In this document: piece by piece, positions 1 through 63,997 of the stretch | Numbering within the stretch: position 1 is the stretch's first letter | Layout: every line of letters begins with the position of its first letter | Assembly: GCA_041739545.1 (NCBI GenBank) | Contig: JBGSNR010000042.1 | Location: 1 to 63,997 of the forward strand | Length of the DNA stretch: 63,997 nt | Reading direction: 5' to 3' | DNA from: Pirellulaceae bacterium | GTDB taxonomy: Bacteria; Planctomycetota; Planctomycetia; Pirellulales; Pirellulaceae | Notes under the pieces: model-generated | Databases searched by the model: none | Seen by the model: only the letters and a program-made list of their open reading frames with translations | Told to the model about the DNA's origin: nothing | Made by a program: the position numbers and the translations under genes

Positions 1-272
1 CCACCACCGCCCGAAGGACGTGGAGAACGTTCGCGGGCTTCATTGACGACGAGCGGGCGTCCGCCGCAGTTGAAATTGTTCAGAGCGTTGACGGCGGTTT
101 CGATGTCCGCGTCATTCGCCATTTGTACGAAACCGAAACCGCGCGAGCGGCCCGTTTCACGATCCATAATCACTTCCGCCGTTGCCACTTCACCGTATTG
201 CTGGAACAGTTGTTCCAATTCCACGTTGGTGTAGGCCCAGGGGAGATTCCCCACATAGATACGCTTCGCCAT
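1..272 (-). CDS. RRM-type RNA-binding protein (glycine-rich tail), 3' end runs off window start
   Basis: Reverse-strand translation from ATG (complement of 270-272) gives MAKRIYVGNLPWAYTNVELEQLFQQYGEVATAEVIMDRETGRSRGFGFVQMANDADIETAVNALNNF...GGGG, i.e. RNP2/RNP1 motifs of an RRM. No stop before position 1, so it is absent from the ORF track. The + strand ORF 43..234 is rejected as antisense. Confidence 0.8.
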   Translation of the reverse strand, partial: MAKRIYVGNLPWAYTNVELEQLFQQYGEVATAEVIMDRETGRSRGFGFVQMANDADIETAVNALNNFNCGGRPLVVNEARERSPRPSGGG

Positions 273-659
273 AATCGACAGGTCCTGAAAAAAATGTGAC
301 TCACTAACCAAACAACCACCGCTCCGAAGGCGAGCGCGTGCCGTTTTCCGTGGACCCTGTCGTTCGACTTAGGAAGCAGCCCGATCGATCAACCAAAAGG
401 GAACCCAACAAAAACTCGCAACGAAACTCGTTCTTTACGTCAACCCACCCGCAGAACGGACTCTGCCGGCAAATATACCGCCAGCACTGGCGCCGGGAAA
501 GAGCGCATGGGGGTAATCGTCAAGAATTCCTCGTCAATCCTCCGGCAAACCGGTATTGCTTCCCCTTTCAAGACCCCAAAACGCCACTGACGCCCTACCC
601 GCGGCTTGGTAGAATAGAGCTGTAAGCAGGGGAGGTTCGGAAGCCTCCCTCATCCCACC

Positions 660-1409
660 TTGGACGAAGTTACGCGGCACCCCAGGCTTAGCCTGAGTCA
701 GGCCGCTGGTTGTAATTACGGCATGTCTAGACTGGCATTTATCGAGCGTATGCGGCAGGGGGCCCCTTCGGTCCTTCCCTCGCTTTTGCAGTGTGACTTC
801 GGTCATCTCGAACGAGAAGTCCGCCGCCTGGAAGAGGCTGGCGTGCATGCCCTGCATCTGGACGTAATGGATGGGGATTTTGTCCCGAACTTCACTTATG
901 GCATGACGATCGTGGATGCCGTCAGGAAACTGACGGATCTATTGGTCGATGTGCATCTGATGATTTCGAAGCCGCAACGGTACCTTAAACAGTTTCGCGA
1001 AGCGGGTGCGGACTCGATTACCTTCCACATCGAGGCCGAGCCCAATGCTCGCCCTTTGCTGGAAGAAATTCGCTCTCTGGGTGCTGCGGCGGGAGTCGTC
1101 CTCAATCCGCTGACTCCCGTGGATGCCATTACTCCCTGTCTGGACCTTTGCGACATGGTTTTGGTGATGAGCGTACAGGCCGGGTTTGGAGGGCAGTCGT
1201 TCAATCCCGTCGCGCTCGAAAAGCTACGTCAGATTCGAAAACTTGCCCCGGATGTTCTGCTGGAAATTGATGGGGGCGTGAACGCCGCGACCGCCCAGCA
1301 GTGTGGACAGGCCGGGGCTCAATTGATGGTCGTCGGTTCGGGGATTTTTGCCCATGCGGACTACACGCAGGCGGTGCAATCTCTGACCTCTCTTGCCCGA
1401 ACACCTTAG
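660..1409 (+). CDS. rpe: ribulose-phosphate 3-epimerase
   Basis: Motifs PSLLQCDFGHL, LHLDVMDGDFVPN, DVHLMISKP, MSVQAGFGGQSF, EIDGGVN. True start is probably at M 723 (MSRLAFIE) or 750. Confidence 0.9.
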   Translation: MDEVTRHPRLSLSQAAGCNYGMSRLAFIERMRQGAPSVLPSLLQCDFGHLEREVRRLEEAGVHALHLDVMDGDFVPNFTYGMTIVDAVRKLTDLLVDVHLMISKPQRYLKQFREAGADSITFHIEAEPNARPLLEEIRSLGAAAGVVLNPLTPVDAITPCLDLCDMVLVMSVQAGFGGQSFNPVALEKLRQIRKLAPDVLLEIDGGVNAATAQQCGQAGAQLMVVGSGIFAHADYTQAVQSLTSLARTP

Positions 1410-1421
1410 GAATTTAATTGT

Positions 1422-2006
1422 ATGACCCGGTTTCTGTTGGTCCGCCCCGGAGCGACGGATTTCGATGAACAAGGCCGCCTGAAGGGAACCCTGGATATTC
1501 CTCTCAGCAGTTGCGGCCAACAACAAGTCGGCCAATTGGTGCAAGAACTTGCAGGCCAGAACTTGGACTTCATGTATTACAGCCCCTGCGAGTGTGCTCA
1601 GCGAACTGCCGAAGCACTGGCCCTAGCGCGCGGCTTGAAACCCAAGGTGTTGGCAGACCTGCGGAACATTGACCATGGACTGTGGCACGGCAAGCTGGTC
1701 GATGAGGTTCGTCAGTCGCAACCCAAGGTTTACCGCCTTTGGCAGGAAAATGCTGAATTGGCCTGTGCTCCCGGCGGAGAAGCGGTAGCGGACGCCCTGC
1801 AACGTGTGACGTCGACCATCGAACGGCTAAACTGGAAGCACCGCAATAAGTCCGTCGGACTGGTCACCTCGGAACCGTTGCTGACCATCCTCCGCGCGGT
1901 CATCCAGCGAAATCCAATCGGCGATTTGTGGAAAACTGTCTGTTCCCCTGCTGGTTGGCAGTGGGCAGAAGCCCCCGCCACGGCAACTCAGGTGCGAGGC
2001 GCCTGA
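1422..2006 (+). CDS. histidine phosphatase superfamily (SixA/PGM-like) protein with catalytic His replaced by Pro
   Basis: LLVRPGATDF...GRLKGTLDIPLSSCGQQQ...YYSPCECAQRTAEALA follows the branch-1 histidine phosphatase N-terminal pattern, but the canonical RHG is RPG here (codons cgc ccc gga). Confidence 0.6.
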   Translation: MTRFLLVRPGATDFDEQGRLKGTLDIPLSSCGQQQVGQLVQELAGQNLDFMYYSPCECAQRTAEALALARGLKPKVLADLRNIDHGLWHGKLVDEVRQSQPKVYRLWQENAELACAPGGEAVADALQRVTSTIERLNWKHRNKSVGLVTSEPLLTILRAVIQRNPIGDLWKTVCSPAGWQWAEAPATATQVRGA

Positions 2007-2051
2007 AGCGTCTCGATACTGGCAGCTCATTAGAGAACGAAAGCCCCACCC

Positions 2052-2981
2052 ATGACAGTTCCTCCCTCTTCCAATTCCGCTGAAAACGGACAGGCCCTGC
2101 AAGCTAAAAACGGGAACGCGAGCAACGGCAGCGCGCCTGCCGAAGCCAACGGTCGTAGTTCTGTGTTTACTCCCCTGCGAACGAAACGCCCGGTCCCCGA
2201 TGGCCTGTGGGTGCGCTGTCCGGGTTGTCGGCAAACGATCTTTCGTAAGGCAGTCGAACAACAGCAGAACGTTTGTCCGCGCTGCGAATACCACTTCTAC
2301 GTTTCTGCCGCCGATCGCATCAAACAAGTGCTAGATGATGGAACCTTTGAAGAATGGGACGCCGGAGTCCGCCCAGCCGACCCGCTCGGCTTCAACGACC
2401 AAAAGGCGTATCGCGACCGCCTCGTCGCCGAGCAAAAGCGAACCGGCCTAACGGAGGCGACCCTCACTGGCACCGGGATGATTCGCGCTCGGCGCGTCGC
2501 CATTGGTGTCACCGACTCGGCCTTCATCATGGGCAGCATGGGCTCGGTCGTCGGTGAACGATTGACCCGTTTAGCGGAACGAGCGACCGAGCATTCCTTG
2601 CCCCTCATCATTATTAGTGGCTCCGGCGGCGGGGCCCGTATGCACGAAGGGATTTTGTCGTTGATGCAAATGGCCAAGGTGTCCGCGGCGTTAGCGCGCT
2701 TCGATAAGGCGGGGGGCCTGTTCATCTCCGTGCTGACAAATCCCACCATGGGTGGCGTGGCAGCCAGCTTTGCGTCGTTAGGCGATCTGGTATTTGCCGA
2801 GCCCAAAGCGCTGATCGGCTTTGCCGGGCCGCGAACAATCAAGGCGACGCTTCGCTTAGAATTGCCTGCCGGCTTCCAGACAAGTGAGTTTTTGCTAGAG
2901 CATGGCTTTATCGACCGCATCGTGCCGCGCTCGCGCTTGAAGAGCGAAATTGCCCGCACGATTGACTATTGCGGGAAGTGA
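2052..2981 (+). CDS. accD: acetyl-CoA carboxylase carboxyltransferase beta subunit
   Basis: Zn-ribbon CPGCRQTIF...CPRCEYHF followed by a carboxyltransferase core ([19 protein letters not shown]). It has a low-complexity N-terminal extension. Confidence 0.9.
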
Positions 2982-3244
2982 GGCAGGCGATGCGATTTCC
3001 CACCGACACGCATCCCGAAATCGCTGCCTTGCAGGCGGAATTGCTTTACCAGGCAACCGATGCCGAGCGTTTCCAGTTGATGCAGTCGCTGACAAGATGG
3101 GCCGTCACCAGTTCGCGACAAGCAATCCAAGATGCGAATCCGAAGTTCTGTGAACAGGACGTGGATTTGAAGTTCATCGAACTCAATTACGGGACCGAAC
3201 TGGCAACGTCCGTCAGGCACTTTCTGGCATCGAATGACCGCTGA
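2969..3244 (+). CDS. small hypothetical protein, possible partner of the downstream NTase
   Basis: 91-aa ORF overlapping the accD stop by 13 bp and the next ORF by 11 bp. No recognisable motif. Confidence 0.3.
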
Positions 3245-3836
3245 TATTTCTGCAGGCGTGGCTCCCATCGCGGAGTGTTTCGAAACGCTCAGCATTCCGT
3301 ATTTCATTGGCGGTTCCGTCGCCAGCAGCACGGTAGGAACGCCTCGTCTGACACTGGATATCGACTTCGTTGCGGACATCAAGCTTGAGCATGTTGAGCG
3401 GTTTGCGAAAACTCTACGGGGTCGCTATTACGTCAGCGAAAGCATGATCCAAGATGCCATTCGTCGAAAATCTTGTTTCAACTTAATCGACCTATCTTCG
3501 ATCCTAAAGATTGATATTTTCGTGTCAAAGCAGCGAGATTTTGATCGTTCCGTCTTTTCTCGAATCACTCTGCGATCGATCGGAACTAACGATGGACCAA
3601 AGTATTGGATGACTTCCGCCGAAGACATCCTGCTCAGCAAGCTGGAGTGGTTCGAGCTAGGGAATCGACTTTCAGAACGCCAATGGGGAGACATTAAAGG
3701 GATTCTGACGACACAAAAGGAGCGTATTGATCGGGACTATCTGCGCAAGTGGGCAGCAAAACTCTCGCTCTCCGAATTGCTTGAAGAAGTCCTGCGCGAG
3801 GCGGATGATCTTCCCCTACCCCCGCGGCAAACGTAA
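3234..3836 (+). CDS. nucleotidyltransferase-fold (pol-beta-like, minimal NTase) protein
   Basis: FIGGSVASSTVGTPRLTLDIDFVAD matches the hG[GS]x9-13 Dh[DE]h nucleotidyltransferase signature. Confidence 0.5.
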   Translation: MTADISAGVAPIAECFETLSIPYFIGGSVASSTVGTPRLTLDIDFVADIKLEHVERFAKTLRGRYYVSESMIQDAIRRKSCFNLIDLSSILKIDIFVSKQRDFDRSVFSRITLRSIGTNDGPKYWMTSAEDILLSKLEWFELGNRLSERQWGDIKGILTTQKERIDRDYLRKWAAKLSLSELLEEVLREADDLPLPPRQT

Positions 3837-5987
3837 ACAAAACGTGGCACCGCCGCCGGGTGTTTGCTCCCACGAGAGCTCGCCGCCGAGCGCACGCGCC
3901 AGTCGCCGACTTAGCGCTAGTCCCAAACCAACCCCCGGCGCCGATTCTGCCGCTTCATTTACCGACTTGGAAAACGGCTGGAAAAGCCGAGTTTGCCCCG
4001 CAGCCCCAATGCCTGGTCCACGATCGATGACCCGCAGGGCCAACGCTCGTGGCTCCAATTTCCATTGGAGGAGCAAGCTTTTATCCTCAGCTTCAGCAGC
4101 ATACTTGGAAGCATTGTCGACGAGGTTGAACACGATTTGTTCGATGGCCGAGGGGTCTGTTACCAATTCGATCGTGTTGGCCTTCACGTTCCCCTGCAGT
4201 TGCAAATTCAGCCCCGCCTGCTCTGCTCGCTCCTGCAAGCGCACTTCCATCCGTTCGAGCAGTGCCGCGAGCGATACCTTCTGCCGTTGCTTTCCAGGGC
4301 GGCCCCGTTCCAGCCGCGCGTATTGCAGCACGTTATCGACCAGGTGAGCCAGCCGATCGGATTCCGTCCGCAGCGTGTTCAAGTAGCGTTGCTGACGTTC
4401 CGGCTCTGGAACCATCCCCTCGGCAAGCATCTCCGCGTACATCCGGAACGTGGTCAACGGCGTGCGCAGCTCATGTGTGACAGCCGAGACGAACGAGGCC
4501 CGGCGTTCATTCAAGACGATCATGCCTTGCAGCGTGATCGCTGCCGCGAGCGCTGCAAAGATCAAGCCGGCCCAAGCAGCCACCAGTGCCAAACGAACCG
4601 GGGACCACTGAATCGACTGCGGCTGTAGCGGCGGTACCTCGATCTGCACCGGGAGCGTGGCCAGCACACGATTGAGCGCTGCCTGCTGGGGATCGAAAAC
4701 TGGGACCAGTAGAAAGTTAGGGAGGATGTCTGAAACTTCGTCCCTGAGCAGAGCTTCGAGGCGATTCCAATCGAGCCAACATCCTTGGACCAGATTTCGC
4801 TCACCTTGTTGCACGCGGCGCGCGAAAAGCAGCTTTCCGCCAACCCATACAGGCCGGAATGCACCCTCTTGATGGGTAACTGAAGTCGGCTCGGAACTGC
4901 CCGCCGTTTCCTTACTTGGATTTCGGTACTTCAGGTTTTCGACACTTTGTTGGGCAAACTGTTGATAGGCGGAGTTGCGTTGGTCGAAGTCGTTCCTGCT
5001 GCCGGAAAGTTGCGATCTGGGGCTGCGCTGTGGAACTGCTTCGGCAGACAGTAGCTGGCTTTCCTGCGGCGTTGTTGGCGCGGGAACGCGACGCTGCCCA
5101 AAGCGATCGTCCTGGCCTCCAAGATTAGAAGTTGAACGAGGATCGGACTGCACATTCGCCGATTCGCGATCTGAGGAAATAACCGCCGGCCTTCCCCCGG
5201 CAAATGTATTGCTTTGACCAGGACTCGAGTAGGCTTGAACGCCCGACGTTTCATTGCCCAAGGACTGAGTTGCCGCATAGTCATTGTCGTAAGAACCAGA
5301 GACCGCAGTTTGATAAGTCGGAAATGGCGACACGACCGGCGGTTGATTGATCGCCGACGGTTCCGATCCGCCAGTAATGTCGGAAAGGTAGTCCCACCGC
5401 GATACGGGCCAGGATTCTGCCGGGAGCAGCCCGAGCAACTGTTGGTTCGTGGAAGCCACTTCCAATTGATGTCGACGGGTTTCGAAGACACTCAGCGCAT
5501 GCTCCGTCACTCCTTGCGCACAGGCGAAGCTGCGATCTTCAGGCGAGGGACACTGCGGCGATAGAACTCGATTGTCCGGCAACCAATTGAAGTGCAGCAA
5601 GACATACTGCGGCGGATCGGCGAGCAACGGCGTCAAAGACTGAATGGGAGACGCAAATTCATCCGTAGAATCGGCGATCGCTTCTTCACCGTTCGCCAAA
5701 TCTGCTTTAAGTCGCTCCCCTGCCGCTGCTTTCGTTCCAGAACTGGTCACGATGACGGTTTGGTAATAGCTCTCGGGCCTGGAAGCTTCGCGAGCCAAAA
5801 GCGGCGTGACGAAGGAGTCCATTCGCCACAGCGCGCGACCAATCAATTCCTCACGCTCCGCTTGCCGGCGGGAAAGAGCCTCGGCCTGATCCAAAAACAG
5901 AACCTGCCAGGAGAGCCAAACCATCGCGGGAATCACGACTGCTAGACCGGCCGCAAACAGTAACCAAACTTGCCAGGGGCGCCTCAT
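3816..5987 (-). CDS. sensor histidine kinase with large low-complexity extracytoplasmic region
   Basis: N-terminal TM segment, a second TM before the H-box (VTHELRTPLTTF), and a HATPase_c region (IDRGPGIG...GVGLGLALSRRLARALGGEL). It overlaps the response regulator ORF by 4 bp (ATGA). Confidence 0.88.
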   Translation of the reverse strand: MRRPWQVWLLFAAGLAVVIPAMVWLSWQVLFLDQAEALSRRQAEREELIGRALWRMDSFVTPLLAREASRPESYYQTVIVTSSGTKAAAGERLKADLANGEEAIADSTDEFASPIQSLTPLLADPPQYVLLHFNWLPDNRVLSPQCPSPEDRSFACAQGVTEHALSVFETRRHQLEVASTNQQLLGLLPAESWPVSRWDYLSDITGGSEPSAINQPPVVSPFPTYQTAVSGSYDNDYAATQSLGNETSGVQAYSSPGQSNTFAGGRPAVISSDRESANVQSDPRSTSNLGGQDDRFGQRRVPAPTTPQESQLLSAEAVPQRSPRSQLSGSRNDFDQRNSAYQQFAQQSVENLKYRNPSKETAGSSEPTSVTHQEGAFRPVWVGGKLLFARRVQQGERNLVQGCWLDWNRLEALLRDEVSDILPNFLLVPVFDPQQAALNRVLATLPVQIEVPPLQPQSIQWSPVRLALVAAWAGLIFAALAAAITLQGMIVLNERRASFVSAVTHELRTPLTTFRMYAEMLAEGMVPEPERQQRYLNTLRTESDRLAHLVDNVLQYARLERGRPGKQRQKVSLAALLERMEVRLQERAEQAGLNLQLQGNVKANTIELVTDPSAIEQIVFNLVDNASKYAAEAEDKSLLLQWKLEPRALALRVIDRGPGIGAAGQTRLFQPFSKSVNEAAESAPGVGLGLALSRRLARALGGELSWEQTPGGGATFCLRLPRG

Positions 5988-6736
5988 CTGAGCGCTCCAG
6001 GCAAGGCAGCGACTGCCAACATGTATCCTTTGCCGCGCACCGTTTGCAGAATTCGTGCATCGGCAGAATCATCGCGCAGCTTTTCTCGCAAACGCGCGAC
6101 GAGCATGTCGATGGTTCGAGTCGCCGTGCCACGCGGTTCAATTTGCCAGACGTTGGCCAAGAGTTCGTCACGCGAAATGGCACGTTCGGAATGGCAGGCC
6201 AGGTAACGCAGCAGTTCGGCCTCTCGTTCCGTTAGGTCTTCCCGCCCTCCGTCATCGAAATTAAGTTCACGGCGAGCCAAATGAACGCAGCCACCCCTTA
6301 TGGGAATTTCATCCACATCACTGGGGCGAGCGGGAGAGCGTCGTAAAACGGCTTCGATGCGGGCGAGCAGTTCCTTCACGCTGAAAGGTTTGACGACATA
6401 GTCATCCGCTCCCAAGCGCAATCCTTCGACACGATCATGTTCGTCCCCACGAGCGGTCAAGATGATGACGGGCTGAGTGGGACGGACCTCGCGCACGCCG
6501 CGCAGAATTTCCAAGCCTTGCTTGCCAGGCAAGACTAGATCAAGCAAGAGCAAGTCATACGCTTGCCGCGTGGCCATTTCCATTCCAAGATCACCATGCC
6601 CGGCTTCCAAGACCCGAAAGCCGACGAAACGAAGTGCATCCACCACGCCACGCCGAATGGCGGCATCGTCTTCGACGGTGAGAATCGTGCGTTCATTGGT
6701 CATGATAAAAGACCTTGCCGGGAGCTGACTGGCCAC
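5984..6736 (-). CDS. OmpR-family response regulator (REC + winged-helix)
   Basis: REC domain TILTVEDDAAIRRGV...LLLLDLVLPGKQG...DDYVVKPF. C-terminal trans_reg_C with REAELLRYL...TRTIDMLVARLREKL...VRGKGY. Confidence 0.88.
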   Translation of the reverse strand: MASQLPARSFIMTNERTILTVEDDAAIRRGVVDALRFVGFRVLEAGHGDLGMEMATRQAYDLLLLDLVLPGKQGLEILRGVREVRPTQPVIILTARGDEHDRVEGLRLGADDYVVKPFSVKELLARIEAVLRRSPARPSDVDEIPIRGGCVHLARRELNFDDGGREDLTEREAELLRYLACHSERAISRDELLANVWQIEPRGTATRTIDMLVARLREKLRDDSADARILQTVRGKGYMLAVAALPGALR

Positions 6737-6801
6737 TCGGCCGATTATAAGCGGCCGAGGCTTTCCGACCCTGTAACTGCTCTGTAACGCAGATGTTCAG
6801 T

Positions 6802-7689
6802 CTAGTCCGGCTGCGGCCACGACGCGCGTTCGGCGATATTTCCCCCCGCAGATTTCGCGATTCGCAGGGCGGACTGGCAGGCGGCGAATATCGCGGCAAG
6901 GTGGTCGAGCTCGTGTGGTTCCGCAAGGACGGCATAACCGATCGAAGCTTGCACCCTGTATTGCTGGGCCTCGGGGACATTAACGTCTAGCAGGCTGCGC
7001 AGCAGACGTTTCATGGTTTCGCCAACTGCCGGTTCGGGAATATTGCAAAGAAACAGGGCGAATTCGTCTCCGCCCCAACGAGCCGCTGCGTCGCCGCTTC
7101 GTGTTGAAGCTTGCAACGCTGCTCCCACCCCTGCGAGCACAACATCACTGGCGGACCAGCCATGGAGGTCGTTGCAAAGTTTGAAATGATCCAAATCGAC
7201 CAGGGCCAGGCAGGCGGGCAAGTCTTGCGGACGGAGCTTCCGCAGGGAGCTATCCCAGCCGCGACGATTCAACAAGCCGGTGAGAGCATCGCGGTGGGCG
7301 AAGTCATCGAGCTGCTCAATGCGTTGTGAGTCCCGCTGTTGAATCCGCCGTAGTCGGACAATCTCCGCCACCAAGCAGACGGTCTGCACCAACTCTCGCG
7401 CACAATAGTCGGGGGGCAAACAAGCATCGGCTGGAACCAAGCCCGCGGGTTCGCCAATAAAAACTCGGCCTGGGATGCCTGCACTTAAATCGACAAATAC
7501 AGCGTCACTGACCACGACGTCGATCGCAGCGTCTGCAAACGTTTCTGCCCGATCGCTGTCGGCAACGATCTCTGCATTTGCACCTAAGTCGTGCCGCCAG
7601 CGAGCACGGGCCGCTGGTTCGCTGCTGCACAACCTTACTCGCGGCAGACCATTGGCCATCATGCAAAAACTCTCCCGGCGGGTTAGCAC
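6802..7689 (-). CDS. diguanylate cyclase (degenerate REC-like N-terminus + GGDEF)
   Basis: RDALTGLLNRRGW...LALVDLDHFKLCNDLHGW...RWGGDEFALF, with an intact GGDEF motif. It is the first gene of an apparent GGDEF-RR-HK operon on the minus strand. Confidence 0.8.
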   Translation of the reverse strand: MLTRRESFCMMANGLPRVRLCSSEPAARARWRHDLGANAEIVADSDRAETFADAAIDVVVSDAVFVDLSAGIPGRVFIGEPAGLVPADACLPPDYCARELVQTVCLVAEIVRLRRIQQRDSQRIEQLDDFAHRDALTGLLNRRGWDSSLRKLRPQDLPACLALVDLDHFKLCNDLHGWSASDVVLAGVGAALQASTRSGDAAARWGGDEFALFLCNIPEPAVGETMKRLLRSLLDVNVPEAQQYRVQASIGYAVLAEPHELDHLAAIFAACQSALRIAKSAGGNIAERASWPQPD

Positions 7690-7969
7690 CAGTCAGCCTA
7701 GCCCATAACTGCGTTGGCCTCGTCACTGAGGGTAAAGTTGGCAGCGACCGCTTGGATATCTTCGTGATCGTCGAGAATCGCGTAGCGCAAACGGTGGTTC
7801 GCATCGGGGTCGCCGCCCCCTAGTCTAGTTGGGCAGCCACAATGATTGCCTTGGAGATCTTGGACCAAATCTTTCCGCGCTTCTTGTCCTGGCGATCCTT
7901 CCGGTGCTTGATGTTCGAGTATGCCGAATGCCCTGCCATTATTCCCTCTGTCGACGCTGGCCGATCTCG

Positions 7970-10183
7970 CTAATTCCCCGCGGCCCCGTTCACCTTCAAT
8001 CGTACGGCTTTCAGGCGTGCCCCATCTTCATCGCGCTCATAGGCTTCAATTGCCATTTTCCAGGCAGCGCGGGCTTCGTCGAATTGGCCCAGTTTGTCGA
8101 GCGCGTCACCCAGATGTTCATGTAGTACGCCGTCTGCCCGATCTTCGACGGCCAATTTAAGTTCACGCACGGCAGACTCGAAGTCTCCCAACTGGTAATA
8201 CGCCCAGCCGAGCGTATCTCGGTAAGCGGCATTCTCCGGCTCTTGAGCAACAGCCTGCTGAGCCATCTCCAGGCTGCGATTCAAGTGCAGGCCTCGTTCG
8301 GACCAAAGATAGCTTAGATCATTGAGCGCACCGCTATGCCCGGGATCTTCATCAAGGACTTGTTCCAGCCATTCCACGCTAGTTGTTAGGTCATCGCGTT
8401 TGGAAGCCAGATTCGACAGCACAAGCTTTGCCCCGATAACCAATTCGCGCAATGCATCCGTCTGCTTGAGCTTGTCGCAAGCAGCGAGAAGGTCGAGATA
8501 GGCATCCTCAGCCGCGCTGTTCCGATTGGCGTGATACAAGATCCAGGCCCGGCGATGAAGGAAAAGAGGACTCTTCTCTTGCAATTGTTCCCCTGCGGAA
8601 ATTGCTGCCAGAGCTTCGTCCGTGCGTTGATCTAATTCCAGCGCGCCGGCGAGGTAAAAATGGGCTAAGCCGGGGGACCGCGTGTCGATATCTTTTTCCA
8701 GCATCTCTTGAAAAATCTTCGCGGCCGCAGAGTACTTTTCCTTGGCGAGCAGTGCCATGCCCCATTGCTGATAAATGGAATCTTTTCGCTTCCCATGTTC
8801 GGCCGCGTGGTTCAGCAACTTTTCCCCGAGCTCGTACTTCTCGATGCCAAGGGCGAGTAAGCCCAGGGCAAAGGTCTGACCAGGATCCGCATCTTTGGAA
8901 CTAGCGTCGAGTTGTTTTTCGATCGCTTGGAGCATTTCATCGAGGATTGGCCGATGCTTTTGCTCAAGCAGCGCGGCTTCCGCATCCGCAATAACCGTTA
9001 GGGTGCCTGTTTTCTCGATCACCGTGCCCAGCAGCGATAACAATTCTTTGGCGTTCCCTTCGGCAAGAAGAACTGCAGACAACCCTTCGTAGGCCTCAGA
9101 CGTGGATTTGTTTTCGAGCAACTTCTGATAAACGGCCTTCGCCTTGGCTAGATCAGCAGGCTTCGTTTGGAGCGCCTTCGCAAAGGCAAACGCGACTTCA
9201 GGAATTTCCGGATGATCGGCGTGGAGTTGTTCCAGTCGCAGGCGTAGTGCCTCGAGCGCCTCTTCCGGTTCTGAATGCTTCAACTTTAGTGCCTGCTCCA
9301 GCAACGTCAGGGGCTCCATGCCCAGCGGCTCAAATTTGGCTGCGAATACGCGGTCCAACTGCTCCAAGCAATCATCGGGCTGCTTGCGCGCCAGCGCAAG
9401 CTTGGTCAGGTTGAAGTGCCATTGAGCTACGTTCGGTTGCGCATCGTTGCCGCGGCGGAAAGCATCTTCGGCGTCTTTCAAATTGCCTGCTTGCAGGAAT
9501 GTTTCGCCCAGCAAGGCCCAAGTATGATCTGCTTCGTCTAAAACGACGGCGACGTTATCGGCACCCAAGCCGGACTTCTCCGGATCAACCAGGCTCCGGC
9601 GAAGTCGCAGAAAAACTTCCGCTCCCCGTGGCAGGTTCCCGGCCTTCACATGCAGTCGGCCCAGTTCCAACAACAAAAACGCCTGAGATAAATCATTGGG
9701 GAGTTCGCCCTGATCCCCCGTCAGCTCCAGCGCCCGCTCGAAGAGCTTGGCTGATTCCGCATAGGCATCTTCCTTGGCGAGCAAGATGGCGAGCCGGCGT
9801 ACCAGTCGGGGATCGGTCAGTTTCAGTTCAGCCGCAGCCAGCGCGTAGCGCTTCGCTTCGGCACTCCGCTCAAGTTGCGTTGCCAGCGAAATGATCTCCG
9901 CCAGTACCGCCGTATTTTCTGGATCGTAGCGCCAGGAACGCTGATACTTTGTCAAAGCAACGGCGTAGTCTCCGCGCTTTTGCGCGATGCGCGCCTGCAC
10001 GAAGTTCGCTGCGGCGACAATCCGATCGTTTTCGATCTCGCTGCGTGGCTGCTGGGAATCGAGCTTTTCCGGCAGCGGCAAGATCGCGGGGGTTGCGTCC
10101 GACGCGGGCTCCGCTGCGAACACCGTTCGTCCGAACAACAGAACGAACAGGAGCGTGACAACCCACAGGCTGCGGCGAGACAT
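7970..10183 (-). CDS. secreted TPR-repeat protein
   Basis: Signal peptide MSRRSLWVVTLLFVLLFGRTVFA, then ~700 aa of tetratricopeptide-like repeats (AxxxY/LG periodicity). Confidence 0.7.
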   Translation of the reverse strand: MSRRSLWVVTLLFVLLFGRTVFAAEPASDATPAILPLPEKLDSQQPRSEIENDRIVAAANFVQARIAQKRGDYAVALTKYQRSWRYDPENTAVLAEIISLATQLERSAEAKRYALAAAELKLTDPRLVRRLAILLAKEDAYAESAKLFERALELTGDQGELPNDLSQAFLLLELGRLHVKAGNLPRGAEVFLRLRRSLVDPEKSGLGADNVAVVLDEADHTWALLGETFLQAGNLKDAEDAFRRGNDAQPNVAQWHFNLTKLALARKQPDDCLEQLDRVFAAKFEPLGMEPLTLLEQALKLKHSEPEEALEALRLRLEQLHADHPEIPEVAFAFAKALQTKPADLAKAKAVYQKLLENKSTSEAYEGLSAVLLAEGNAKELLSLLGTVIEKTGTLTVIADAEAALLEQKHRPILDEMLQAIEKQLDASSKDADPGQTFALGLLALGIEKYELGEKLLNHAAEHGKRKDSIYQQWGMALLAKEKYSAAAKIFQEMLEKDIDTRSPGLAHFYLAGALELDQRTDEALAAISAGEQLQEKSPLFLHRRAWILYHANRNSAAEDAYLDLLAACDKLKQTDALRELVIGAKLVLSNLASKRDDLTTSVEWLEQVLDEDPGHSGALNDLSYLWSERGLHLNRSLEMAQQAVAQEPENAAYRDTLGWAYYQLGDFESAVRELKLAVEDRADGVLHEHLGDALDKLGQFDEARAAWKMAIEAYERDEDGARLKAVRLKVNGAAGN

Positions 10184-10196
10184 GGTCGACCCGTTC

Positions 10197-11153
10197 TCAG
10201 CGAGGCTTCTTTTTTGCCAGACCCTTCGTGTCCTTCTTGACGACCTTCTTGGATTTATCCACGGGAGGAGCCTTGGGGGACTTCTCTGGGGTTTTCTCGA
10301 TCGGCTTATCGGCCTTCTCGGCTGATTTGCCAGCCGTTCCTTTGGGAGCCTCTTTGCCAGCAGGCTTTCCCGGCTTTTTGGATTTGTCGTTTTTGGCTTC
10401 TAGCGCCGCTGCAGCTCGCGCGGTGCGTGCCGCGGCAGCAGCATCGGCTGCCTTCTTAATGGCAGCTTGTTCGACATGGGCCTGCCGGGCGTTGAGACGC
10501 TCTTTGAAGCCGGAATCCATCTCCGCGAGGATCGCTTTCAGTTTCGACGAACCTGGCGAGGCGCGAAAATCAGAGCCCAACTGCTGGAGTAACGAGCCGA
10601 ACTCTCGTCCCTTGTTCTTGGGAATAGCGCGCTCGAGACCGGGAACTTGAAACTTGTCGGCTTCGGCATCGTTGACGACCCCCACCGCGTACAACACATC
10701 CATCGAGCCACGGTTGATTGGGATCGCGTGCCCACCCAGTGCGTACTGAATGACGTAGGCAAAGACGAAGGGTGAAGCCCCTTCGATTTTTTGCAGTTCT
10801 TTTTCCGCTTTACCCAAGGCCTGCTTCTTCAACGTTTCCAGGTCGAAGGTGTAGTGGGCTTCGAACACGGATTGCAGCGAACGTTTCAGTCGCCCAGCGG
10901 CTTCGGCCGGATCGGGGAGGCAGCTGAGCACTTCGGTCAACTCGGCCACCGTTGTGACCCGCACTTCGTTCCAGTCGTAGAACAATTCCTGCAACTTGGC
11001 GAAGGCTTCGTCTGCCGAGTCAGGACGCGCGTTCTCCAGAACGCAGGCGTAGAGCATGTGCTCAAGTAACGGGCGATCCTCACCCGTGATGGGCTTGTAG
11101 TGCTTTTTGAGGACTTTATAGACCTTGTTTAACAGGGCCGTGCGATTGCTCAT
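10197..11153 (-). CDS. conserved hypothetical protein with Lys/Ala-rich histone H1-like C-terminal tail
   Basis: Globular N-terminal ~200 aa, then a KPGKPAGKEAPKGTAGKSAEKADKPIEKTPEKSPKAPPVDKSKKVVKKDTKGLAKKKPR tail. Confidence 0.6.
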   Translation of the reverse strand: MSNRTALLNKVYKVLKKHYKPITGEDRPLLEHMLYACVLENARPDSADEAFAKLQELFYDWNEVRVTTVAELTEVLSCLPDPAEAAGRLKRSLQSVFEAHYTFDLETLKKQALGKAEKELQKIEGASPFVFAYVIQYALGGHAIPINRGSMDVLYAVGVVNDAEADKFQVPGLERAIPKNKGREFGSLLQQLGSDFRASPGSSKLKAILAEMDSGFKERLNARQAHVEQAAIKKAADAAAAARTARAAAALEAKNDKSKKPGKPAGKEAPKGTAGKSAEKADKPIEKTPEKSPKAPPVDKSKKVVKKDTKGLAKKKPR

Positions 11154-11195
11154 AGGAGAAAATACAAGGGCTGGCGTATCACTTCAAACTGCAAC

Positions 11196-11606
11196 TTAAA
11201 CGTCTGACGACTTGTCAGGAACATCTTCCGATACTTCCTCGACTGGCTCCGTCTCTTCCGTCGGCTTGGGAAGAACCTCACTCAAAATGCGAGCGACTTC
11301 CAACGATTTCTTGACCCCTTGGTCCAGCACGAACTGCAGCCGCGGCGTGTAGCGAGTGTCGATCCGCTTGGCGATCTTGTGCTGTAAAAATCCGGCCGAA
11401 TGCTCCAATCCGCGGATGGCGAGCGCTTGCTGCGTCTCATCTCCCATGACGGAAACGTTAATTTTGGCCGAGCGCATATCGGGGGCGACGGCAACCGAAG
11501 TCACCGTAATCCCTTGCACGCGCGGATCGCGAATTTCGGTCAGGATAGCCATCCCCACGACCTCGCGAATGGCTTCAGCGGCTTTCAAGAGTCGACGGGC
11601 AGTCAT
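11196..11606 (-). CDS. rbfA: ribosome-binding factor A
   Basis: ILTEIRDPRVQGITVTSVAVAPDMRSAKINVSV...FLQHKIAKRIDTRYTPRLQFVLD. It sits immediately downstream of infB. Confidence 0.9.
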   Translation of the reverse strand: MTARRLLKAAEAIREVVGMAILTEIRDPRVQGITVTSVAVAPDMRSAKINVSVMGDETQQALAIRGLEHSAGFLQHKIAKRIDTRYTPRLQFVLDQGVKKSLEVARILSEVLPKPTEETEPVEEVSEDVPDKSSDV

Positions 11607-11658
11607 GGCATTCAGACCGAAATAGGGCGAGGCACAGGCACGGTAGCTTCACGGACGT

Positions 11659-14610
11659 TTACAAAGTCCGCGCGACTTCTTCCAGCTTATAGGCTTCCAG
11701 GACATCGTCCTGCTTGATGTCGTTGAAGTTCACCAGCTTGATGCCGCATTCCACGCCGCGCGAGACTTCCTTCACATCGTCCTTGACCCGTTTCAACGTG
11801 TCGATTGCGTAGTCGCCGATAGTTCGACCTTCGCGATTGATCCTGACCCGACAGTTCCGCTCGATCGTCCCCTGGGCCACGTAGCAGCCTGCCACGGCTC
11901 CCACCCGGCTGATCGCAAAGACCTGCTTGACGATCGCCCGACCCATTTCGATGATCCGTGTTTCGGGCTTCAGCTTCCCTTCCAGGAGAGCCTTAATGTC
12001 ATCGGTGAGTTTGTAAATGATGTCGTAACGACGAATTTCAACCTGCCGTTCGTCGGCGAGCGAGCGAGCTGCCTCGTCGGGGATGACATTGAAGCCAATG
12101 ATTACGGCATTGGATGCATTTGCCAATGTCACGTCGGCTACCGTGATGCCGCCGACCGAAGCCTGCAACACTTTGACCTTAACTTCCGGGTGATCGAACT
12201 TGGACAGTTCTTTGAGAATTGCTTCGATCGAGCCGCGAACGTCCGCCCGGATGATCAAATTCAACACCGAGACTTCGAAGTCTTCGGTGACGAGTTTGCC
12301 TTCCGAAAGCCGACGTTGGAACTCTTCGAACGAGACGCGCGTGGTGAAACCACTGAGCGATTGTTGACGTGACGTCGCTTCCCGCTTGGCTGCGATCTCG
12401 CGTGCTTCGCCGATATCGTTGAGCACGTAAATGCGATCGCCGGCATTGGGAGGCAGATCTAGACCGGTCAGATTGACAGGCGTTGAAGGGCCCGCTTCCT
12501 TTATCTTCTTGCGCACATCAAGGGTATCGTACATGGCCTTAACACGGCCATGGCCTGCACCGCAGACAACAATATCTCCTTCTCGCAACGTACCGTTCTG
12601 GACCATGACCTTGGCGATCACGCCGCGTCCTGGCTCCTGCTCGGCTTCCAAGCACATGCCTGCAGCCGGACGGTTCGGATTGGATTTGTAATCGTGTAGT
12701 TCTGCCGTGACGAGGAGAGTTTCCAGCAAATCTTCCAGACCTTGTCCCGTCTGAGCACTGGTCCGAATCACTTCGACTTCGCCACCCCATTCGCTGGGGA
12801 GCAGTTCGGCCGCGGCCAGTTGTTGCAACACTCGCTGCTCGTCTGCGGCCGGCAGATCGATCTTGTTCATCGCCACCACGATGGGGACGCCCGCTGCCTT
12901 GATGTGGCTGATGGCTTCTTCGGTCTGTGGCATCACACCGTCGTCAGCAGCGACGACGAGCACCGCAATATCCGTGACGTTGGCACCGCGAGCACGCATT
13001 TCGGTGAAGGCTTCGTGACCAGGCGTATCGACGAAAGCCACCTTCCGGCCATCTTTCGTAACGATCGAGTAGGCGCGGATATGTTGAGTGATACCCCCCG
13101 CTTCCCCCGAAACGACGTTAATCCCAATCAGGCGATCGAGCAACGACGTTTTGCCGTGATCCACGTGGCCAAGGAAGGTCACGATCGGCGGACGCATTTG
13201 CAGATCGGCCGGATCGTCTTCACTATCGAAGCGGTCGAGCATCTGGTCTTCGAGCGATTCGGCTGGCTTGATAGTTAAATCAACTCCCAGTTCGGATGCC
13301 AGGACTTCCACAAGTTCGTCAGGAATCTGGGCATTGATGTTCAGCATCTGCCCCATGTCCATGAGTGCTCGCATCACTTGCATACCGCTCACACCCGCAG
13401 CTTCCGAGAAGGATCGCACGGTGCAAGGAAGTTCCAAGCCGACCCTTTCTTTACGGGGTGCGGCCGTGCTCTTGCCCCGGCCTGTGCGGATGATCGTGCG
13501 GCGCTTGCGGGGACGACCGGAGTCATCATCTTCACCCACACCTCGGACGGGCTTGCGAACCTTCTGTCGCTCAGCCCGCATGCGATTAAGATCGCCTAGA
13601 TTTTCTTCTTCAACGACTAGCGGCTTCTTGGGTGGCCTGCCGCGAACGCCCGTGGATAGCGGAGCCGCCGTCCCCGACTGCGGTTGGTTGCCGCCGCGCT
13701 TGACTTCAGGACCACCGTCCTTGCGTTTGCGTTCGGCATCCAGTTTTTTAGTGATGTCCTGAAGCGGGGGCGCGGTACCGGCAGTGACGCGTTTGATAAC
13801 GTCGGTCGGCAGACGTAGCACTGGCTTTTGGGCGACTTCAGAAGTCTGCGCATTGGCAGCAGGTTGCTTGACCGCGGGCATCTCGGCAAAGCGAATGGCC
13901 GGCGAACGTTTATCGCCGCTCTTATCGTCTTCGCGCTTTTTCTTCAGGTCGATCGGCTTCTTCCCGCCACCAATGACTCGAATGGGTCCACTTCGCTGTG
14001 GAATAAGATTGCTGCGACGCAGCGGCGCACTATCCGTTTCGTCCGTTGTCGAAGACGCAGGGGCGGAAGGCTGAGTTGGCGCGTTAACCGGAGGAGCTGT
14101 TTCCGGAGCTCGGGCCACGGGAACAGCTGGCGGGGGAACAACCACAGGAGGGGCCACAGGTGCCGGTGTAGCCGGAGATTCCACTGGGGGAACATTACTT
14201 ACTGGCGGCACATTTCCGATCGGCGGCGCATTTCCAGCAGGTGGAACGGGAACTTTGGGAGGCCGCGCACGAAGCGGAGAAGGCTTCTGCGGCGGAGGGG
14301 GTGGAGGAAGCACCGCAGTTGAAGTTACCGGCGCGGTCAAAACGGATCGCGTATCTACGAGAGTCTGCGCAGGGGCGGCTGCTCGCTTGGCAGCATTTCC
14401 ATCCAGATAGGCTTTGAGCTTGACGATTTCATCGTCTTCCAGGCTAGCCAAGGCAGAACCTTTGCCAGGAATACCAGCTTTCGTACACAACTCCACCAGC
14501 TCCTTGCTGTCGAGTTGCATATCCTTGGCAAGAGCGTAAATCCGAATGGGCACAGGCACCCTCCAGTAAATGGGAGAGACCGTCGTGCTTGACGACCTCT
14601 TACCCAGCAC
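11659..14610 (-). CDS. infB: translation initiation factor IF-2
   Basis: IF2_N ([26 protein letters not shown]), a Pro-rich linker, and a GTPase domain ([28 protein letters not shown]). The likely real start is the GTG at 14553, 5 nt after a GGAGGG Shine-Dalgarno, rather than the ATG at 14610. Confidence 0.92.
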
Positions 14611-14883
14611 AAACAGTTCAACTCATATCCGCCACTCCTTTTGGACGACACCGTTGCCGATGTTCGACCATGAGGGGAACGGTACCAGCAAGCCCGCGGT
14701 TGCAAAGCTGCCGATTCCCATCCTTCGCGGCCACGCTGCCGCGAAGCGAAACCATCAATGTTACCCAATTTTCTGCCCCTTGACCAGCGACCCAGCGGGG
14801 GCTTTTTCAGCCAAAACCGCCAAATTCGGGTAGTTCGCGGCAAGGCTTAACGCGGCAAGACTTAAAAAGCCGGCTACGGAAAA

Positions 14884-16125
14884 TTAACTGGCTGGGGGGG
14901 CATCCTCGCTGACGGGAGGCTCAGGCTGCTGCTGATCCTGTATTTTTCGTTGGCGATCGGTCGCCGCTTGCTGCTCCGCCTCTTCGGCCCGCTCTTCAGC
15001 TTGCAAGACAATCGAATCGACCTGTTCTTCCGTCAATCCGCCCATTTCCATAAGCTGATCTGGTTCGATCACCGACAGGTCGTCGTAAGACAGAAAGCCT
15101 TGTTCCACGAGACGAGCCGCCAATTCGTCCGTCATTCCCTCGATGGTCATAAAGCCACCGACCGCACGGTTGATCTGCTGCTCAAGCTCATCGTTCGTCA
15201 TGATTTCAATGTCCCAGCCGCACAACTTGCTGGCCAGGCGGACATTCTGCCCCTTGCGGCCAATGGCCAGAGACAACTGATCTTCGCGGACCAAAACGAT
15301 CGCTCGGCCGATCATGTGGCAGAGCAGAACCTGATCTACTTCTGCCGGCTGGAGTGCGCCGATGATGAGTGTCTCGGGATCGTCATTCCAGCGAACGATG
15401 TCGATCCGCTCCCCGGATAACTCATCAACAATGTTTTTGATGCGGTTGCCGCGCACGCCGACGCAAGCTCCGACACAGTCCACTCGCTGATCACTGCTGC
15501 TTACCGCCACCTTGCTACGATGGGCGGGCTCACGAGAGATGGCATTTATCGAGATCACTCCGTCGGCGATTTCCGGAATCTCTTGCTCGAACAGGCGTTG
15601 AACGAACTGCGGCTTAGTGCGACTGAGCACCACTTTGACGCGGCTCCCCTGGGGCTTCACTTCGTACACGATTGCTCGCACCCGTTCATTGGGGTGGTGC
15701 GTTTCACCCGGGATCTGCTCGCTGCGAGGGAGGATCGCCTCGAAGTTGTTATGCAGGGCGACGATCGTGGCCCCACCTTCCGAACGCGTAACGACTCCGG
15801 TCACGATCTGGCCGACCTGTTGACTGAACTCTTCGATCAGGGCGTCCCGCTCCGCTTCGCGGATTTTTTGAATAATGACTTGCTTGGCCGTTTGAGCGCC
15901 AATGCGGCCACTAATTTCTTCGGGATCGAGAATGATATTGTTGTGCATGCCCGATAGTTCACCGGACTCACGATCGATCGTGATGACGATTTCTTCAGTT
16001 TCGCCGTAATGCTTTTTGGCCGCCGTCACCAGCGCTGCCTCGATCGCTTGAAATACGACTTCCTTGTTGATGTTCTTATCGCGATGCACCGAATCGACGA
16101 TGCGCAACATTTCGCTGGGGTTCAT
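14884..16125 (-). CDS. nusA: transcription termination/antitermination factor NusA
   Basis: [33 protein letters not shown]1 and KH domains, and an acidic C-terminus. Classic nusA-infB-rbfA order. Confidence 0.92.
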
Positions 16126-16215
16126 CGTTCGGATTCCTTCTAAATGTGTATTAAGTTGTGTTTGAATTTCCTGCCAATGGTAACCCGAAGAGCAAGTGAG
16201 CGCGTCGTTCGCGTG

Positions 16216-17352
16216 CTACACCGCAGCTCCCTCGCTTGCGCTTGGGGTTACTATTCGCCAACCGTCTGGGGCTGAGAAATAGTGGAGCGAACCAGGTCGC
16301 ACCGCTAATTCCACCCCGTCACCCACCTGACCGATCAAAGTTCCATCCGCTTCCAACGCCGCTCGACAAACAACCGAACTGCCGGCGAGTGCCACCGCAA
16401 TCATTCGTCGTCCGCCCAGGGATACGCCAACGTTGGCAATCACCCCCTGACTAAACGGCCATCCTTCCTGCTTCGTCGACCCTTCCGCCTCACGAACGAA
16501 AAAGTCCGCTGAACTCACTCCTAGCCAAACCTGGCCCGCTTTAACCGACGGTTCACACCCGGCAGGCAGTTCCCACCGCCAGCCCTGGGTCACAAACGAC
16601 CACGTTTTGCCGTCGACAGCGATTTCGCCTTGCCACAGGTTCAATCCGCCACGGGCGAACAATCTCGCAATCTGCACGTGCGCCGGTTTCCCCACGACTT
16701 TCGCGGGTACGTCCGACTGCAAGAGCCGACCACCGTCCATCACCGCCAGTTCGTCCGCGAGCGACAAAGCCTCATCGGGATCATGCGTAACGAGTAACGT
16801 CGTCACTCGCGATTCCCGCTGCCAGCACTGCAACTTCTGCCGAACTTCATGACGCAACCAACCATCCAACTGCCCAAGGGGTTCATCCAGCAACAAGATT
16901 CGCGGTCGGCGAACCAAGGCTCGACCAAGCGAAACTCGCTGCTGTTCCCCACCTGAAATCTCACCTGGATAACGCTCCAGAAGCGACTCTATTTCCAAAA
17001 GCCGGGCAATCTCCGTCACCCGCTCGGAACTCAACCTTGCGGCCGAAGACCCCGTCACTTCCATGTTCTGTCGCACCGTCCACTGCGGAAATAATCCTGG
17101 CGATTGCGGAACCAGTGCCACATCGCGCCGATGGGGCGGATAGGTCGACTGATCCTCGCCGTCACAGTAAATTTTCCCGCTGGTGGGCCTTTCCAACCCA
17201 GCCAAGAGCCGCAGCAAGGTCGTTTTTCCCGACCCGCTCGCTCCGACCAGCACCGTAAGTGCCCCAGTGCGCAACTTCCAATCCAATTCCAACACCGCTT
17301 TTCGCCCGTCGGAGTAGCTTTTCGACAGGCCGTGGATTTCCACCTCGGTCAT
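16216..17352 (-). CDS. ABC transporter ATP-binding protein with C-terminal TOBE-like extension (orphan, no adjacent permease)
   Basis: Walker A GASGSGKTTLL, signature LSGGEQQRVSLGRAL, Walker B ILLLDEPLGQLD. The ~130-aa C-terminal extension resembles PotA/ModC/CysA-type regulatory domains. Confidence 0.85.
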   Translation of the reverse strand: MTEVEIHGLSKSYSDGRKAVLELDWKLRTGALTVLVGASGSGKTTLLRLLAGLERPTSGKIYCDGEDQSTYPPHRRDVALVPQSPGLFPQWTVRQNMEVTGSSAARLSSERVTEIARLLEIESLLERYPGEISGGEQQRVSLGRALVRRPRILLLDEPLGQLDGWLRHEVRQKLQCWQRESRVTTLLVTHDPDEALSLADELAVMDGGRLLQSDVPAKVVGKPAHVQIARLFARGGLNLWQGEIAVDGKTWSFVTQGWRWELPAGCEPSVKAGQVWLGVSSADFFVREAEGSTKQEGWPFSQGVIANVGVSLGGRRMIAVALAGSSVVCRAALEADGTLIGQVGDGVELAVRPGSLHYFSAPDGWRIVTPSASEGAAV

Positions 17353-17371
17353 GTCTCCCCCGTCAAACGAA

Positions 17372-17409
17372 AAACGCGGCCTCGCCCTCGTTCGAGCAGC
17401 CGCGTTTGG
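17372..17409 (-). terminator. intrinsic-terminator-like hairpin + U5 inside the 5' leader of the ABC ATPase gene (putative attenuator or expression platform)
   Basis: On the minus strand: AAACGCGGC-[18 nt loop]-GCCGCGUUUUU, ending ~20 nt upstream of the ATG with GGGGGAG between them. No upstream minus-strand gene exists for it to terminate. Confidence 0.45.
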
Positions 17410-17730
17410 CGTGTTCGCCCGAATTGTACCATCCCTCCCGACAAATCGGGATACTCGAATTATGGAAAATGGGCTTTAACTGTCAAGGCGACGGGGTTTC
17501 GCCCTCTTTCTCGCATTAAGAGCTGAGAAATCGCGCTCACTTTCTGGTATTTCTTTACCAGCAAGTCTATTCTGACCCCATAAGTACGCGTTTGATCGAC
17601 AAGTTCCGCTGGCAGTTCACTCTTTTGATACTCTCGGAAGCCGGCTCCCCTTACCTCGGCGAGACGGGAGCAAGGTTTACTCGTTTTCCGGGATTTCAGC
17701 GGTAAGATTCAGCGCGCACCAGCGAATAAC

Positions 17731-18390
17731 GTGGCAGTTTTGGTCGCTAATGTCTTCTCGGGAGGCACACACATGGCTTGGCTATTTCTCGGCTGCGCAA
17801 TCATTGGCGGCACGATTATTGTCTGCCAATTCCTCCTGACGCTCGTCGGCTTCAGCGGACTGGAGGGGCACGTTGACCTGGCGGATGACTTCCCGGACGA
17901 TGTGCCAGCTGACGGTGGCTCTGACTTCGATCCCGGCTCAGCAGGGCATGATTCAACCTGGTTATTCAATGTGATTTCGATCCGCACCTTGACCGCCGCG
18001 CTGGCCTTTTTTGGTCTCGGCGGTTACGCGATGAACTCGGCCCAAGCCGAGATCCCAGCGCAATTGGTTGTAGCGGTCGTCGCTGGTACCGGGGCCCTGT
18101 TTGCGGTGCACTGGTTATTTCGGCAGCTCAATCGACTTTCAGCCGATGGAACGGAGCAGATCGGACGGGCGATAGGCGAACTGGGCGTCGTGTATTTGAC
18201 AATCCCTCCCCGCGGAGAAGGGCAGGGGAAAGTGCAATTCGACCTCCAAGGAAGGCTGGTCGAATATGCCGCGGTGACCAATTCGCTCGACCCGCTAGTG
18301 ACCGGGAGCAAAATTCGAGTCATCGCCGTCACCGGCAATGTTTTAGAGGTGGAACCGGCGAAACGCCCAAGTAAGGTAGAAGTTGCTTAA
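17731..18390 (+). CDS. NfeD-like membrane protein (short YuaF-type, C-terminal OB-fold)
   Basis: N-terminal TM helices and a C-terminal beta-rich domain (KIRVIAVTGNVLEVEP), placed immediately upstream of the flotillin gene. An alternative start is 17773. Confidence 0.6.
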   Translation: MAVLVANVFSGGTHMAWLFLGCAIIGGTIIVCQFLLTLVGFSGLEGHVDLADDFPDDVPADGGSDFDPGSAGHDSTWLFNVISIRTLTAALAFFGLGGYAMNSAQAEIPAQLVVAVVAGTGALFAVHWLFRQLNRLSADGTEQIGRAIGELGVVYLTIPPRGEGQGKVQFDLQGRLVEYAAVTNSLDPLVTGSKIRVIAVTGNVLEVEPAKRPSKVEVA

Positions 18391-18446
18391 ATTCGTCCGT
18401 TCAGCGGACTCTCTCATGTCTCTGAATCAACTGCGAGCACTGTACT

Positions 18447-20018
18447 ATGCCTGACCCTAGCATTGCCATCACTGTCATTGTTGCCTTATGTCTCGCCGGC
18501 ATCATGCTGTTGGGATTGATTCTGTTGGTGATGAAGCAGTACAAACGCTGCCCCAGCAACCGCGTGCTGGTGATCTACGGACGCACGGGTGCGGATGGCA
18601 AGCCGAAGTGCATTCATGGTGGCGCACGGCTCGTAATCCCGCTGATTCAAGACTACGCCTACCTAAGCCTGGAACCAATCCAGATCGAAGTGCCGCTGCG
18701 GGGAGCTTTGTCGGCGGAGAACATTCGCGTCAATGTACCCAGCGTGTTTACGGTGGCCATCGATACCAAGCCGCAAGTCATGCAGAACGCGGCCGTCCGT
18801 TTATTGGGGCTCAATTCGCAGCAAGTCCGCAAGCAGGCGGAGGAAATGATCTTCGGCCAACTTCGCCAAGTGATTGCCTCGATGCGGATTGAAGAAATCA
18901 ATCGCGACCGGGATAAGTTCCTGGAGCACGTGCAGCACTCGCTGGAACCGGAACTCGCGAAAATTGGGTTGCAGCTGATCAACGTCAACATCACCGACAT
19001 CACCGACGAATCAGGCTACATCGACGCCATCGGCCAGAAGGCAGCTTCGCTCGCCATTCAACAGGCACGTGGTGACGTGGCAGACAACGTGAAAATGGGT
19101 GAGACGCGCGTCGCACTGGCCAATCGCGATAAGGCCATTCAAGTCGCGGCAGCGAAAAAAGAGCAATCGATCGGCACCCGCGGTGCCGAACGGGATGAAG
19201 CGGTCAGCCTGGCAGCACTCGCGAAAGAGCAAGCGGTCGGCGAACGACAAGCGGCATTTGAGCAAGAGGCGTCCGTCAAAGATGCCGAACGAGCAATGCG
19301 CGTGAGAGTCGCTGAGGCAGATGCCGTTGCCATCGACGGCGAAAATCTGGCGTCCGCCAAGATCGCTTCCTCGCAAGCCGAATTGGCCATGAAGCGAGCC
19401 GAGGCGTACGAAAAAGGGGAAGGTCGTAAAAAGCAGGCCGAAGCCCTCGTTATGGAAATGCAAAACCGGGCTTTGGCCAAGGCAGCTCTCGCGGAAGCGG
19501 AACGCGTGGAAGCCGAACAGCGGGCCAAGCTCGAAGCTCCCGCTCGCGCTCAGAAAGCAAAACAAGTTGTCGATGCCGAAGCTGCCGCCGAAAGCCGCCG
19601 CATCGCCGCCCAGGCCGAGGCCGATGCTATCTTCCTGAAGCTAGAAGCCGAAGCGAAGGGTAATTACGAAATCCTGGCCCGCAAGGGGGAGGGCTTGAAG
19701 CAGATCGTCGATGCCTGCGGCGGTTCCAAAGAAGCCTTCCAATTGATGTTGCTGGAGCACCTCGACAATCTGGCTGATGCGTCCGCCAAAGCGATCAGCG
19801 GCATCAAATTCGACAAGGTTGTGGTCTGGGAAAATGGGGGAAGCAACGGCAAAAACGCTACCGCCGACTTTCTCTCCGGGATGGCACGGAGCCTCCCTCC
19901 CATGCTGCAAGTGATGAAGGATATCGGCGGCGTGGAACTGCCCGAATCGCTGGTGAAATTTACCGGGGCAGAGAACAAACCCAATGGAGCTCCGACCAAA
20001 GACGAGCAGCGGAGCTAA
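18447..20018 (+). CDS. flotillin / SPFH (band 7) domain protein
   Basis: N-terminal TM, SPFH core (YKRCPSNRVLVIYGR...IQIEVPLRGALSAENIRVNV), and a long Ala/Glu-rich coiled-coil flotillin tail. Confidence 0.85.
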   Translation: MPDPSIAITVIVALCLAGIMLLGLILLVMKQYKRCPSNRVLVIYGRTGADGKPKCIHGGARLVIPLIQDYAYLSLEPIQIEVPLRGALSAENIRVNVPSVFTVAIDTKPQVMQNAAVRLLGLNSQQVRKQAEEMIFGQLRQVIASMRIEEINRDRDKFLEHVQHSLEPELAKIGLQLINVNITDITDESGYIDAIGQKAASLAIQQARGDVADNVKMGETRVALANRDKAIQVAAAKKEQSIGTRGAERDEAVSLAALAKEQAVGERQAAFEQEASVKDAERAMRVRVAEADAVAIDGENLASAKIASSQAELAMKRAEAYEKGEGRKKQAEALVMEMQNRALAKAALAEAERVEAEQRAKLEAPARAQKAKQVVDAEAAAESRRIAAQAEADAIFLKLEAEAKGNYEILARKGEGLKQIVDACGGSKEAFQLMLLEHLDNLADASAKAISGIKFDKVVVWENGGSNGKNATADFLSGMARSLPPMLQVMKDIGGVELPESLVKFTGAENKPNGAPTKDEQRS

Positions 20019-20371
20019 CTCCTCTTCTCCTCAACGGTCGTCAATTCCACGATCTCTGCAACGGCGGTTTGCAGGGATCTCAGCGCCATCTGAAAATTGG
20101 TGTGCGTCGAAATTTGCGGCTGCAGTTCGGCGAACAACGCAGTCGCGTTCTTCAAGCGTGAGAGCTTCTTCCCCACGATTCGCAGGTACTCTTCCGCATC
20201 ATTGGCCTTGAGGGGGGCACCCAGTGACAGCAGGATGTCGTACAACTGGCGATGGACTTCCGCCAGTTCGTCATCTTCGGCTGCTTCGTCGCTGTGCTTC
20301 AGAAAGGTGCGGACCATCCACACATGAGCGAAGAGCGCGTCGATGCGCTCCATCTTTTCTAGCGAAGTCAT
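20015..20371 (-). CDS. hypothetical cytoplasmic protein
   Basis: 118-aa ORF with coding-like composition, convergent with the flotillin gene. Confidence 0.45.
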   Translation of the reverse strand: MTSLEKMERIDALFAHVWMVRTFLKHSDEAAEDDELAEVHRQLYDILLSLGAPLKANDAEEYLRIVGKKLSRLKNATALFAELQPQISTHTNFQMALRSLQTAVAEIVELTTVEEKRS

Positions 20372-20380
20372 AACCGGGCT

Positions 20381-21046
20381 CTAAGAATTGGCTCGCGGTG
20401 CATCAATGTCGTCACGATCCTCTTCCCCTGCTTCGCCTGCCACCGCGGGAGCCGTGTAAGGATTCGCAGCCTTTTCTTGCGTGGTCGGCATTCGACCCGC
20501 CAAAGCACCCTTGGCAGATTTCGCCGCTGCCGTTTTTGCTTTCGGCGGAGCTCCCTTGGGAGCCGTCAACAACACCGTGACCGCACCCGCGGCAACGAGG
20601 ATCAATCCAGCCGCGAAGAACGGACTGATTTCTCCCCATTTCTTATTCACCGTCAACATGATGAAAGTGTTGATCACCGGGGCAGTACCGAACACCAGGG
20701 GCATCACAAACGTCGGCGTTCCGCCGTAGTTCAGCGCTAAGATAATCCCGAATGCCCCGAGTGCTCCAGCGGCACCACCGGCTAAGCTCCAGAAAATGCC
20801 GGTCGTCGTCCAGCCCGAGAACAATCCTTCCCCCTTTTCCTGACCCAGTACCAGCATCAGCAACAGCGGCCCGACGATGGCCACGAAGAAGTAGGCGATC
20901 CCAACGCAGATAAAGGGGCGTAGTCGCCCCGAACCCATGTCGCCATGTCCCCACTGCAACAAGGGTCCGTAACTTCCCCAACACAGGGCAGTGAAGAAGA
21001 TCGTTACGACCACCATCAACATATTGCTCGGACCGGAACTATGCAT
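20381..21046 (-). CDS. hypothetical integral membrane protein (4-5 TM, Lys/Ala-rich tail)
   Basis: Hydrophobic segments (MLMVVVTIFFTALCW, ICVGIAYFFVAIVGPLLLMLVL, IFWSLAGGAAGALGAFGIILAL, GLILVAAGAVTVLL). Confidence 0.55.
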   Translation of the reverse strand: MHSSGPSNMLMVVVTIFFTALCWGSYGPLLQWGHGDMGSGRLRPFICVGIAYFFVAIVGPLLLMLVLGQEKGEGLFSGWTTTGIFWSLAGGAAGALGAFGIILALNYGGTPTFVMPLVFGTAPVINTFIMLTVNKKWGEISPFFAAGLILVAAGAVTVLLTAPKGAPPKAKTAAAKSAKGALAGRMPTTQEKAANPYTAPAVAGEAGEEDRDDIDAPRANS

Positions 21047-21131
21047 CGGAGGGGCTCCAAGGAAGGGCGTACTTTGGTGGCCCCTAGTCTAACATAGTTC
21101 TCCTGGCAGATTGAGCGAAGTTTAAGACCGG

Positions 21132-22763
21132 TTGAGCACTCGTGAATCATGCTGCGGGAATTTCTCCGCGACTTCAGGACGAAATACCGTTTCTTGGGCG
21201 GTTCGCTATATTGACGGCGGCTCGGAACTCACGAAACCGTATATGACTGCACCAAACCCGCCGACTTCCCCTGAAAACGAGACCGCAGCGCCTGCCCGCC
21301 GGCTCTCACTCTTCGATACTACGTGCATCATTGTCGGCATCATCATTGGCTCGGCAATTTTCGAAGCCCTCCCCTTCATCGCCTACAACATGGTCCGCCC
21401 CAGCCATGAGGCCTACGGCTGGTTTGTAGCGTTCACTTCCGGCCGAGGGGAACTAGGGCTAGAAGAAGCGCAGCGGGCCGCCTATCAAGGTGCGGCCGGC
21501 ATCGAGTATGAACTTGTGGCGGGGGCCGGCTTGAGATTCGCCTGGGCTTTGGGTGGTGTACTGGCGCTGATTGGAGCACTCTGTTTCGCGGAGCTGGCGA
21601 CCGCCTATCCGCAAGATGGCGGGAGCTATGTCTATCTCACCCGTGCGTTCGGCCGACGCGTGGGGTTGGCATTCGTGTGGGTCGAATTTCTTCTGGTTCG
21701 ACCTGGCAGCCTGGGTGCGGTTGCGTTTGTCGCTGCCGTTTATGCACAGCAACTGCTACCTCTGCAAACCGTCTGGCTATCACCTGAAACCTGGTGGGCG
21801 ATCATGCTGGTCGCCGCCATCACCCTGGTGAATCTCATTGGGTTTCAGCTTGAAAAGTGGATGCAGAACGGACTCACCCTAGCCAAGGTGCTGGGACTAT
21901 TGACAGTCGCGCTCGTAGCTTGGACCTGGCCAGCACCGCTCGATTACCAGGTTCCCGAAAACCGCTGGCTTAATGGCCCGCCGCAATCGTTCGCCGTGGC
22001 GATGACGTTGATCATGTTCGCCTACGGTGGCTGGAGCGATATGGTTTATGTGGCTGCCGAAGTTCGCGAGCCGAAGAAGAACCTCTTCCGCGCACTACTG
22101 CTCGGCGTTTGCGCGGTGACCGTTATTTACCTCTGTGTCGTTCATGGTTTCCTGTCGGCAGTCCCGTATCGAGGGATCCGCAATGGCTCGGCCGTGGCTG
22201 CCGAAATAATGACGATGCATTTTGGCCCGGCCGGTGGACGATGCATCAGCGCGCTAATCGTTGTCTCGTGCCTGGGTTCGGTGCACGGCATGCTCTTCAC
22301 CAGTTCGCGGGCGTTTTTCGCAGCCGGGAGCGAGCATCGGCTGATCGGCTGGTTGGGAGCTTGGAACAGCCGCCTGGGAGTGCCGTTGCGAGCACTCTTT
22401 GCCCAAGGTGCACTAACCCTTTTGTTGATTGCCGTCTTCGGGCAAACTCAGAACGGATTTCAGCAACTCGTGAATTTTACCGCACCATTTTACTACGGAT
22501 TTTTGGGGCTCGTCGCACTCGGGCTGATCGTGCTTCGTTACCGGGACAAGAAACGCGAACGTCTTTATCAGGTGCCGTTTTATCCCTTCACACCACTCAT
22601 CTTTGGGCTGACCAGCCTGTGGCTCAGTTTTGCGACCACCCAATACCTGATTGACAATCTGCGCGGCTGGCAGTGGGCTTGGGTTGCAGTCGTGATCGGC
22701 TCGGCAGCAATCGCGCTGGCAATAGACCGCCCACGCGAAGCGAACCTGATCAAGCAGCCCTAG
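21132..22763 (+). CDS. APC-family amino acid permease
   Basis: FAELATAYPQDGGSYVYLTRAFG consensus and 12 predicted TM helices. The probable true start is ATG 21243 (MTAPNPP). A ~60-aa insertion lies between TM1 and the conserved TM2 motif. Confidence 0.85.
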   Translation: MSTRESCCGNFSATSGRNTVSWAVRYIDGGSELTKPYMTAPNPPTSPENETAAPARRLSLFDTTCIIVGIIIGSAIFEALPFIAYNMVRPSHEAYGWFVAFTSGRGELGLEEAQRAAYQGAAGIEYELVAGAGLRFAWALGGVLALIGALCFAELATAYPQDGGSYVYLTRAFGRRVGLAFVWVEFLLVRPGSLGAVAFVAAVYAQQLLPLQTVWLSPETWWAIMLVAAITLVNLIGFQLEKWMQNGLTLAKVLGLLTVALVAWTWPAPLDYQVPENRWLNGPPQSFAVAMTLIMFAYGGWSDMVYVAAEVREPKKNLFRALLLGVCAVTVIYLCVVHGFLSAVPYRGIRNGSAVAAEIMTMHFGPAGGRCISALIVVSCLGSVHGMLFTSSRAFFAAGSEHRLIGWLGAWNSRLGVPLRALFAQGALTLLLIAVFGQTQNGFQQLVNFTAPFYYGFLGLVALGLIVLRYRDKKRERLYQVPFYPFTPLIFGLTSLWLSFATTQYLIDNLRGWQWAWVAVVIGSAAIALAIDRPREANLIKQP

Positions 22764-22788
22764 ACCCGTAGGAAAAAGCCGCGACCAA

Positions 22789-23220
22789 CTACTTCGTTAA
22801 TGCGAAGTCTTTGCTGCCGCTGCTCTTCACTTCATAGGTGAGCGTTGTGTTGTCGTTGTACTGGGCTGGAATATAAGCTTCCGTCTCTTCGATCATGGGG
22901 GAATTGGGATCGCCGGCATAGGCAGGGGTCGATTTTCCCGTCTTTCGCTGGCCGGTGATCTTCACGCGTTTGTTGCCGCGGGGCACATCCAACACTTCAT
23001 ACTTGCCGTTGATGATTGCACCTTCGGCCGAGGGAGTTCTTCCTTCCGCGTCTTCAAAGGAAATCGCTCCCATCTCGACGGGCTGACCATCATAGGTGAC
23101 TTGCCCCGTAAGCTTGACGGGCCCACTTGAATCACAACCAGCTAGAGCCACGATCCCCAATAACAAAGTAGCCGTAAGAAATCGAAAACGGTTCAAGCCG
23201 ACCAACAACAAGGAATTCAT
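22789..23220 (-). CDS. small lipoprotein (carboxypeptidase-regulatory-like beta-sandwich), DUF1559 partner
   Basis: Lipobox LAGC, then GQVTYDGQPVEMGAISFED. It lies 66 bp downstream of the DUF1559 gene on the same strand. Confidence 0.7.
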   Translation of the reverse strand: MNSLLLVGLNRFRFLTATLLLGIVALAGCDSSGPVKLTGQVTYDGQPVEMGAISFEDAEGRTPSAEGAIINGKYEVLDVPRGNKRVKITGQRKTGKSTPAYAGDPNSPMIEETEAYIPAQYNDNTTLTYEVKSSGSKDFALTK

Positions 23221-23286
23221 AGCGCGATAGTTCCCAGGACCAAACGAAGAGGTGGAATCTAGATTAGTAGCCGACCATCAGCGACA

Positions 23287-24222
23287 TTACGGCAAAGCCG
23301 CGGTCTCACCGCCGCTCGATGAGCCAATCGCTCGCCACACGGTTGCGGCGATATTGTTGGAAACGAACGTACACGAGCCATCTCCCATCCCGACATTCAC
23401 ACCGTTGATATGCTGCGAGCGGGCCGATACTGCGGCCGCGTTCGCAGTGTGATTGAATCGCGAGCCATTCGAAACACACGGCGGCGGGAATCGCGTCCCT
23501 GGAACGGGAGTGCAGATCTTGCAAGAATCCACCCCAGCATTAGGAGTATTCGCCGTCGAGAAGAAATGCCCATCGTCGTCATTGTGCACATCTCCACGGC
23601 AATCCCACTGGTTATCCTGCGCGGCCATGATGATCTCGCTCATGAAGAGCGTGTTTGACAGGCCATCCGTGATGTCCGAGAAACGATGAATCTCTCTAAA
23701 GCCGAACGGGGCTGAATACTCTTGAGCAATCGTCGAACGGGTATTTCCGTAATTGACAACGTAGTTCCCGCGCGTCCGCCAATAGGTATCCCCAGTCCAT
23801 TTTGCTTTGCTGCCCCGATCGCTAGGGCAATACATCGCAGGGAAGGCGGCGTTGTATAACACCCCAGTGGTCGAATTGGCCACAATGTTCGGCGGCAGAT
23901 AAAAATCGATACTGAAATCGTACTGCGAGGCCACGTTCATCTGCTCGATGAAGGGAGTCATCCCGATCACCCACGTGTGCCGCTTCATACCGGGAAGCCC
24001 ATTCAAGTCCGTGGCCCCAATCGGCATCGCCTTCAACACATCGTGGTAGTTGTGAATGGCCAGCCCCCACTGCTTGAAGTTGTTCACACACTGCGCCCGT
24101 CGCGCGGAAGCTCTCGCCGACTGCACGGCCGGCAATAACAGGGCCACCAAAATACCGATGATTGCAATGACGACTAGTAGCTCTACCAGGGTAAAGCCAC
24201 GACGCTCAGGGCGCGAAAACAT
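23287..24222 (-). CDS. prepilin-type N-terminal cleavage/methylation domain protein, DUF1559 (H-X9-DG) family
   Basis: [40 protein letters not shown]-terminus. C-terminal [23 protein letters not shown] contains the H-X9-DG motif. Confidence 0.88.
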
Positions 24223-24477
24223 AGGAGAATTCCAGGACGAAAAGGTTCAGTCAATACCGTCAAATGAAAAGAACGGAGATTTCCGTAGTCTACGGTATCG
24301 AATCGCGCAACTCTAGTTCTTAATCGGATTCGGTCTCCGATTTTTTGCAGTTCAAGCAATCAATCTAGCTGACAGTAGGTCAATCCTTACCAATCGGTTG
24401 TTTGTGCTGAATGCTTCGCTGCGATACCGCCGGGAAAGTCCGCGGCAGTAGTTTGCCTAGTGGCGACGCGCGAATCG

Positions 24478-25008
24478 TTAGCGGCAGCGGCGTTGACGGC
24501 CACACCGCCGGGCAGGTCGTTGCTCGCAGGGTGAACAAGTTGCCTCGCAAACAGGGGAACTAGTTACTGGGCAACAGCTTGGTGTCGTCTCCACGCATTC
24601 GTTGTAAACGGCCGCAGGGGGAACTTCGGCAGTTGGCGTTCCCGCTTCTGGCTCGGCTGGAGGGGGGGGCGGAACTGCGTCAGTTTGTGGCTCAACGGGT
24701 GGCTTGGGGGGGGCAATATCCGATGGTGAGGCAGGCCCTTCTTCATCCGCCGAGGGTCTCGGCGGTGCAGCGGGAGCTTCAGGGGGAACTGGAGGTGCTG
24801 CCGAAGGAGCGGCGGGTGCTGCAGGCGTTTCTGGTGCAGCGGGAGCTTCCGGCGGCGCAGGAGGGGCTGGAGCCGCTTCTGCGGGAGCAGCCGGCTCTTG
24901 TATCAGGATCAAGGCGGCCGCGAATGCTGAACGCCCCTCCGAACCTGGCACCACCGCGACCACGGTTAGTCCCACCGACAAAACGATCAATAAGTAACGC
25001 GCCTGCAT
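24478..25008 (-). CDS. secreted Pro/Ala-rich protein with Cys-rich C-terminus
   Basis: Signal peptide, (PAAP/PEAP)n low complexity, and a C-terminal CCPVTSSPVCEATCSPCE cluster. Confidence 0.5.
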   Translation of the reverse strand: MQARYLLIVLSVGLTVVAVVPGSEGRSAFAAALILIQEPAAPAEAAPAPPAPPEAPAAPETPAAPAAPSAAPPVPPEAPAAPPRPSADEEGPASPSDIAPPKPPVEPQTDAVPPPPPAEPEAGTPTAEVPPAAVYNECVETTPSCCPVTSSPVCEATCSPCEQRPARRCGRQRRCR

Positions 25009-25132
25009 GATTTAAATCTCCTCAAATGCGGAAAGGCCCCAGATTCCTCAACCCCTTCCATCGTAAGGGACGACTTCTCCTGCCGGCAAGCCTTACCCGC
25101 CTGCCGCCGCCCCACAAACCCTCTAAAATGCT

Positions 25133-26302
25133 GTGGTTACGAACAATTCACGTTCGCCGAATCGCTTCAGTTCCTCGTTCATTTTCCGCCAAACCGCCAT
25201 GCATCCTTGGATCGCCGACCGTACTAAAGCCTTCGATTCCAGCGGCATTCGCAAAGTCTTCGACCTGGCCGCGAAAATGAAGGATCCCATCAACCTCTCC
25301 ATCGGCCAACCCGATTTCGACGTCCCCGAGCCGATCAAAGCCAGTTGCATCCAGGCGATTCAGGAAGGGCGGAACGCCTACGCCCTGACCCAAGGGATGC
25401 CCGTCCTGCGCGACAAACTCCAGGGACAAGTCGATGCCGAATACGGACACGCGGACCGCAAATTGTTCGTCAGTTCTGGCACCAGCGGCGGTTTGTCCCT
25501 CGCGATGTGGTCGCTGATTAATCCGGGGGACGAGGTCATTATCTTCGACCCCTATTTCGTGATGTATCCCTCGCTGACCAAGCTTGTCGGCGGTGTGCCG
25601 GTGCTGATCGATACCTACCCCGATTTCCGCATCGACGTCGCCAAGGTCAAGGCCGCAATTACGCCTAAAACGAAACTGGTGCTTCTCAACAGCCCGGCCA
25701 ATCCCACAGGAGTCGTTGCCCAGGAAGCGGAGGTTCGCGATCTGGCCGAATTGTGTGCGGAACGAAACATCGCCCTCCTTTCGGACGAAATCTACCGCTC
25801 GTTTTGTTACGACGAACCGTTCGTCTCGCCTGCGAAGTTCAACGACAAGACGATCGTTATCGACGGCTTTTCGAAAAGCCACGCCATGACCGGCTGGCGC
25901 CTTGGCTTTGTGCATGGTCCGGGGGAAGTGATCGACACGATGCTCAAGCTGCAGCAGTACACGTTCGTCTGCGCGCCGCAGCCGGTTCAATGGGCGGGAG
26001 CGACAGCTCTCGATATGGACATGTCTTCCTACGTGGACACCTATCGCGCCAAGCGAGACCGCATCGTTGCCGGCCTGCAAGGCGTGCTGGAACTGACCAC
26101 CCCGGGCGGGGCTTTTTACGCGTTCCCTAAAGCACCTGCCGGGAGCCTGGGAAGCGAGTTTGTGACCCGCGCGATCGAAAACAACTTGCTCATCATTCCT
26201 GGAAACATTTTCAGCACTCGGGATACCCATTTTCGAATCTCCTATGCCGCCAGCGATGCCACCATCGACCGTGGCCTCGAGGTCCTGCGGAAATTGGCCT
26301 GA
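25133..26302 (+). CDS. class I/II PLP-dependent aminotransferase (aspartate aminotransferase-like)
   Basis: SIGQPDF, SGTSGG, NSPANPTG, and FSKSHAMTGWRLGF (PLP-lysine region). Probable start is ATG 25199 (MHPWIAD). The antisense ORF 25148..26326 is rejected as a low-complexity R/G-rich mirror. Confidence 0.88.
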   Translation: MVTNNSRSPNRFSSSFIFRQTAMHPWIADRTKAFDSSGIRKVFDLAAKMKDPINLSIGQPDFDVPEPIKASCIQAIQEGRNAYALTQGMPVLRDKLQGQVDAEYGHADRKLFVSSGTSGGLSLAMWSLINPGDEVIIFDPYFVMYPSLTKLVGGVPVLIDTYPDFRIDVAKVKAAITPKTKLVLLNSPANPTGVVAQEAEVRDLAELCAERNIALLSDEIYRSFCYDEPFVSPAKFNDKTIVIDGFSKSHAMTGWRLGFVHGPGEVIDTMLKLQQYTFVCAPQPVQWAGATALDMDMSSYVDTYRAKRDRIVAGLQGVLELTTPGGAFYAFPKAPAGSLGSEFVTRAIENNLLIIPGNIFSTRDTHFRISYAASDATIDRGLEVLRKLA

Positions 26303-26328
26303 GTCCCCATATCTCTTTCCGAACAACC

Positions 26329-26362
26329 GGTGCTAGCACCTCACAAAACTGGTGCTAGCACC
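26329..26362. promoter_or_regulatory. tandem pair of perfect 12-bp palindromes GGTGCTAGCACC, 22 bp centre to centre (putative operator or palindromic element)
   Basis: Exact palindrome at 26329-26340 and again at 26351-26362, separated by TCACAAAACT, in the intergenic region 27 bp after the aminotransferase stop. Confidence 0.5.
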
Positions 26363-26711
26363 CATTTTGGAAACCCTTTCCACCGCTTTCGCATCGCAAT
26401 AAACCCCTGTCTGGCAATCGTTTGCGACAAGAAGTGCATTCCTGGCTGTTAGCGCGTATTTCAGGGGGTTTGCATATCGATTTGGCACCTTAGAGCTGGC
26501 ATTTGACCACCGGCCACAACCCGCCCTGAAGGTTACCGCAATGCGGCCACACCTGACACGGCGCGTCGCATTCGACCTATTTTATTCAATTGTTATTGTA
26601 CACTATGACTAATAGTTAGTAATCAATGAATTAATAACTCTGCGATTTTTATGAGCGCGCCAAACCAGCTGGTGACCTGAATTATACTGGTCGCAAATCG
26701 TCGCTTTCAAA

Positions 26712-27638
26712 ATGGTGTCAGGAGGGTTCAAGATGACTGATGTCGGGAACGAGTTTCCGCTTTTGTCTGCAATCGAAACGGCATCCGATGGGACCGCGCT
26801 GGTGGCCCATGCGCTGCTCGATCCGCAGTCGGACCCGTTTCTTGCCGATCATCAATACAAAGGGGCACCGATCCTCCCCGCAGCGGCCATTCTGGAGCTT
26901 TTCGCGCAAGCCACCCTCGCCTTTTCTCCGCAGCAGCGGGTCGCAGGATTCTCAGCCGTCCGCTTTCATCTTGGACTGAGACTTTTCCAGCAGCGATCGG
27001 AATCGGTGCGAATCGTCGTTACACCGCTCGGACCGTCGCGGGTTACCTGTCAGCTAAGGCACGATTTTCAAAATAGCCGGGGAATGGTGGTCGACGCGAA
27101 TCGACTCTACGCGACCGGCATTGTGGAACTGGAACCGCGCGGAGCCGAACCCTACGCGGTGGTCCCTCTTCCGCCGGACGAAGCCATGAAAAACGTCAAC
27201 TACGTCGACGATGCCCGGATGTGGTTCGGCCCAGGGATGCGCTGTTTGCAGAAGTTGACCTGGCAAGGCACCACCGGGTCGGGCGAAATCATCGCGGACT
27301 CCTTGCTCGGACTGGGAGGGCGTCAGGGAGATCGCTGGTGCCTGTCTCCTGCCGTTTTTGATGCCTCCCTGGTGGGCTGCGCCGTTTACATGGCAGAGAC
27401 CGGTTCGGCCCTGCAAATGCCGAACGAAATGGAGTCCATTCGCCTGGGAACCCGCTTCGCCCACGCTGGCGAACGCTGCCGGATCGCCTTCCGTTTTTTG
27501 GGTCTGCAAAATGGCCGATCGGTCTTTGAATGGTCGCTGTTCGGCGCGGGTGGAGCGATTCTTTGTACCGCCACCGGCTATCACTGCGATCTAGTCGTCG
27601 GCAAGCCGGGGGAATGCTTGTTGGGGGCGCGAGTCTGA
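26712..27638 (+). CDS. standalone polyketide-synthase-type dehydratase (double hot-dog) domain protein
   Basis: FLADHQYKGAPILPAAAILELFAQA matches the PKS DH HxxxGxxxxP motif. A later LSPAVFDASLVGCAVYM resembles the DH DxxxQ region. Probable start is 26733 (MTDVGNE). Confidence 0.6.
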   Translation: MVSGGFKMTDVGNEFPLLSAIETASDGTALVAHALLDPQSDPFLADHQYKGAPILPAAAILELFAQATLAFSPQQRVAGFSAVRFHLGLRLFQQRSESVRIVVTPLGPSRVTCQLRHDFQNSRGMVVDANRLYATGIVELEPRGAEPYAVVPLPPDEAMKNVNYVDDARMWFGPGMRCLQKLTWQGTTGSGEIIADSLLGLGGRQGDRWCLSPAVFDASLVGCAVYMAETGSALQMPNEMESIRLGTRFAHAGERCRIAFRFLGLQNGRSVFEWSLFGAGGAILCTATGYHCDLVVGKPGECLLGARV

Positions 27639-27654
27639 CTCGATTTGCAAAACG

Positions 27655-28515
27655 TTACCGCTTCAATCCCAGCTTTTCCCACTCGCCTGCCTCCAGCAAC
27701 GTCTGGGCAGCTTCGACTTCCTGGTAGTAGTCCCGCCGTTCAAGTTGGCGGGCGGCTCCTTCGTCAAAAATGCAAATCGCATCACGATGAAACTGCAAAG
27801 CCGAGGCGGTGATCTGCGCGGTTACCGGCCCTTCGACAGTCGCTTTCGCCGCAGCCGATTTATGCTCGCCAAAGGCGAGGAGCAAACACCCGCGGCTCTC
27901 CAGAATCGTGCCGACTCCCATCGTCACTGCCAGGCGCGGCACTTGATCTTCGCTGCCGAAGAAGCGAGCGTTGTCTCGAATCGTTTCGCTCGTCAGCGAC
28001 TTTAGCCGCGTACGACTCCCTAGCGAGGAGCCCGGCTCATTGAACGCGATATGGCCATCCGCCCCCAGCCCCAATAACTGCAGGTCGATTCCCCCTGCCT
28101 TCTTAATTTGCTCTTCGTACTCGGAGCACGCTGCCGGGAAATCTTGCGCCAGTCCGTCGGGAACATGCGTTTTCTCAGCTGGAATATTGAGCTGGTTGAA
28201 CAACGATTCCTGCATGAAGTGGCGATAGCTTTGCGGATGGGTCGGCGGCAGCCCCACGTATTCGTCCAGATTGAACGTCGTCACTTGGGAGAAATCGAGC
28301 CCCTCCTCGCGATGCAGGCGAATCAGTTCGCGATAGGTGGGGAGCGGGGTACTCCCGGTGGCCAAGCCCAGTACGCAGTCCGGCTTACGGCGAACCAGGT
28401 CAGCAATAAAACGGGCCGCGCGGCGGCTGGCACTTTCGGGATCGGTTTGAATGATGACGCGCATGGCAAATTCCCAAGTAGTTGGCGCTCGGAGCGAAGC
28501 TAATACTATAGGCAT
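27655..28515 (-). CDS. nagB: glucosamine-6-phosphate deaminase
   Basis: MRVIIQTDPESASRRAARFIADLVRRKPDCVLGLATGSTPLPTY...TTFNLDEYVGL. Probable start is 28464. Confidence 0.9.
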   Translation of the reverse strand: MPIVLASLRAPTTWEFAMRVIIQTDPESASRRAARFIADLVRRKPDCVLGLATGSTPLPTYRELIRLHREEGLDFSQVTTFNLDEYVGLPPTHPQSYRHFMQESLFNQLNIPAEKTHVPDGLAQDFPAACSEYEEQIKKAGGIDLQLLGLGADGHIAFNEPGSSLGSRTRLKSLTSETIRDNARFFGSEDQVPRLAVTMGVGTILESRGCLLLAFGEHKSAAAKATVEGPVTAQITASALQFHRDAICIFDEGAARQLERRDYYQEVEAAQTLLEAGEWEKLGLKR

Positions 28516-28517
28516 TC

Positions 28518-29009
28518 TTGCTGACGGCGCCCGCGCAACGGTTTAGACTATCTGCGGCGGCACTTCCCGGCTCTTCGTTCCCCCTTCCTTCCTTCGAATT
28601 TATGCACCTTCGGCAGACCCTTTTCGCGGCCATTCTTCCCATGGTATTGCTCGTCGGCTGCGGCCCCGGGGATGGCCTGGTTCACGTCGCCGGCAAGATC
28701 ACCCGCGACGGCGGTAGCTGGCCCACGCATGGCGTGGTTTACTTCGCTTGCGAAGAAGTTGCCCCAGGGTTCGATATGCAAATGGGGCAGGCCGAGATTA
28801 GTTCTGACGGCAGTTACAGCGTGGACCTGGTCCCGGGCAAATACGTGCTGAACCTCGAAATATGGGAAGTTCCCCCCGGCGAAGATCCCACTGCTGCCAA
28901 GAGCTACGTTCCGGCAGATTACCAGTCAGGAGTGAAGAGTGGGTTCACGCTCGAAGTTCCCGTGGGAAGTGGACGGCTGAAGAAGGACTTTGATGTCCCC
29001 ACGAAGTAA
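28518..29009 (+). CDS. small lipoprotein (same family as the 22789..23220 DUF1559 partner), solitary
   Basis: MHLRQTLFAAILPMVLLVGC lipobox (probable start 28602), then GKITRDGGSWPTHGVVYF...SYSVDLVPGKYVLNLE beta-sandwich. Confidence 0.65.
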   Translation: MLTAPAQRFRLSAAALPGSSFPLPSFEFMHLRQTLFAAILPMVLLVGCGPGDGLVHVAGKITRDGGSWPTHGVVYFACEEVAPGFDMQMGQAEISSDGSYSVDLVPGKYVLNLEIWEVPPGEDPTAAKSYVPADYQSGVKSGFTLEVPVGSGRLKKDFDVPTK

Positions 29010-29117
29010 CTCAGGCACGCACAGTCCGTATTGCAGGGTCCGCCCACTGCTTTTACTTGAATCGCCGTTCCGCAACCGCTAACCTGCAGTGCAGCCTTTC
29101 TCCGCATTTCCCTCGGC

Positions 29118-30392
29118 TTGAAGAGTTCCATAATGCTCCGTGCTTCTCCCTTTGCGTTTCTCCTATTGTCCCTGGTTGCCACTGTCTCCGCTGCGGAAAA
29201 TTGGCCCAATTGGCGCGGGCCCGATCAAAACGGCGTAGCGCCTGGCAAGGGCTTTCCCACCCGGTGGAGTGCGACCGAAAACGTCGCCTGGAAGTTCAAG
29301 CTGCCTGGCGCGGGTTCTTCGACGCCGGTCGTCTGGGGCGACAAGATTTTTCTGACTTGCAGCATCGAAGGGAAGAACGGCATCGTTTGTCTTGATCGGG
29401 ACGGCAAGCAGTTGTGGCACACCGAAGTCGGAACTTCGCGCGATGGCAAGCACAAGAAGGCGACCGGCAGCAATCCGTCGACCGTGACAGATGGCGAACA
29501 CGTTTACGCTTACTTCAAGAGTGGCGATCTGGCCTGTCTCGACTACGCCGGGAAAATTGTCTGGCAACACAACCTGCAAAAGTTGTATGGCGAAGACACG
29601 CTGTGGTGGGACCTGGGGACGTCACCCGTTCTGACCAAAGAGTGCGTGGTGGTGGCCGTGATGCAAACGGGGCCGTCTTACCTGGCCGCGTTCGATAAGA
29701 AGTCAGGGGAAGCCAAATACAAAGCCGATCGGAACGTTCCTGCCCCCAGCGAAGCCGCGCAAGCTTATTCCACTCCCATCGTGATGGAGGAGGGTGGCCG
29801 GGAAATTTTGGTGGTGCTCGGAGCCGATCACGTCACCGGACATGAAGCCGTGACCGGGAAAGAAATCTGGCGTGTTGGCGGATTGAATCCCAAACAAGAA
29901 ATGTACTATCGCTCGATCGCCGGCCCGGTGGTGACCGGAGGAATCGTTGTCGCCCCATATGCTCGTGGGGGAACGGTCACTGGAGTGCGTCTGGGCGGCA
30001 GTGGCGATGTAACGGCCACCCATGTGGCCTGGACTCGCAATGATTTGGGAGCCGATGTGCCCACACCTGCCGGCGTCGACGGCCTGGCCTACGTTTGCAG
30101 CGACAAAGGAGAAGTAACGTGCATCGAGGCTGCCACGGGCAAGACGCAGTGGAACGGACAACTTCCTAAGAATCGCAACGCGTTTAGCGCCTCTCCGATC
30201 ATCGCCGACGGCAAGATTTATCTGACGCGCGAAGATGGCGTGACCTTTGTTATTGCCCAAGAGCAAGGGGCCGAATTCAAGGTTTTGGCTGAAAATGAAC
30301 TGGGTGGAGAATTGGTTGTGGCTTCGCCGGTGCCGGTGGATGGTCGGATTTTGATTCGCACGGTGGACCATCTGTACTGCCTGGGTAAGTGA
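29118..30392 (+). CDS. secreted PQQ-repeat beta-propeller protein (BamB-like fold)
   Basis: Signal peptide, then repeated G-x-hydrophobic-Y/F-x-x-x-x-G-x-L-x-C-L-D-x-x-G-K-x-x-W units. Confidence 0.75.
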   Translation: MKSSIMLRASPFAFLLLSLVATVSAAENWPNWRGPDQNGVAPGKGFPTRWSATENVAWKFKLPGAGSSTPVVWGDKIFLTCSIEGKNGIVCLDRDGKQLWHTEVGTSRDGKHKKATGSNPSTVTDGEHVYAYFKSGDLACLDYAGKIVWQHNLQKLYGEDTLWWDLGTSPVLTKECVVVAVMQTGPSYLAAFDKKSGEAKYKADRNVPAPSEAAQAYSTPIVMEEGGREILVVLGADHVTGHEAVTGKEIWRVGGLNPKQEMYYRSIAGPVVTGGIVVAPYARGGTVTGVRLGGSGDVTATHVAWTRNDLGADVPTPAGVDGLAYVCSDKGEVTCIEAATGKTQWNGQLPKNRNAFSASPIIADGKIYLTREDGVTFVIAQEQGAEFKVLAENELGGELVVASPVPVDGRILIRTVDHLYCLGK

Positions 30393-30510
30393 TTCGTGCG
30401 CGAAAATTTCCCGCCCCCGAAATGCCGAATCTGTTAAGATAGGAAGACGAAAAAACGATGATTCGCGAGGCAGGGCGGAGCGCTCGGCCGCGAATCAAGT
30501 TTGTCAGCGC

Positions 30511-31344
30511 GTGCGGGAAATGTCCGTGTTCAAAGCGAAACCGATTCAAGAACGTATCTGCCTCCCCGTAGAAGAACGGGATTTTATGCGCGCTGCAGGG
30601 CGCTTCAACGCGGATCTAATGGACTTCATTCGCACGTTCGTCCGCCCCGGCATTACGACCCGCGAGATTGATCGCCAGGTTTACAAATACACCCGCGATC
30701 ACGGTCATCAGCCCGCCACGCTCGGCTACAAGGGGCAGAAGGGGAATTACCCCGCCAGCTGTTGCACCAGCGTGAACGATGTTGTCTGCCACGGCATTCC
30801 CGGCGACTACATGCTGCGCGAGGGGGATATCGTCAATGTCGATGTCACTTCGATCGTCGATGGCTGGCACGGCGATTCGTCCGAGACCTTCATGATCGGC
30901 GAAGTCAGTGACGAGACCCGCCGCTTGGTGCAGTGCACACACGATTGCCTCTGGAAAGCCATACGCGCCCTTGAACCGGGCTGTCGTGTGGCAGTCATCG
31001 GCGATGCGATCACCGCTTACGCGCGGCCGCTAGGCTACGGCGTGGTGGAAGAGTACGTGGGACATGGGCTGGGGCGAAAGTTCCATCAACCTCCTACCAT
31101 TCCGCACGTGGCCAATGACGAAGCGCGGCGGATGAAGATTCAGCCGGGCATGTGCTTCACCATCGAACCAATGATCAATGCGGGGACGAAAGATACTTTG
31201 CAAAGCCGCCGCGACGGATGGACCGTTCGCACGAAGGACGGCAAGCTTTCGGCCCAGTTCGAACACACGATCCTGATGACGGAAACGGGTCCCGAAGTTC
31301 TCACGCTCACGCAAAACGGCCCGCAAGAGGGAGCGCAATTCTAA
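30511..31344 (+). CDS. map: type I methionine aminopeptidase
   Basis: CHGIPGDYMLREGDIVNVDVT, GWHGDSSETF, and GHGLGRKFHQPP metal-binding motifs. Confidence 0.92.
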   Translation: MREMSVFKAKPIQERICLPVEERDFMRAAGRFNADLMDFIRTFVRPGITTREIDRQVYKYTRDHGHQPATLGYKGQKGNYPASCCTSVNDVVCHGIPGDYMLREGDIVNVDVTSIVDGWHGDSSETFMIGEVSDETRRLVQCTHDCLWKAIRALEPGCRVAVIGDAITAYARPLGYGVVEEYVGHGLGRKFHQPPTIPHVANDEARRMKIQPGMCFTIEPMINAGTKDTLQSRRDGWTVRTKDGKLSAQFEHTILMTETGPEVLTLTQNGPQEGAQF

Positions 31345-31365
31345 TGCGGCACCGCGAACAGGTGA

Positions 31366-33432
31366 TTGGCACCTAAGATGAGCAGCGTGATGTTATCGTG
31401 CCCCATCTGTCACGGGGCGCTGGAAATCGATACGCAACTGGCCGGGCAGCAGGTGCAATGTCCCCTTTGCCAGAGCCTGCTGGAACTGCCGCCGCTAGAA
31501 GTGTTGCAGGGGATGAGTGGTCCCCAGCACCCAGGCTTCGGCCCTCCGCCAGAACCTCCCGGTTTTGGCCCGCCGCCCGGCCCGCCTCCGTTTGGTCCGC
31601 CGGGCGGATTTCCACCGCCGGGAGCGAATTTTCCCCCCGATGCCTATGGTCCGCCCCCGGTAGGGCAACCGTTTGAACCGCCGCCGGGTCAGCCGTTCGG
31701 CATGCCCTCGCCGGCCTATCCTCCGCCACCGGCATTTGGTCCGCCCCCGGTTGGTTCGGGCGGTTTTGGTCCCCCTGTTGAGCCGGGGCCTCCTGTGGGG
31801 TCGTTGCCCGGGGAAGGATTGGGATCGCCACCGATGGGGCAGGCGGTTGGTCCGTTTGCCCCACCTTCAAGTAATTTTGGACCTCCGGGCGGTGGAGTTG
31901 CGCAAGTGCCGATGGGAAGTGTGCCGGTCGGCTCGGTGCCGATGGGCCAGATTCCGATAGGAAATGTTCCATTCGGATCTGTACCCCTGGGGCAAGTTCC
32001 GATGGGGCAATCGCTGCCGGCTGCCGATGCGATGCCGATCCCCAGCGGCCTACCGGTGAACGTGCCAGCCGGGATGCCGACGGAGGCGAAATCAGAAACG
32101 GCAACGACCCCTGCTGTTCCAGCAGCTTCCTCACCGGGCAAGCCGGAGCGGAAGAAGCCAGCGGTGCGTGAAGGGTATGCTTCCCTGAAATGCCCGCGCT
32201 GCTCGGGCCCACTCACCGTCCCGTTGACTGCCGCCGGTCGCGAGATCACCTGCAGCCATTGCAAACGCCAGATGACGCTGCCTACGCGGGAGGTTTTGAC
32301 TCGCATGGCAGGGGGAGAAGCAGCCGAGCAAGCTGTCCCTAAAGAATCCGTCGCGACAACACCGCCAACTGATCGGCCGAAGGCTCCAACGCCGGCAAAG
32401 ACGAAGCCCAAGACAACGCCAGAGATTACGCAGTCGCCGACAACCAAGCCGGCCGAGCCAAGCCACGCGGTACCAAAGCCGGCGACGAACGAAGCCCAGT
32501 CAGCGGCTTCACCTCCGTCACCGCTGCCGCCAGAGTTGCCACCGCCCAGTCTTTCCCTCCCGCCGACAGTTCCACTCCAAACATCAGCGCCTCCCGCGGA
32601 CTTGCCGCCGAGCTTCGAACTTCCGCCGAGTGCCTCGCCTCCCAAGCCAGAACTTCCACCACCAACCATGGTGGCCGAAATTCCTCCCGCAGCCGTCCCG
32701 GAACTTCCGTCGCCGTCTGCTCCCGAGCCCGCACCGGCATTCGAACTGCCACCCAGCGTGGACCTGCCGCCAGCTGCGGATTTGCCCCCCCCTGCCGAAC
32801 TTCCGCCCTCTGCCGAGTGGGCCTCTTCGCTTCCTCCCGCGGCAGAGCTTCCGCCGGAGTTGCCACCTGAACTTCCGCCTCAGTTGCCACCCAGTACCGA
32901 ACTCCCTCCCGCGGCGGATCAACCTTCGCCGGTTCCTGCTGCTGCTCCGCGAACGGAAAAAAAGTCCCGCCGCCGCGAACGGGAAATTGAGGATCTCTTG
33001 CCGCCTGGTGCTGCCACCGCAGAAGATCTCGGCCTACCTCCGGGGGCAGACTTGGGTCTTCCACCGGCCGCGGAAATTCCCATCTATCGCACCGCTGCCG
33101 ATGCCCTGCTTCCGCCGGGTGCCGCGGACGAGCCGTTGCTTGAGCCGGGCAAAGAACAAGCCTTGCCCCAGCCGGAAGAAAAATTGGCTCCCGGCACGTT
33201 TGCCCCTCCCCCTGGTGCTCCTGGCGAAGGGCTAGTGACCTTGCCCACCGCGGACGGCCGGTTTACCACGATCCGGGACACGGGGAAGGTGATCGGCAAG
33301 GGGGACGACGAGATCGAACTGCGGCGTCTCACCCCCGAAGAAAAAGCCCGCCGCCGCTTTATTCGCAACATCATCATGGCCCTGTTTTGCCTGGGAATTT
33401 TGGGGCTGGTGAGCTGGTGGATGACTGCGTAG
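31366..33432 (+). CDS. membrane-anchored Pro-rich protein with two MJ0042-type zinc ribbons
   Basis: CPICHGALEIDTQLAGQQVQCPLCQ at the N-terminus and CPRCSGPLTVPLTAAGREITCSHCKR mid-protein. Long P/G and ELPP/PT-rich repeats and a C-terminal TM (IIMALFCLGILGLVSWW). Antisense ORFs are rejected. Confidence 0.65.
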   Translation: MAPKMSSVMLSCPICHGALEIDTQLAGQQVQCPLCQSLLELPPLEVLQGMSGPQHPGFGPPPEPPGFGPPPGPPPFGPPGGFPPPGANFPPDAYGPPPVGQPFEPPPGQPFGMPSPAYPPPPAFGPPPVGSGGFGPPVEPGPPVGSLPGEGLGSPPMGQAVGPFAPPSSNFGPPGGGVAQVPMGSVPVGSVPMGQIPIGNVPFGSVPLGQVPMGQSLPAADAMPIPSGLPVNVPAGMPTEAKSETATTPAVPAASSPGKPERKKPAVREGYASLKCPRCSGPLTVPLTAAGREITCSHCKRQMTLPTREVLTRMAGGEAAEQAVPKESVATTPPTDRPKAPTPAKTKPKTTPEITQSPTTKPAEPSHAVPKPATNEAQSAASPPSPLPPELPPPSLSLPPTVPLQTSAPPADLPPSFELPPSASPPKPELPPPTMVAEIPPAAVPELPSPSAPEPAPAFELPPSVDLPPAADLPPPAELPPSAEWASSLPPAAELPPELPPELPPQLPPSTELPPAADQPSPVPAAAPRTEKKSRRREREIEDLLPPGAATAEDLGLPPGADLGLPPAAEIPIYRTAADALLPPGAADEPLLEPGKEQALPQPEEKLAPGTFAPPPGAPGEGLVTLPTADGRFTTIRDTGKVIGKGDDEIELRRLTPEEKARRRFIRNIIMALFCLGILGLVSWWMTA

Positions 33433-33613
33433 CGGTTGCGTCCGCAAACGACGGATTTGACTAGTATTGCCCCCGCAGAACTTCGATATTCGGGCCCGTG
33501 ACCTCGCGTCAGCTTCGCAGTCAGTTGAACATCTTTTTCCCGACGACATTGCAAAAACCCCACCTTAGAAGTAGCATGCTGCTTGCGGCAATCCACAACA
33601 ACAGGGAATTTTT

Positions 33614-35857
33614 ATGTCTCAACGCAAGCCCCACAACGCATCCGGACGGTTCTTGAGTTGGATTAAGAACCTTTCGAGGCCCTCGGGAAAATCCGCCACT
33701 AAGCAGAACCGATCGCGTTCTTTGCGAATCGAAGGCTTAGAAGGTCGTGACTTGATGGCGACGGTGGTGCTAGATACGAGCTTTTCAGGGGACGGAATAG
33801 CCTCATACTCGGGTATCATCGACTCCCCCAGTGGCCCCGTCGCATTTACCAGCGACAACAAGATTCTTATTGCTGGAACGGAATTGTCGGGCGCTTCCCA
33901 GTTCAGAGTAACGAGACTGAACTCGAATGGTTCGGTTGACACTACTTTTGGAAGCCAAGGTACGACATCGCTGTCATTTTCCGATAGCTTTATCGCAGCG
34001 AGAGCCATTGCGGTTCAACCACAAGACGGCAAAATTATTGTCGCTGGGGATAACGGAGGGAGTTTTGTCGTTGCACGTTTTACAGCGAATGGGACAGTTG
34101 ACAAAACTTTCAACACCACAGGTTCGATTAAAGTCCCCGTGGACGACTTCGTTAACGCACGTGCAATTGCAGTACAAAGCAATGGAAGCATCATCGTCGT
34201 CGGCGTAGCAGAGGATTTTGACGGGAGCCAAAGTTCTAACTTTGCCGTCGCGCGATTCACATCGGCGGGAAAAGTCGACTCAACGTTTAATGTTGGCAAG
34301 GTTAAACAGATAGATTTCAGCGGAGAATCAGATTACGGATTAGGGGTCAGAGTTGAGAGTGGAGGGAAAATTTTAATCGGAGGAGAAAGCGGAGACAGAC
34401 TCGCTTCCGTTCGACTAACCTCCACCGGGGCGGCGGATACAAGTTATGGCCCAGGGGGTAAAAAGCTTGAAGGAGAACTTAAAGAGCCTTCTGGTTTCAG
34501 AGGCAATGACTTATTCCTGACAGGAACATCGGTTCTTGTGCCAGGCTATCAGACAATCAACGGTCGAAAGCATTTCGCGATTGTGAAAGGCTTGACCACA
34601 ACCGGTGCCGTCGACCCGAAATTCGATGGCGATGGGCTGGTAACTACTGCGATTGGTTCCACCCATGCTGAAGCTCGCAGGCTCGCGATCCAAAGTGACG
34701 GGAAACTTGTGGTGACCGGCACTTCCAGCCTGGGCTTCACCATCGCTCGCTATGGAATGGCCCCCACCATCAACAGCTTCGGCGTTCCTGCCACCGGCAT
34801 CGTGCAGCGCAATATTGCGATGACGTCGAAAGCCTACACGAAAACCACTTCGAACCTCGTCGACAATTACAGTTGGTTCGTTTCAGGTCCCGTGGGGTTC
34901 ACGAGTGTGTCGTCTACCGCGCAGAACTTTACCTTCAAGCCGACAGTGGTTGGAGCTTACACCGTCAGACTAACCGCCAGGGATGCGGTCGGCGTGGCAA
35001 CCGTGCGGACGCAAACGATCAACGTAATCAGCAACGCGCCGACAATCACAGCGTTCAATGTTCCCACGACTGGGGTTGAAGAGAGGGTTTACAACTTCTC
35101 CGCCGCAGCGACAAACGCGGGGGGAACTACACCAACGCAGAATTATGCCTGGACCATCACCGGACCCAACGGCTTCACCGAGACGCATACCACGGCCGAA
35201 GCCAGTTTCACGCCGCCAACCATCGGTACTTACACGTTAAGTTTGACGGCAAGCGATTCACTGGGCGGATCGGTGACGAGAACGCAAACGATCAATGTCA
35301 TTGATAACGCACCGAACATCCCACGATTCATTGTGCCCGCCACTGCTGTGGAAGGGGCAAATTTTGTATTGACTGCCACGGCGTTCGAAGCGGGCAGCAC
35401 CACCACGCACGTGGCCGCGTATGAGTGGCGAGTCACGGGGCCGTCGTACGACCAAACGTTCAACACTCAGCGTGTTGTACTCAGATTCCCCGACAACGGT
35501 GCATACAACGCGGTGCTAGTCGTCACCGATCAATTTGGTGAAACCAATACGAAGTCGGCGGCGGTTTCCGTGGCGAACGCCCCGCCAATCATCAAAGCGA
35601 TGGTGATTCCTACTTCGGCCAGAATCGTTCAGGCCGTCAATCTCGCTTCCCGTGCCATCGATCCGGCAGGTACTCGCGATACGCTCAAATACACCTGGGT
35701 CATCACCGGGCCGAGCAATTATCGCAAGGTACTAAACGGAGCCGCACCCGTTTGGACCAGTCACTTTTTGACTGGTACTTACACCGTTAAGCTGATGGTC
35801 GCCGATGAAGACGGCGGCCTAGCTACGCTTACGAAAACCTTAAAATTGACCGTTTAG
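33614..35857 (+). CDS. secreted delta-60-repeat + tandem PKD/Ig-like domain protein
   Basis: N-terminal planctomycete-style RSLRIEGLEGRDLMA, several ~60-aa repeats (D..F...G), then five ~95-aa repeats each starting NAPTIT/NAPNIP/NAPPII (PKD-like). Confidence 0.7.
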   Translation: MSQRKPHNASGRFLSWIKNLSRPSGKSATKQNRSRSLRIEGLEGRDLMATVVLDTSFSGDGIASYSGIIDSPSGPVAFTSDNKILIAGTELSGASQFRVTRLNSNGSVDTTFGSQGTTSLSFSDSFIAARAIAVQPQDGKIIVAGDNGGSFVVARFTANGTVDKTFNTTGSIKVPVDDFVNARAIAVQSNGSIIVVGVAEDFDGSQSSNFAVARFTSAGKVDSTFNVGKVKQIDFSGESDYGLGVRVESGGKILIGGESGDRLASVRLTSTGAADTSYGPGGKKLEGELKEPSGFRGNDLFLTGTSVLVPGYQTINGRKHFAIVKGLTTTGAVDPKFDGDGLVTTAIGSTHAEARRLAIQSDGKLVVTGTSSLGFTIARYGMAPTINSFGVPATGIVQRNIAMTSKAYTKTTSNLVDNYSWFVSGPVGFTSVSSTAQNFTFKPTVVGAYTVRLTARDAVGVATVRTQTINVISNAPTITAFNVPTTGVEERVYNFSAAATNAGGTTPTQNYAWTITGPNGFTETHTTAEASFTPPTIGTYTLSLTASDSLGGSVTRTQTINVIDNAPNIPRFIVPATAVEGANFVLTATAFEAGSTTTHVAAYEWRVTGPSYDQTFNTQRVVLRFPDNGAYNAVLVVTDQFGETNTKSAAVSVANAPPIIKAMVIPTSARIVQAVNLASRAIDPAGTRDTLKYTWVITGPSNYRKVLNGAAPVWTSHFLTGTYTVKLMVADEDGGLATLTKTLKLTV

Positions 35858-35905
35858 ACGGTCAAACGATCAGCCAAGATTAGCACACATCCTGGCCGAA
35901 GACTC

Positions 35906-36430
35906 TCAGTGATGATCGTCTCGTTCAATGGCGGCTTCGTAGGGCTTGCCATTAAGGGTAGCGGTTAGCTTGGCTTCGATTGCGTTCGGAGCTAGAGCAG
36001 AGAGAGACGTTTCCAGCGTCTTGTCGGTCAGTTCAAATCGCGAAGCCTTGGGCATGTCCCCTTCGGTTGGATTGACGGCCAAGAGTTCGTAAGGAGTGAT
36101 CTCATCTCCTTCAGGCTTCTTGGTGGTGATGGTGATCGTCACCTTATCGGCTACGACCGGGACTTCCTGCTTCCCTTCATGGTCGACGATGTAAATGGTT
36201 ACGAGTCCACTTTCACCTTCCTTGAGCCATTCGGCATACAGTTCTTCTTCCCCCTTCAACTTGAAGACGGGTCCGTTGTGCGGGCCGTGAATGTGGGCCT
36301 CTTCTTCGTGGTCGTGATCGTGGCCATGCTCATCAGTCGGAGCCGGCGGAGTGCTGGAAATGCAACCAGCCGTGGCGAAGACGCCAGCGAGCCCCAAAAT
36401 CATCAGCGAGCATTGAATCGTACGAAACAT
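35906..36430 (-). CDS. His-rich periplasmic lipoprotein (putative metal-binding)
   Basis: Lipobox TAGC, then DEHGHDHDHEEEAHIHGPHNGP and a C-terminal DDHH. Same strand as the BMC-T gene and directly downstream of it. Confidence 0.55.
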   Translation of the reverse strand: MFRTIQCSLMILGLAGVFATAGCISSTPPAPTDEHGHDHDHEEEAHIHGPHNGPVFKLKGEEELYAEWLKEGESGLVTIYIVDHEGKQEVPVVADKVTITITTKKPEGDEITPYELLAVNPTEGDMPKASRFELTDKTLETSLSALAPNAIEAKLTATLNGKPYEAAIERDDHH

Positions 36431-36622
36431 TCTTCACCTCCCGTGTGGAATTAAACAAGAATGTTAATTGTAGCAAAGTGCTCGCCAACTAGCGTCTAGC
36501 TGGGCCTACCATGCCGTTGCGCCGGCAAGGGAGCATCAAGCCCTTCGTGGCTTGTAAAAGATACTTCGCTTGCGCAGCGGGATACTTTGAAACAGGCAGG
36601 CCTTGCCGAGCAACTTCCGAAG

Positions 36623-37261
36623 CTATTTAGGGAGCAGCGCGAGAACGGCTTGGCTCGGTCGGGCGATAACATGGCCGGCGATCAGCTTGCCCAACCCTTC
36701 GACCTTCGTCGTGCCGGCTTCCACCGCCGCCTTCACCGCTGCGACGTCACCCTTCAAGATCACAGTGATATAGCCGCCACCCAGCTTTTCTTTTCCCAGC
36801 ACTTCTACATTGGCGGCCTTGCAGGCGCTGTCGATCGCTTCGAAAACGGCCGTGAAACCTTGCGTCTCGATAAAACCCAAAGCAAAGGAAGTATTGTCGG
36901 CCATCGAAGCAACCTCAGGATCAGTAGTAGTGGAGGAATAATTGGCGTTCTTCACGGTGGGGCTTTGCGTTAGAGCACTCATCTCCACCTTGCTTAAAAC
37001 TGCTTTTTCGTACGCGGCATCATCGGGCCGAGCGAGAACCGTCGCGACCGGGCGACCTTTCAAGCGATCGGCCACCTCTTTCCCGGCTTCAATCGCCGCC
37101 CGAACCACCGCCACCGGGCCGATGATCTTCACGACCACGCCGCCGCCGTCGTTGAGTTCGGTCTGAACGACACGCACCCCGGACGCTTTTTCCATGGCGT
37201 CGATGCCGGCCATGGCGGGGACAAAGCCCGCGACTTCAAGGATGCCAATTGCCTGGTTCAT
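36623..37261 (-). CDS. bacterial microcompartment shell protein, tandem BMC-domain (BMC-T) type
   Basis: Two Pfam00936-like domains. The second, ALGFIETQGFTAVFEAIDSACKAANVEVLGKEKLGGGYITVILKGDVAAVKAAVEAG, is near-canonical PduA/CcmK-like. The first is more divergent (AIGILEVAGFVPAMAGIDAMEKAS...). Confidence 0.8.
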   Translation of the reverse strand: MNQAIGILEVAGFVPAMAGIDAMEKASGVRVVQTELNDGGGVVVKIIGPVAVVRAAIEAGKEVADRLKGRPVATVLARPDDAAYEKAVLSKVEMSALTQSPTVKNANYSSTTTDPEVASMADNTSFALGFIETQGFTAVFEAIDSACKAANVEVLGKEKLGGGYITVILKGDVAAVKAAVEAGTTKVEGLGKLIAGHVIARPSQAVLALLPK

Positions 37262-37309
37262 AGTTGTCTGTGGTAGGAGGTTCCTAAACTATAGTCCAAA
37301 CTAAGCGAC

Positions 37310-38701
37310 TTGGGAAAAAGGGGTAAGCAGGATAATTGTTACAGCCTGCTCGACCCACCTGCGAAAGAGGGCATTGCGGCCTGTATACTGCCCAGTAACG
37401 ATTTCTTCGGCCCAGTTTCGCACCTCGCTGCTATGCCCGACCTGCGCGATATCCCCTGCCTTGGCTGCGGTTGCACCTGCAACGATCTGGTGGCACGGGT
37501 AGACAAGAACCGGCTGTTGGAACTGGAAAACGGGTGCTCGCTAGGTCGAACTTGGCTGACTAGCGAACTCCCCGAAAATAGCCCCCCGTGCTTCCTTGAT
37601 GGGGAACCTGCCACGATCGAGGCAGGCATCGCCCAGGCCGCAAAAATCCTCAAATCCGCGCGCTATCCTCTGATCTACGGCTTGCAGGAGGGGGCCACGC
37701 AATCGCAGCGACTGGCTATCGCAATTGCCGAGCGATTGGGGGGAGCCATTGATCTGCCGCTCAGTCAAACTCGGGGTCCAAGCGGCACCACATTTCGAGC
37801 GGTGGGAGAAGTGACGGCCACTCTTGGTGAGGTTCTGCATCGAGGGGACCTGATCCTTTTCTGGCGTTGCGATCCGGTCACAACCCATCCGCGGCATTTG
37901 GAACTTTACAGCCTGGAAGCACGAGGCGAATTTCTGCCGAACGGTCGAGCCGATCGGACCTGCGTAGTGATTGACGACCAGCCAACTGCGACTAGTGCCC
38001 GATCCGACCTGTTTTTGCCTCTTCCTGCCGAACGTGATTTCGAAGCCCTTTGGATTTTGCGGGGGATGTTGGCCGGCATACCGCTGGAAGAATCGCAGTT
38101 GGTGCATTTCACCACAGAAGATTTGGCCGCCTGGAAAAATCTGGCAGAGCGTATGCAATCGGCGAAGTATGTCTCGATCTTCTACGATGCTTCGCTGACC
38201 AAGGCTCCCAGCGGCCATATCCAGCTCGACGCGTTGCATGCGCTCGTTAAAGACTTAAACCGCTCCACTCGCGCTATTTGCCGTTCCTTGGGGAGTTCTG
38301 GGAATCTTGCCGGCGCAGAACAAGTGCTAACTTGGACCACCGGCTATCCGGCAGCTATTGATTTTTCGCGTGGATATCCGCGTTACTCCCCCGGTGAATT
38401 CTCGGCCCGCGAGATTCTCAAACGAGGCGAAGCCGACGTGCTGCTTCTGTTGGGATCTTCCCCAAGTTTGCTGAGCCAATGCACTGCGGCGGAACTAAAT
38501 AAGCTTTCCGTAATTTCCTGCGCTAGTTCGGCAGAAGCATTAGCAGCCGCCGTTGCGTTTCGCGTTGCCAAAACGGGCGTACAATCAGGCGGTACCACGT
38601 ATCGCGTGGATGGCGTACCATTGCCTCTCCGCCCTCCTTTGACGTCTCAATTGCCGAGCGACGCGGAAGTTCTGACGCTGCTGCGGGCGGCTCTGAACTA
38701 A
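37310..38701 (+). CDS. formylmethanofuran dehydrogenase subunit B-like (FwdB/FhcB family) protein
   Basis: CLGCGCTCNDL matches the FwdB N-terminal C-x2-C-x3-C-[DN]-D-[IL] motif at the very start of the domain. Length from probable start 37433 (MPDLRDIP) is ~422 aa, typical of FwdB/FhcB. Confidence 0.6.
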   Translation: MGKRGKQDNCYSLLDPPAKEGIAACILPSNDFFGPVSHLAAMPDLRDIPCLGCGCTCNDLVARVDKNRLLELENGCSLGRTWLTSELPENSPPCFLDGEPATIEAGIAQAAKILKSARYPLIYGLQEGATQSQRLAIAIAERLGGAIDLPLSQTRGPSGTTFRAVGEVTATLGEVLHRGDLILFWRCDPVTTHPRHLELYSLEARGEFLPNGRADRTCVVIDDQPTATSARSDLFLPLPAERDFEALWILRGMLAGIPLEESQLVHFTTEDLAAWKNLAERMQSAKYVSIFYDASLTKAPSGHIQLDALHALVKDLNRSTRAICRSLGSSGNLAGAEQVLTWTTGYPAAIDFSRGYPRYSPGEFSAREILKRGEADVLLLLGSSPSLLSQCTAAELNKLSVISCASSAEALAAAVAFRVAKTGVQSGGTTYRVDGVPLPLRPPLTSQLPSDAEVLTLLRAALN

Positions 38702-38844
38702 ATTCGCGAAACGCCCCGCCTTGCCGACCGAAGGCGATTTGTTGGCGCTGCGTGCTTTTTACACGCATCTTGGCTGTGGGAATTAACGGTGCGCCGGTTG
38801 CCATTGCCCCGCAGCAACGGTTATCTTAAAGCCTCTGACCTTGC

Positions 38845-40185
38845 TTGTTTCCGCATCCCCATTCATCGGGCTCGTTATTTTCCATGACCCAAAGCACTAA
38901 CCTGCGCAATGTCATCTGCCTCGTCCTTGGTGGCGGACGCGGCACGCGACTTTACCCCCTTACCAAGTACCGCTCGAAGCCAGCCGTGCCGCTCGCGGGG
39001 AAGTACCGCTTGATCGACATCCCGCTTTCGAACTGCATCAACAGCGGGATGAACAGCATCTATGTATTGACGCAGTTTTTGTCGGTCAGCCTCCATCGTC
39101 ATATTCGGCAGACCTATCGCTTCGATCACTTCAGCGGCGGCTTCGTGGAGCTCTTGGCTGCGCAGCAAACGGCCGGTGCAGATACCGACTGGTACGAAGG
39201 GACGGCTGACGCTGTCCGCAAGAATATTCGCTACCTGCAACAACCTGGGATCGACTACGTCGTGATCCTCTCCGGCGATCAGCTTTATCGCATGAACTAC
39301 TGCGACATGCTGAATTCACACATCAAAAACGGCGCCGACGCCACTATCGGCGGGCTCCCCGTCGATCGCGAACAGGCCAAGTCGTTTGGCATCATGCGAT
39401 TGGCAGACGACGGCCGCGTGCTGGGCTTTCTGGAGAAGCCGCAAACCGACAAGGAAATGGATCACGTGCGAATGGATCCCGCGTGGATTGATTCACGTGG
39501 GATTCCAAGCAAAGGGCGTGACTTGATCGCGAGCATGGGGATTTATGTCTTTAATCGCGATGTATTGCTCGAACTGCTGCTGAAGACCAACTATCTCGAC
39601 TTCGGCAAAGAAGTATTCCCGGCCTCGGTACGAGCGAAGAATGTTTGTGTGCACCTGTTCGACGACTACTGGGAAGACATCGGCACGATCAAGGCTTTCT
39701 ACGATGCGAATCTGAGTTTGTGTTCCAGCAATCCGCCGTTTCATTTGGTCGAACAAGGTGCGCCGATCTACTCGCGTCCGCGGTACTTGCCCCCCACGTT
39801 GCTGGATGGCGCCACCGTGAAAGGAAGCCTCATTGCCGACGGTTGCCGGATTGGTAAAGGAGCGGTGATTGAAAACAGTCTGGTCGGCCTGCGCTGCATC
39901 ATCGGCGAAGGGGTGACGATCAAAAACACCGTGATCATGGGTGCCGACTCGTACGACTCCAAGCCAGGGTTGGAAGTGAACGGCCTTCCCCCCATGGGAA
40001 TCGGTGCCGGCAGCTACATCGACGGCGCGATTCTGGACAAGAATTGCCGCGTTGGGCGGAACGTGCGGATCGTGAATGAAGGCAAAGTCGAAGAGCAAGG
40101 GGACGACGAAAGCTGCATCATCCGCGAAGGGATTCCGATCGTGGTAAAAGACGGCCTGGTGCCGGATGGCTGGCGTTTGGTTTGA
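38845..40185 (+). CDS. glgC: glucose-1-phosphate adenylyltransferase
   Basis: VICLVLGGGRGTRLYPLTKYRSKPAVPLAGKYRLIDIPLSNCINSG and a left-handed beta-helix C-terminus. Probable start is 38884. Confidence 0.9.
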   Translation: MFPHPHSSGSLFSMTQSTNLRNVICLVLGGGRGTRLYPLTKYRSKPAVPLAGKYRLIDIPLSNCINSGMNSIYVLTQFLSVSLHRHIRQTYRFDHFSGGFVELLAAQQTAGADTDWYEGTADAVRKNIRYLQQPGIDYVVILSGDQLYRMNYCDMLNSHIKNGADATIGGLPVDREQAKSFGIMRLADDGRVLGFLEKPQTDKEMDHVRMDPAWIDSRGIPSKGRDLIASMGIYVFNRDVLLELLLKTNYLDFGKEVFPASVRAKNVCVHLFDDYWEDIGTIKAFYDANLSLCSSNPPFHLVEQGAPIYSRPRYLPPTLLDGATVKGSLIADGCRIGKGAVIENSLVGLRCIIGEGVTIKNTVIMGADSYDSKPGLEVNGLPPMGIGAGSYIDGAILDKNCRVGRNVRIVNEGKVEEQGDDESCIIREGIPIVVKDGLVPDGWRLV

Positions 40186-40191
40186 GAAGCA

Positions 40192-40211
40192 TCGCTGCCG
40201 AGTTGCAGCGA
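40192..40211 (+). terminator. weak hairpin after glgC stop
   Basis: TCGCTGC-CGAGTT-GCAGCGA immediately after the stop codon. Only a partial T tract follows (CAGTTTGCG). Confidence 0.25.
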
Positions 40212-40448
40212 CAGTTTGCGATGAACTGAGCACGCAACGGAGGCTGCTTTGATAACTGCTTCGTCTTGACCTCCCGACGCACTGACGGGTCACGGCCTCG
40301 GCAGCAAAGATTGCCTGGCGGAAACGCTTTTGTGCGTTGCCATGCAAGTTTGTCAGATTAAGCACACTCGCTGCAAATTTCTGATAAAACGACGAGCAAT
40401 ATCTCAGCCGGGCCATCGCGTCATCCGATCGTTTCTAACGTAATATCC

Positions 40449-41348
40449 TTGACGTTACGGCCCGTTTTCAAGACGCGGAAGAACGTCTGGATCGTGTATA
40501 ACGGACAGCTCAACTGTGTCACCCTCACCCGCATTGAAAGGGAGCGTTCTATGCTCTCCCTCGACGACCTCTGCCGCGTGCTCGAAGCTTTTGCTCCACC
40601 CGTGCTGAGCGAAGATTGGGACAACGTTGGCTTGCTGGTCGGCGAGCGCGATCGGAAAATCGAGCGGGTGATGACCTGCCTGACCATCACCCCCGATTCC
40701 GCGGCCGAAGCGATCGAGCGGCAGGCGGATGTGATTGTCGCCCATCATCCGCTCCCATTTCAGCCATTGAAACGGATCACCAGCGAAACGACGGTTGGCC
40801 GCTTGCTACTTGGCTTGATCCGGGCGAACATTGCCATCTATAGTCCGCATACCGCGTTTGATTCCGCCGCGGCAGGAATTAATCAGGGTTTGGCGGAAGG
40901 CTTGGGACTTCTCGACATCGAGCCGCTTGAGGTTTCTGCCGCGGCAATAACGCAGCCGGGCGTCGGCAGCGGAAGATTAGGACGATTGCCCCAGCCGACG
41001 ACCCTGTCGGAAATCGCCGCTCAGCTGAAAACATTTTTGAAGATCAAAGAACTACAACTGGTCGGCGATGATGAACAACTGATCGAGCGCGTCGCTCTCG
41101 CTTGCGGCAGTGCGGGGGGCTTTCTCAAACAGGCGATCGCCCGCGATTGCCAATTGTTCGTTACCGGCGAAACAACCTTTCACACCTGCCTGGAAGCCGA
41201 CGCCCGCGGCATCGCCTTGCTCCTTCCCGGCCACTACGCCAGCGAACGTTTTGGTATTGAACGCTTGTCTGCATTTCTGGCCCAGCAGTTTCCGCAACTC
41301 GTCGTTTGGCCGAGTGAGTCTGAAGGCGATCCGCTGCGTTGGGGCTAA
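40449..41348 (+). CDS. Nif3-family dinuclear metal centre protein (YqfO/GTP cyclohydrolase 1 type 2 homolog)
   Basis: LSLDDLCRVLEAFAPPVLSEDWDNVGLLVG...VIVAHHPLPF...IAIYSPHTAFD. Probable start is 40551. Confidence 0.85.
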   Translation: MTLRPVFKTRKNVWIVYNGQLNCVTLTRIERERSMLSLDDLCRVLEAFAPPVLSEDWDNVGLLVGERDRKIERVMTCLTITPDSAAEAIERQADVIVAHHPLPFQPLKRITSETTVGRLLLGLIRANIAIYSPHTAFDSAAAGINQGLAEGLGLLDIEPLEVSAAAITQPGVGSGRLGRLPQPTTLSEIAAQLKTFLKIKELQLVGDDEQLIERVALACGSAGGFLKQAIARDCQLFVTGETTFHTCLEADARGIALLLPGHYASERFGIERLSAFLAQQFPQLVVWPSESEGDPLRWG

Positions 41349-41351
41349 GCG

Positions 41352-42170
41352 ATGAGCAACTCACAGCAGAACGGCCGGTTGGCAGTGTACAATTTAGCGC
41401 TATTGGCCGGGGAGCTGATTCTGGTCGGAATTCTTGGCTCCCAGCAGTGGCTCTATCACGAGCTCCCTTTCTTTGCTTTCATCGGCTTGGTCTATGCCCA
41501 CTCGCTGTACATCGGGGCACTAGGGAGCATGGGGCCTTGGCCTTGGCAGATTCGTTTGCCCGTGGCTGGCGCGGCGTGGTTTCTTACTGTACTGCTCGAC
41601 CTGATGGTCTGCATCGGAACGATGTACAATCCGCCCCCGTGGGAGGTCCACTTGATGCTGGCTGCCTCGACCGTCATTCTGGTCGTCGCGCTGCAACTGC
41701 CGATCGGTCCGCGGTTTCGTCGCTGGCGGTTGCGAACCGATTGGGAGTCGGAACCAGCGGGGTCGACCACCTTTACCCTGCGTCACATGTTTGCCTGGAC
41801 GACCATCGTGGCCGTGATGCTCGCGGTCGGGCGTCTGATCGTGGCGATCATTCCCCAAGATAGCAGTCGAGGGGGCAGAAACATCCTGTACCTGGCGATC
41901 ATTTTTTTTGAGTTCGTGGTCGCCACCTTATTAATTGCCTGGCCGCTTCTGTGGGCAGTATGGTCACGCTCGTGGGGGACCAAGTTGGTGCTCAGCGGCG
42001 TGATTGCGATTGTCGCCACACTCGTGCAAGCCAGTGTGTTGGAAGCGACGACGGGCCGGGGGGAATTCCTGGAGGCGGTCGGCTATTTGATGCTTTCGAA
42101 CGGAACCATGTTTGTGGTTTTGCTGATGCATGCCGCCGTTGTCCGCTGGTTTGGTTATCGCTGGGCTTGA
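41352..42170 (+). CDS. hypothetical polytopic membrane protein
   Basis: Six or more hydrophobic helices. Starts 4 bp after the Nif3 stop. Confidence 0.5.
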   Translation: MSNSQQNGRLAVYNLALLAGELILVGILGSQQWLYHELPFFAFIGLVYAHSLYIGALGSMGPWPWQIRLPVAGAAWFLTVLLDLMVCIGTMYNPPPWEVHLMLAASTVILVVALQLPIGPRFRRWRLRTDWESEPAGSTTFTLRHMFAWTTIVAVMLAVGRLIVAIIPQDSSRGGRNILYLAIIFFEFVVATLLIAWPLLWAVWSRSWGTKLVLSGVIAIVATLVQASVLEATTGRGEFLEAVGYLMLSNGTMFVVLLMHAAVVRWFGYRWA

Positions 42171-42361
42171 GCGCGCCGACCGAGCAAAACTGGCGGAATG
42201 AAGCTGATTCTCCAGTTGCCTAAACTCTTTCATCTGGCTATCTTTCGCCTTTACTCGCCACCTTAACACGATTTCTATTTGCAATTCAATTGACAAAGCA
42301 ACTCAATTCGAGATAATAGCGGGCGTCAAAAGCACTCGTTCATTAATGCTGGAAGGCCAGA

Positions 42362-43234
42362 ATGATGTCCCGCCGTACCGGATTTACACTCGTGGAATTG
42401 TTGGTCGTCATCGCGATCATTGGCATTCTCGTGGCCTTACTTCTGCCGGCCGTGCAAGCCGCGCGGGAAGCGGCCCGGGCAAACTCCTGCAAAAACAACC
42501 TGCATCAGGTGGGCATCGCCCTGCACAATTTTCATGACGTGAACGGCGGGCTTCCCGCGGGCTGGACCGGTAATCCAGGTCCTGAAGATGGCCCCGGCTG
42601 GGGTTGGCTCTCGGAGGCGATGCAGATGATGGAAGCCGGCAATTTACACAACAGCATCAATCGCTCGTTGCCGGTGGATGATCCTGCGAACCAGGCAGCT
42701 CGTGTGAGCATTGTGAAAAGTTTTCTGTGTCCCAGTGATCCGCTGGAAGCCGTCGTTTTTGCCGGGGATGAATCGGGAGACGATTCGCAGCGGAGCGTCG
42801 ACAAACGGGGCAATCCTATCCTGCAAGTCTCGCGCACGAACTACGTCGGGGTTTTTGGCACCTTTGAAATCGAAGACAATCCTTCCGAAGGGGACGGCGT
42901 TTTCTTTCACGGCCGACGGATTCGCTTTGCCGACATCACGGACGGCCTTAGCAATACGAGCGTGGCCGGGGAACGTTCCTCGCGGTGGGGTGCTTCGATG
43001 TGGCAAGGCTTCGCGCCGACTGTCGCTGAGCCACTCGCTCGGATCGTCGGTGTGGCGGATCATACTCCGAACCATATCCATCACCATTTCGACGACTTCA
43101 GCAGCTACCACATCGGCGGTGCCCACATGGTCTTTGGCGACGGCTCCGTCCACCGCGTGAGCAACAACATCTCGGAAGATGTCTGGAAGGCTTACTGCAC
43201 ACGGGGCGGAGGCGAAGCAGTCGTTTCGCCGTAA
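42362..43234 (+). CDS. prepilin-type N-terminal domain protein, DUF1559 (H-X9-DG) family, second copy
   Basis: [46 protein letters not shown], and C-terminal HIGGAHMVFGDGSVHRVSNNIS. Confidence 0.88.
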   Translation: MMSRRTGFTLVELLVVIAIIGILVALLLPAVQAAREAARANSCKNNLHQVGIALHNFHDVNGGLPAGWTGNPGPEDGPGWGWLSEAMQMMEAGNLHNSINRSLPVDDPANQAARVSIVKSFLCPSDPLEAVVFAGDESGDDSQRSVDKRGNPILQVSRTNYVGVFGTFEIEDNPSEGDGVFFHGRRIRFADITDGLSNTSVAGERSSRWGASMWQGFAPTVAEPLARIVGVADHTPNHIHHHFDDFSSYHIGGAHMVFGDGSVHRVSNNISEDVWKAYCTRGGGEAVVSP

Positions 43235-43257
43235 GACCGACGTTCATCGCTTGTGTT

Positions 43258-45510
43258 TCACTTGACCGGAACCACCAGGATGGCGTCAAGAATAACGAAG
43301 CCGATGGTGTCCGTGTTTTTGATGTGGATGGTGGTTTCGACACCGGCCTCCAACTCAACGGTGCCAATGAGCTGAAAATGCTGACCGTTGGGCAAAGGTA
43401 GGGTTTGGTCAACGGTGAACTTCGTTTCGCCCGTGCCGCTGGCAACGGTCACAGGGACGTTTTTGGCACGGGTCTCATGCGCGGAATAGGCCATCAGCAA
43501 CTTGTACTGGCCCGACTTGGGAGCCTTGAAACGGAAGGTTGCTGAATCCTTGCCGTCGCCACGAGCGTCTTTCGCTCCGCTAAAAACGTAGCCGCTTCCC
43601 ACACATGGTTTGAACTGCGCCGATGGCTTCCAATTGCCGGCGAGTTCTGCGGTGGCGTCGTCGAGAACTATGCCTGGCAAAGAATCCACCGGGATGAATC
43701 CGCTTCCTGACGTCGCCTCCGTCTTCACCACCTCAGGCAGGTCGAGTACCTGTCCCTGCGCCAATAGCCGCTCGCGCAGCACTGAATAGGGCAAATCTTG
43801 CACTGCGATATCTCGTTTTGCTGCCAGTGCCGCCGCTACCCCCGCCCCCTGGCCGATGACCATCCATGCCCCTTCGATCCGCAAGGATGACATCCCGACA
43901 TGCGTACAGGAAAGTGCCACCGGTACGAGCAGGTTGCTGCACTGGTCAGCCTTCGGCAGCACGGAACGATAGGGGACGTGATAGGCGTATCCAATCCCGG
44001 TCCCTTTGACTCGCACCGGGAAGATCGTCCCCTCGTTAATTACCCCGCCGTCCTTCAATGCCACGCGCTGGCAGTCGTGCGAGTCGATGGGGAAAGAAGA
44101 GATTGCGATGGGGTCGTCCTTTTTCGGCGAATCGATAATGTCTTTTTGGGAAATCACATACATTCCCTGCAAGCGGCGGGATTCACGAACGTAGAGTGCG
44201 GGTGAAAAGTGCTCCGTTTCGGCGAACTCGTCTTTGCAGAGCCCGAGGTCGGCGAACTTGTCACGGATGTTTTTCGGCACGGCCGGATCGGTACAGAGGA
44301 AATGGATGAACTCCAGCGTGTACTGCTGGTGAGCTTCCCAAATCTTTTGGCGGCCCGCTTCATCCGCGCTGTGCCAGTCGTTGCAAGCACCGACGAGTCC
44401 CAAAGAAATTTGCCCGCCGATCGAATTATTGCCGTCGACTTTTTTGCCGGGCAGCGGATAGAGATCAAAACCCACGTGGGCACCAACTTTAAGAGCCCGG
44501 CGGGCCAGTTCGAAGCGGGCGGGATCGTAGTTCGCCGGTCTGGGCATCGGAACCCTATTCGTTGGGTCCGACGTCAGGCAGAGCCGGAAGCTATAGGTCA
44601 TCAGGTTCTTGTCCCCTGCTTCGTCGGGACCGGCGTCGCTGGTGGTGATGAGCGGCAGAAGGTTGCCTTTCTCATCGAAGCCGCTGATATTCATTTTCCG
44701 CTTCGGAAATTGTTTTCCAGCGTAGGATTCGCCGAACTCGGCACGACTTTCGCGGCCAATCGTCCAGCTCACACCAGCGGCGGCCATGAGATCTCCCTCG
44801 TAGGAGCCGTCGACGAAAACCTTGGCCTGGAACTCACCTTGCTTGGTGACGAGCGACGTGATGCGCGTGCCGTTTTTCTTGACCGAGATAAGATACTGCT
44901 TGGTCATCACGGTGACGCCGCTCTCCTTCAGCATCTGCGAGGTTACGCGCGAGGCGACGTGCGGTTCAAACGTCCACCGCGCCTGGTCTTTGAGTTGCGG
45001 ATCGTAGGGCGCGGGAAGCCCACGGTCGGTGTAGTCCTTTACAATCCGCGTGTGCCATTCGTCGAATAGGCCCAGCAGCGTAGAACGCACCATTTGATTG
45101 GAGTCGCAGTGGCTCAGACCACCAGTGCTGAGGCCGCCGACATGAGCGGTCGGCTCGAGAAGAATCACCGAAGCACCCTCGCGGGCGGCGGCGATGGCGG
45201 CGCAGAACCCGCCCGGCGTAGAACCATAAACGATGACGTCGGCGGAGTTTTGCGCGAACGCTGCGAAGATTGTGGAAACCCACATAACCAAGGATAAGGC
45301 AACCGTGCGTGTGCTCATCGGCAACATTCTCTTTTGCGATCGTTGGGAAATCCTACGTACCTGAAATTGATGCCATTCAGCCGTCCTTTGCAAAAACGAG
45401 CCAACAGCCCTATTAGTCCACAACGTCATTCGGGGCCGCGGGGGCGGGAGGACCAGTCGGCTTGGGCGGCGGGTTGGGATTGGGCTTCGGCGGCGGCGGA
45501 CGACCTTCAC
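43258..45510 (-). CDS. secreted FAD-dependent oxidoreductase (PF12831-like; often mis-annotated as xanthan lyase) with extra C-terminal beta domain
   Basis: Signal peptide, then ADVIVYGSTPGGFCAAIAAAREGASVILLEPTAHVGGLSTGG (FAD-binding GxGxxG). Probable start is 45327 or 45318. The first ~60 codons of the ORF are Arg/Pro-rich and probably untranslated. Confidence 0.75.
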   Translation of the reverse strand: MKVVRRRRSPIPTRRPSRLVLPPPRPRMTLWTNRAVGSFLQRTAEWHQFQVRRISQRSQKRMLPMSTRTVALSLVMWVSTIFAAFAQNSADVIVYGSTPGGFCAAIAAAREGASVILLEPTAHVGGLSTGGLSHCDSNQMVRSTLLGLFDEWHTRIVKDYTDRGLPAPYDPQLKDQARWTFEPHVASRVTSQMLKESGVTVMTKQYLISVKKNGTRITSLVTKQGEFQAKVFVDGSYEGDLMAAAGVSWTIGRESRAEFGESYAGKQFPKRKMNISGFDEKGNLLPLITTSDAGPDEAGDKNLMTYSFRLCLTSDPTNRVPMPRPANYDPARFELARRALKVGAHVGFDLYPLPGKKVDGNNSIGGQISLGLVGACNDWHSADEAGRQKIWEAHQQYTLEFIHFLCTDPAVPKNIRDKFADLGLCKDEFAETEHFSPALYVRESRRLQGMYVISQKDIIDSPKKDDPIAISSFPIDSHDCQRVALKDGGVINEGTIFPVRVKGTGIGYAYHVPYRSVLPKADQCSNLLVPVALSCTHVGMSSLRIEGAWMVIGQGAGVAAALAAKRDIAVQDLPYSVLRERLLAQGQVLDLPEVVKTEATSGSGFIPVDSLPGIVLDDATAELAGNWKPSAQFKPCVGSGYVFSGAKDARGDGKDSATFRFKAPKSGQYKLLMAYSAHETRAKNVPVTVASGTGETKFTVDQTLPLPNGQHFQLIGTVELEAGVETTIHIKNTDTIGFVILDAILVVPVK

Positions 45511-46663
45511 AGGGAACCGTTAAACCTAACCCTTCGCGCCAGGTGTAGCTCACCGTGTAGGGTTCCCAGCCAGCCATGACATCCATCTCGTCGCAGACAC
45601 TGCGCGCTGCCACGTAGGCGTCAAAACTGTCGTCCCAAACCAGAAACCGCAAGTAGAAACTATCCCCGTGCTGTTGCTTCAGAGCCAGCAGACCGCGTTG
45701 AAATTTAGAACTCTTGTTGACAACTTGCTGAGGCGTCTCACCGCCGGTAGGTCGCAGTTCGAAGACAATCTGGACGCTGAAATTAACGACGGCCAACTGC
45801 ACCTTGAAGTTGCTATCGTAGACCCGGCTATTCTTATTGAATTCGGCCACCAGCTTTTCGCAATCGACTTCTCCGCTCTTCTTTTTGAGCGTGGGCGAAC
45901 GCAGCAAGGCCTCTACCTGCTTCTTGCAGCGACTCTTAATGTCTGTTGGATTGAAAGGTACGATCTGGCCATCGCGCACAATCACGCGATATTCCTTCGC
46001 CCCTGTCGGAGGATTACGTGGGTTCGGCAGGTTAACGATTTTAGCAGGGGGTGCTGCCACAACTTCCGTTTCGTCGAGCAAGGCTTTCAGGCGAGCCAGT
46101 TCCGATTCGACAGTAACAAGCTGCTTGCTTAATTCATCCCCCTTCTTCTTCTCTGCTTCGACCTTCGTTTTGGCGTCGTCAACCTTTGCTTCAGGAATAA
46201 TCTGTTTAGGTTGCTGCGCTTTAAGGGCACTAATCTGCTGAACCAGCACCCCGAAATTCTCCGTTGGCCCCGGGCCACTGGTCTGAGTGACCTTGGCTTC
46301 GAGTTCGGTCCGCAGCGCGCGAAGCTGCGCGGCTTCCTTATCCGCCTTGGTCAAATCGGCCGGCGAAACATTGAGCTGAGAAGGATCGATATCGAGAATG
46401 CGCTGCACCGCTTGCTGAACATTGAGAGTCGTCAACATCAGCACCATCACCAGCACACCGACCACATTGGTCAATGTGTCCAGGAGGGAATCCAGATTCA
46501 TCTCCGCGTTATTGCGAGGTCGCTTGGCCATACGCGTCCATTGCCTAGTTGCTGGTGAAGAGGGAGAGGTCAAGGTTTCCTTGCGAACCGATCGCCAACT
46601 TGCCGTTCGACACCAACCGGCCGCGGGCAATATTCCGGGCTGCGTTATAGGTCCCGACCCCAT
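45413..46663 (-). CDS. ExbD/TolR-like TM protein with coiled-coil and unknown C-terminal domain (third gene of the motor-like operon)
   Basis: Probable start 46531 (MAKRPRNNAEMNLDSLLDTLTNVVGVLVMVLMLTT, an ExbD-type N-terminus plus TM). A ~100-aa coiled coil follows, then a ~200-aa novel domain and a Pro-rich tail. Using 46531 removes the overlap with the upstream gene. Confidence 0.6.
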   Translation of the reverse strand: MGSGPITQPGILPAAGWCRTASWRSVRKETLTSPSSPATRQWTRMAKRPRNNAEMNLDSLLDTLTNVVGVLVMVLMLTTLNVQQAVQRILDIDPSQLNVSPADLTKADKEAAQLRALRTELEAKVTQTSGPGPTENFGVLVQQISALKAQQPKQIIPEAKVDDAKTKVEAEKKKGDELSKQLVTVESELARLKALLDETEVVAAPPAKIVNLPNPRNPPTGAKEYRVIVRDGQIVPFNPTDIKSRCKKQVEALLRSPTLKKKSGEVDCEKLVAEFNKNSRVYDSNFKVQLAVVNFSVQIVFELRPTGGETPQQVVNKSSKFQRGLLALKQQHGDSFYLRFLVWDDSFDAYVAARSVCDEMDVMAGWEPYTVSYTWREGLGLTVPCEGRPPPPKPNPNPPPKPTGPPAPAAPNDVVD

Positions 46664-47405
46664 CGGGGCGAATCAAAAATACCACCGTTGTTTTCGGCGT
46701 CCGCTTGACTTGCTCGAGCAGTTTGGTGAATTCCGCATGTCCCGCCATCTGAGCCGCCGGGATCCGCAACGGATCGGGGCGGTCATGCAGCACAATGCTC
46801 CCCGCACTGCATTCCACAAACACCGGCTTTAAGTCCGAGCCACTTCCGCTGGGCTTGATTTGCACCTGAGCTTCTTCCGGCGGCTCCTTGAGTTTAGCCA
46901 CTTCTGCTTTTAGTTTTTCCAGTTGCGCTAGCAGCGGCTTCAGACGTTCTTCCAAGGCGGCATTCTCTTGGAGTAGCTGGTCCAAACGCTGCTGCTGCAC
47001 GTTCAAAGCGATTTCTCGTTGTGTTGCCATTTCTGCATTGCTGACCACGCTCGCCTGCAGCGCAGCCGCCTCTTTTTTTGCTTCGGCAATATTCGCGGCC
47101 ATGATCGCGGCATCTTGCGCCGCGGCTTGGACCTTACTGACCTGAATTTTGAGTTCCGCCAGCTTCTCCTGATCGGCTTTGGCTTGATCGCGCAGTTGCT
47201 TGAACTTCTCTGCCCGAGCCTTTGCTTCGGCAGCCGCTTCCGCCGCTGCCTCGGCGTCGGCAGTCGCTTGGGGATTGTCTTTGCCGATCTGTCCCAGGGT
47301 GATGGCCGTAATCATCAGCACGAGAATCCCAATCACCGCAGCCAGAATGCTGAGAAAAGGAAACAAGCTAACGGAATCCTCGATACTTGCTTTCGCTCGA
47401 GCCAT
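46545..47405 (-). CDS. ExbD/TolR-family protein with ~150-aa coiled-coil insertion
   Basis: N-terminal FPFLSILAAVIGILVLMITAIT (ExbD-like TM). C-terminal VFVECSAGSIVLHD...TTVVFLIRPDGVGTYNAARNIARG...KLAIG aligns to the ExbD periplasmic domain (VILSVKADGSVYL...TTIFFRADKTVDYETLMKVMD..AG..KIGLV). Confidence 0.7.
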   Translation of the reverse strand: MARAKASIEDSVSLFPFLSILAAVIGILVLMITAITLGQIGKDNPQATADAEAAAEAAAEAKARAEKFKQLRDQAKADQEKLAELKIQVSKVQAAAQDAAIMAANIAEAKKEAAALQASVVSNAEMATQREIALNVQQQRLDQLLQENAALEERLKPLLAQLEKLKAEVAKLKEPPEEAQVQIKPSGSGSDLKPVFVECSAGSIVLHDRPDPLRIPAAQMAGHAEFTKLLEQVKRTPKTTVVFLIRPDGVGTYNAARNIARGRLVSNGKLAIGSQGNLDLSLFTSN

Positions 47406-47447
47406 CGTTTCGATCCTGCTGCCAACTCGACTAACAACTTTACCGTG

Positions 47448-49133
47448 CTATCTTCCAAACCAACCGCGTTGCGGCGGATGTTGAACTTGAATTACAACCT
47501 GCTTGCCGTTTAGCTGCCCCAACGTGTCGTTCAGATTGACGACCGCCGCCTGGAGCAAACCAAATTGCTCATCCAAAGATTGTGTTGATTGTTGCAGGAG
47601 TGCCGCCACTTGCTGATGGCCGGCAGTCGCCTGGGTAGTTAGCTGATCGTTCATCTGGTGCGCCCAGGCCGCCTGCTGTTGCTGCGTCTGCTGCAATTGC
47701 TCAGTGAGACTTGCCATCTGCGTGGTGACGGTGCCCAGCGATACAACGGCCGTTTGAAATTCATTCAGTCGTTCGGCATGCACAGACTGTAAATTTCCCT
47801 GCATGGTCGTCCAGCCTTGAGTGATTTCATCCGTCAATGATTTTCCAATCTCTTGCAGACGTGCGGTCCAGGCCCGCAACTCTGCCTGATGGGGAATCAG
47901 TGCGGCATTGATCGCCTGATTTAGGGTCGCTTCGCTGGTCAGTGGGGCTGAAGGCCGACTGGACTCTTCGTCGACGAGGCGCTTCAGCAGATTCTCATTG
48001 CAGTACTCCTCCACCCAGTTCAGCAGATCTTCTTCGGCCTTCTGTAGCGAACTGGCCGGAAACTTGAGAAACAAACTCATGATCAGCGCCACCAACGTCG
48101 TATCGAACGCGACCCCTAGCCCGCCGGTAATGGCCCCCAGCGACTTCTTAATGCTATCCACGTCTGAGGCGGCTTCCAGGCTGCCCGAAAGATTTCCTAC
48201 GGCATTACCTAATCCCTGTACCGTTCCGATGAATCCCAGAATTGGAATTGCCCAGATGAACACATTCAGCAGTCCATAGCTGGAACCCACGGCAGCGTTA
48301 TCCAGTTCTGACTGCGAGGAGAGGATCGTCGAAACCTCGGAAGCACTTCCGCGCACGCTGTAGTGTTCCAGGCCGCGTAATACACGTCGCACCAGAAAAC
48401 TGGCTCCGGTGTCGACCGGGATATCACGAACATGCTCGGTAAACTTATCAACATTGCGAAGAGAAATGTCTTTGCTGATATTTTCTGGAAGCAGGTCGAA
48501 CAACATCGATTCGCGCTGCCGCACGAGTTTGCGCGACTTGAGGATCAAGATGGCAATCGCCCAAAACATGAAGAATGCTTCGGCAACGGTTACCCACCCC
48601 CGATTAAAAAACAGGTCGCGGAAGTAGTTGGCAGGAATCGGTGCCAGGGCGGCATAAAAAATCACCGTGAAGAGGAGCCCAATGGCGGACGTCCACACCA
48701 TGCTGATGTTGGTGCCGTCGTCATTCGAGCGCGTTTGTTGATTCCCTTTGGGCTTTGCCGTGGGCCGATTCGCGCTGGCGGCAAATGCTCCCCTGCCTGC
48801 CGGCGTTGTCGCAGAACCAGGCTTCGACAGCGCTTTGGCCACAGGCGCTCGCAGCTCATTGGTTCGGGGGGCCGTCCCGCCGAATCCACCCAGTGCCGGC
48901 CCCTCGGCGGGAGTTGTTCCGCGCGATTCGGCTGGTGCCCCGAACGACGGCGAGTTCAGGTCCATGGAAGCCAGGTCGAAAGAGGGAACCGATTCTGGTT
49001 CAGGCGCGGGCTTGTCCGGCACCGTGACTTGATGCTTGCAATACGGACAGCGCGCATTGCGACCCGCCAATTCGTCTCGAACACGAAGATTTTTACTGCA
49101 ACTGGGGCACGCGAAATTGAAATACATCGCCAA
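47448..49133 (-). CDS. MotA/TolQ/ExbB-family proton-channel protein with N-terminal MJ0042-type zinc ribbon and Gln-rich coiled-coil C-terminal extension
   Basis: N-terminus CPSCSKNLRVRDELAGRNARCPYCKHQV. Channel core GLLNVFIWAIPILGFIGTVQGL and AITGGLGVAFDTTLVALIMSLF. A ~170-aa Q-rich tail follows. Confidence 0.8.
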   Translation of the reverse strand: MAMYFNFACPSCSKNLRVRDELAGRNARCPYCKHQVTVPDKPAPEPESVPSFDLASMDLNSPSFGAPAESRGTTPAEGPALGGFGGTAPRTNELRAPVAKALSKPGSATTPAGRGAFAASANRPTAKPKGNQQTRSNDDGTNISMVWTSAIGLLFTVIFYAALAPIPANYFRDLFFNRGWVTVAEAFFMFWAIAILILKSRKLVRQRESMLFDLLPENISKDISLRNVDKFTEHVRDIPVDTGASFLVRRVLRGLEHYSVRGSASEVSTILSSQSELDNAAVGSSYGLLNVFIWAIPILGFIGTVQGLGNAVGNLSGSLEAASDVDSIKKSLGAITGGLGVAFDTTLVALIMSLFLKFPASSLQKAEEDLLNWVEEYCNENLLKRLVDEESSRPSAPLTSEATLNQAINAALIPHQAELRAWTARLQEIGKSLTDEITQGWTTMQGNLQSVHAERLNEFQTAVVSLGTVTTQMASLTEQLQQTQQQQAAWAHQMNDQLTTQATAGHQQVAALLQQSTQSLDEQFGLLQAAVVNLNDTLGQLNGKQVVIQVQHPPQRGWFGR

Positions 49134-49789
49134 TCAAGTTTGGAAAAAGCTGCTTAGAAAGTACCAAGACGTGCTAAAGTCGCGTCGCCATCATCATCAG
49201 CTAAAAGCAGTGCGGAAGTAACCGCCCAAGCGAGTAGGCGACTGAGAATGTTTTCAGCAACTTACTCGGACTCTAGGGACTTTTAATCTTATTCAAAGCA
49301 AGTCCTGCCTGCAGCAGAATTGTTATGCATCCAGGCCAGCTTTTCTGGGTCTCATAGCTGGCGACGTCTCGAGTGACCTGCAATGCAATTGGATTGGAAA
49401 GTGGACACTTGAGCGATTGACCTGATGGCCTGGAATTCAAGCGGCAACCGCAGTGACAATTGCTGTAGGTGATTCCAGCAAAAGGGGGCCACGACGGAAC
49501 GCTACACCCCACGTTCAGGCTAGGGGAGGCAACTCGGCGTTCACATAATCGCCTGTTGCGACTTGCGGTGAATCTGATCGACAATTGAAGCGTCGGCAGC
49601 ACCCAATGGCCGACCGATGGCAAACTGCGTGACTTTCCAAGCAATGGTTTCACGAACGCGGTCGCTCTTGCCGTTCCTTTGTCTCCAAAAACTCAGTCAG
49701 CTGTTTGTGCCCGTGCCCAATGGCGCAGGCGAAGTGGCTGTACTGTAATTAGGGAATTACGCGAGATGCCAAAACAGGCCGCTCGCGCA

Positions 49790-51244
49790 TCACTTTCCCT
49801 TATTCTTCCCTTCAGCAGGGTTGGGGCGGTTGAGGTACAGTTGGAACTCCCAGCGGTCCTTCCACTCGGTTAAGTAACGTGCGTACTGCGGCGCTTCGGT
49901 CCAGGATATCGACGGCGGATCGGGTGGTGAAACTTTCCCTTCTGGATAATCTTTCCCTTGGAAACTCTCCTCGGCCTTGCTGTTCCAGTCGAGCAGCGCT
50001 TGCTTCATGCGCGCGAAGTCCGCAGGCTGTTCGGCACTCAAGTCACGAGATTCTTGCGGGTCCGCAACGACGTCGTAAAGCTCAAATGCATCTCGGCGGC
50101 GGTCGTTGTTGATGATCTTATAACGGTTGCCGATCAAAGCTAGTTTCTGCCCGAATCGGAAGGGAATCGCCTCCGCTCGCTCGCCAACCTCGGCAGCAAG
50201 CAACGGCTTCAGACTGATTCCATCGAGCGGCTTCACGAAGACATCCTGAGGCAAGCCGAGAATATCCGCGACGGTGGGAAACAGATCCATCGTGCAAGCT
50301 GGAAAGCTGGTGACGCGTGGCTTCACGACGGCGGGCCACTCGATGATGCCCGGTACGCGCAGCCCGCCTTCATAAACGGTCCCTTTGTTGCCGCGCAACC
50401 CGCCGACCGTGTCGGGTTTGATGCCCGCCAGTCCGCCGTTATCGCTGCAGAAGACCAACAGAGTGTTGTCGGCGAGCTTGAACTCACGAAGCTTGGAACG
50501 GAGCGTACCGACCGCCCGGTCCATTGCCACCAATTCGCCGTAGTGATTCGCAGAGGCTTCATTGAGTTCGCTAAACGGCGCTTTATCGTCCGGCAAAGCG
50601 CGAAACGGACTGTGCGGCGTACCGAACCAGATGACGGCGAACATCGGCTGACTCCCCTGGCGATGCTTGTCGAGGAACTTCACCCCCTCGGCGACGGCAA
50701 TCTCGGAAGAGTCCCCCTTAAACTGCTCGATCTCTCCGCCTCGGCTCATCAGCGGATCCACGTCATAAAAATTGGTCACCGAGACCCATTCGTCAAAGCC
50801 AAAGACGCTGGGGCTGCGCGGGTCGTCGCGCAGAATCGGAACTCCGGGCCCCTTGAAGCCGTTGAGATGCCATTTGCCAAAGTGACCGGTGACATAGCCG
50901 GCCCCCTGCAGCGCTTGGGCAATCGTTTTCTCTTGCAGCCGCAACGCGTAACCGTGCGTGAGCACGCCCGTGCGATCAGGCGAACGCCCCGTCAGAACAC
51001 TCGCCCGGGTCGGCGAACATACCGGGCAGCCCGCATAGAACCGCTCAAAGCGCAGGCCGCTCGCTGCCATCGCATCGAGATGGGGCGTTTTAAGCACCGG
51101 ATGTTCGCGATACCCGGTTTGCCCCCAACCCATATCATCGGCCATCACAAACACAATGTTGGGTCGTTCGGCAGCCGATGCAGCGTGGGTAGTGCAGCAC
51201 GCGAAAAGGACGATCAACGTCTTGATGAGCAAGTAAGTTTTCAT
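49790..51244 (-). CDS. secreted arylsulfatase-family (formylglycine-dependent) sulfatase
   Basis: Signal peptide, then NIVFVMADDMGWG and CPVCSPTRASVLTGR (C-x-P-x-R FGly motif). Confidence 0.9.
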   Translation of the reverse strand: MKTYLLIKTLIVLFACCTTHAASAAERPNIVFVMADDMGWGQTGYREHPVLKTPHLDAMAASGLRFERFYAGCPVCSPTRASVLTGRSPDRTGVLTHGYALRLQEKTIAQALQGAGYVTGHFGKWHLNGFKGPGVPILRDDPRSPSVFGFDEWVSVTNFYDVDPLMSRGGEIEQFKGDSSEIAVAEGVKFLDKHRQGSQPMFAVIWFGTPHSPFRALPDDKAPFSELNEASANHYGELVAMDRAVGTLRSKLREFKLADNTLLVFCSDNGGLAGIKPDTVGGLRGNKGTVYEGGLRVPGIIEWPAVVKPRVTSFPACTMDLFPTVADILGLPQDVFVKPLDGISLKPLLAAEVGERAEAIPFRFGQKLALIGNRYKIINNDRRRDAFELYDVVADPQESRDLSAEQPADFARMKQALLDWNSKAEESFQGKDYPEGKVSPPDPPSISWTEAPQYARYLTEWKDRWEFQLYLNRPNPAEGKNKGK

Positions 51245-51276
51245 GAACCTGTCACCTCTTAAAAGTCGAGCGGAAT

Positions 51277-52714
51277 CTACTGCAGCTGCGGTTTGCCAGG
51301 AACGAGTGAAGACTGATGCAGCTTTACTGCTTCTAAAATCTGAGCCACCACCTCAGCGTGAGCGGCAGCTACATTTCGTTTCTCGGAGGGGTCGCGACCC
51401 AGATGAAACAGTTGCGGAGGGGCGTGCTCTTCGGCCTTCGCAGCACCGTAGCCCGTTTGAGTTTTGAAATGGGCCTTCCATTCACCGAGGCGGCAAGCAA
51501 AGAGCTGGTCGCCGCGGTAATAGAAGAAGGGCCGCGGCGCCAGCGGTGCTTGATCAAACAGCAGCGGGGCCAAATCCACGCCATCGAGCGTCACTTTGTC
51601 GGAGGGCTTAGTGCCTGCCAGGGCTAGCGCTGTGGGGAGCAAATCCAGCGTCCCTGCGAGTTGGCTCGTTACGCCAGGCTTGATTCGCCCCGGCATCCAA
51701 GCGATGCCCGGCACGCGCATGCCACCTTCCCAAGTGCTTCCTTTGCCATCGCGCAGCAGTCCGGCACTCCCTCCTTGATCCCCCATGATGAGCCACGGGC
51801 CGTTGTCGCTGGTGAAAATCACCAGCGTTCGTTCGGCAATTCCTTCATTACGCAACGCTTCCAGCACCTGCCCCACGCTCCAGTCGAGTTCCTCCACGGC
51901 GTCGCCATAAATGCCCGCGCGGCTCTTCCCCTTGAACGCTGGCGAGGCAAACATCGGCACGTGGGGGAAAGTATGAGCGAAGTACAAAAAGAACGATTTG
52001 TCCTTCTGATCGTGAATGAATTTAACGGCCTCTTCCGCGTAACGCTTCGTGAGGGTCGTCTGGCTGCTCGATGATTTTGCCATCCCGGATCAGCGGTACA
52101 TTCCAGCCGTCCTCAGGCGGATTCGGCGAGCCAGTCGCGCCCCGCGGCAGATCGGCCCGGGCATCCATGTCGTTGGAATACGGCAAGCCAAAACTGTGCT
52201 GGAATCCCTGGTCGAGCGGCCGCGAGCCTTCGTGGATCCCCAGATGCCATTTGCCGATGTGGGCGGTAGCGTATCCTTGCTCCTGCAGCGCTTCGGCAAT
52301 GGTGATCTCTTCCGGCGGAAGCCCACCCTTCGAGTTCGGAAACAACACACGCCGACTGCCGCACATGCCGTTGCGAATTGGATAGCGACCCGTCAGCAAC
52401 GCCGCTCGGCTAGGGGTGCAGACTTCGGATGCCGAGTAGAAATCAGTGAACCGCAGCCCTTCTGCCGCCATGCGATCCAGGTGCGGAGTGCGAATCGTCG
52501 GCGAGCCATAACAGCCAAGATCACCGTAACCAAGATCATCGGCGAAAATTACGATGACATTGGGACGAGGCGTGTCTGCCCACCCGCTATCCGTCAGGCA
52601 AGCGAATAGAAGACAAGCAATGAATGGAGCCAGCGACATTCGACTAAAGGACATGGATATTTGCTCTGCTGAGAGGAATCTGTGATAAAATAATCCGAAA
52701 TAGTTTTGTGCCAT
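51277..52714 (-). pseudogene. arylsulfatase-family sulfatase interrupted by a single-base frameshift near 52045-52060 (pseudogene or sequencing error)
   Basis: N-terminal fragment 52022..52714 (signal peptide, [26 protein letters not shown]) ends ...[18 protein letters not shown]-terminal fragment 51277..52083 continues in another frame as ...[17 protein letters not shown]. Joining the two gives the normal sulfatase ...[15 protein letters not shown]... junction. Confidence 0.75.
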
Positions 52715-52786
52715 TTACGCAATTTGTCTTAACGATCCAAGAGATCGCCCCGCCGGTCTTATCAACGCAAAGCATACGTCGGACCG

Positions 52787-54160
52787 TCACCGATCTTTCC
52801 GGAGCCACCAATCTTTCGGGCAAGCCCACACCCGAACCTCTCCCGACTTCTTGCCGTCACCACCCCCGGCAGCCAGCAACTTGCCTTCTGGGTCGAAGGC
52901 CAAGGCGTTGATTTGAGGTGTGTCAAAGGGGAATGTGATGGCTGTTTTGCCCGGGCCGGTGTCCCACAGTCGAACCGTGCGGTCGCTCCCTGCCGAGGCC
53001 AGCCATTTGCCGTCGGGACTAAAGGCCAGTTGAATCACCGAACCCTGGTGTCCGCGCAGAGTGTGAATTTGGCGCCCCGAAGCTACCTCCCAGATTCGCA
53101 ACTCCGCCGCCGGCCCGGGCCCGAGAACCAGGCCGTCGCGCCGGTTGGGCCGACCCCCGATGGATGCCGCCACGAACTTGTTGTCATGGCTGAGGGCTAC
53201 GGCCGTCACTGCGGAACTCCATCCGCCCTGGGGAACAATGTTCATGATCGTGAGCATGTTGACCGTCTTGCCCGTCGCAGCTTCCCAAATCCAGACTTCA
53301 CCCGATTCGGGCAACTCCCCACCGGCACCGTCGGTGCCAACGATCACGTATTTCCCGTCGGCACTCACGCTTAGCGCGCCCGCGTTCGTGGACGTGCTCA
53401 AATCGGCCACTACCTTGGCATCTGGCGGAATAAACTTCTCTACCCCGCCCTCCGGGTATCGAAACTCCGGCCGCTTCACTTCGCCTAACAGGCGGATCAA
53501 CTTGCCGGTTTCCGCGTCCCAGATCTTGACCTCTCCGCCATGCAGCCCGTGTCCGGGCCCCACGAGCCACGAGGTCCCAGCCGTGACCAGTCGCTTGCCG
53601 TCCGGGGTGAAGGCCAGCGCAGCGACGATTGCCGAGAAGCCGCCTCGATTGGGAGAGTCTCTTTGCCGCTCATCGTTGGCAGCAAAAGTCACCAGTCTTT
53701 TGCCCGTCGGTGAAAACGAAACGACGTCGGCAAAGAAGCCCTCGCCTCTCACTAACCGATACTCAACCAGCGCCACCGGCGCTCCATCGGGTCCTCCGGG
53801 AGCGATGGCAAATACCGGATCTCTATATTCTTGGGGCGACCAGGTAAGTTCGTGGCTGCCGATCTCTTTCCCAGTGTCGGATTCCCAGAGTCGAACATCG
53901 GTCGCGCTCACCGACGAAATCCGCTTCCCAGCGGCGTTGAAGGCGAGTGCCATCACCTCGCTTTTATGACCCGTGAACGTGGCCACAGGTTTCGCCTGGG
54001 TTGCCCTATTGTCGGCCTTGGGCTCGGGGAGAGGTTGAGCGGCTGCGCTCGAAGCTAGACCGACCAGAACAATAAGCATCGTGGAACGCAACTTGTTCAT
54101 AAATCTCTCCCCAACAGGAATGGCCCGCCTTGCATTCGCTGAACGATCAACATACGTCAC
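52787..54160 (-). CDS. secreted WD40-repeat beta-propeller protein
   Basis: Probable start 54100 (MNKLRSTMLIVLVGLASSAAA signal). Repeated GH...WD-like blades (FTGHKSEVMALAF, LRGHQGSVIQLAFSPDGKWLASAGSDRTVRLWD). Confidence 0.8.
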   Translation of the reverse strand: MTYVDRSANARRAIPVGERFMNKLRSTMLIVLVGLASSAAAQPLPEPKADNRATQAKPVATFTGHKSEVMALAFNAAGKRISSVSATDVRLWESDTGKEIGSHELTWSPQEYRDPVFAIAPGGPDGAPVALVEYRLVRGEGFFADVVSFSPTGKRLVTFAANDERQRDSPNRGGFSAIVAALAFTPDGKRLVTAGTSWLVGPGHGLHGGEVKIWDAETGKLIRLLGEVKRPEFRYPEGGVEKFIPPDAKVVADLSTSTNAGALSVSADGKYVIVGTDGAGGELPESGEVWIWEAATGKTVNMLTIMNIVPQGGWSSAVTAVALSHDNKFVAASIGGRPNRRDGLVLGPGPAAELRIWEVASGRQIHTLRGHQGSVIQLAFSPDGKWLASAGSDRTVRLWDTGPGKTAITFPFDTPQINALAFDPEGKLLAAGGGDGKKSGEVRVWACPKDWWLRKDR

Positions 54161-55212
54161 CGGTCCACCCGCAACAACTTCAGCGCGCGATTTGGGGTAA
54201 CGCGAGCTACGTCCAAGTGGCTCGGCTGGATCGGCCTTGGGGAATAGCGATGTCTCTTTTTTGAACTACTCAGTCTTCTCAGTGGGCTGGGGATTGACCT
54301 TGGCCTCGCCGCGTTTCAGTACGAATAGCAGTTCGCCGCCGCCGGCACCCAGCAGTTGCTCTGATTTTTGCAACAAGTACCTATGTTCTTACTCCTGCTC
54401 GGTTGCAAAACGCGGTTTTCTTTGGGAAGGTTGAAGTTGTTGTGCAACAAAAGGTCATTTGTTGCGCCGAATCGAGCCATAATTGTTGTCGAACAGTTGC
54501 ACTTCCTCAGATCGACCCGCCGCAGATCAAATTGTCAAAGAGAAGTTGCGAACCCGGACCAGCGGTGCGCAACGCGCAGCGCTGGAGCAATCAGCCAATA
54601 CGATCTTCTTGAATCATTGATTACTTGTCAATCGTTTTTCATAACTCTGACTTTATCCTTGCTCTTTCCGCCTGCGCCGATCGTACCGACCCCAATCCAC
54701 GCCCCGCATTCGACGAGACGGCTCAAAATTTCCTTCCAAGCATGACACCCACTAATCGAGTGGTTTTGGAAACCGGTTTACACGCCTTTTGAATTGCGTA
54801 AGTATTAAATAATTAACGACTTAGTTGCGAAAGTTCAAAACTGGCTGTTAACGACTCCTGTGGGGGGTAAAGTAGGGGTTTGAACAGGGTGCAAGTGGCT
54901 TGGAAACGGGTCAGCCTGACGACGTTTGGCGAGGCAAGACTCGCCCGGTCCCGCTTCCAGGAGCGATGCACTTATTGCGCCATTTATCGCCAGTGATTGA
55001 TGATTGATCAAGTAGCGCTTGCAATATTTTTGCGATTAGGGACAGAAGAAAACTCCCCCACCTTTTCCCCGTCCTGAAGGAAGTTCCTTCCTCTCTTGTC
55101 ACGCACGGGAGCCCTTATGCAGTGTCAGTACCGCCTCGACTGCATGCGTTGCCAACGCAACTTAAACCATTAGAATTGACCACGCGAATTGGAGACAACG
55201 TGGCGGACCGAT

Positions 55213-55246
55213 GCTTCTTGTTGACCCAGGTTGTTGACTGCGTCAA
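55213..55246 (-). terminator. long GC hairpin just downstream of the ADP-ribosylglycohydrolase stop (putative U-tract-less terminator)
   Basis: CCCAGGTTG(T)TGAC-TGC-GTCAACCAACCTGGG, a ~14-bp stem with one bulge, 20 nt after the stop at 55266. Confidence 0.3.
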
Positions 55247-55265
55247 CCAACCTGGGCCACCCCGA

Positions 55266-56273
55266 CTAGTACGGCGGCAGCATTCGACGCACGCCATGAA
55301 TTAACACCACGACCAGAAATAGCATGTTGCGCAACAGAACTCCCAAGATTGGCACGCGGGGGCAAACGACCCTTGCAGAAACTCGACTCTCCGCCACGCT
55401 AGTTCCCAGCTTTTCCAACCAGCCAATAGTTCGCGGCCATTCGGAGAGTCCGGCCAGCCACTCGCGGGGAATACCCTCTTTGCCAACGACGGCTCCCACG
55501 ATCCCGCCCACGATGGCAGCCGTTGTGTCTGCATCGCCGCCGCATTCGATCACCGAAATAACGGCCCGCCGAAAGTCGCACGGATGCGACAGGCACGCAT
55601 GGAGGGCGACCGGAACCGTGTGATAGACGTAACCAGTAACGCCACGTTGCAGACCCAACTGCGCGGCGAACGCCGTTGTTGACTCGCCGAGTTGCACCGA
55701 CTTGACGGTTCTGTCGAGCAAACTTCTGAATTCAATTCTCGAAGGCTCGTCTCCAGACTGGAGGAAGGCGTGCAGCCGGTCGCACCAGTATTGGAGTTCG
55801 AGCGGTTCCTGTTTAGCCGCCCAATTTGCGGCCCATGCAACCGCGAGCGCTCCGTACTCTGCTTTGGGGTCGGAATGAGTCACGCGGGTTGAGGCGCGGA
55901 CGAACTCTCGCAGAGTCTCCTCGTCTTCAATCGCGGCTCCCAACACCGCCGCCCGCATGGCAGGACCGTTACCGGCCGAGAAAACACCACTGGTTTGCGG
56001 CGACCATCCGAGCCAGAGGCGGACCGTGGCCTTTACCGTTGCCAAGCCAGCACCGGCCGGTATCCCCAGCAGCCACCAGCGGAGCCCGCGGGCAAAGGAC
56101 CGACGGAAGACGTCCACATTACCGCCCGAGTTGATCAGGGCCTGTGATACCAGGCAGGTATGTTCTGTGTCGTCCGAAATCATACCGCGGCCGAACATGA
56201 ACCGATGGCAGTCGGGAGGACCAAGCATTGCAGCCGCGCGACGTGGCGAAATGCCTTCGTAGGGAAGACCCAA
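55266..56273 (-). CDS. ADP-ribosylglycohydrolase family protein
   Basis: GDADTTAAIVGGIVGAVVG and the overall DraG/ARH fold. The annotated TTG start lies inside the conserved N-terminal motif: in-frame upstream codons encode ...HAVVGSILGTAVGDALG, but there is no ATG/GTG/TTG before the upstream stop. Confidence 0.75.
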   Translation of the reverse strand: MGLPYEGISPRRAAAMLGPPDCHRFMFGRGMISDDTEHTCLVSQALINSGGNVDVFRRSFARGLRWWLLGIPAGAGLATVKATVRLWLGWSPQTSGVFSAGNGPAMRAAVLGAAIEDEETLREFVRASTRVTHSDPKAEYGALAVAWAANWAAKQEPLELQYWCDRLHAFLQSGDEPSRIEFRSLLDRTVKSVQLGESTTAFAAQLGLQRGVTGYVYHTVPVALHACLSHPCDFRRAVISVIECGGDADTTAAIVGGIVGAVVGKEGIPREWLAGLSEWPRTIGWLEKLGTSVAESRVSARVVCPRVPILGVLLRNMLFLVVVLIHGVRRMLPPY

Positions 56274-56414
56274 AGCGTCGCCTACGGCCGTTCCGAGGAT
56301 GGACCCGACTACGGCATGGGAACTAGTTCGAAGATTCGCAGAGTTTAAAGTCAGTTCGCGAATCTCCCTCGCTTGCGCTTCGGGTTAGTGAAAACTCCAG
56401 CCCTTCCTCCAACC

Positions 56415-57125
56415 CTACTTATGATGCCGCTTCGTCACCATCTTCTTCAGCGCACCTGCCGCCAGCGCCTTCCGGCGGCTCGGCTTGTAGCCATGCTCGG
56501 TGGCGAACCACTCGGCAAAGCGTTCCCGGTCCCGGAACTTGGTGTTCCGTTGGTCCAGCAGGTGCCCGAGTTCGTGGATCAGCACGTTGTTCAAATAGAA
56601 GTCGCGGATCGCTTCTTCGGTCCAGATCAGGTGCCAGTAGCCGTTGGGCTGTTCTTCCCAGCGAGCCCCGTACATCTGGGCTTCGATTCGCTGCGAGGGA
56701 ATCGGCGGCTCGGTGAAGACCTCGGTCCGGGACGTTTCGATGGGATAGAGGTAAATGGCCGAGCCCCATTGCATGCCGTAGCAGGGGAACCGCTTCTTCT
56801 TGCGAGTCATCTGGCTCAGTTGCACCACTTCCAGCCCAGCCGTCATTTCTTCCGGCAGCTCGGCCAGGCGTTCGCGGATGTCGGCCTCAGTCACGACGTG
56901 GCTAAAGCCCTTGCCCGCCTGCTGCACTATAATCTGGTAGCCGCTGCCATCCCCGACGGGCTCGTGCCAGTTTTCAGGTGGCGAGTAAACCCGTTCCCCC
57001 AGATCCCCCGTGAAGCGTGCGCGGCGACCGGCCGATGCACCGCCTCGCGCCGGCACCGAGCGCACCACGGCATTGCGTCGCGAGCGAGCGGGGTTCTTCA
57101 GATTGTGGTCGGGACGTCGGCGCAT
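56415..57125 (-). CDS. hypothetical HExxH-motif putative zinc metallohydrolase
   Basis: C-terminal NNVLIHELGHLLDQRNTKFRDRERFAEWFATEHGY is SprT/DUF45-like in layout. The Arg-rich N-terminus suggests the real start is internal. Confidence 0.45.
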   Translation of the reverse strand: MRRRPDHNLKNPARSRRNAVVRSVPARGGASAGRRARFTGDLGERVYSPPENWHEPVGDGSGYQIIVQQAGKGFSHVVTEADIRERLAELPEEMTAGLEVVQLSQMTRKKKRFPCYGMQWGSAIYLYPIETSRTEVFTEPPIPSQRIEAQMYGARWEEQPNGYWHLIWTEEAIRDFYLNNVLIHELGHLLDQRNTKFRDRERFAEWFATEHGYKPSRRKALAAGALKKMVTKRHHK

Positions 57126-57664
57126 ACGATCCTCGGCGACTGCCGCTGAGGTGATTCAGTGCTCGAACGGTTTCCCTACCTCGACAGACCTCGTTACCTC
57201 GAGGCCGATGACTTGTTGCAGAGCACGTTGCCCTGACTTGGTTGGGACTGAGTGCCCCTTGTCTACTCTATCCTACGGAGCGGCCGGCATCAATTTCAAG
57301 GACGAAACCTAAGTGGACTGGCAATAAGGACTTAGGTAAAAACCACTACACCCCGTTGACAGCCCGGAAGTGGTCATTTGCAGCCCTTTTTGACCGGAAG
57401 TTCGAACCAGGCTGTACGGTCGCCACCTGTTTTGAAATGCCCCAGCGAGCGCTCGCGGAATAGCGCATTGTGTTGCCGCACGTTCGTTACAGACGGAATG
57501 ATCGTCACGCACTGCAGGTGGAAGGTTCACGCTGGATGGTGCTTACGCTGTAGGAAAGCTGTACTGGCAAAGCGTCATTGGTCACTAGTCATTCGTCATT
57601 TGGGCTTCGTCATTTCGCATCTGCACCCCCTTCGACCAATCACTGCTCCTTGTTATATTTGGAG

Positions 57665-57738
<74 letters not shown>

Positions 57739-57787
57739 CTTGAAGCCCTTTGGTGCGAACTAAAACCGCCCACGGGTGAACGCTTAA

Positions 57788-57816
57788 AGCCGAGGCTTAA
57801 CCCCTCGGCTTTTTTC
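57788..57816 (+). terminator. Rho-independent terminator after tRNA-Met
   Basis: AGCCGAGG-CTTAACCC-CTCGGCT followed by TTTTTT. Confidence 0.7.

Positions 57817-63997: not shown

Follow-up and report, generated by a model that had tools for sequence, protein, structure and literature searches.

What would a MotA/TolQ/ExbB-like channel protein and two ExbD/TolR-like partners drive in a planctomycete, when no TonB, TolA, MotB-type or flagellar gene lies next to them? The question is raised by three genes, here called gA, gB, and gC, on a contig of a Pirellulaceae bacterium (JBGSNR010000042.1; the 63,997 nucleotides analyzed are referred to as the window). Tol-Pal has been described as largely reduced in Planctomycetes (PMC8871954), and we found no description of the gA-gB-gC cassette in the literature. 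Our analysis suggests that the cassette most likely encodes a rotary motor not described before, embedded in the membrane, driven by protons, and kin to the Tol, Ton, and flagellar motors.

The three genes, originally predicted to be co-directional, are indeed open reading frames of the minus strand (gA, 47448..49133; gB, 46545..47405; gC, 45413..46531; all coordinates below refer to this strand), and they are matched by NCBI-called proteins of 559, 286, and 372 aa, respectively. Since only 42 nt separate gA from gB and 13 nt separate gB from gC, the arrangement is consistent with a single gA-gB-gC operon. The gA open reading frame starts at a TTG and encodes 561 aa, and the NCBI start lies two codons later. 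We use the 561-aa numbering here; T304, D344, T345, and T346 correspond to T302, D342, T343, and T344 in the 559-aa numbering. A weak terminator-like hairpin immediately 3' of the gC stop codon (45398..45410) is suggestive by its position only, and such hairpins are no more frequent in the region than in shuffled sequence.

The gA protein belongs to the MotA/TolQ/ExbB family, as originally predicted, and would form the pentameric ring of the motor. Specifically, the Pfam MotA_ExbB model (PF01618) matches aa 253-370 with 32 bits, above the gathering score of 22.9, and hhalign aligns gA with E. coli TolQ (E 5.6e-4, spanning the last two membrane helices) and with MotA (E 0.058). Because the gA profile matched no ExbB, TolQ, MotA, or ZorA chain by sequence among the solved structures, we regard gA as a distant family member; its homologues number more than 1600, about all of them from Planctomycetota. 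Membrane helices 1 and 2 (aa 150-168 and 180-198; 48540..48686), joined by a short loop, were placed by hydropathy and by a Lys/Arg cluster after helix 2. They are followed by a predicted cytoplasmic loop domain (aa 199-286; 48276..48539), which its conservation profile and invariant columns mark as the most conserved part of the protein (KSRKLxxQRESMLFDLLPE, RVLRGLEH). Helices 3 and 4 (aa 287-356; 48066..48275) make up the conserved channel core, with the motifs WAIPILGFIGT304VQG and AFD344T345T346L. The Thr in helix 3 (T304) and, in helix 4, D344 and the Thr-Thr pair are invariant among the aligned homologues, and TolQ Thr145 aligns with T304 in hhalign.

Both ends of gA carry additional parts. 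At the N-terminus, aa 5-40 (49014..49121) contain the expected CxxC...CxxC zinc ribbon, predicted to be cytoplasmic. Its four cysteines (C9, C12, C29, and C32) are invariant across 50 aligned homologues and the pattern is present in 114 of 120; all zinc-ribbon models stay below threshold, including Zn_ribbon_4 (E 0.008) and the anticipated MJ0042 type (TIGR02098, 12.7 bits, cut-off 20.9), as do the matches to solved structures, namely RpoP and the GltJ/AgmX zinc ribbon 7zok (7zok_A, E 0.09). Other membrane-tethered proteins of this genome bear the same type of zinc ribbon. The ribbon is followed by a low-complexity Ala/Pro/Gly linker (aa 41-149; 48687..49013), recognized by its composition and by a gap-rich, unconserved alignment, which varies in both length and sequence. 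At the other end, conservation, heptad occupancy, and composition define a helical tail of ~200 residues (aa 357-561; 47448..48065), in which a conserved post-membrane helix (QKAEEDLLNWVEEYCNENLLKRL) and a conserved tip (KQVVIQ...RGWFGR) flank a Gln-rich helical region that varies. The tail is as Gln-rich as had been claimed (16% Q over aa 372-561), and its length ranges from 111 to 268 aa across genomes. Given the cytoplasmic zinc ribbon and the four hydrophobic segments, topology predicts that the gA C-terminus is cytoplasmic, not periplasmic. The earlier idea of coiled coils spanning the periplasm therefore survives for the stalks of gB and gC, which are predicted to be periplasmic, but not for the gA tail, which could not span it.

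The gB protein has a pore helix (aa 12-39, SLFPFLS19IL), which is followed by 122 residues of single helix (aa 51-172) and then by a domain (aa 185-286) that is TolR-like in fold. The Ala/Glu/Gln coiled coil expected between its membrane helix and periplasmic domain is evident from composition (27% Ala, 13% Glu, and 12% Gln over aa 45-180) and from AlphaFold2, which models aa 51-172 as one unbroken helix (pLDDT 93-97). The stalk, rich in Ala, Glu, Lys, and Gln, resembles TolA domain II. In gC, the pore helix (LDSLLD18TLTNVVG) and a conserved juxtamembrane AVxRI motif precede a helical stalk, an LPNPR motif, a TolR-like domain (aa 167-336) containing an ~80-aa insert, and a Pro-rich tail (aa 337-372) that ends in DVVD, with a conserved C-terminal [VI]D. 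An ExbD-like N-terminus, a membrane helix, and a large uncharacterized C-terminal domain had been proposed for gC; the first two stand, but the large C-terminal part is not a new domain, since gC is paralogous to gB over its full length (hhalign probability 99.2%, E 1.3e-19). The match of the gC fold to TolR is tied with generic alpha/beta folds, and Foldseek returned no TolR match for gC.

The assignment of gB and gC as ExbD/TolR-like partners holds at the level of remote similarity and fails at that of direct searches: neither plain HMM searches, including ExbD, nor PDB-sequence searches linked gB or gC significantly to ExbD/TolR. Their probable kinship becomes visible only through sub-threshold PF02472 matches, found in 6 of 25 gB homologues (best E 0.0023) once the coiled coil is removed, and through alignment of the pore-helix motif, in which gC Asp18, gB Ser19, and TolR Asp23 share a column. 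In addition, both N-termini have the TolR/ExbD layout of a short basic stretch and a single membrane helix, and both genes lie directly downstream of gA, the usual position of a B subunit. Asp18 is invariant in 63 gC sequences; at the equivalent gB position, 55 of 57 genomes have Ser and a subclade has Asp, a pattern that points to an Asp/Asp pair in the ancestor. Between pore helix and globular domain lie 135-164 residues in gB (median 145) and 140-159 in gC (median 149), and the two lengths correlate weakly across genomes (Spearman 0.36, p 0.006). The stalks are matched in length, at ~145 residues each, and narrowly constrained, and they look like a paired shaft.

With hundreds of homologues for each protein and the same gene order in 65 of 80 related genomes (Planctomycetota, Verrucomicrobiota, Lentisphaerota, and Kiritimatiellota), the cassette is not a chance feature. 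The order is kept in all 65 loci that have all three genes, and in Gimesia gC is unlinked from gA-gB, yet still retained. The lack of an adjacent TonB, TolA, MotB-type, or flagellar gene, first noted in the window, extends to the 80 related loci, where these genes, Pal, and OmpA-type genes are all missing from the conserved neighbors and no other gene family recurs near the cassette. Its PVC-wide distribution and the amino-acid identity of 60-74% between genera would fit a vertically inherited core function. A candidate cassette in P. limnophila (Plim_1834-1836), picked by annotation pattern rather than by sequence, is scored non-essential by TraDIS; if the orthology holds, cells in laboratory culture can do without the cassette's role.

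Altogether, we propose an ion-driven motor of the 5:2 class that comprises MotAB, ExbBD, and TolQR. Five gA subunits would form the ring, and the axle would be a heterodimer, in which one gB and one gC each place their N-terminal pore helix inside the ring. The proton-carrying canonical Asp would come from gC (Asp18) and face the Thr residues conserved in helices 3 and 4 of gA; since the gB Asp is lost in most lineages, the axle would be chemically asymmetric. To our knowledge, all characterized 5:2 motors of the MotB/ExbD/TolR type carry Asp on both axle helices, and we know of no tested precedent for a one-Asp axle. Above the membrane, the two stalks could extend up to roughly 18 nm, each capped by its TolR-type domain, with the Pro-rich tail and C-terminal [VI]D added by gC. 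The axle itself would then be the shaft to the peptidoglycan/outer-membrane zone, doing the job of a separate TolA or TonB. On the cytoplasmic face, the ring would bear five zinc ribbons, each on a flexible linker, and five helical tails, each with a conserved tip; these may hold it in place or regulate it, or they may report to a partner in the cytoplasm. We infer the 5:2 stoichiometry, the gB/gC heterodimer, the coupling ion, the output direction, and the physiological role; the ion is most likely the proton, and the architecture makes a Tol-like housekeeping role, by which the inner membrane of PVC bacteria would be coupled to both wall and outer membrane, the most likely function. No outer-membrane or wall partner gene lies near the cassette. 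We are highly confident that the cassette encodes a 5:2-class ion-driven motor, and we consider the whole reading, with its periplasm-directed output, to be evenly balanced.

The same motor might instead deliver its output to the cytoplasm, as in MotAB and Zorya, which we regard as a tentative alternative of rather low probability. The TolR-like domains of gB and gC would anchor the axle to peptidoglycan, as the wall-binding TolR-type domains do in Tol and Ton (PMC10771500), and the gA ring would rotate, its tails and zinc ribbons acting on a cytoplasmic partner by turning it, signaling to it, or recruiting it. The strong conservation of the gA cytoplasmic loop, the long tail with its conserved tip, and the best match of gA in the defence library, ZorA2 (PADLOC; aa 300-525, E 1.1e-8), which covers core and tail, all favor such an output, and the recurrence of the zinc ribbon on other membrane-tethered proteins hints at a common cytoplasmic partner. 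However, none of the 80 loci has a linked gene for a cytoplasmic effector, and the additional insert, the Pro-rich tail, and the conserved C-terminal residue of gC point to a specific partner in the periplasm. Moreover, the gA tail is loose in length whereas the periplasmic stalks are tight, suggesting that what matters most is the periplasmic dimension.

If the proteins instead formed a static scaffold or tether of the envelope, no longer coupled to ions, this would explain the Ser at the proton-binding position of gB in most genomes and the lack of a significant sequence match to solved motors. We consider this reading improbable, since the invariance of gC Asp18 and of the gA Thr residues that would face it is hard to explain without ion coupling, and the gB Asp is also kept in a subclade. 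Equally improbable is an energizer of surface motility or secretion, whose long axle would rotate a secretion pore or a track associated with the outer membrane. AglRQS, the gliding motor of Myxococcus, likewise has one TolQ-like and two TolR-like subunits (PMC9389320), GldM/PorM, of the type IX secretion and gliding motor, has a long periplasmic shaft on the axle subunit (PMC8986121), and the zinc ribbon of gA is similar to the one in the gliding protein GltJ/AgmX. This last match, however, is not significant, genes for gliding or type IX secretion are not linked to the cassette, and the cassette spans lineages of very different lifestyles. Similarity to GldL/GldM is absent in both sequence and fold, with GldL turning up only as coiled-coil noise. 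A Zorya-like anti-phage module sensing envelope damage on infection is very improbable, because the ZorA2 match, for all that the tail recalls ZorA (PMC11946911), reaches only 32 bits and does not exceed the generic MotA_ExbB match, no ZorC-, ZorD-, or ZorE-type genes lie nearby, and the cassette is a phylum-wide core feature with varied housekeeping neighbors rather than a patchy defence-island set.

Compared with known systems, the proposed periplasm-directed motor resembles TolQ-TolR and ExbB-ExbD in the two core membrane helices of gA, which align best with TolQ, conserved Thr included, in the TolR/ExbD-type pore helices and TolR-type end domain of gB and gC, and in the order of an A gene followed by a B gene. 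Unlike Tol and Ton, it lacks a laterally bound transducer as a third component (TolA or TonB), and no TolB, Pal, CpoB, or TonB-dependent transporter genes are linked to it. gA further differs from TolQ and ExbB in its extra N-terminal membrane helix, zinc ribbon, and 200-aa cytoplasmic tail, and gB and gC differ from the short-linkered TolR and ExbD in being two diverged, long-stalked paralogues, only one of which has the Asp, with ExbD/TolR HMM matches below threshold. The original comparison of the one-plus-two layout fits AglR-AglQ-AglS and ExbB-ExbD1-ExbD2, in which one operon encodes one TolQ/ExbB-like and two different TolR/ExbD-like subunits, but not Zorya, which has one B subunit. The B subunits of AglRQS and ExbB-ExbD1-ExbD2 both carry the Asp; they are short, these systems lack coiled-coil stalks, zinc ribbon, and tail, and no gliding or TonB partners are linked to gA-gB-gC. 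GldL has two membrane helices, and the ion-coupling residues of GldL-GldM are a Glu on GldL and an Arg on GldM rather than an axle Asp. Homology of GldL-GldM/PorL-PorM to gA-gB-gC is not detectable, and the likeness lies in an axle subunit that itself extends towards the outer membrane. ZorA shares the long helical cytoplasmic tail past the last membrane helix, but it has three membrane helices, against four predicted in gA, and a tail of ~70 nm; ZorB, encoded by a single gene, has an OmpA-like wall-binding domain, which gB and gC lack, and Zorya needs ZorC/D or ZorE (PMC11946911). Finally, TolQ-like motors with paired von Willebrand A (vWA) proteins, also found in PVC bacteria, have a vWA output domain rather than a TolR-like one on a coiled-coil stalk, and the paper that reports them does not describe the zinc ribbon, the cytoplasmic tail, or the cassette; like gB and gC, however, these proteins come as heterologous pairs with a TolR-like "transpore helix" predicted inside a TolQ-like pentamer, and they are proposed to carry their own periplasmic output domain (PMC12204202).

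The three genes of the cassette lie where the original prediction had placed them, as three co-directional minus-strand ORFs recovered by ORF calling in the window: gA, the MotA/TolQ/ExbB-family subunit predicted to form the motor ring (47448..49133, 561 aa from a TTG start, or 559 aa from the NCBI start two codons further in); gB, a TolR/ExbD-like putative axle subunit (46545..47405, 286 aa); and gC, its longer paralogue (45413..46531, 372 aa). The intergenic gaps of 42 and 13 nt are consistent with a single operon. A terminator scan finds a weak hairpin and T-run immediately 3' of the gC stop codon, the promoter/terminator scan of the cassette region does no better than on shuffled sequence, and an Rfam scan of window positions 45000-50000 gives zero matches. 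The 656 nt 5' of gA (49134..49789) contain no convincing gene (the sole ORF is a 126-aa low-quality frame), no Rfam match, and no consensus promoter.

In the window, the cassette is flanked by two sulfatases (one frameshifted), a WD40 protein, an FAD oxidoreductase, a DUF1559 pseudopilin-like protein, NIF3, and GlgC. The predicted absence of Ton, Tol, or flagellar linkage is upheld: the flanks are unrelated to such systems and hold no gene for TolA, TonB, TolB, Pal, or a TonB-dependent transporter, and the same is true of five loci inspected gene by gene, where no TonB, TolA, Pal, OmpA-type, or flagellar neighbor occurs. Upstream, an intact sulfatase (49790..51244) adjoins the frameshifted one, whose overlapping minus-strand ORFs in different frames (51277..52083 and 52022..52714) are the C- and N-terminal halves of one protein, covering positions 143-300 and 1-134 of the Pfam PF00884 profile, respectively; the locus at 51277..52714 is either a pseudogene or a sequencing error. 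Downstream, the gene at 43258..45327 (minus strand) encodes a fusion of an FAD-dependent oxidoreductase with a Golvesin_C domain, and the N-terminus of the protein is signal-peptide-like. The longest ORF of this gene, starting at 45510 and overlapping the gC 3' end by 98 nt, is probably too long.

The assignment of gA to the MotA/TolQ/ExbB channel family holds, with a match to Pfam PF01618 (MotA_ExbB) of 32 bits (E 1.2e-7, aa 253-370) against a curated gathering threshold of 22.9 bits and with precomputed PF01618 annotation on nearly all gA homologues. However, a gA profile built from 50 homologues retrieves no solved ExbB, TolQ, MotA, or ZorA chain among PDB sequences, where only zinc-ribbon matches below significance appear; gA therefore belongs to the family only distantly. 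Using hhalign, we found that the gA profile aligns with the last two membrane helices of Escherichia coli TolQ (E 5.6e-4, 31% identity), pairing gA T304 with TolQ Thr145, whereas the alignment with MotA is weaker (E 0.058). In agreement with the family pattern of conserved Thr residues on both of the last membrane helices, T304 in helix 3 and T345/T346 in helix 4 are invariant in 50 sequences, within the conserved helix 3/4 motifs WAIPILGFIGTVQG and AFDTTL (gA conservation was scored across 50 to 115 homologues). The helix 4 motif also contains an invariant, membrane-embedded Asp344 (window 48102..48104, minus strand), two residues before a conserved Thr; this Asp might compensate for the one that is missing from gB.

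Outside this core, conservation in gA is uneven. The four Cys residues of the N-terminal zinc ribbon are invariant in the alignment and the pattern recurs in 114 of 120 homologues, but zinc-ribbon models stay below their cut-offs, with scores of 12.7 bits for TIGR02098 (MJ0042; cut-off, 20.9) and 16.5 bits for PF13717 (Zn_ribbon_4; cut-off, 30.3). The Ala/Pro/Gly linker that follows is variable, as is the Gln-rich helical tail (111-268 aa), whereas the cytoplasmic loop is extremely conserved and a helix right behind helix 4 and the tip of the tail (KQVVIQ...RGWF) are conserved. Hydropathy places membrane segments at residues 150-168, 180-198, 287-305, and 338-356, with a Lys/Arg cluster behind helix 2. 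Since a Cys4 zinc ribbon must be cytoplasmic, these four segments put both termini in the cytoplasm. Consequently, the proposal that the coiled-coil tail of gA spans the periplasm was not borne out by the predicted topology. Such a predicted four-helix arrangement is MotA-like, while the core of gA is TolQ-like.

Elsewhere in the window, a 688-aa protein (31366..33432, plus strand) carries two copies of the gA-type zinc ribbon, CPxC-x(15-16)-CPxC, together with very long Pro-rich low-complexity stretches and one C-terminal membrane anchor, and is matched by the gA profile at E 1.5e-10. These zinc ribbons may belong to a family of cytoplasmic modules that are tethered to the membrane and share a partner.

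The original prediction also described gB and gC as ExbD-like, and here only remote homology bears it out, as plain HMM searches give no match above threshold. Specifically, neither full-length protein matches PF02472 (the one trace, to TIGR02804, is at E 0.49 for gB), and scans with Pfam, NCBIfam, and PADLOC return only coiled-coil noise, such as SMC, Rad50, LmuB, and JetC. Likewise, profiles of gB, gC, and trimmed gB searched against PDB sequences give coiled-coil matches or nothing. Once the coiled coil is removed, PF02472 becomes the commonest Pfam family among gB homologues (6 of 25; best E 0.0023, below threshold), whereas 0 of 10 gC homologues match it. With hhalign, gB trimmed in this way is colinear with E. 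coli TolR across 96 columns (E 0.0047), and against E. coli ExbD it stays below significance (E 0.15). Moreover, gB and gC align over their full length, through pore helix, stalk, and end domain, with a probability of 99.2% (E 1.3e-19), which marks the two proteins as paralogues. The C-terminal domain of gC, formerly called uncharacterized, is accordingly a TolR-like paralogue domain bearing an insert.

Structure prediction points in the same direction for gB. Its AlphaFold2 model (mean pLDDT, 85.6) contains a membrane helix, a continuous helix at aa 51-172, and an alpha/beta domain at aa 193-271 whose fold matches the C-terminal periplasmic domain of TolR/ExbD. For gC, Foldseek against the PDB returns nothing significant, the top matches being RNase-H-like integrase cores at E 0.018. 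Because the fold evidence from gC by itself is weaker, its TolR-like assignment rests on paralogy to gB. Both genes also occupy the expected position of B subunits directly downstream of an A gene, in the order gA-gB-gC at all 65 of the 65 complete loci.

The N-termini of both proteins show the TolR/ExbD layout, and the difference between them lies in the pore helix. The gC motif LDSLLD18TLTNVVG is nearly invariant, with L16, D18, N22, V23, and G25 invariant in 63 sequences, and the corresponding gB motif is SLFPFLS19IL. A single alignment column holds gC Asp18, gB Ser19, and TolR Asp23, with TolR linked to gC via gB. Hence, the single N-terminal membrane helix with an essential Asp that is typical of ExbD/TolR is found in gC and is absent from most gB proteins, where Ser19 is present in 55 of 57 genomes. 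In one gB subclade this residue is Asp (motif FPFLDIM), and the ancestral gB/gC pair therefore probably had Asp in both subunits.

The stalks of the two proteins are similar in length. In 57 genomes, 135-164 residues (median, 145) separate the pore-helix motif of gB from the beginning of its end domain; the corresponding spacing in gC is 140-159 residues (median, 149) and shows a weak correlation with that of gB (Spearman 0.36, p 0.006). These matched, constrained lengths fit a paired shaft of set reach, in contrast to the freely varying length of the gA cytoplasmic tail. A helix of 122 residues is ~18 nm long. Four additions distinguish gC from gB. Next to the membrane lies a conserved AVxRI motif, possibly a plug or collar, and a second motif, LPNPRxAPxG, is invariant. 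The end domain is enlarged by an insert of ~80 residues, and the chain finishes in a Pro-rich tail (39% Pro) whose last two residues, [VI]D, are nearly invariant. The tail spans aa 337-372 (window 45416..45523, minus strand), and homologues end, for example, in PNDVVD or PTDVID. This end is reminiscent of peptide ligands at protein C-termini, of which the EEVD motif recognized by TPR clamps is one. One idea is that the terminal [VI]D peptide may be a docking element for a periplasmic partner.

The cassette is widespread in one part of the bacterial tree. For gA, the searched set contains more than 1600 homologues. For gC, 436 of 1.84 billion cluster representatives belong to the family at E<=1e-30, and their lengths fall within a narrow range of 340-395 aa. 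A scan of one genome per species yielded 371 gC relatives, mainly in Planctomycetota (Pirellulales, Planctomycetales, Phycisphaerae, Thermoguttaceae, Kolteria, and Gimesia); gC is also carried by Victivallales and Kiritimatiellae, and a Verrucomicrobiales version keeps every signature motif. The three genes are adjacent and in the same order in 65 of 80 fetched loci, and no other gene family recurs beside them in more than about 10 of the 80, those cases being closely related genomes. Gimesia-type genomes hold a lone gC (locus L026, 6983..8107) with gA-gB elsewhere (L088), indicating that gC is kept even when unlinked. The divergent neighbor of this lone gC (L026 4203..6005, minus strand) is a membrane protein of 600 aa whose N-terminus is likewise a zinc ribbon (CPSC...CPLC), with an acidic stretch of low complexity behind it. 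Planctomycetales bacterium ZRK34 (CP050848.1) has two complete gA-gB-gC cassettes (L016 and L018) at distant chromosomal positions. Altogether, the cassette is distributed as a vertically inherited core module would be, and not as a defense island.

Planctomycetes and their relatives possess a true outer membrane. Their Tol-Pal system is described as largely reduced (PMC8871954), and no TonB, TolA, or TolB is annotated among the entries covered from the gene table of the Planctopirus limnophila TraDIS study (PMC10632474). The gene table of that study includes a classical ExbB-ExbD-ExbD operon (Plim_1696-1698), and its supplementary file 3 annotates Plim_1834 as MotA/TolQ/ExbB; the next two genes, Plim_1835 and Plim_1836, encode hypothetical proteins, and each of the three is scored there as non-essential (PMC10632474). 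The conservation columns (19/19/2) suggest that Plim_1834 is planctomycete-restricted, and by annotation pattern only, Plim_1834-1836 is a plausible candidate orthologue of the cassette. No account of such an architecture came up in full-text literature searches, and exact cluster look-up gave no names for the three window proteins. We regard the cassette as a conserved, PVC-restricted candidate for outer-envelope energization.

Taken together, the original prediction stands for the channel assignment and the missing linkage, for ExbD-likeness through remote homology, and not for the gC domain or the location of the tail; the best-supported reading of the cassette is an ion-driven motor of the 5:2 class (five ring subunits around two axle helices, as in MotAB, ExbBD, and TolQR). 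In such a motor, five gA subunits would form the ring and a gB/gC heterodimer the axle, with gC Asp18 as the proton carrier opposite the invariant gA Thr residues. The axle would continue as the ~18-nm coiled-coil shaft, ending in the TolR-type domains and the gC tail, and would itself transmit force, or information on position, to the region of the wall and outer membrane. A tentative extension is that the cassette takes the place of Tol/Ton in the PVC lineage. On this view, the heterodimeric axle would have absorbed the TolA/TonB role as a rotating, periplasm-spanning shaft that runs on a single proton-carrying Asp, docks to an outer-envelope partner through the gC Pro-rich tail and [VI]D end, and is held or gated from the cytoplasm by the zinc-ribbon and tail modules. 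If true, this would explain how Planctomycetes energize the outer envelope without canonical TolA, TolB, Pal, or TonB.

In the main rival reading the direction of output is the opposite: the TolR-like domains would hold the axle on the peptidoglycan, and it would be the gA ring that rotates, its tails and zinc ribbons working on the cytoplasmic side. We consider this rather unlikely; the conserved gA cytoplasmic loop and tail tip favor some cytoplasmic interaction under either direction of output. The invariant Asp and Thr residues would be difficult to explain in a scaffold without motor function, and an energizer of gliding or secretion finds no linkage in its support. Zorya-type defense is very unlikely, since the ZorB-type domain and effector genes are absent (PADLOC gives no ZorB, ZorC, ZorD, or ZorE match for gB or gC, and neighbor genes are unrelated) and the cassette is distributed like a core gene, set against a best gA match in the PADLOC defense library, ZorA2, that at 32.5 bits is as weak as the MotA_ExbB match.

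On the 5:2 motor reading, an axle that naturally has one Asp would put to the test the current models with two alternating Asp residues, and the cassette, conserved across a superphylum with poorly understood envelope energetics, is a compact three-gene target for Planctopirus or Gimesia genetics and for cryo-EM.

Compared with known systems, the cassette is neither a canonical Ton or Tol system, as no TonB, TolA, TolB, or Pal is linked, nor a flagellar stator of the MotAB/PomAB type, as its proteins have no OmpA domain and no flagellar neighbors. Whereas TolA and TonB are separate proteins that transmit to the outer membrane, here the axle would do so. In ZorA the membrane helices number three and the tail reaches 70 nm (PMC11946911); gA instead has four hydrophobic segments and a tail of ~200 aa, although both tails are cytoplasmic. 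For other TolQ-like motors, similar "transpore helix" pairs with vWA output domains have been proposed, in a study which stresses that further such systems await discovery (PMC12204202). On the motor reading, the cassette joins traits that known 5:2 motors show separately, namely, a TolQ-like core, an axle of two diverged paralogues of which only one retains the proton-binding Asp, an axle that extends into a long coiled-coil shaft like that of GldM, and a ring that bears a cytoplasmic tail like that of ZorA.
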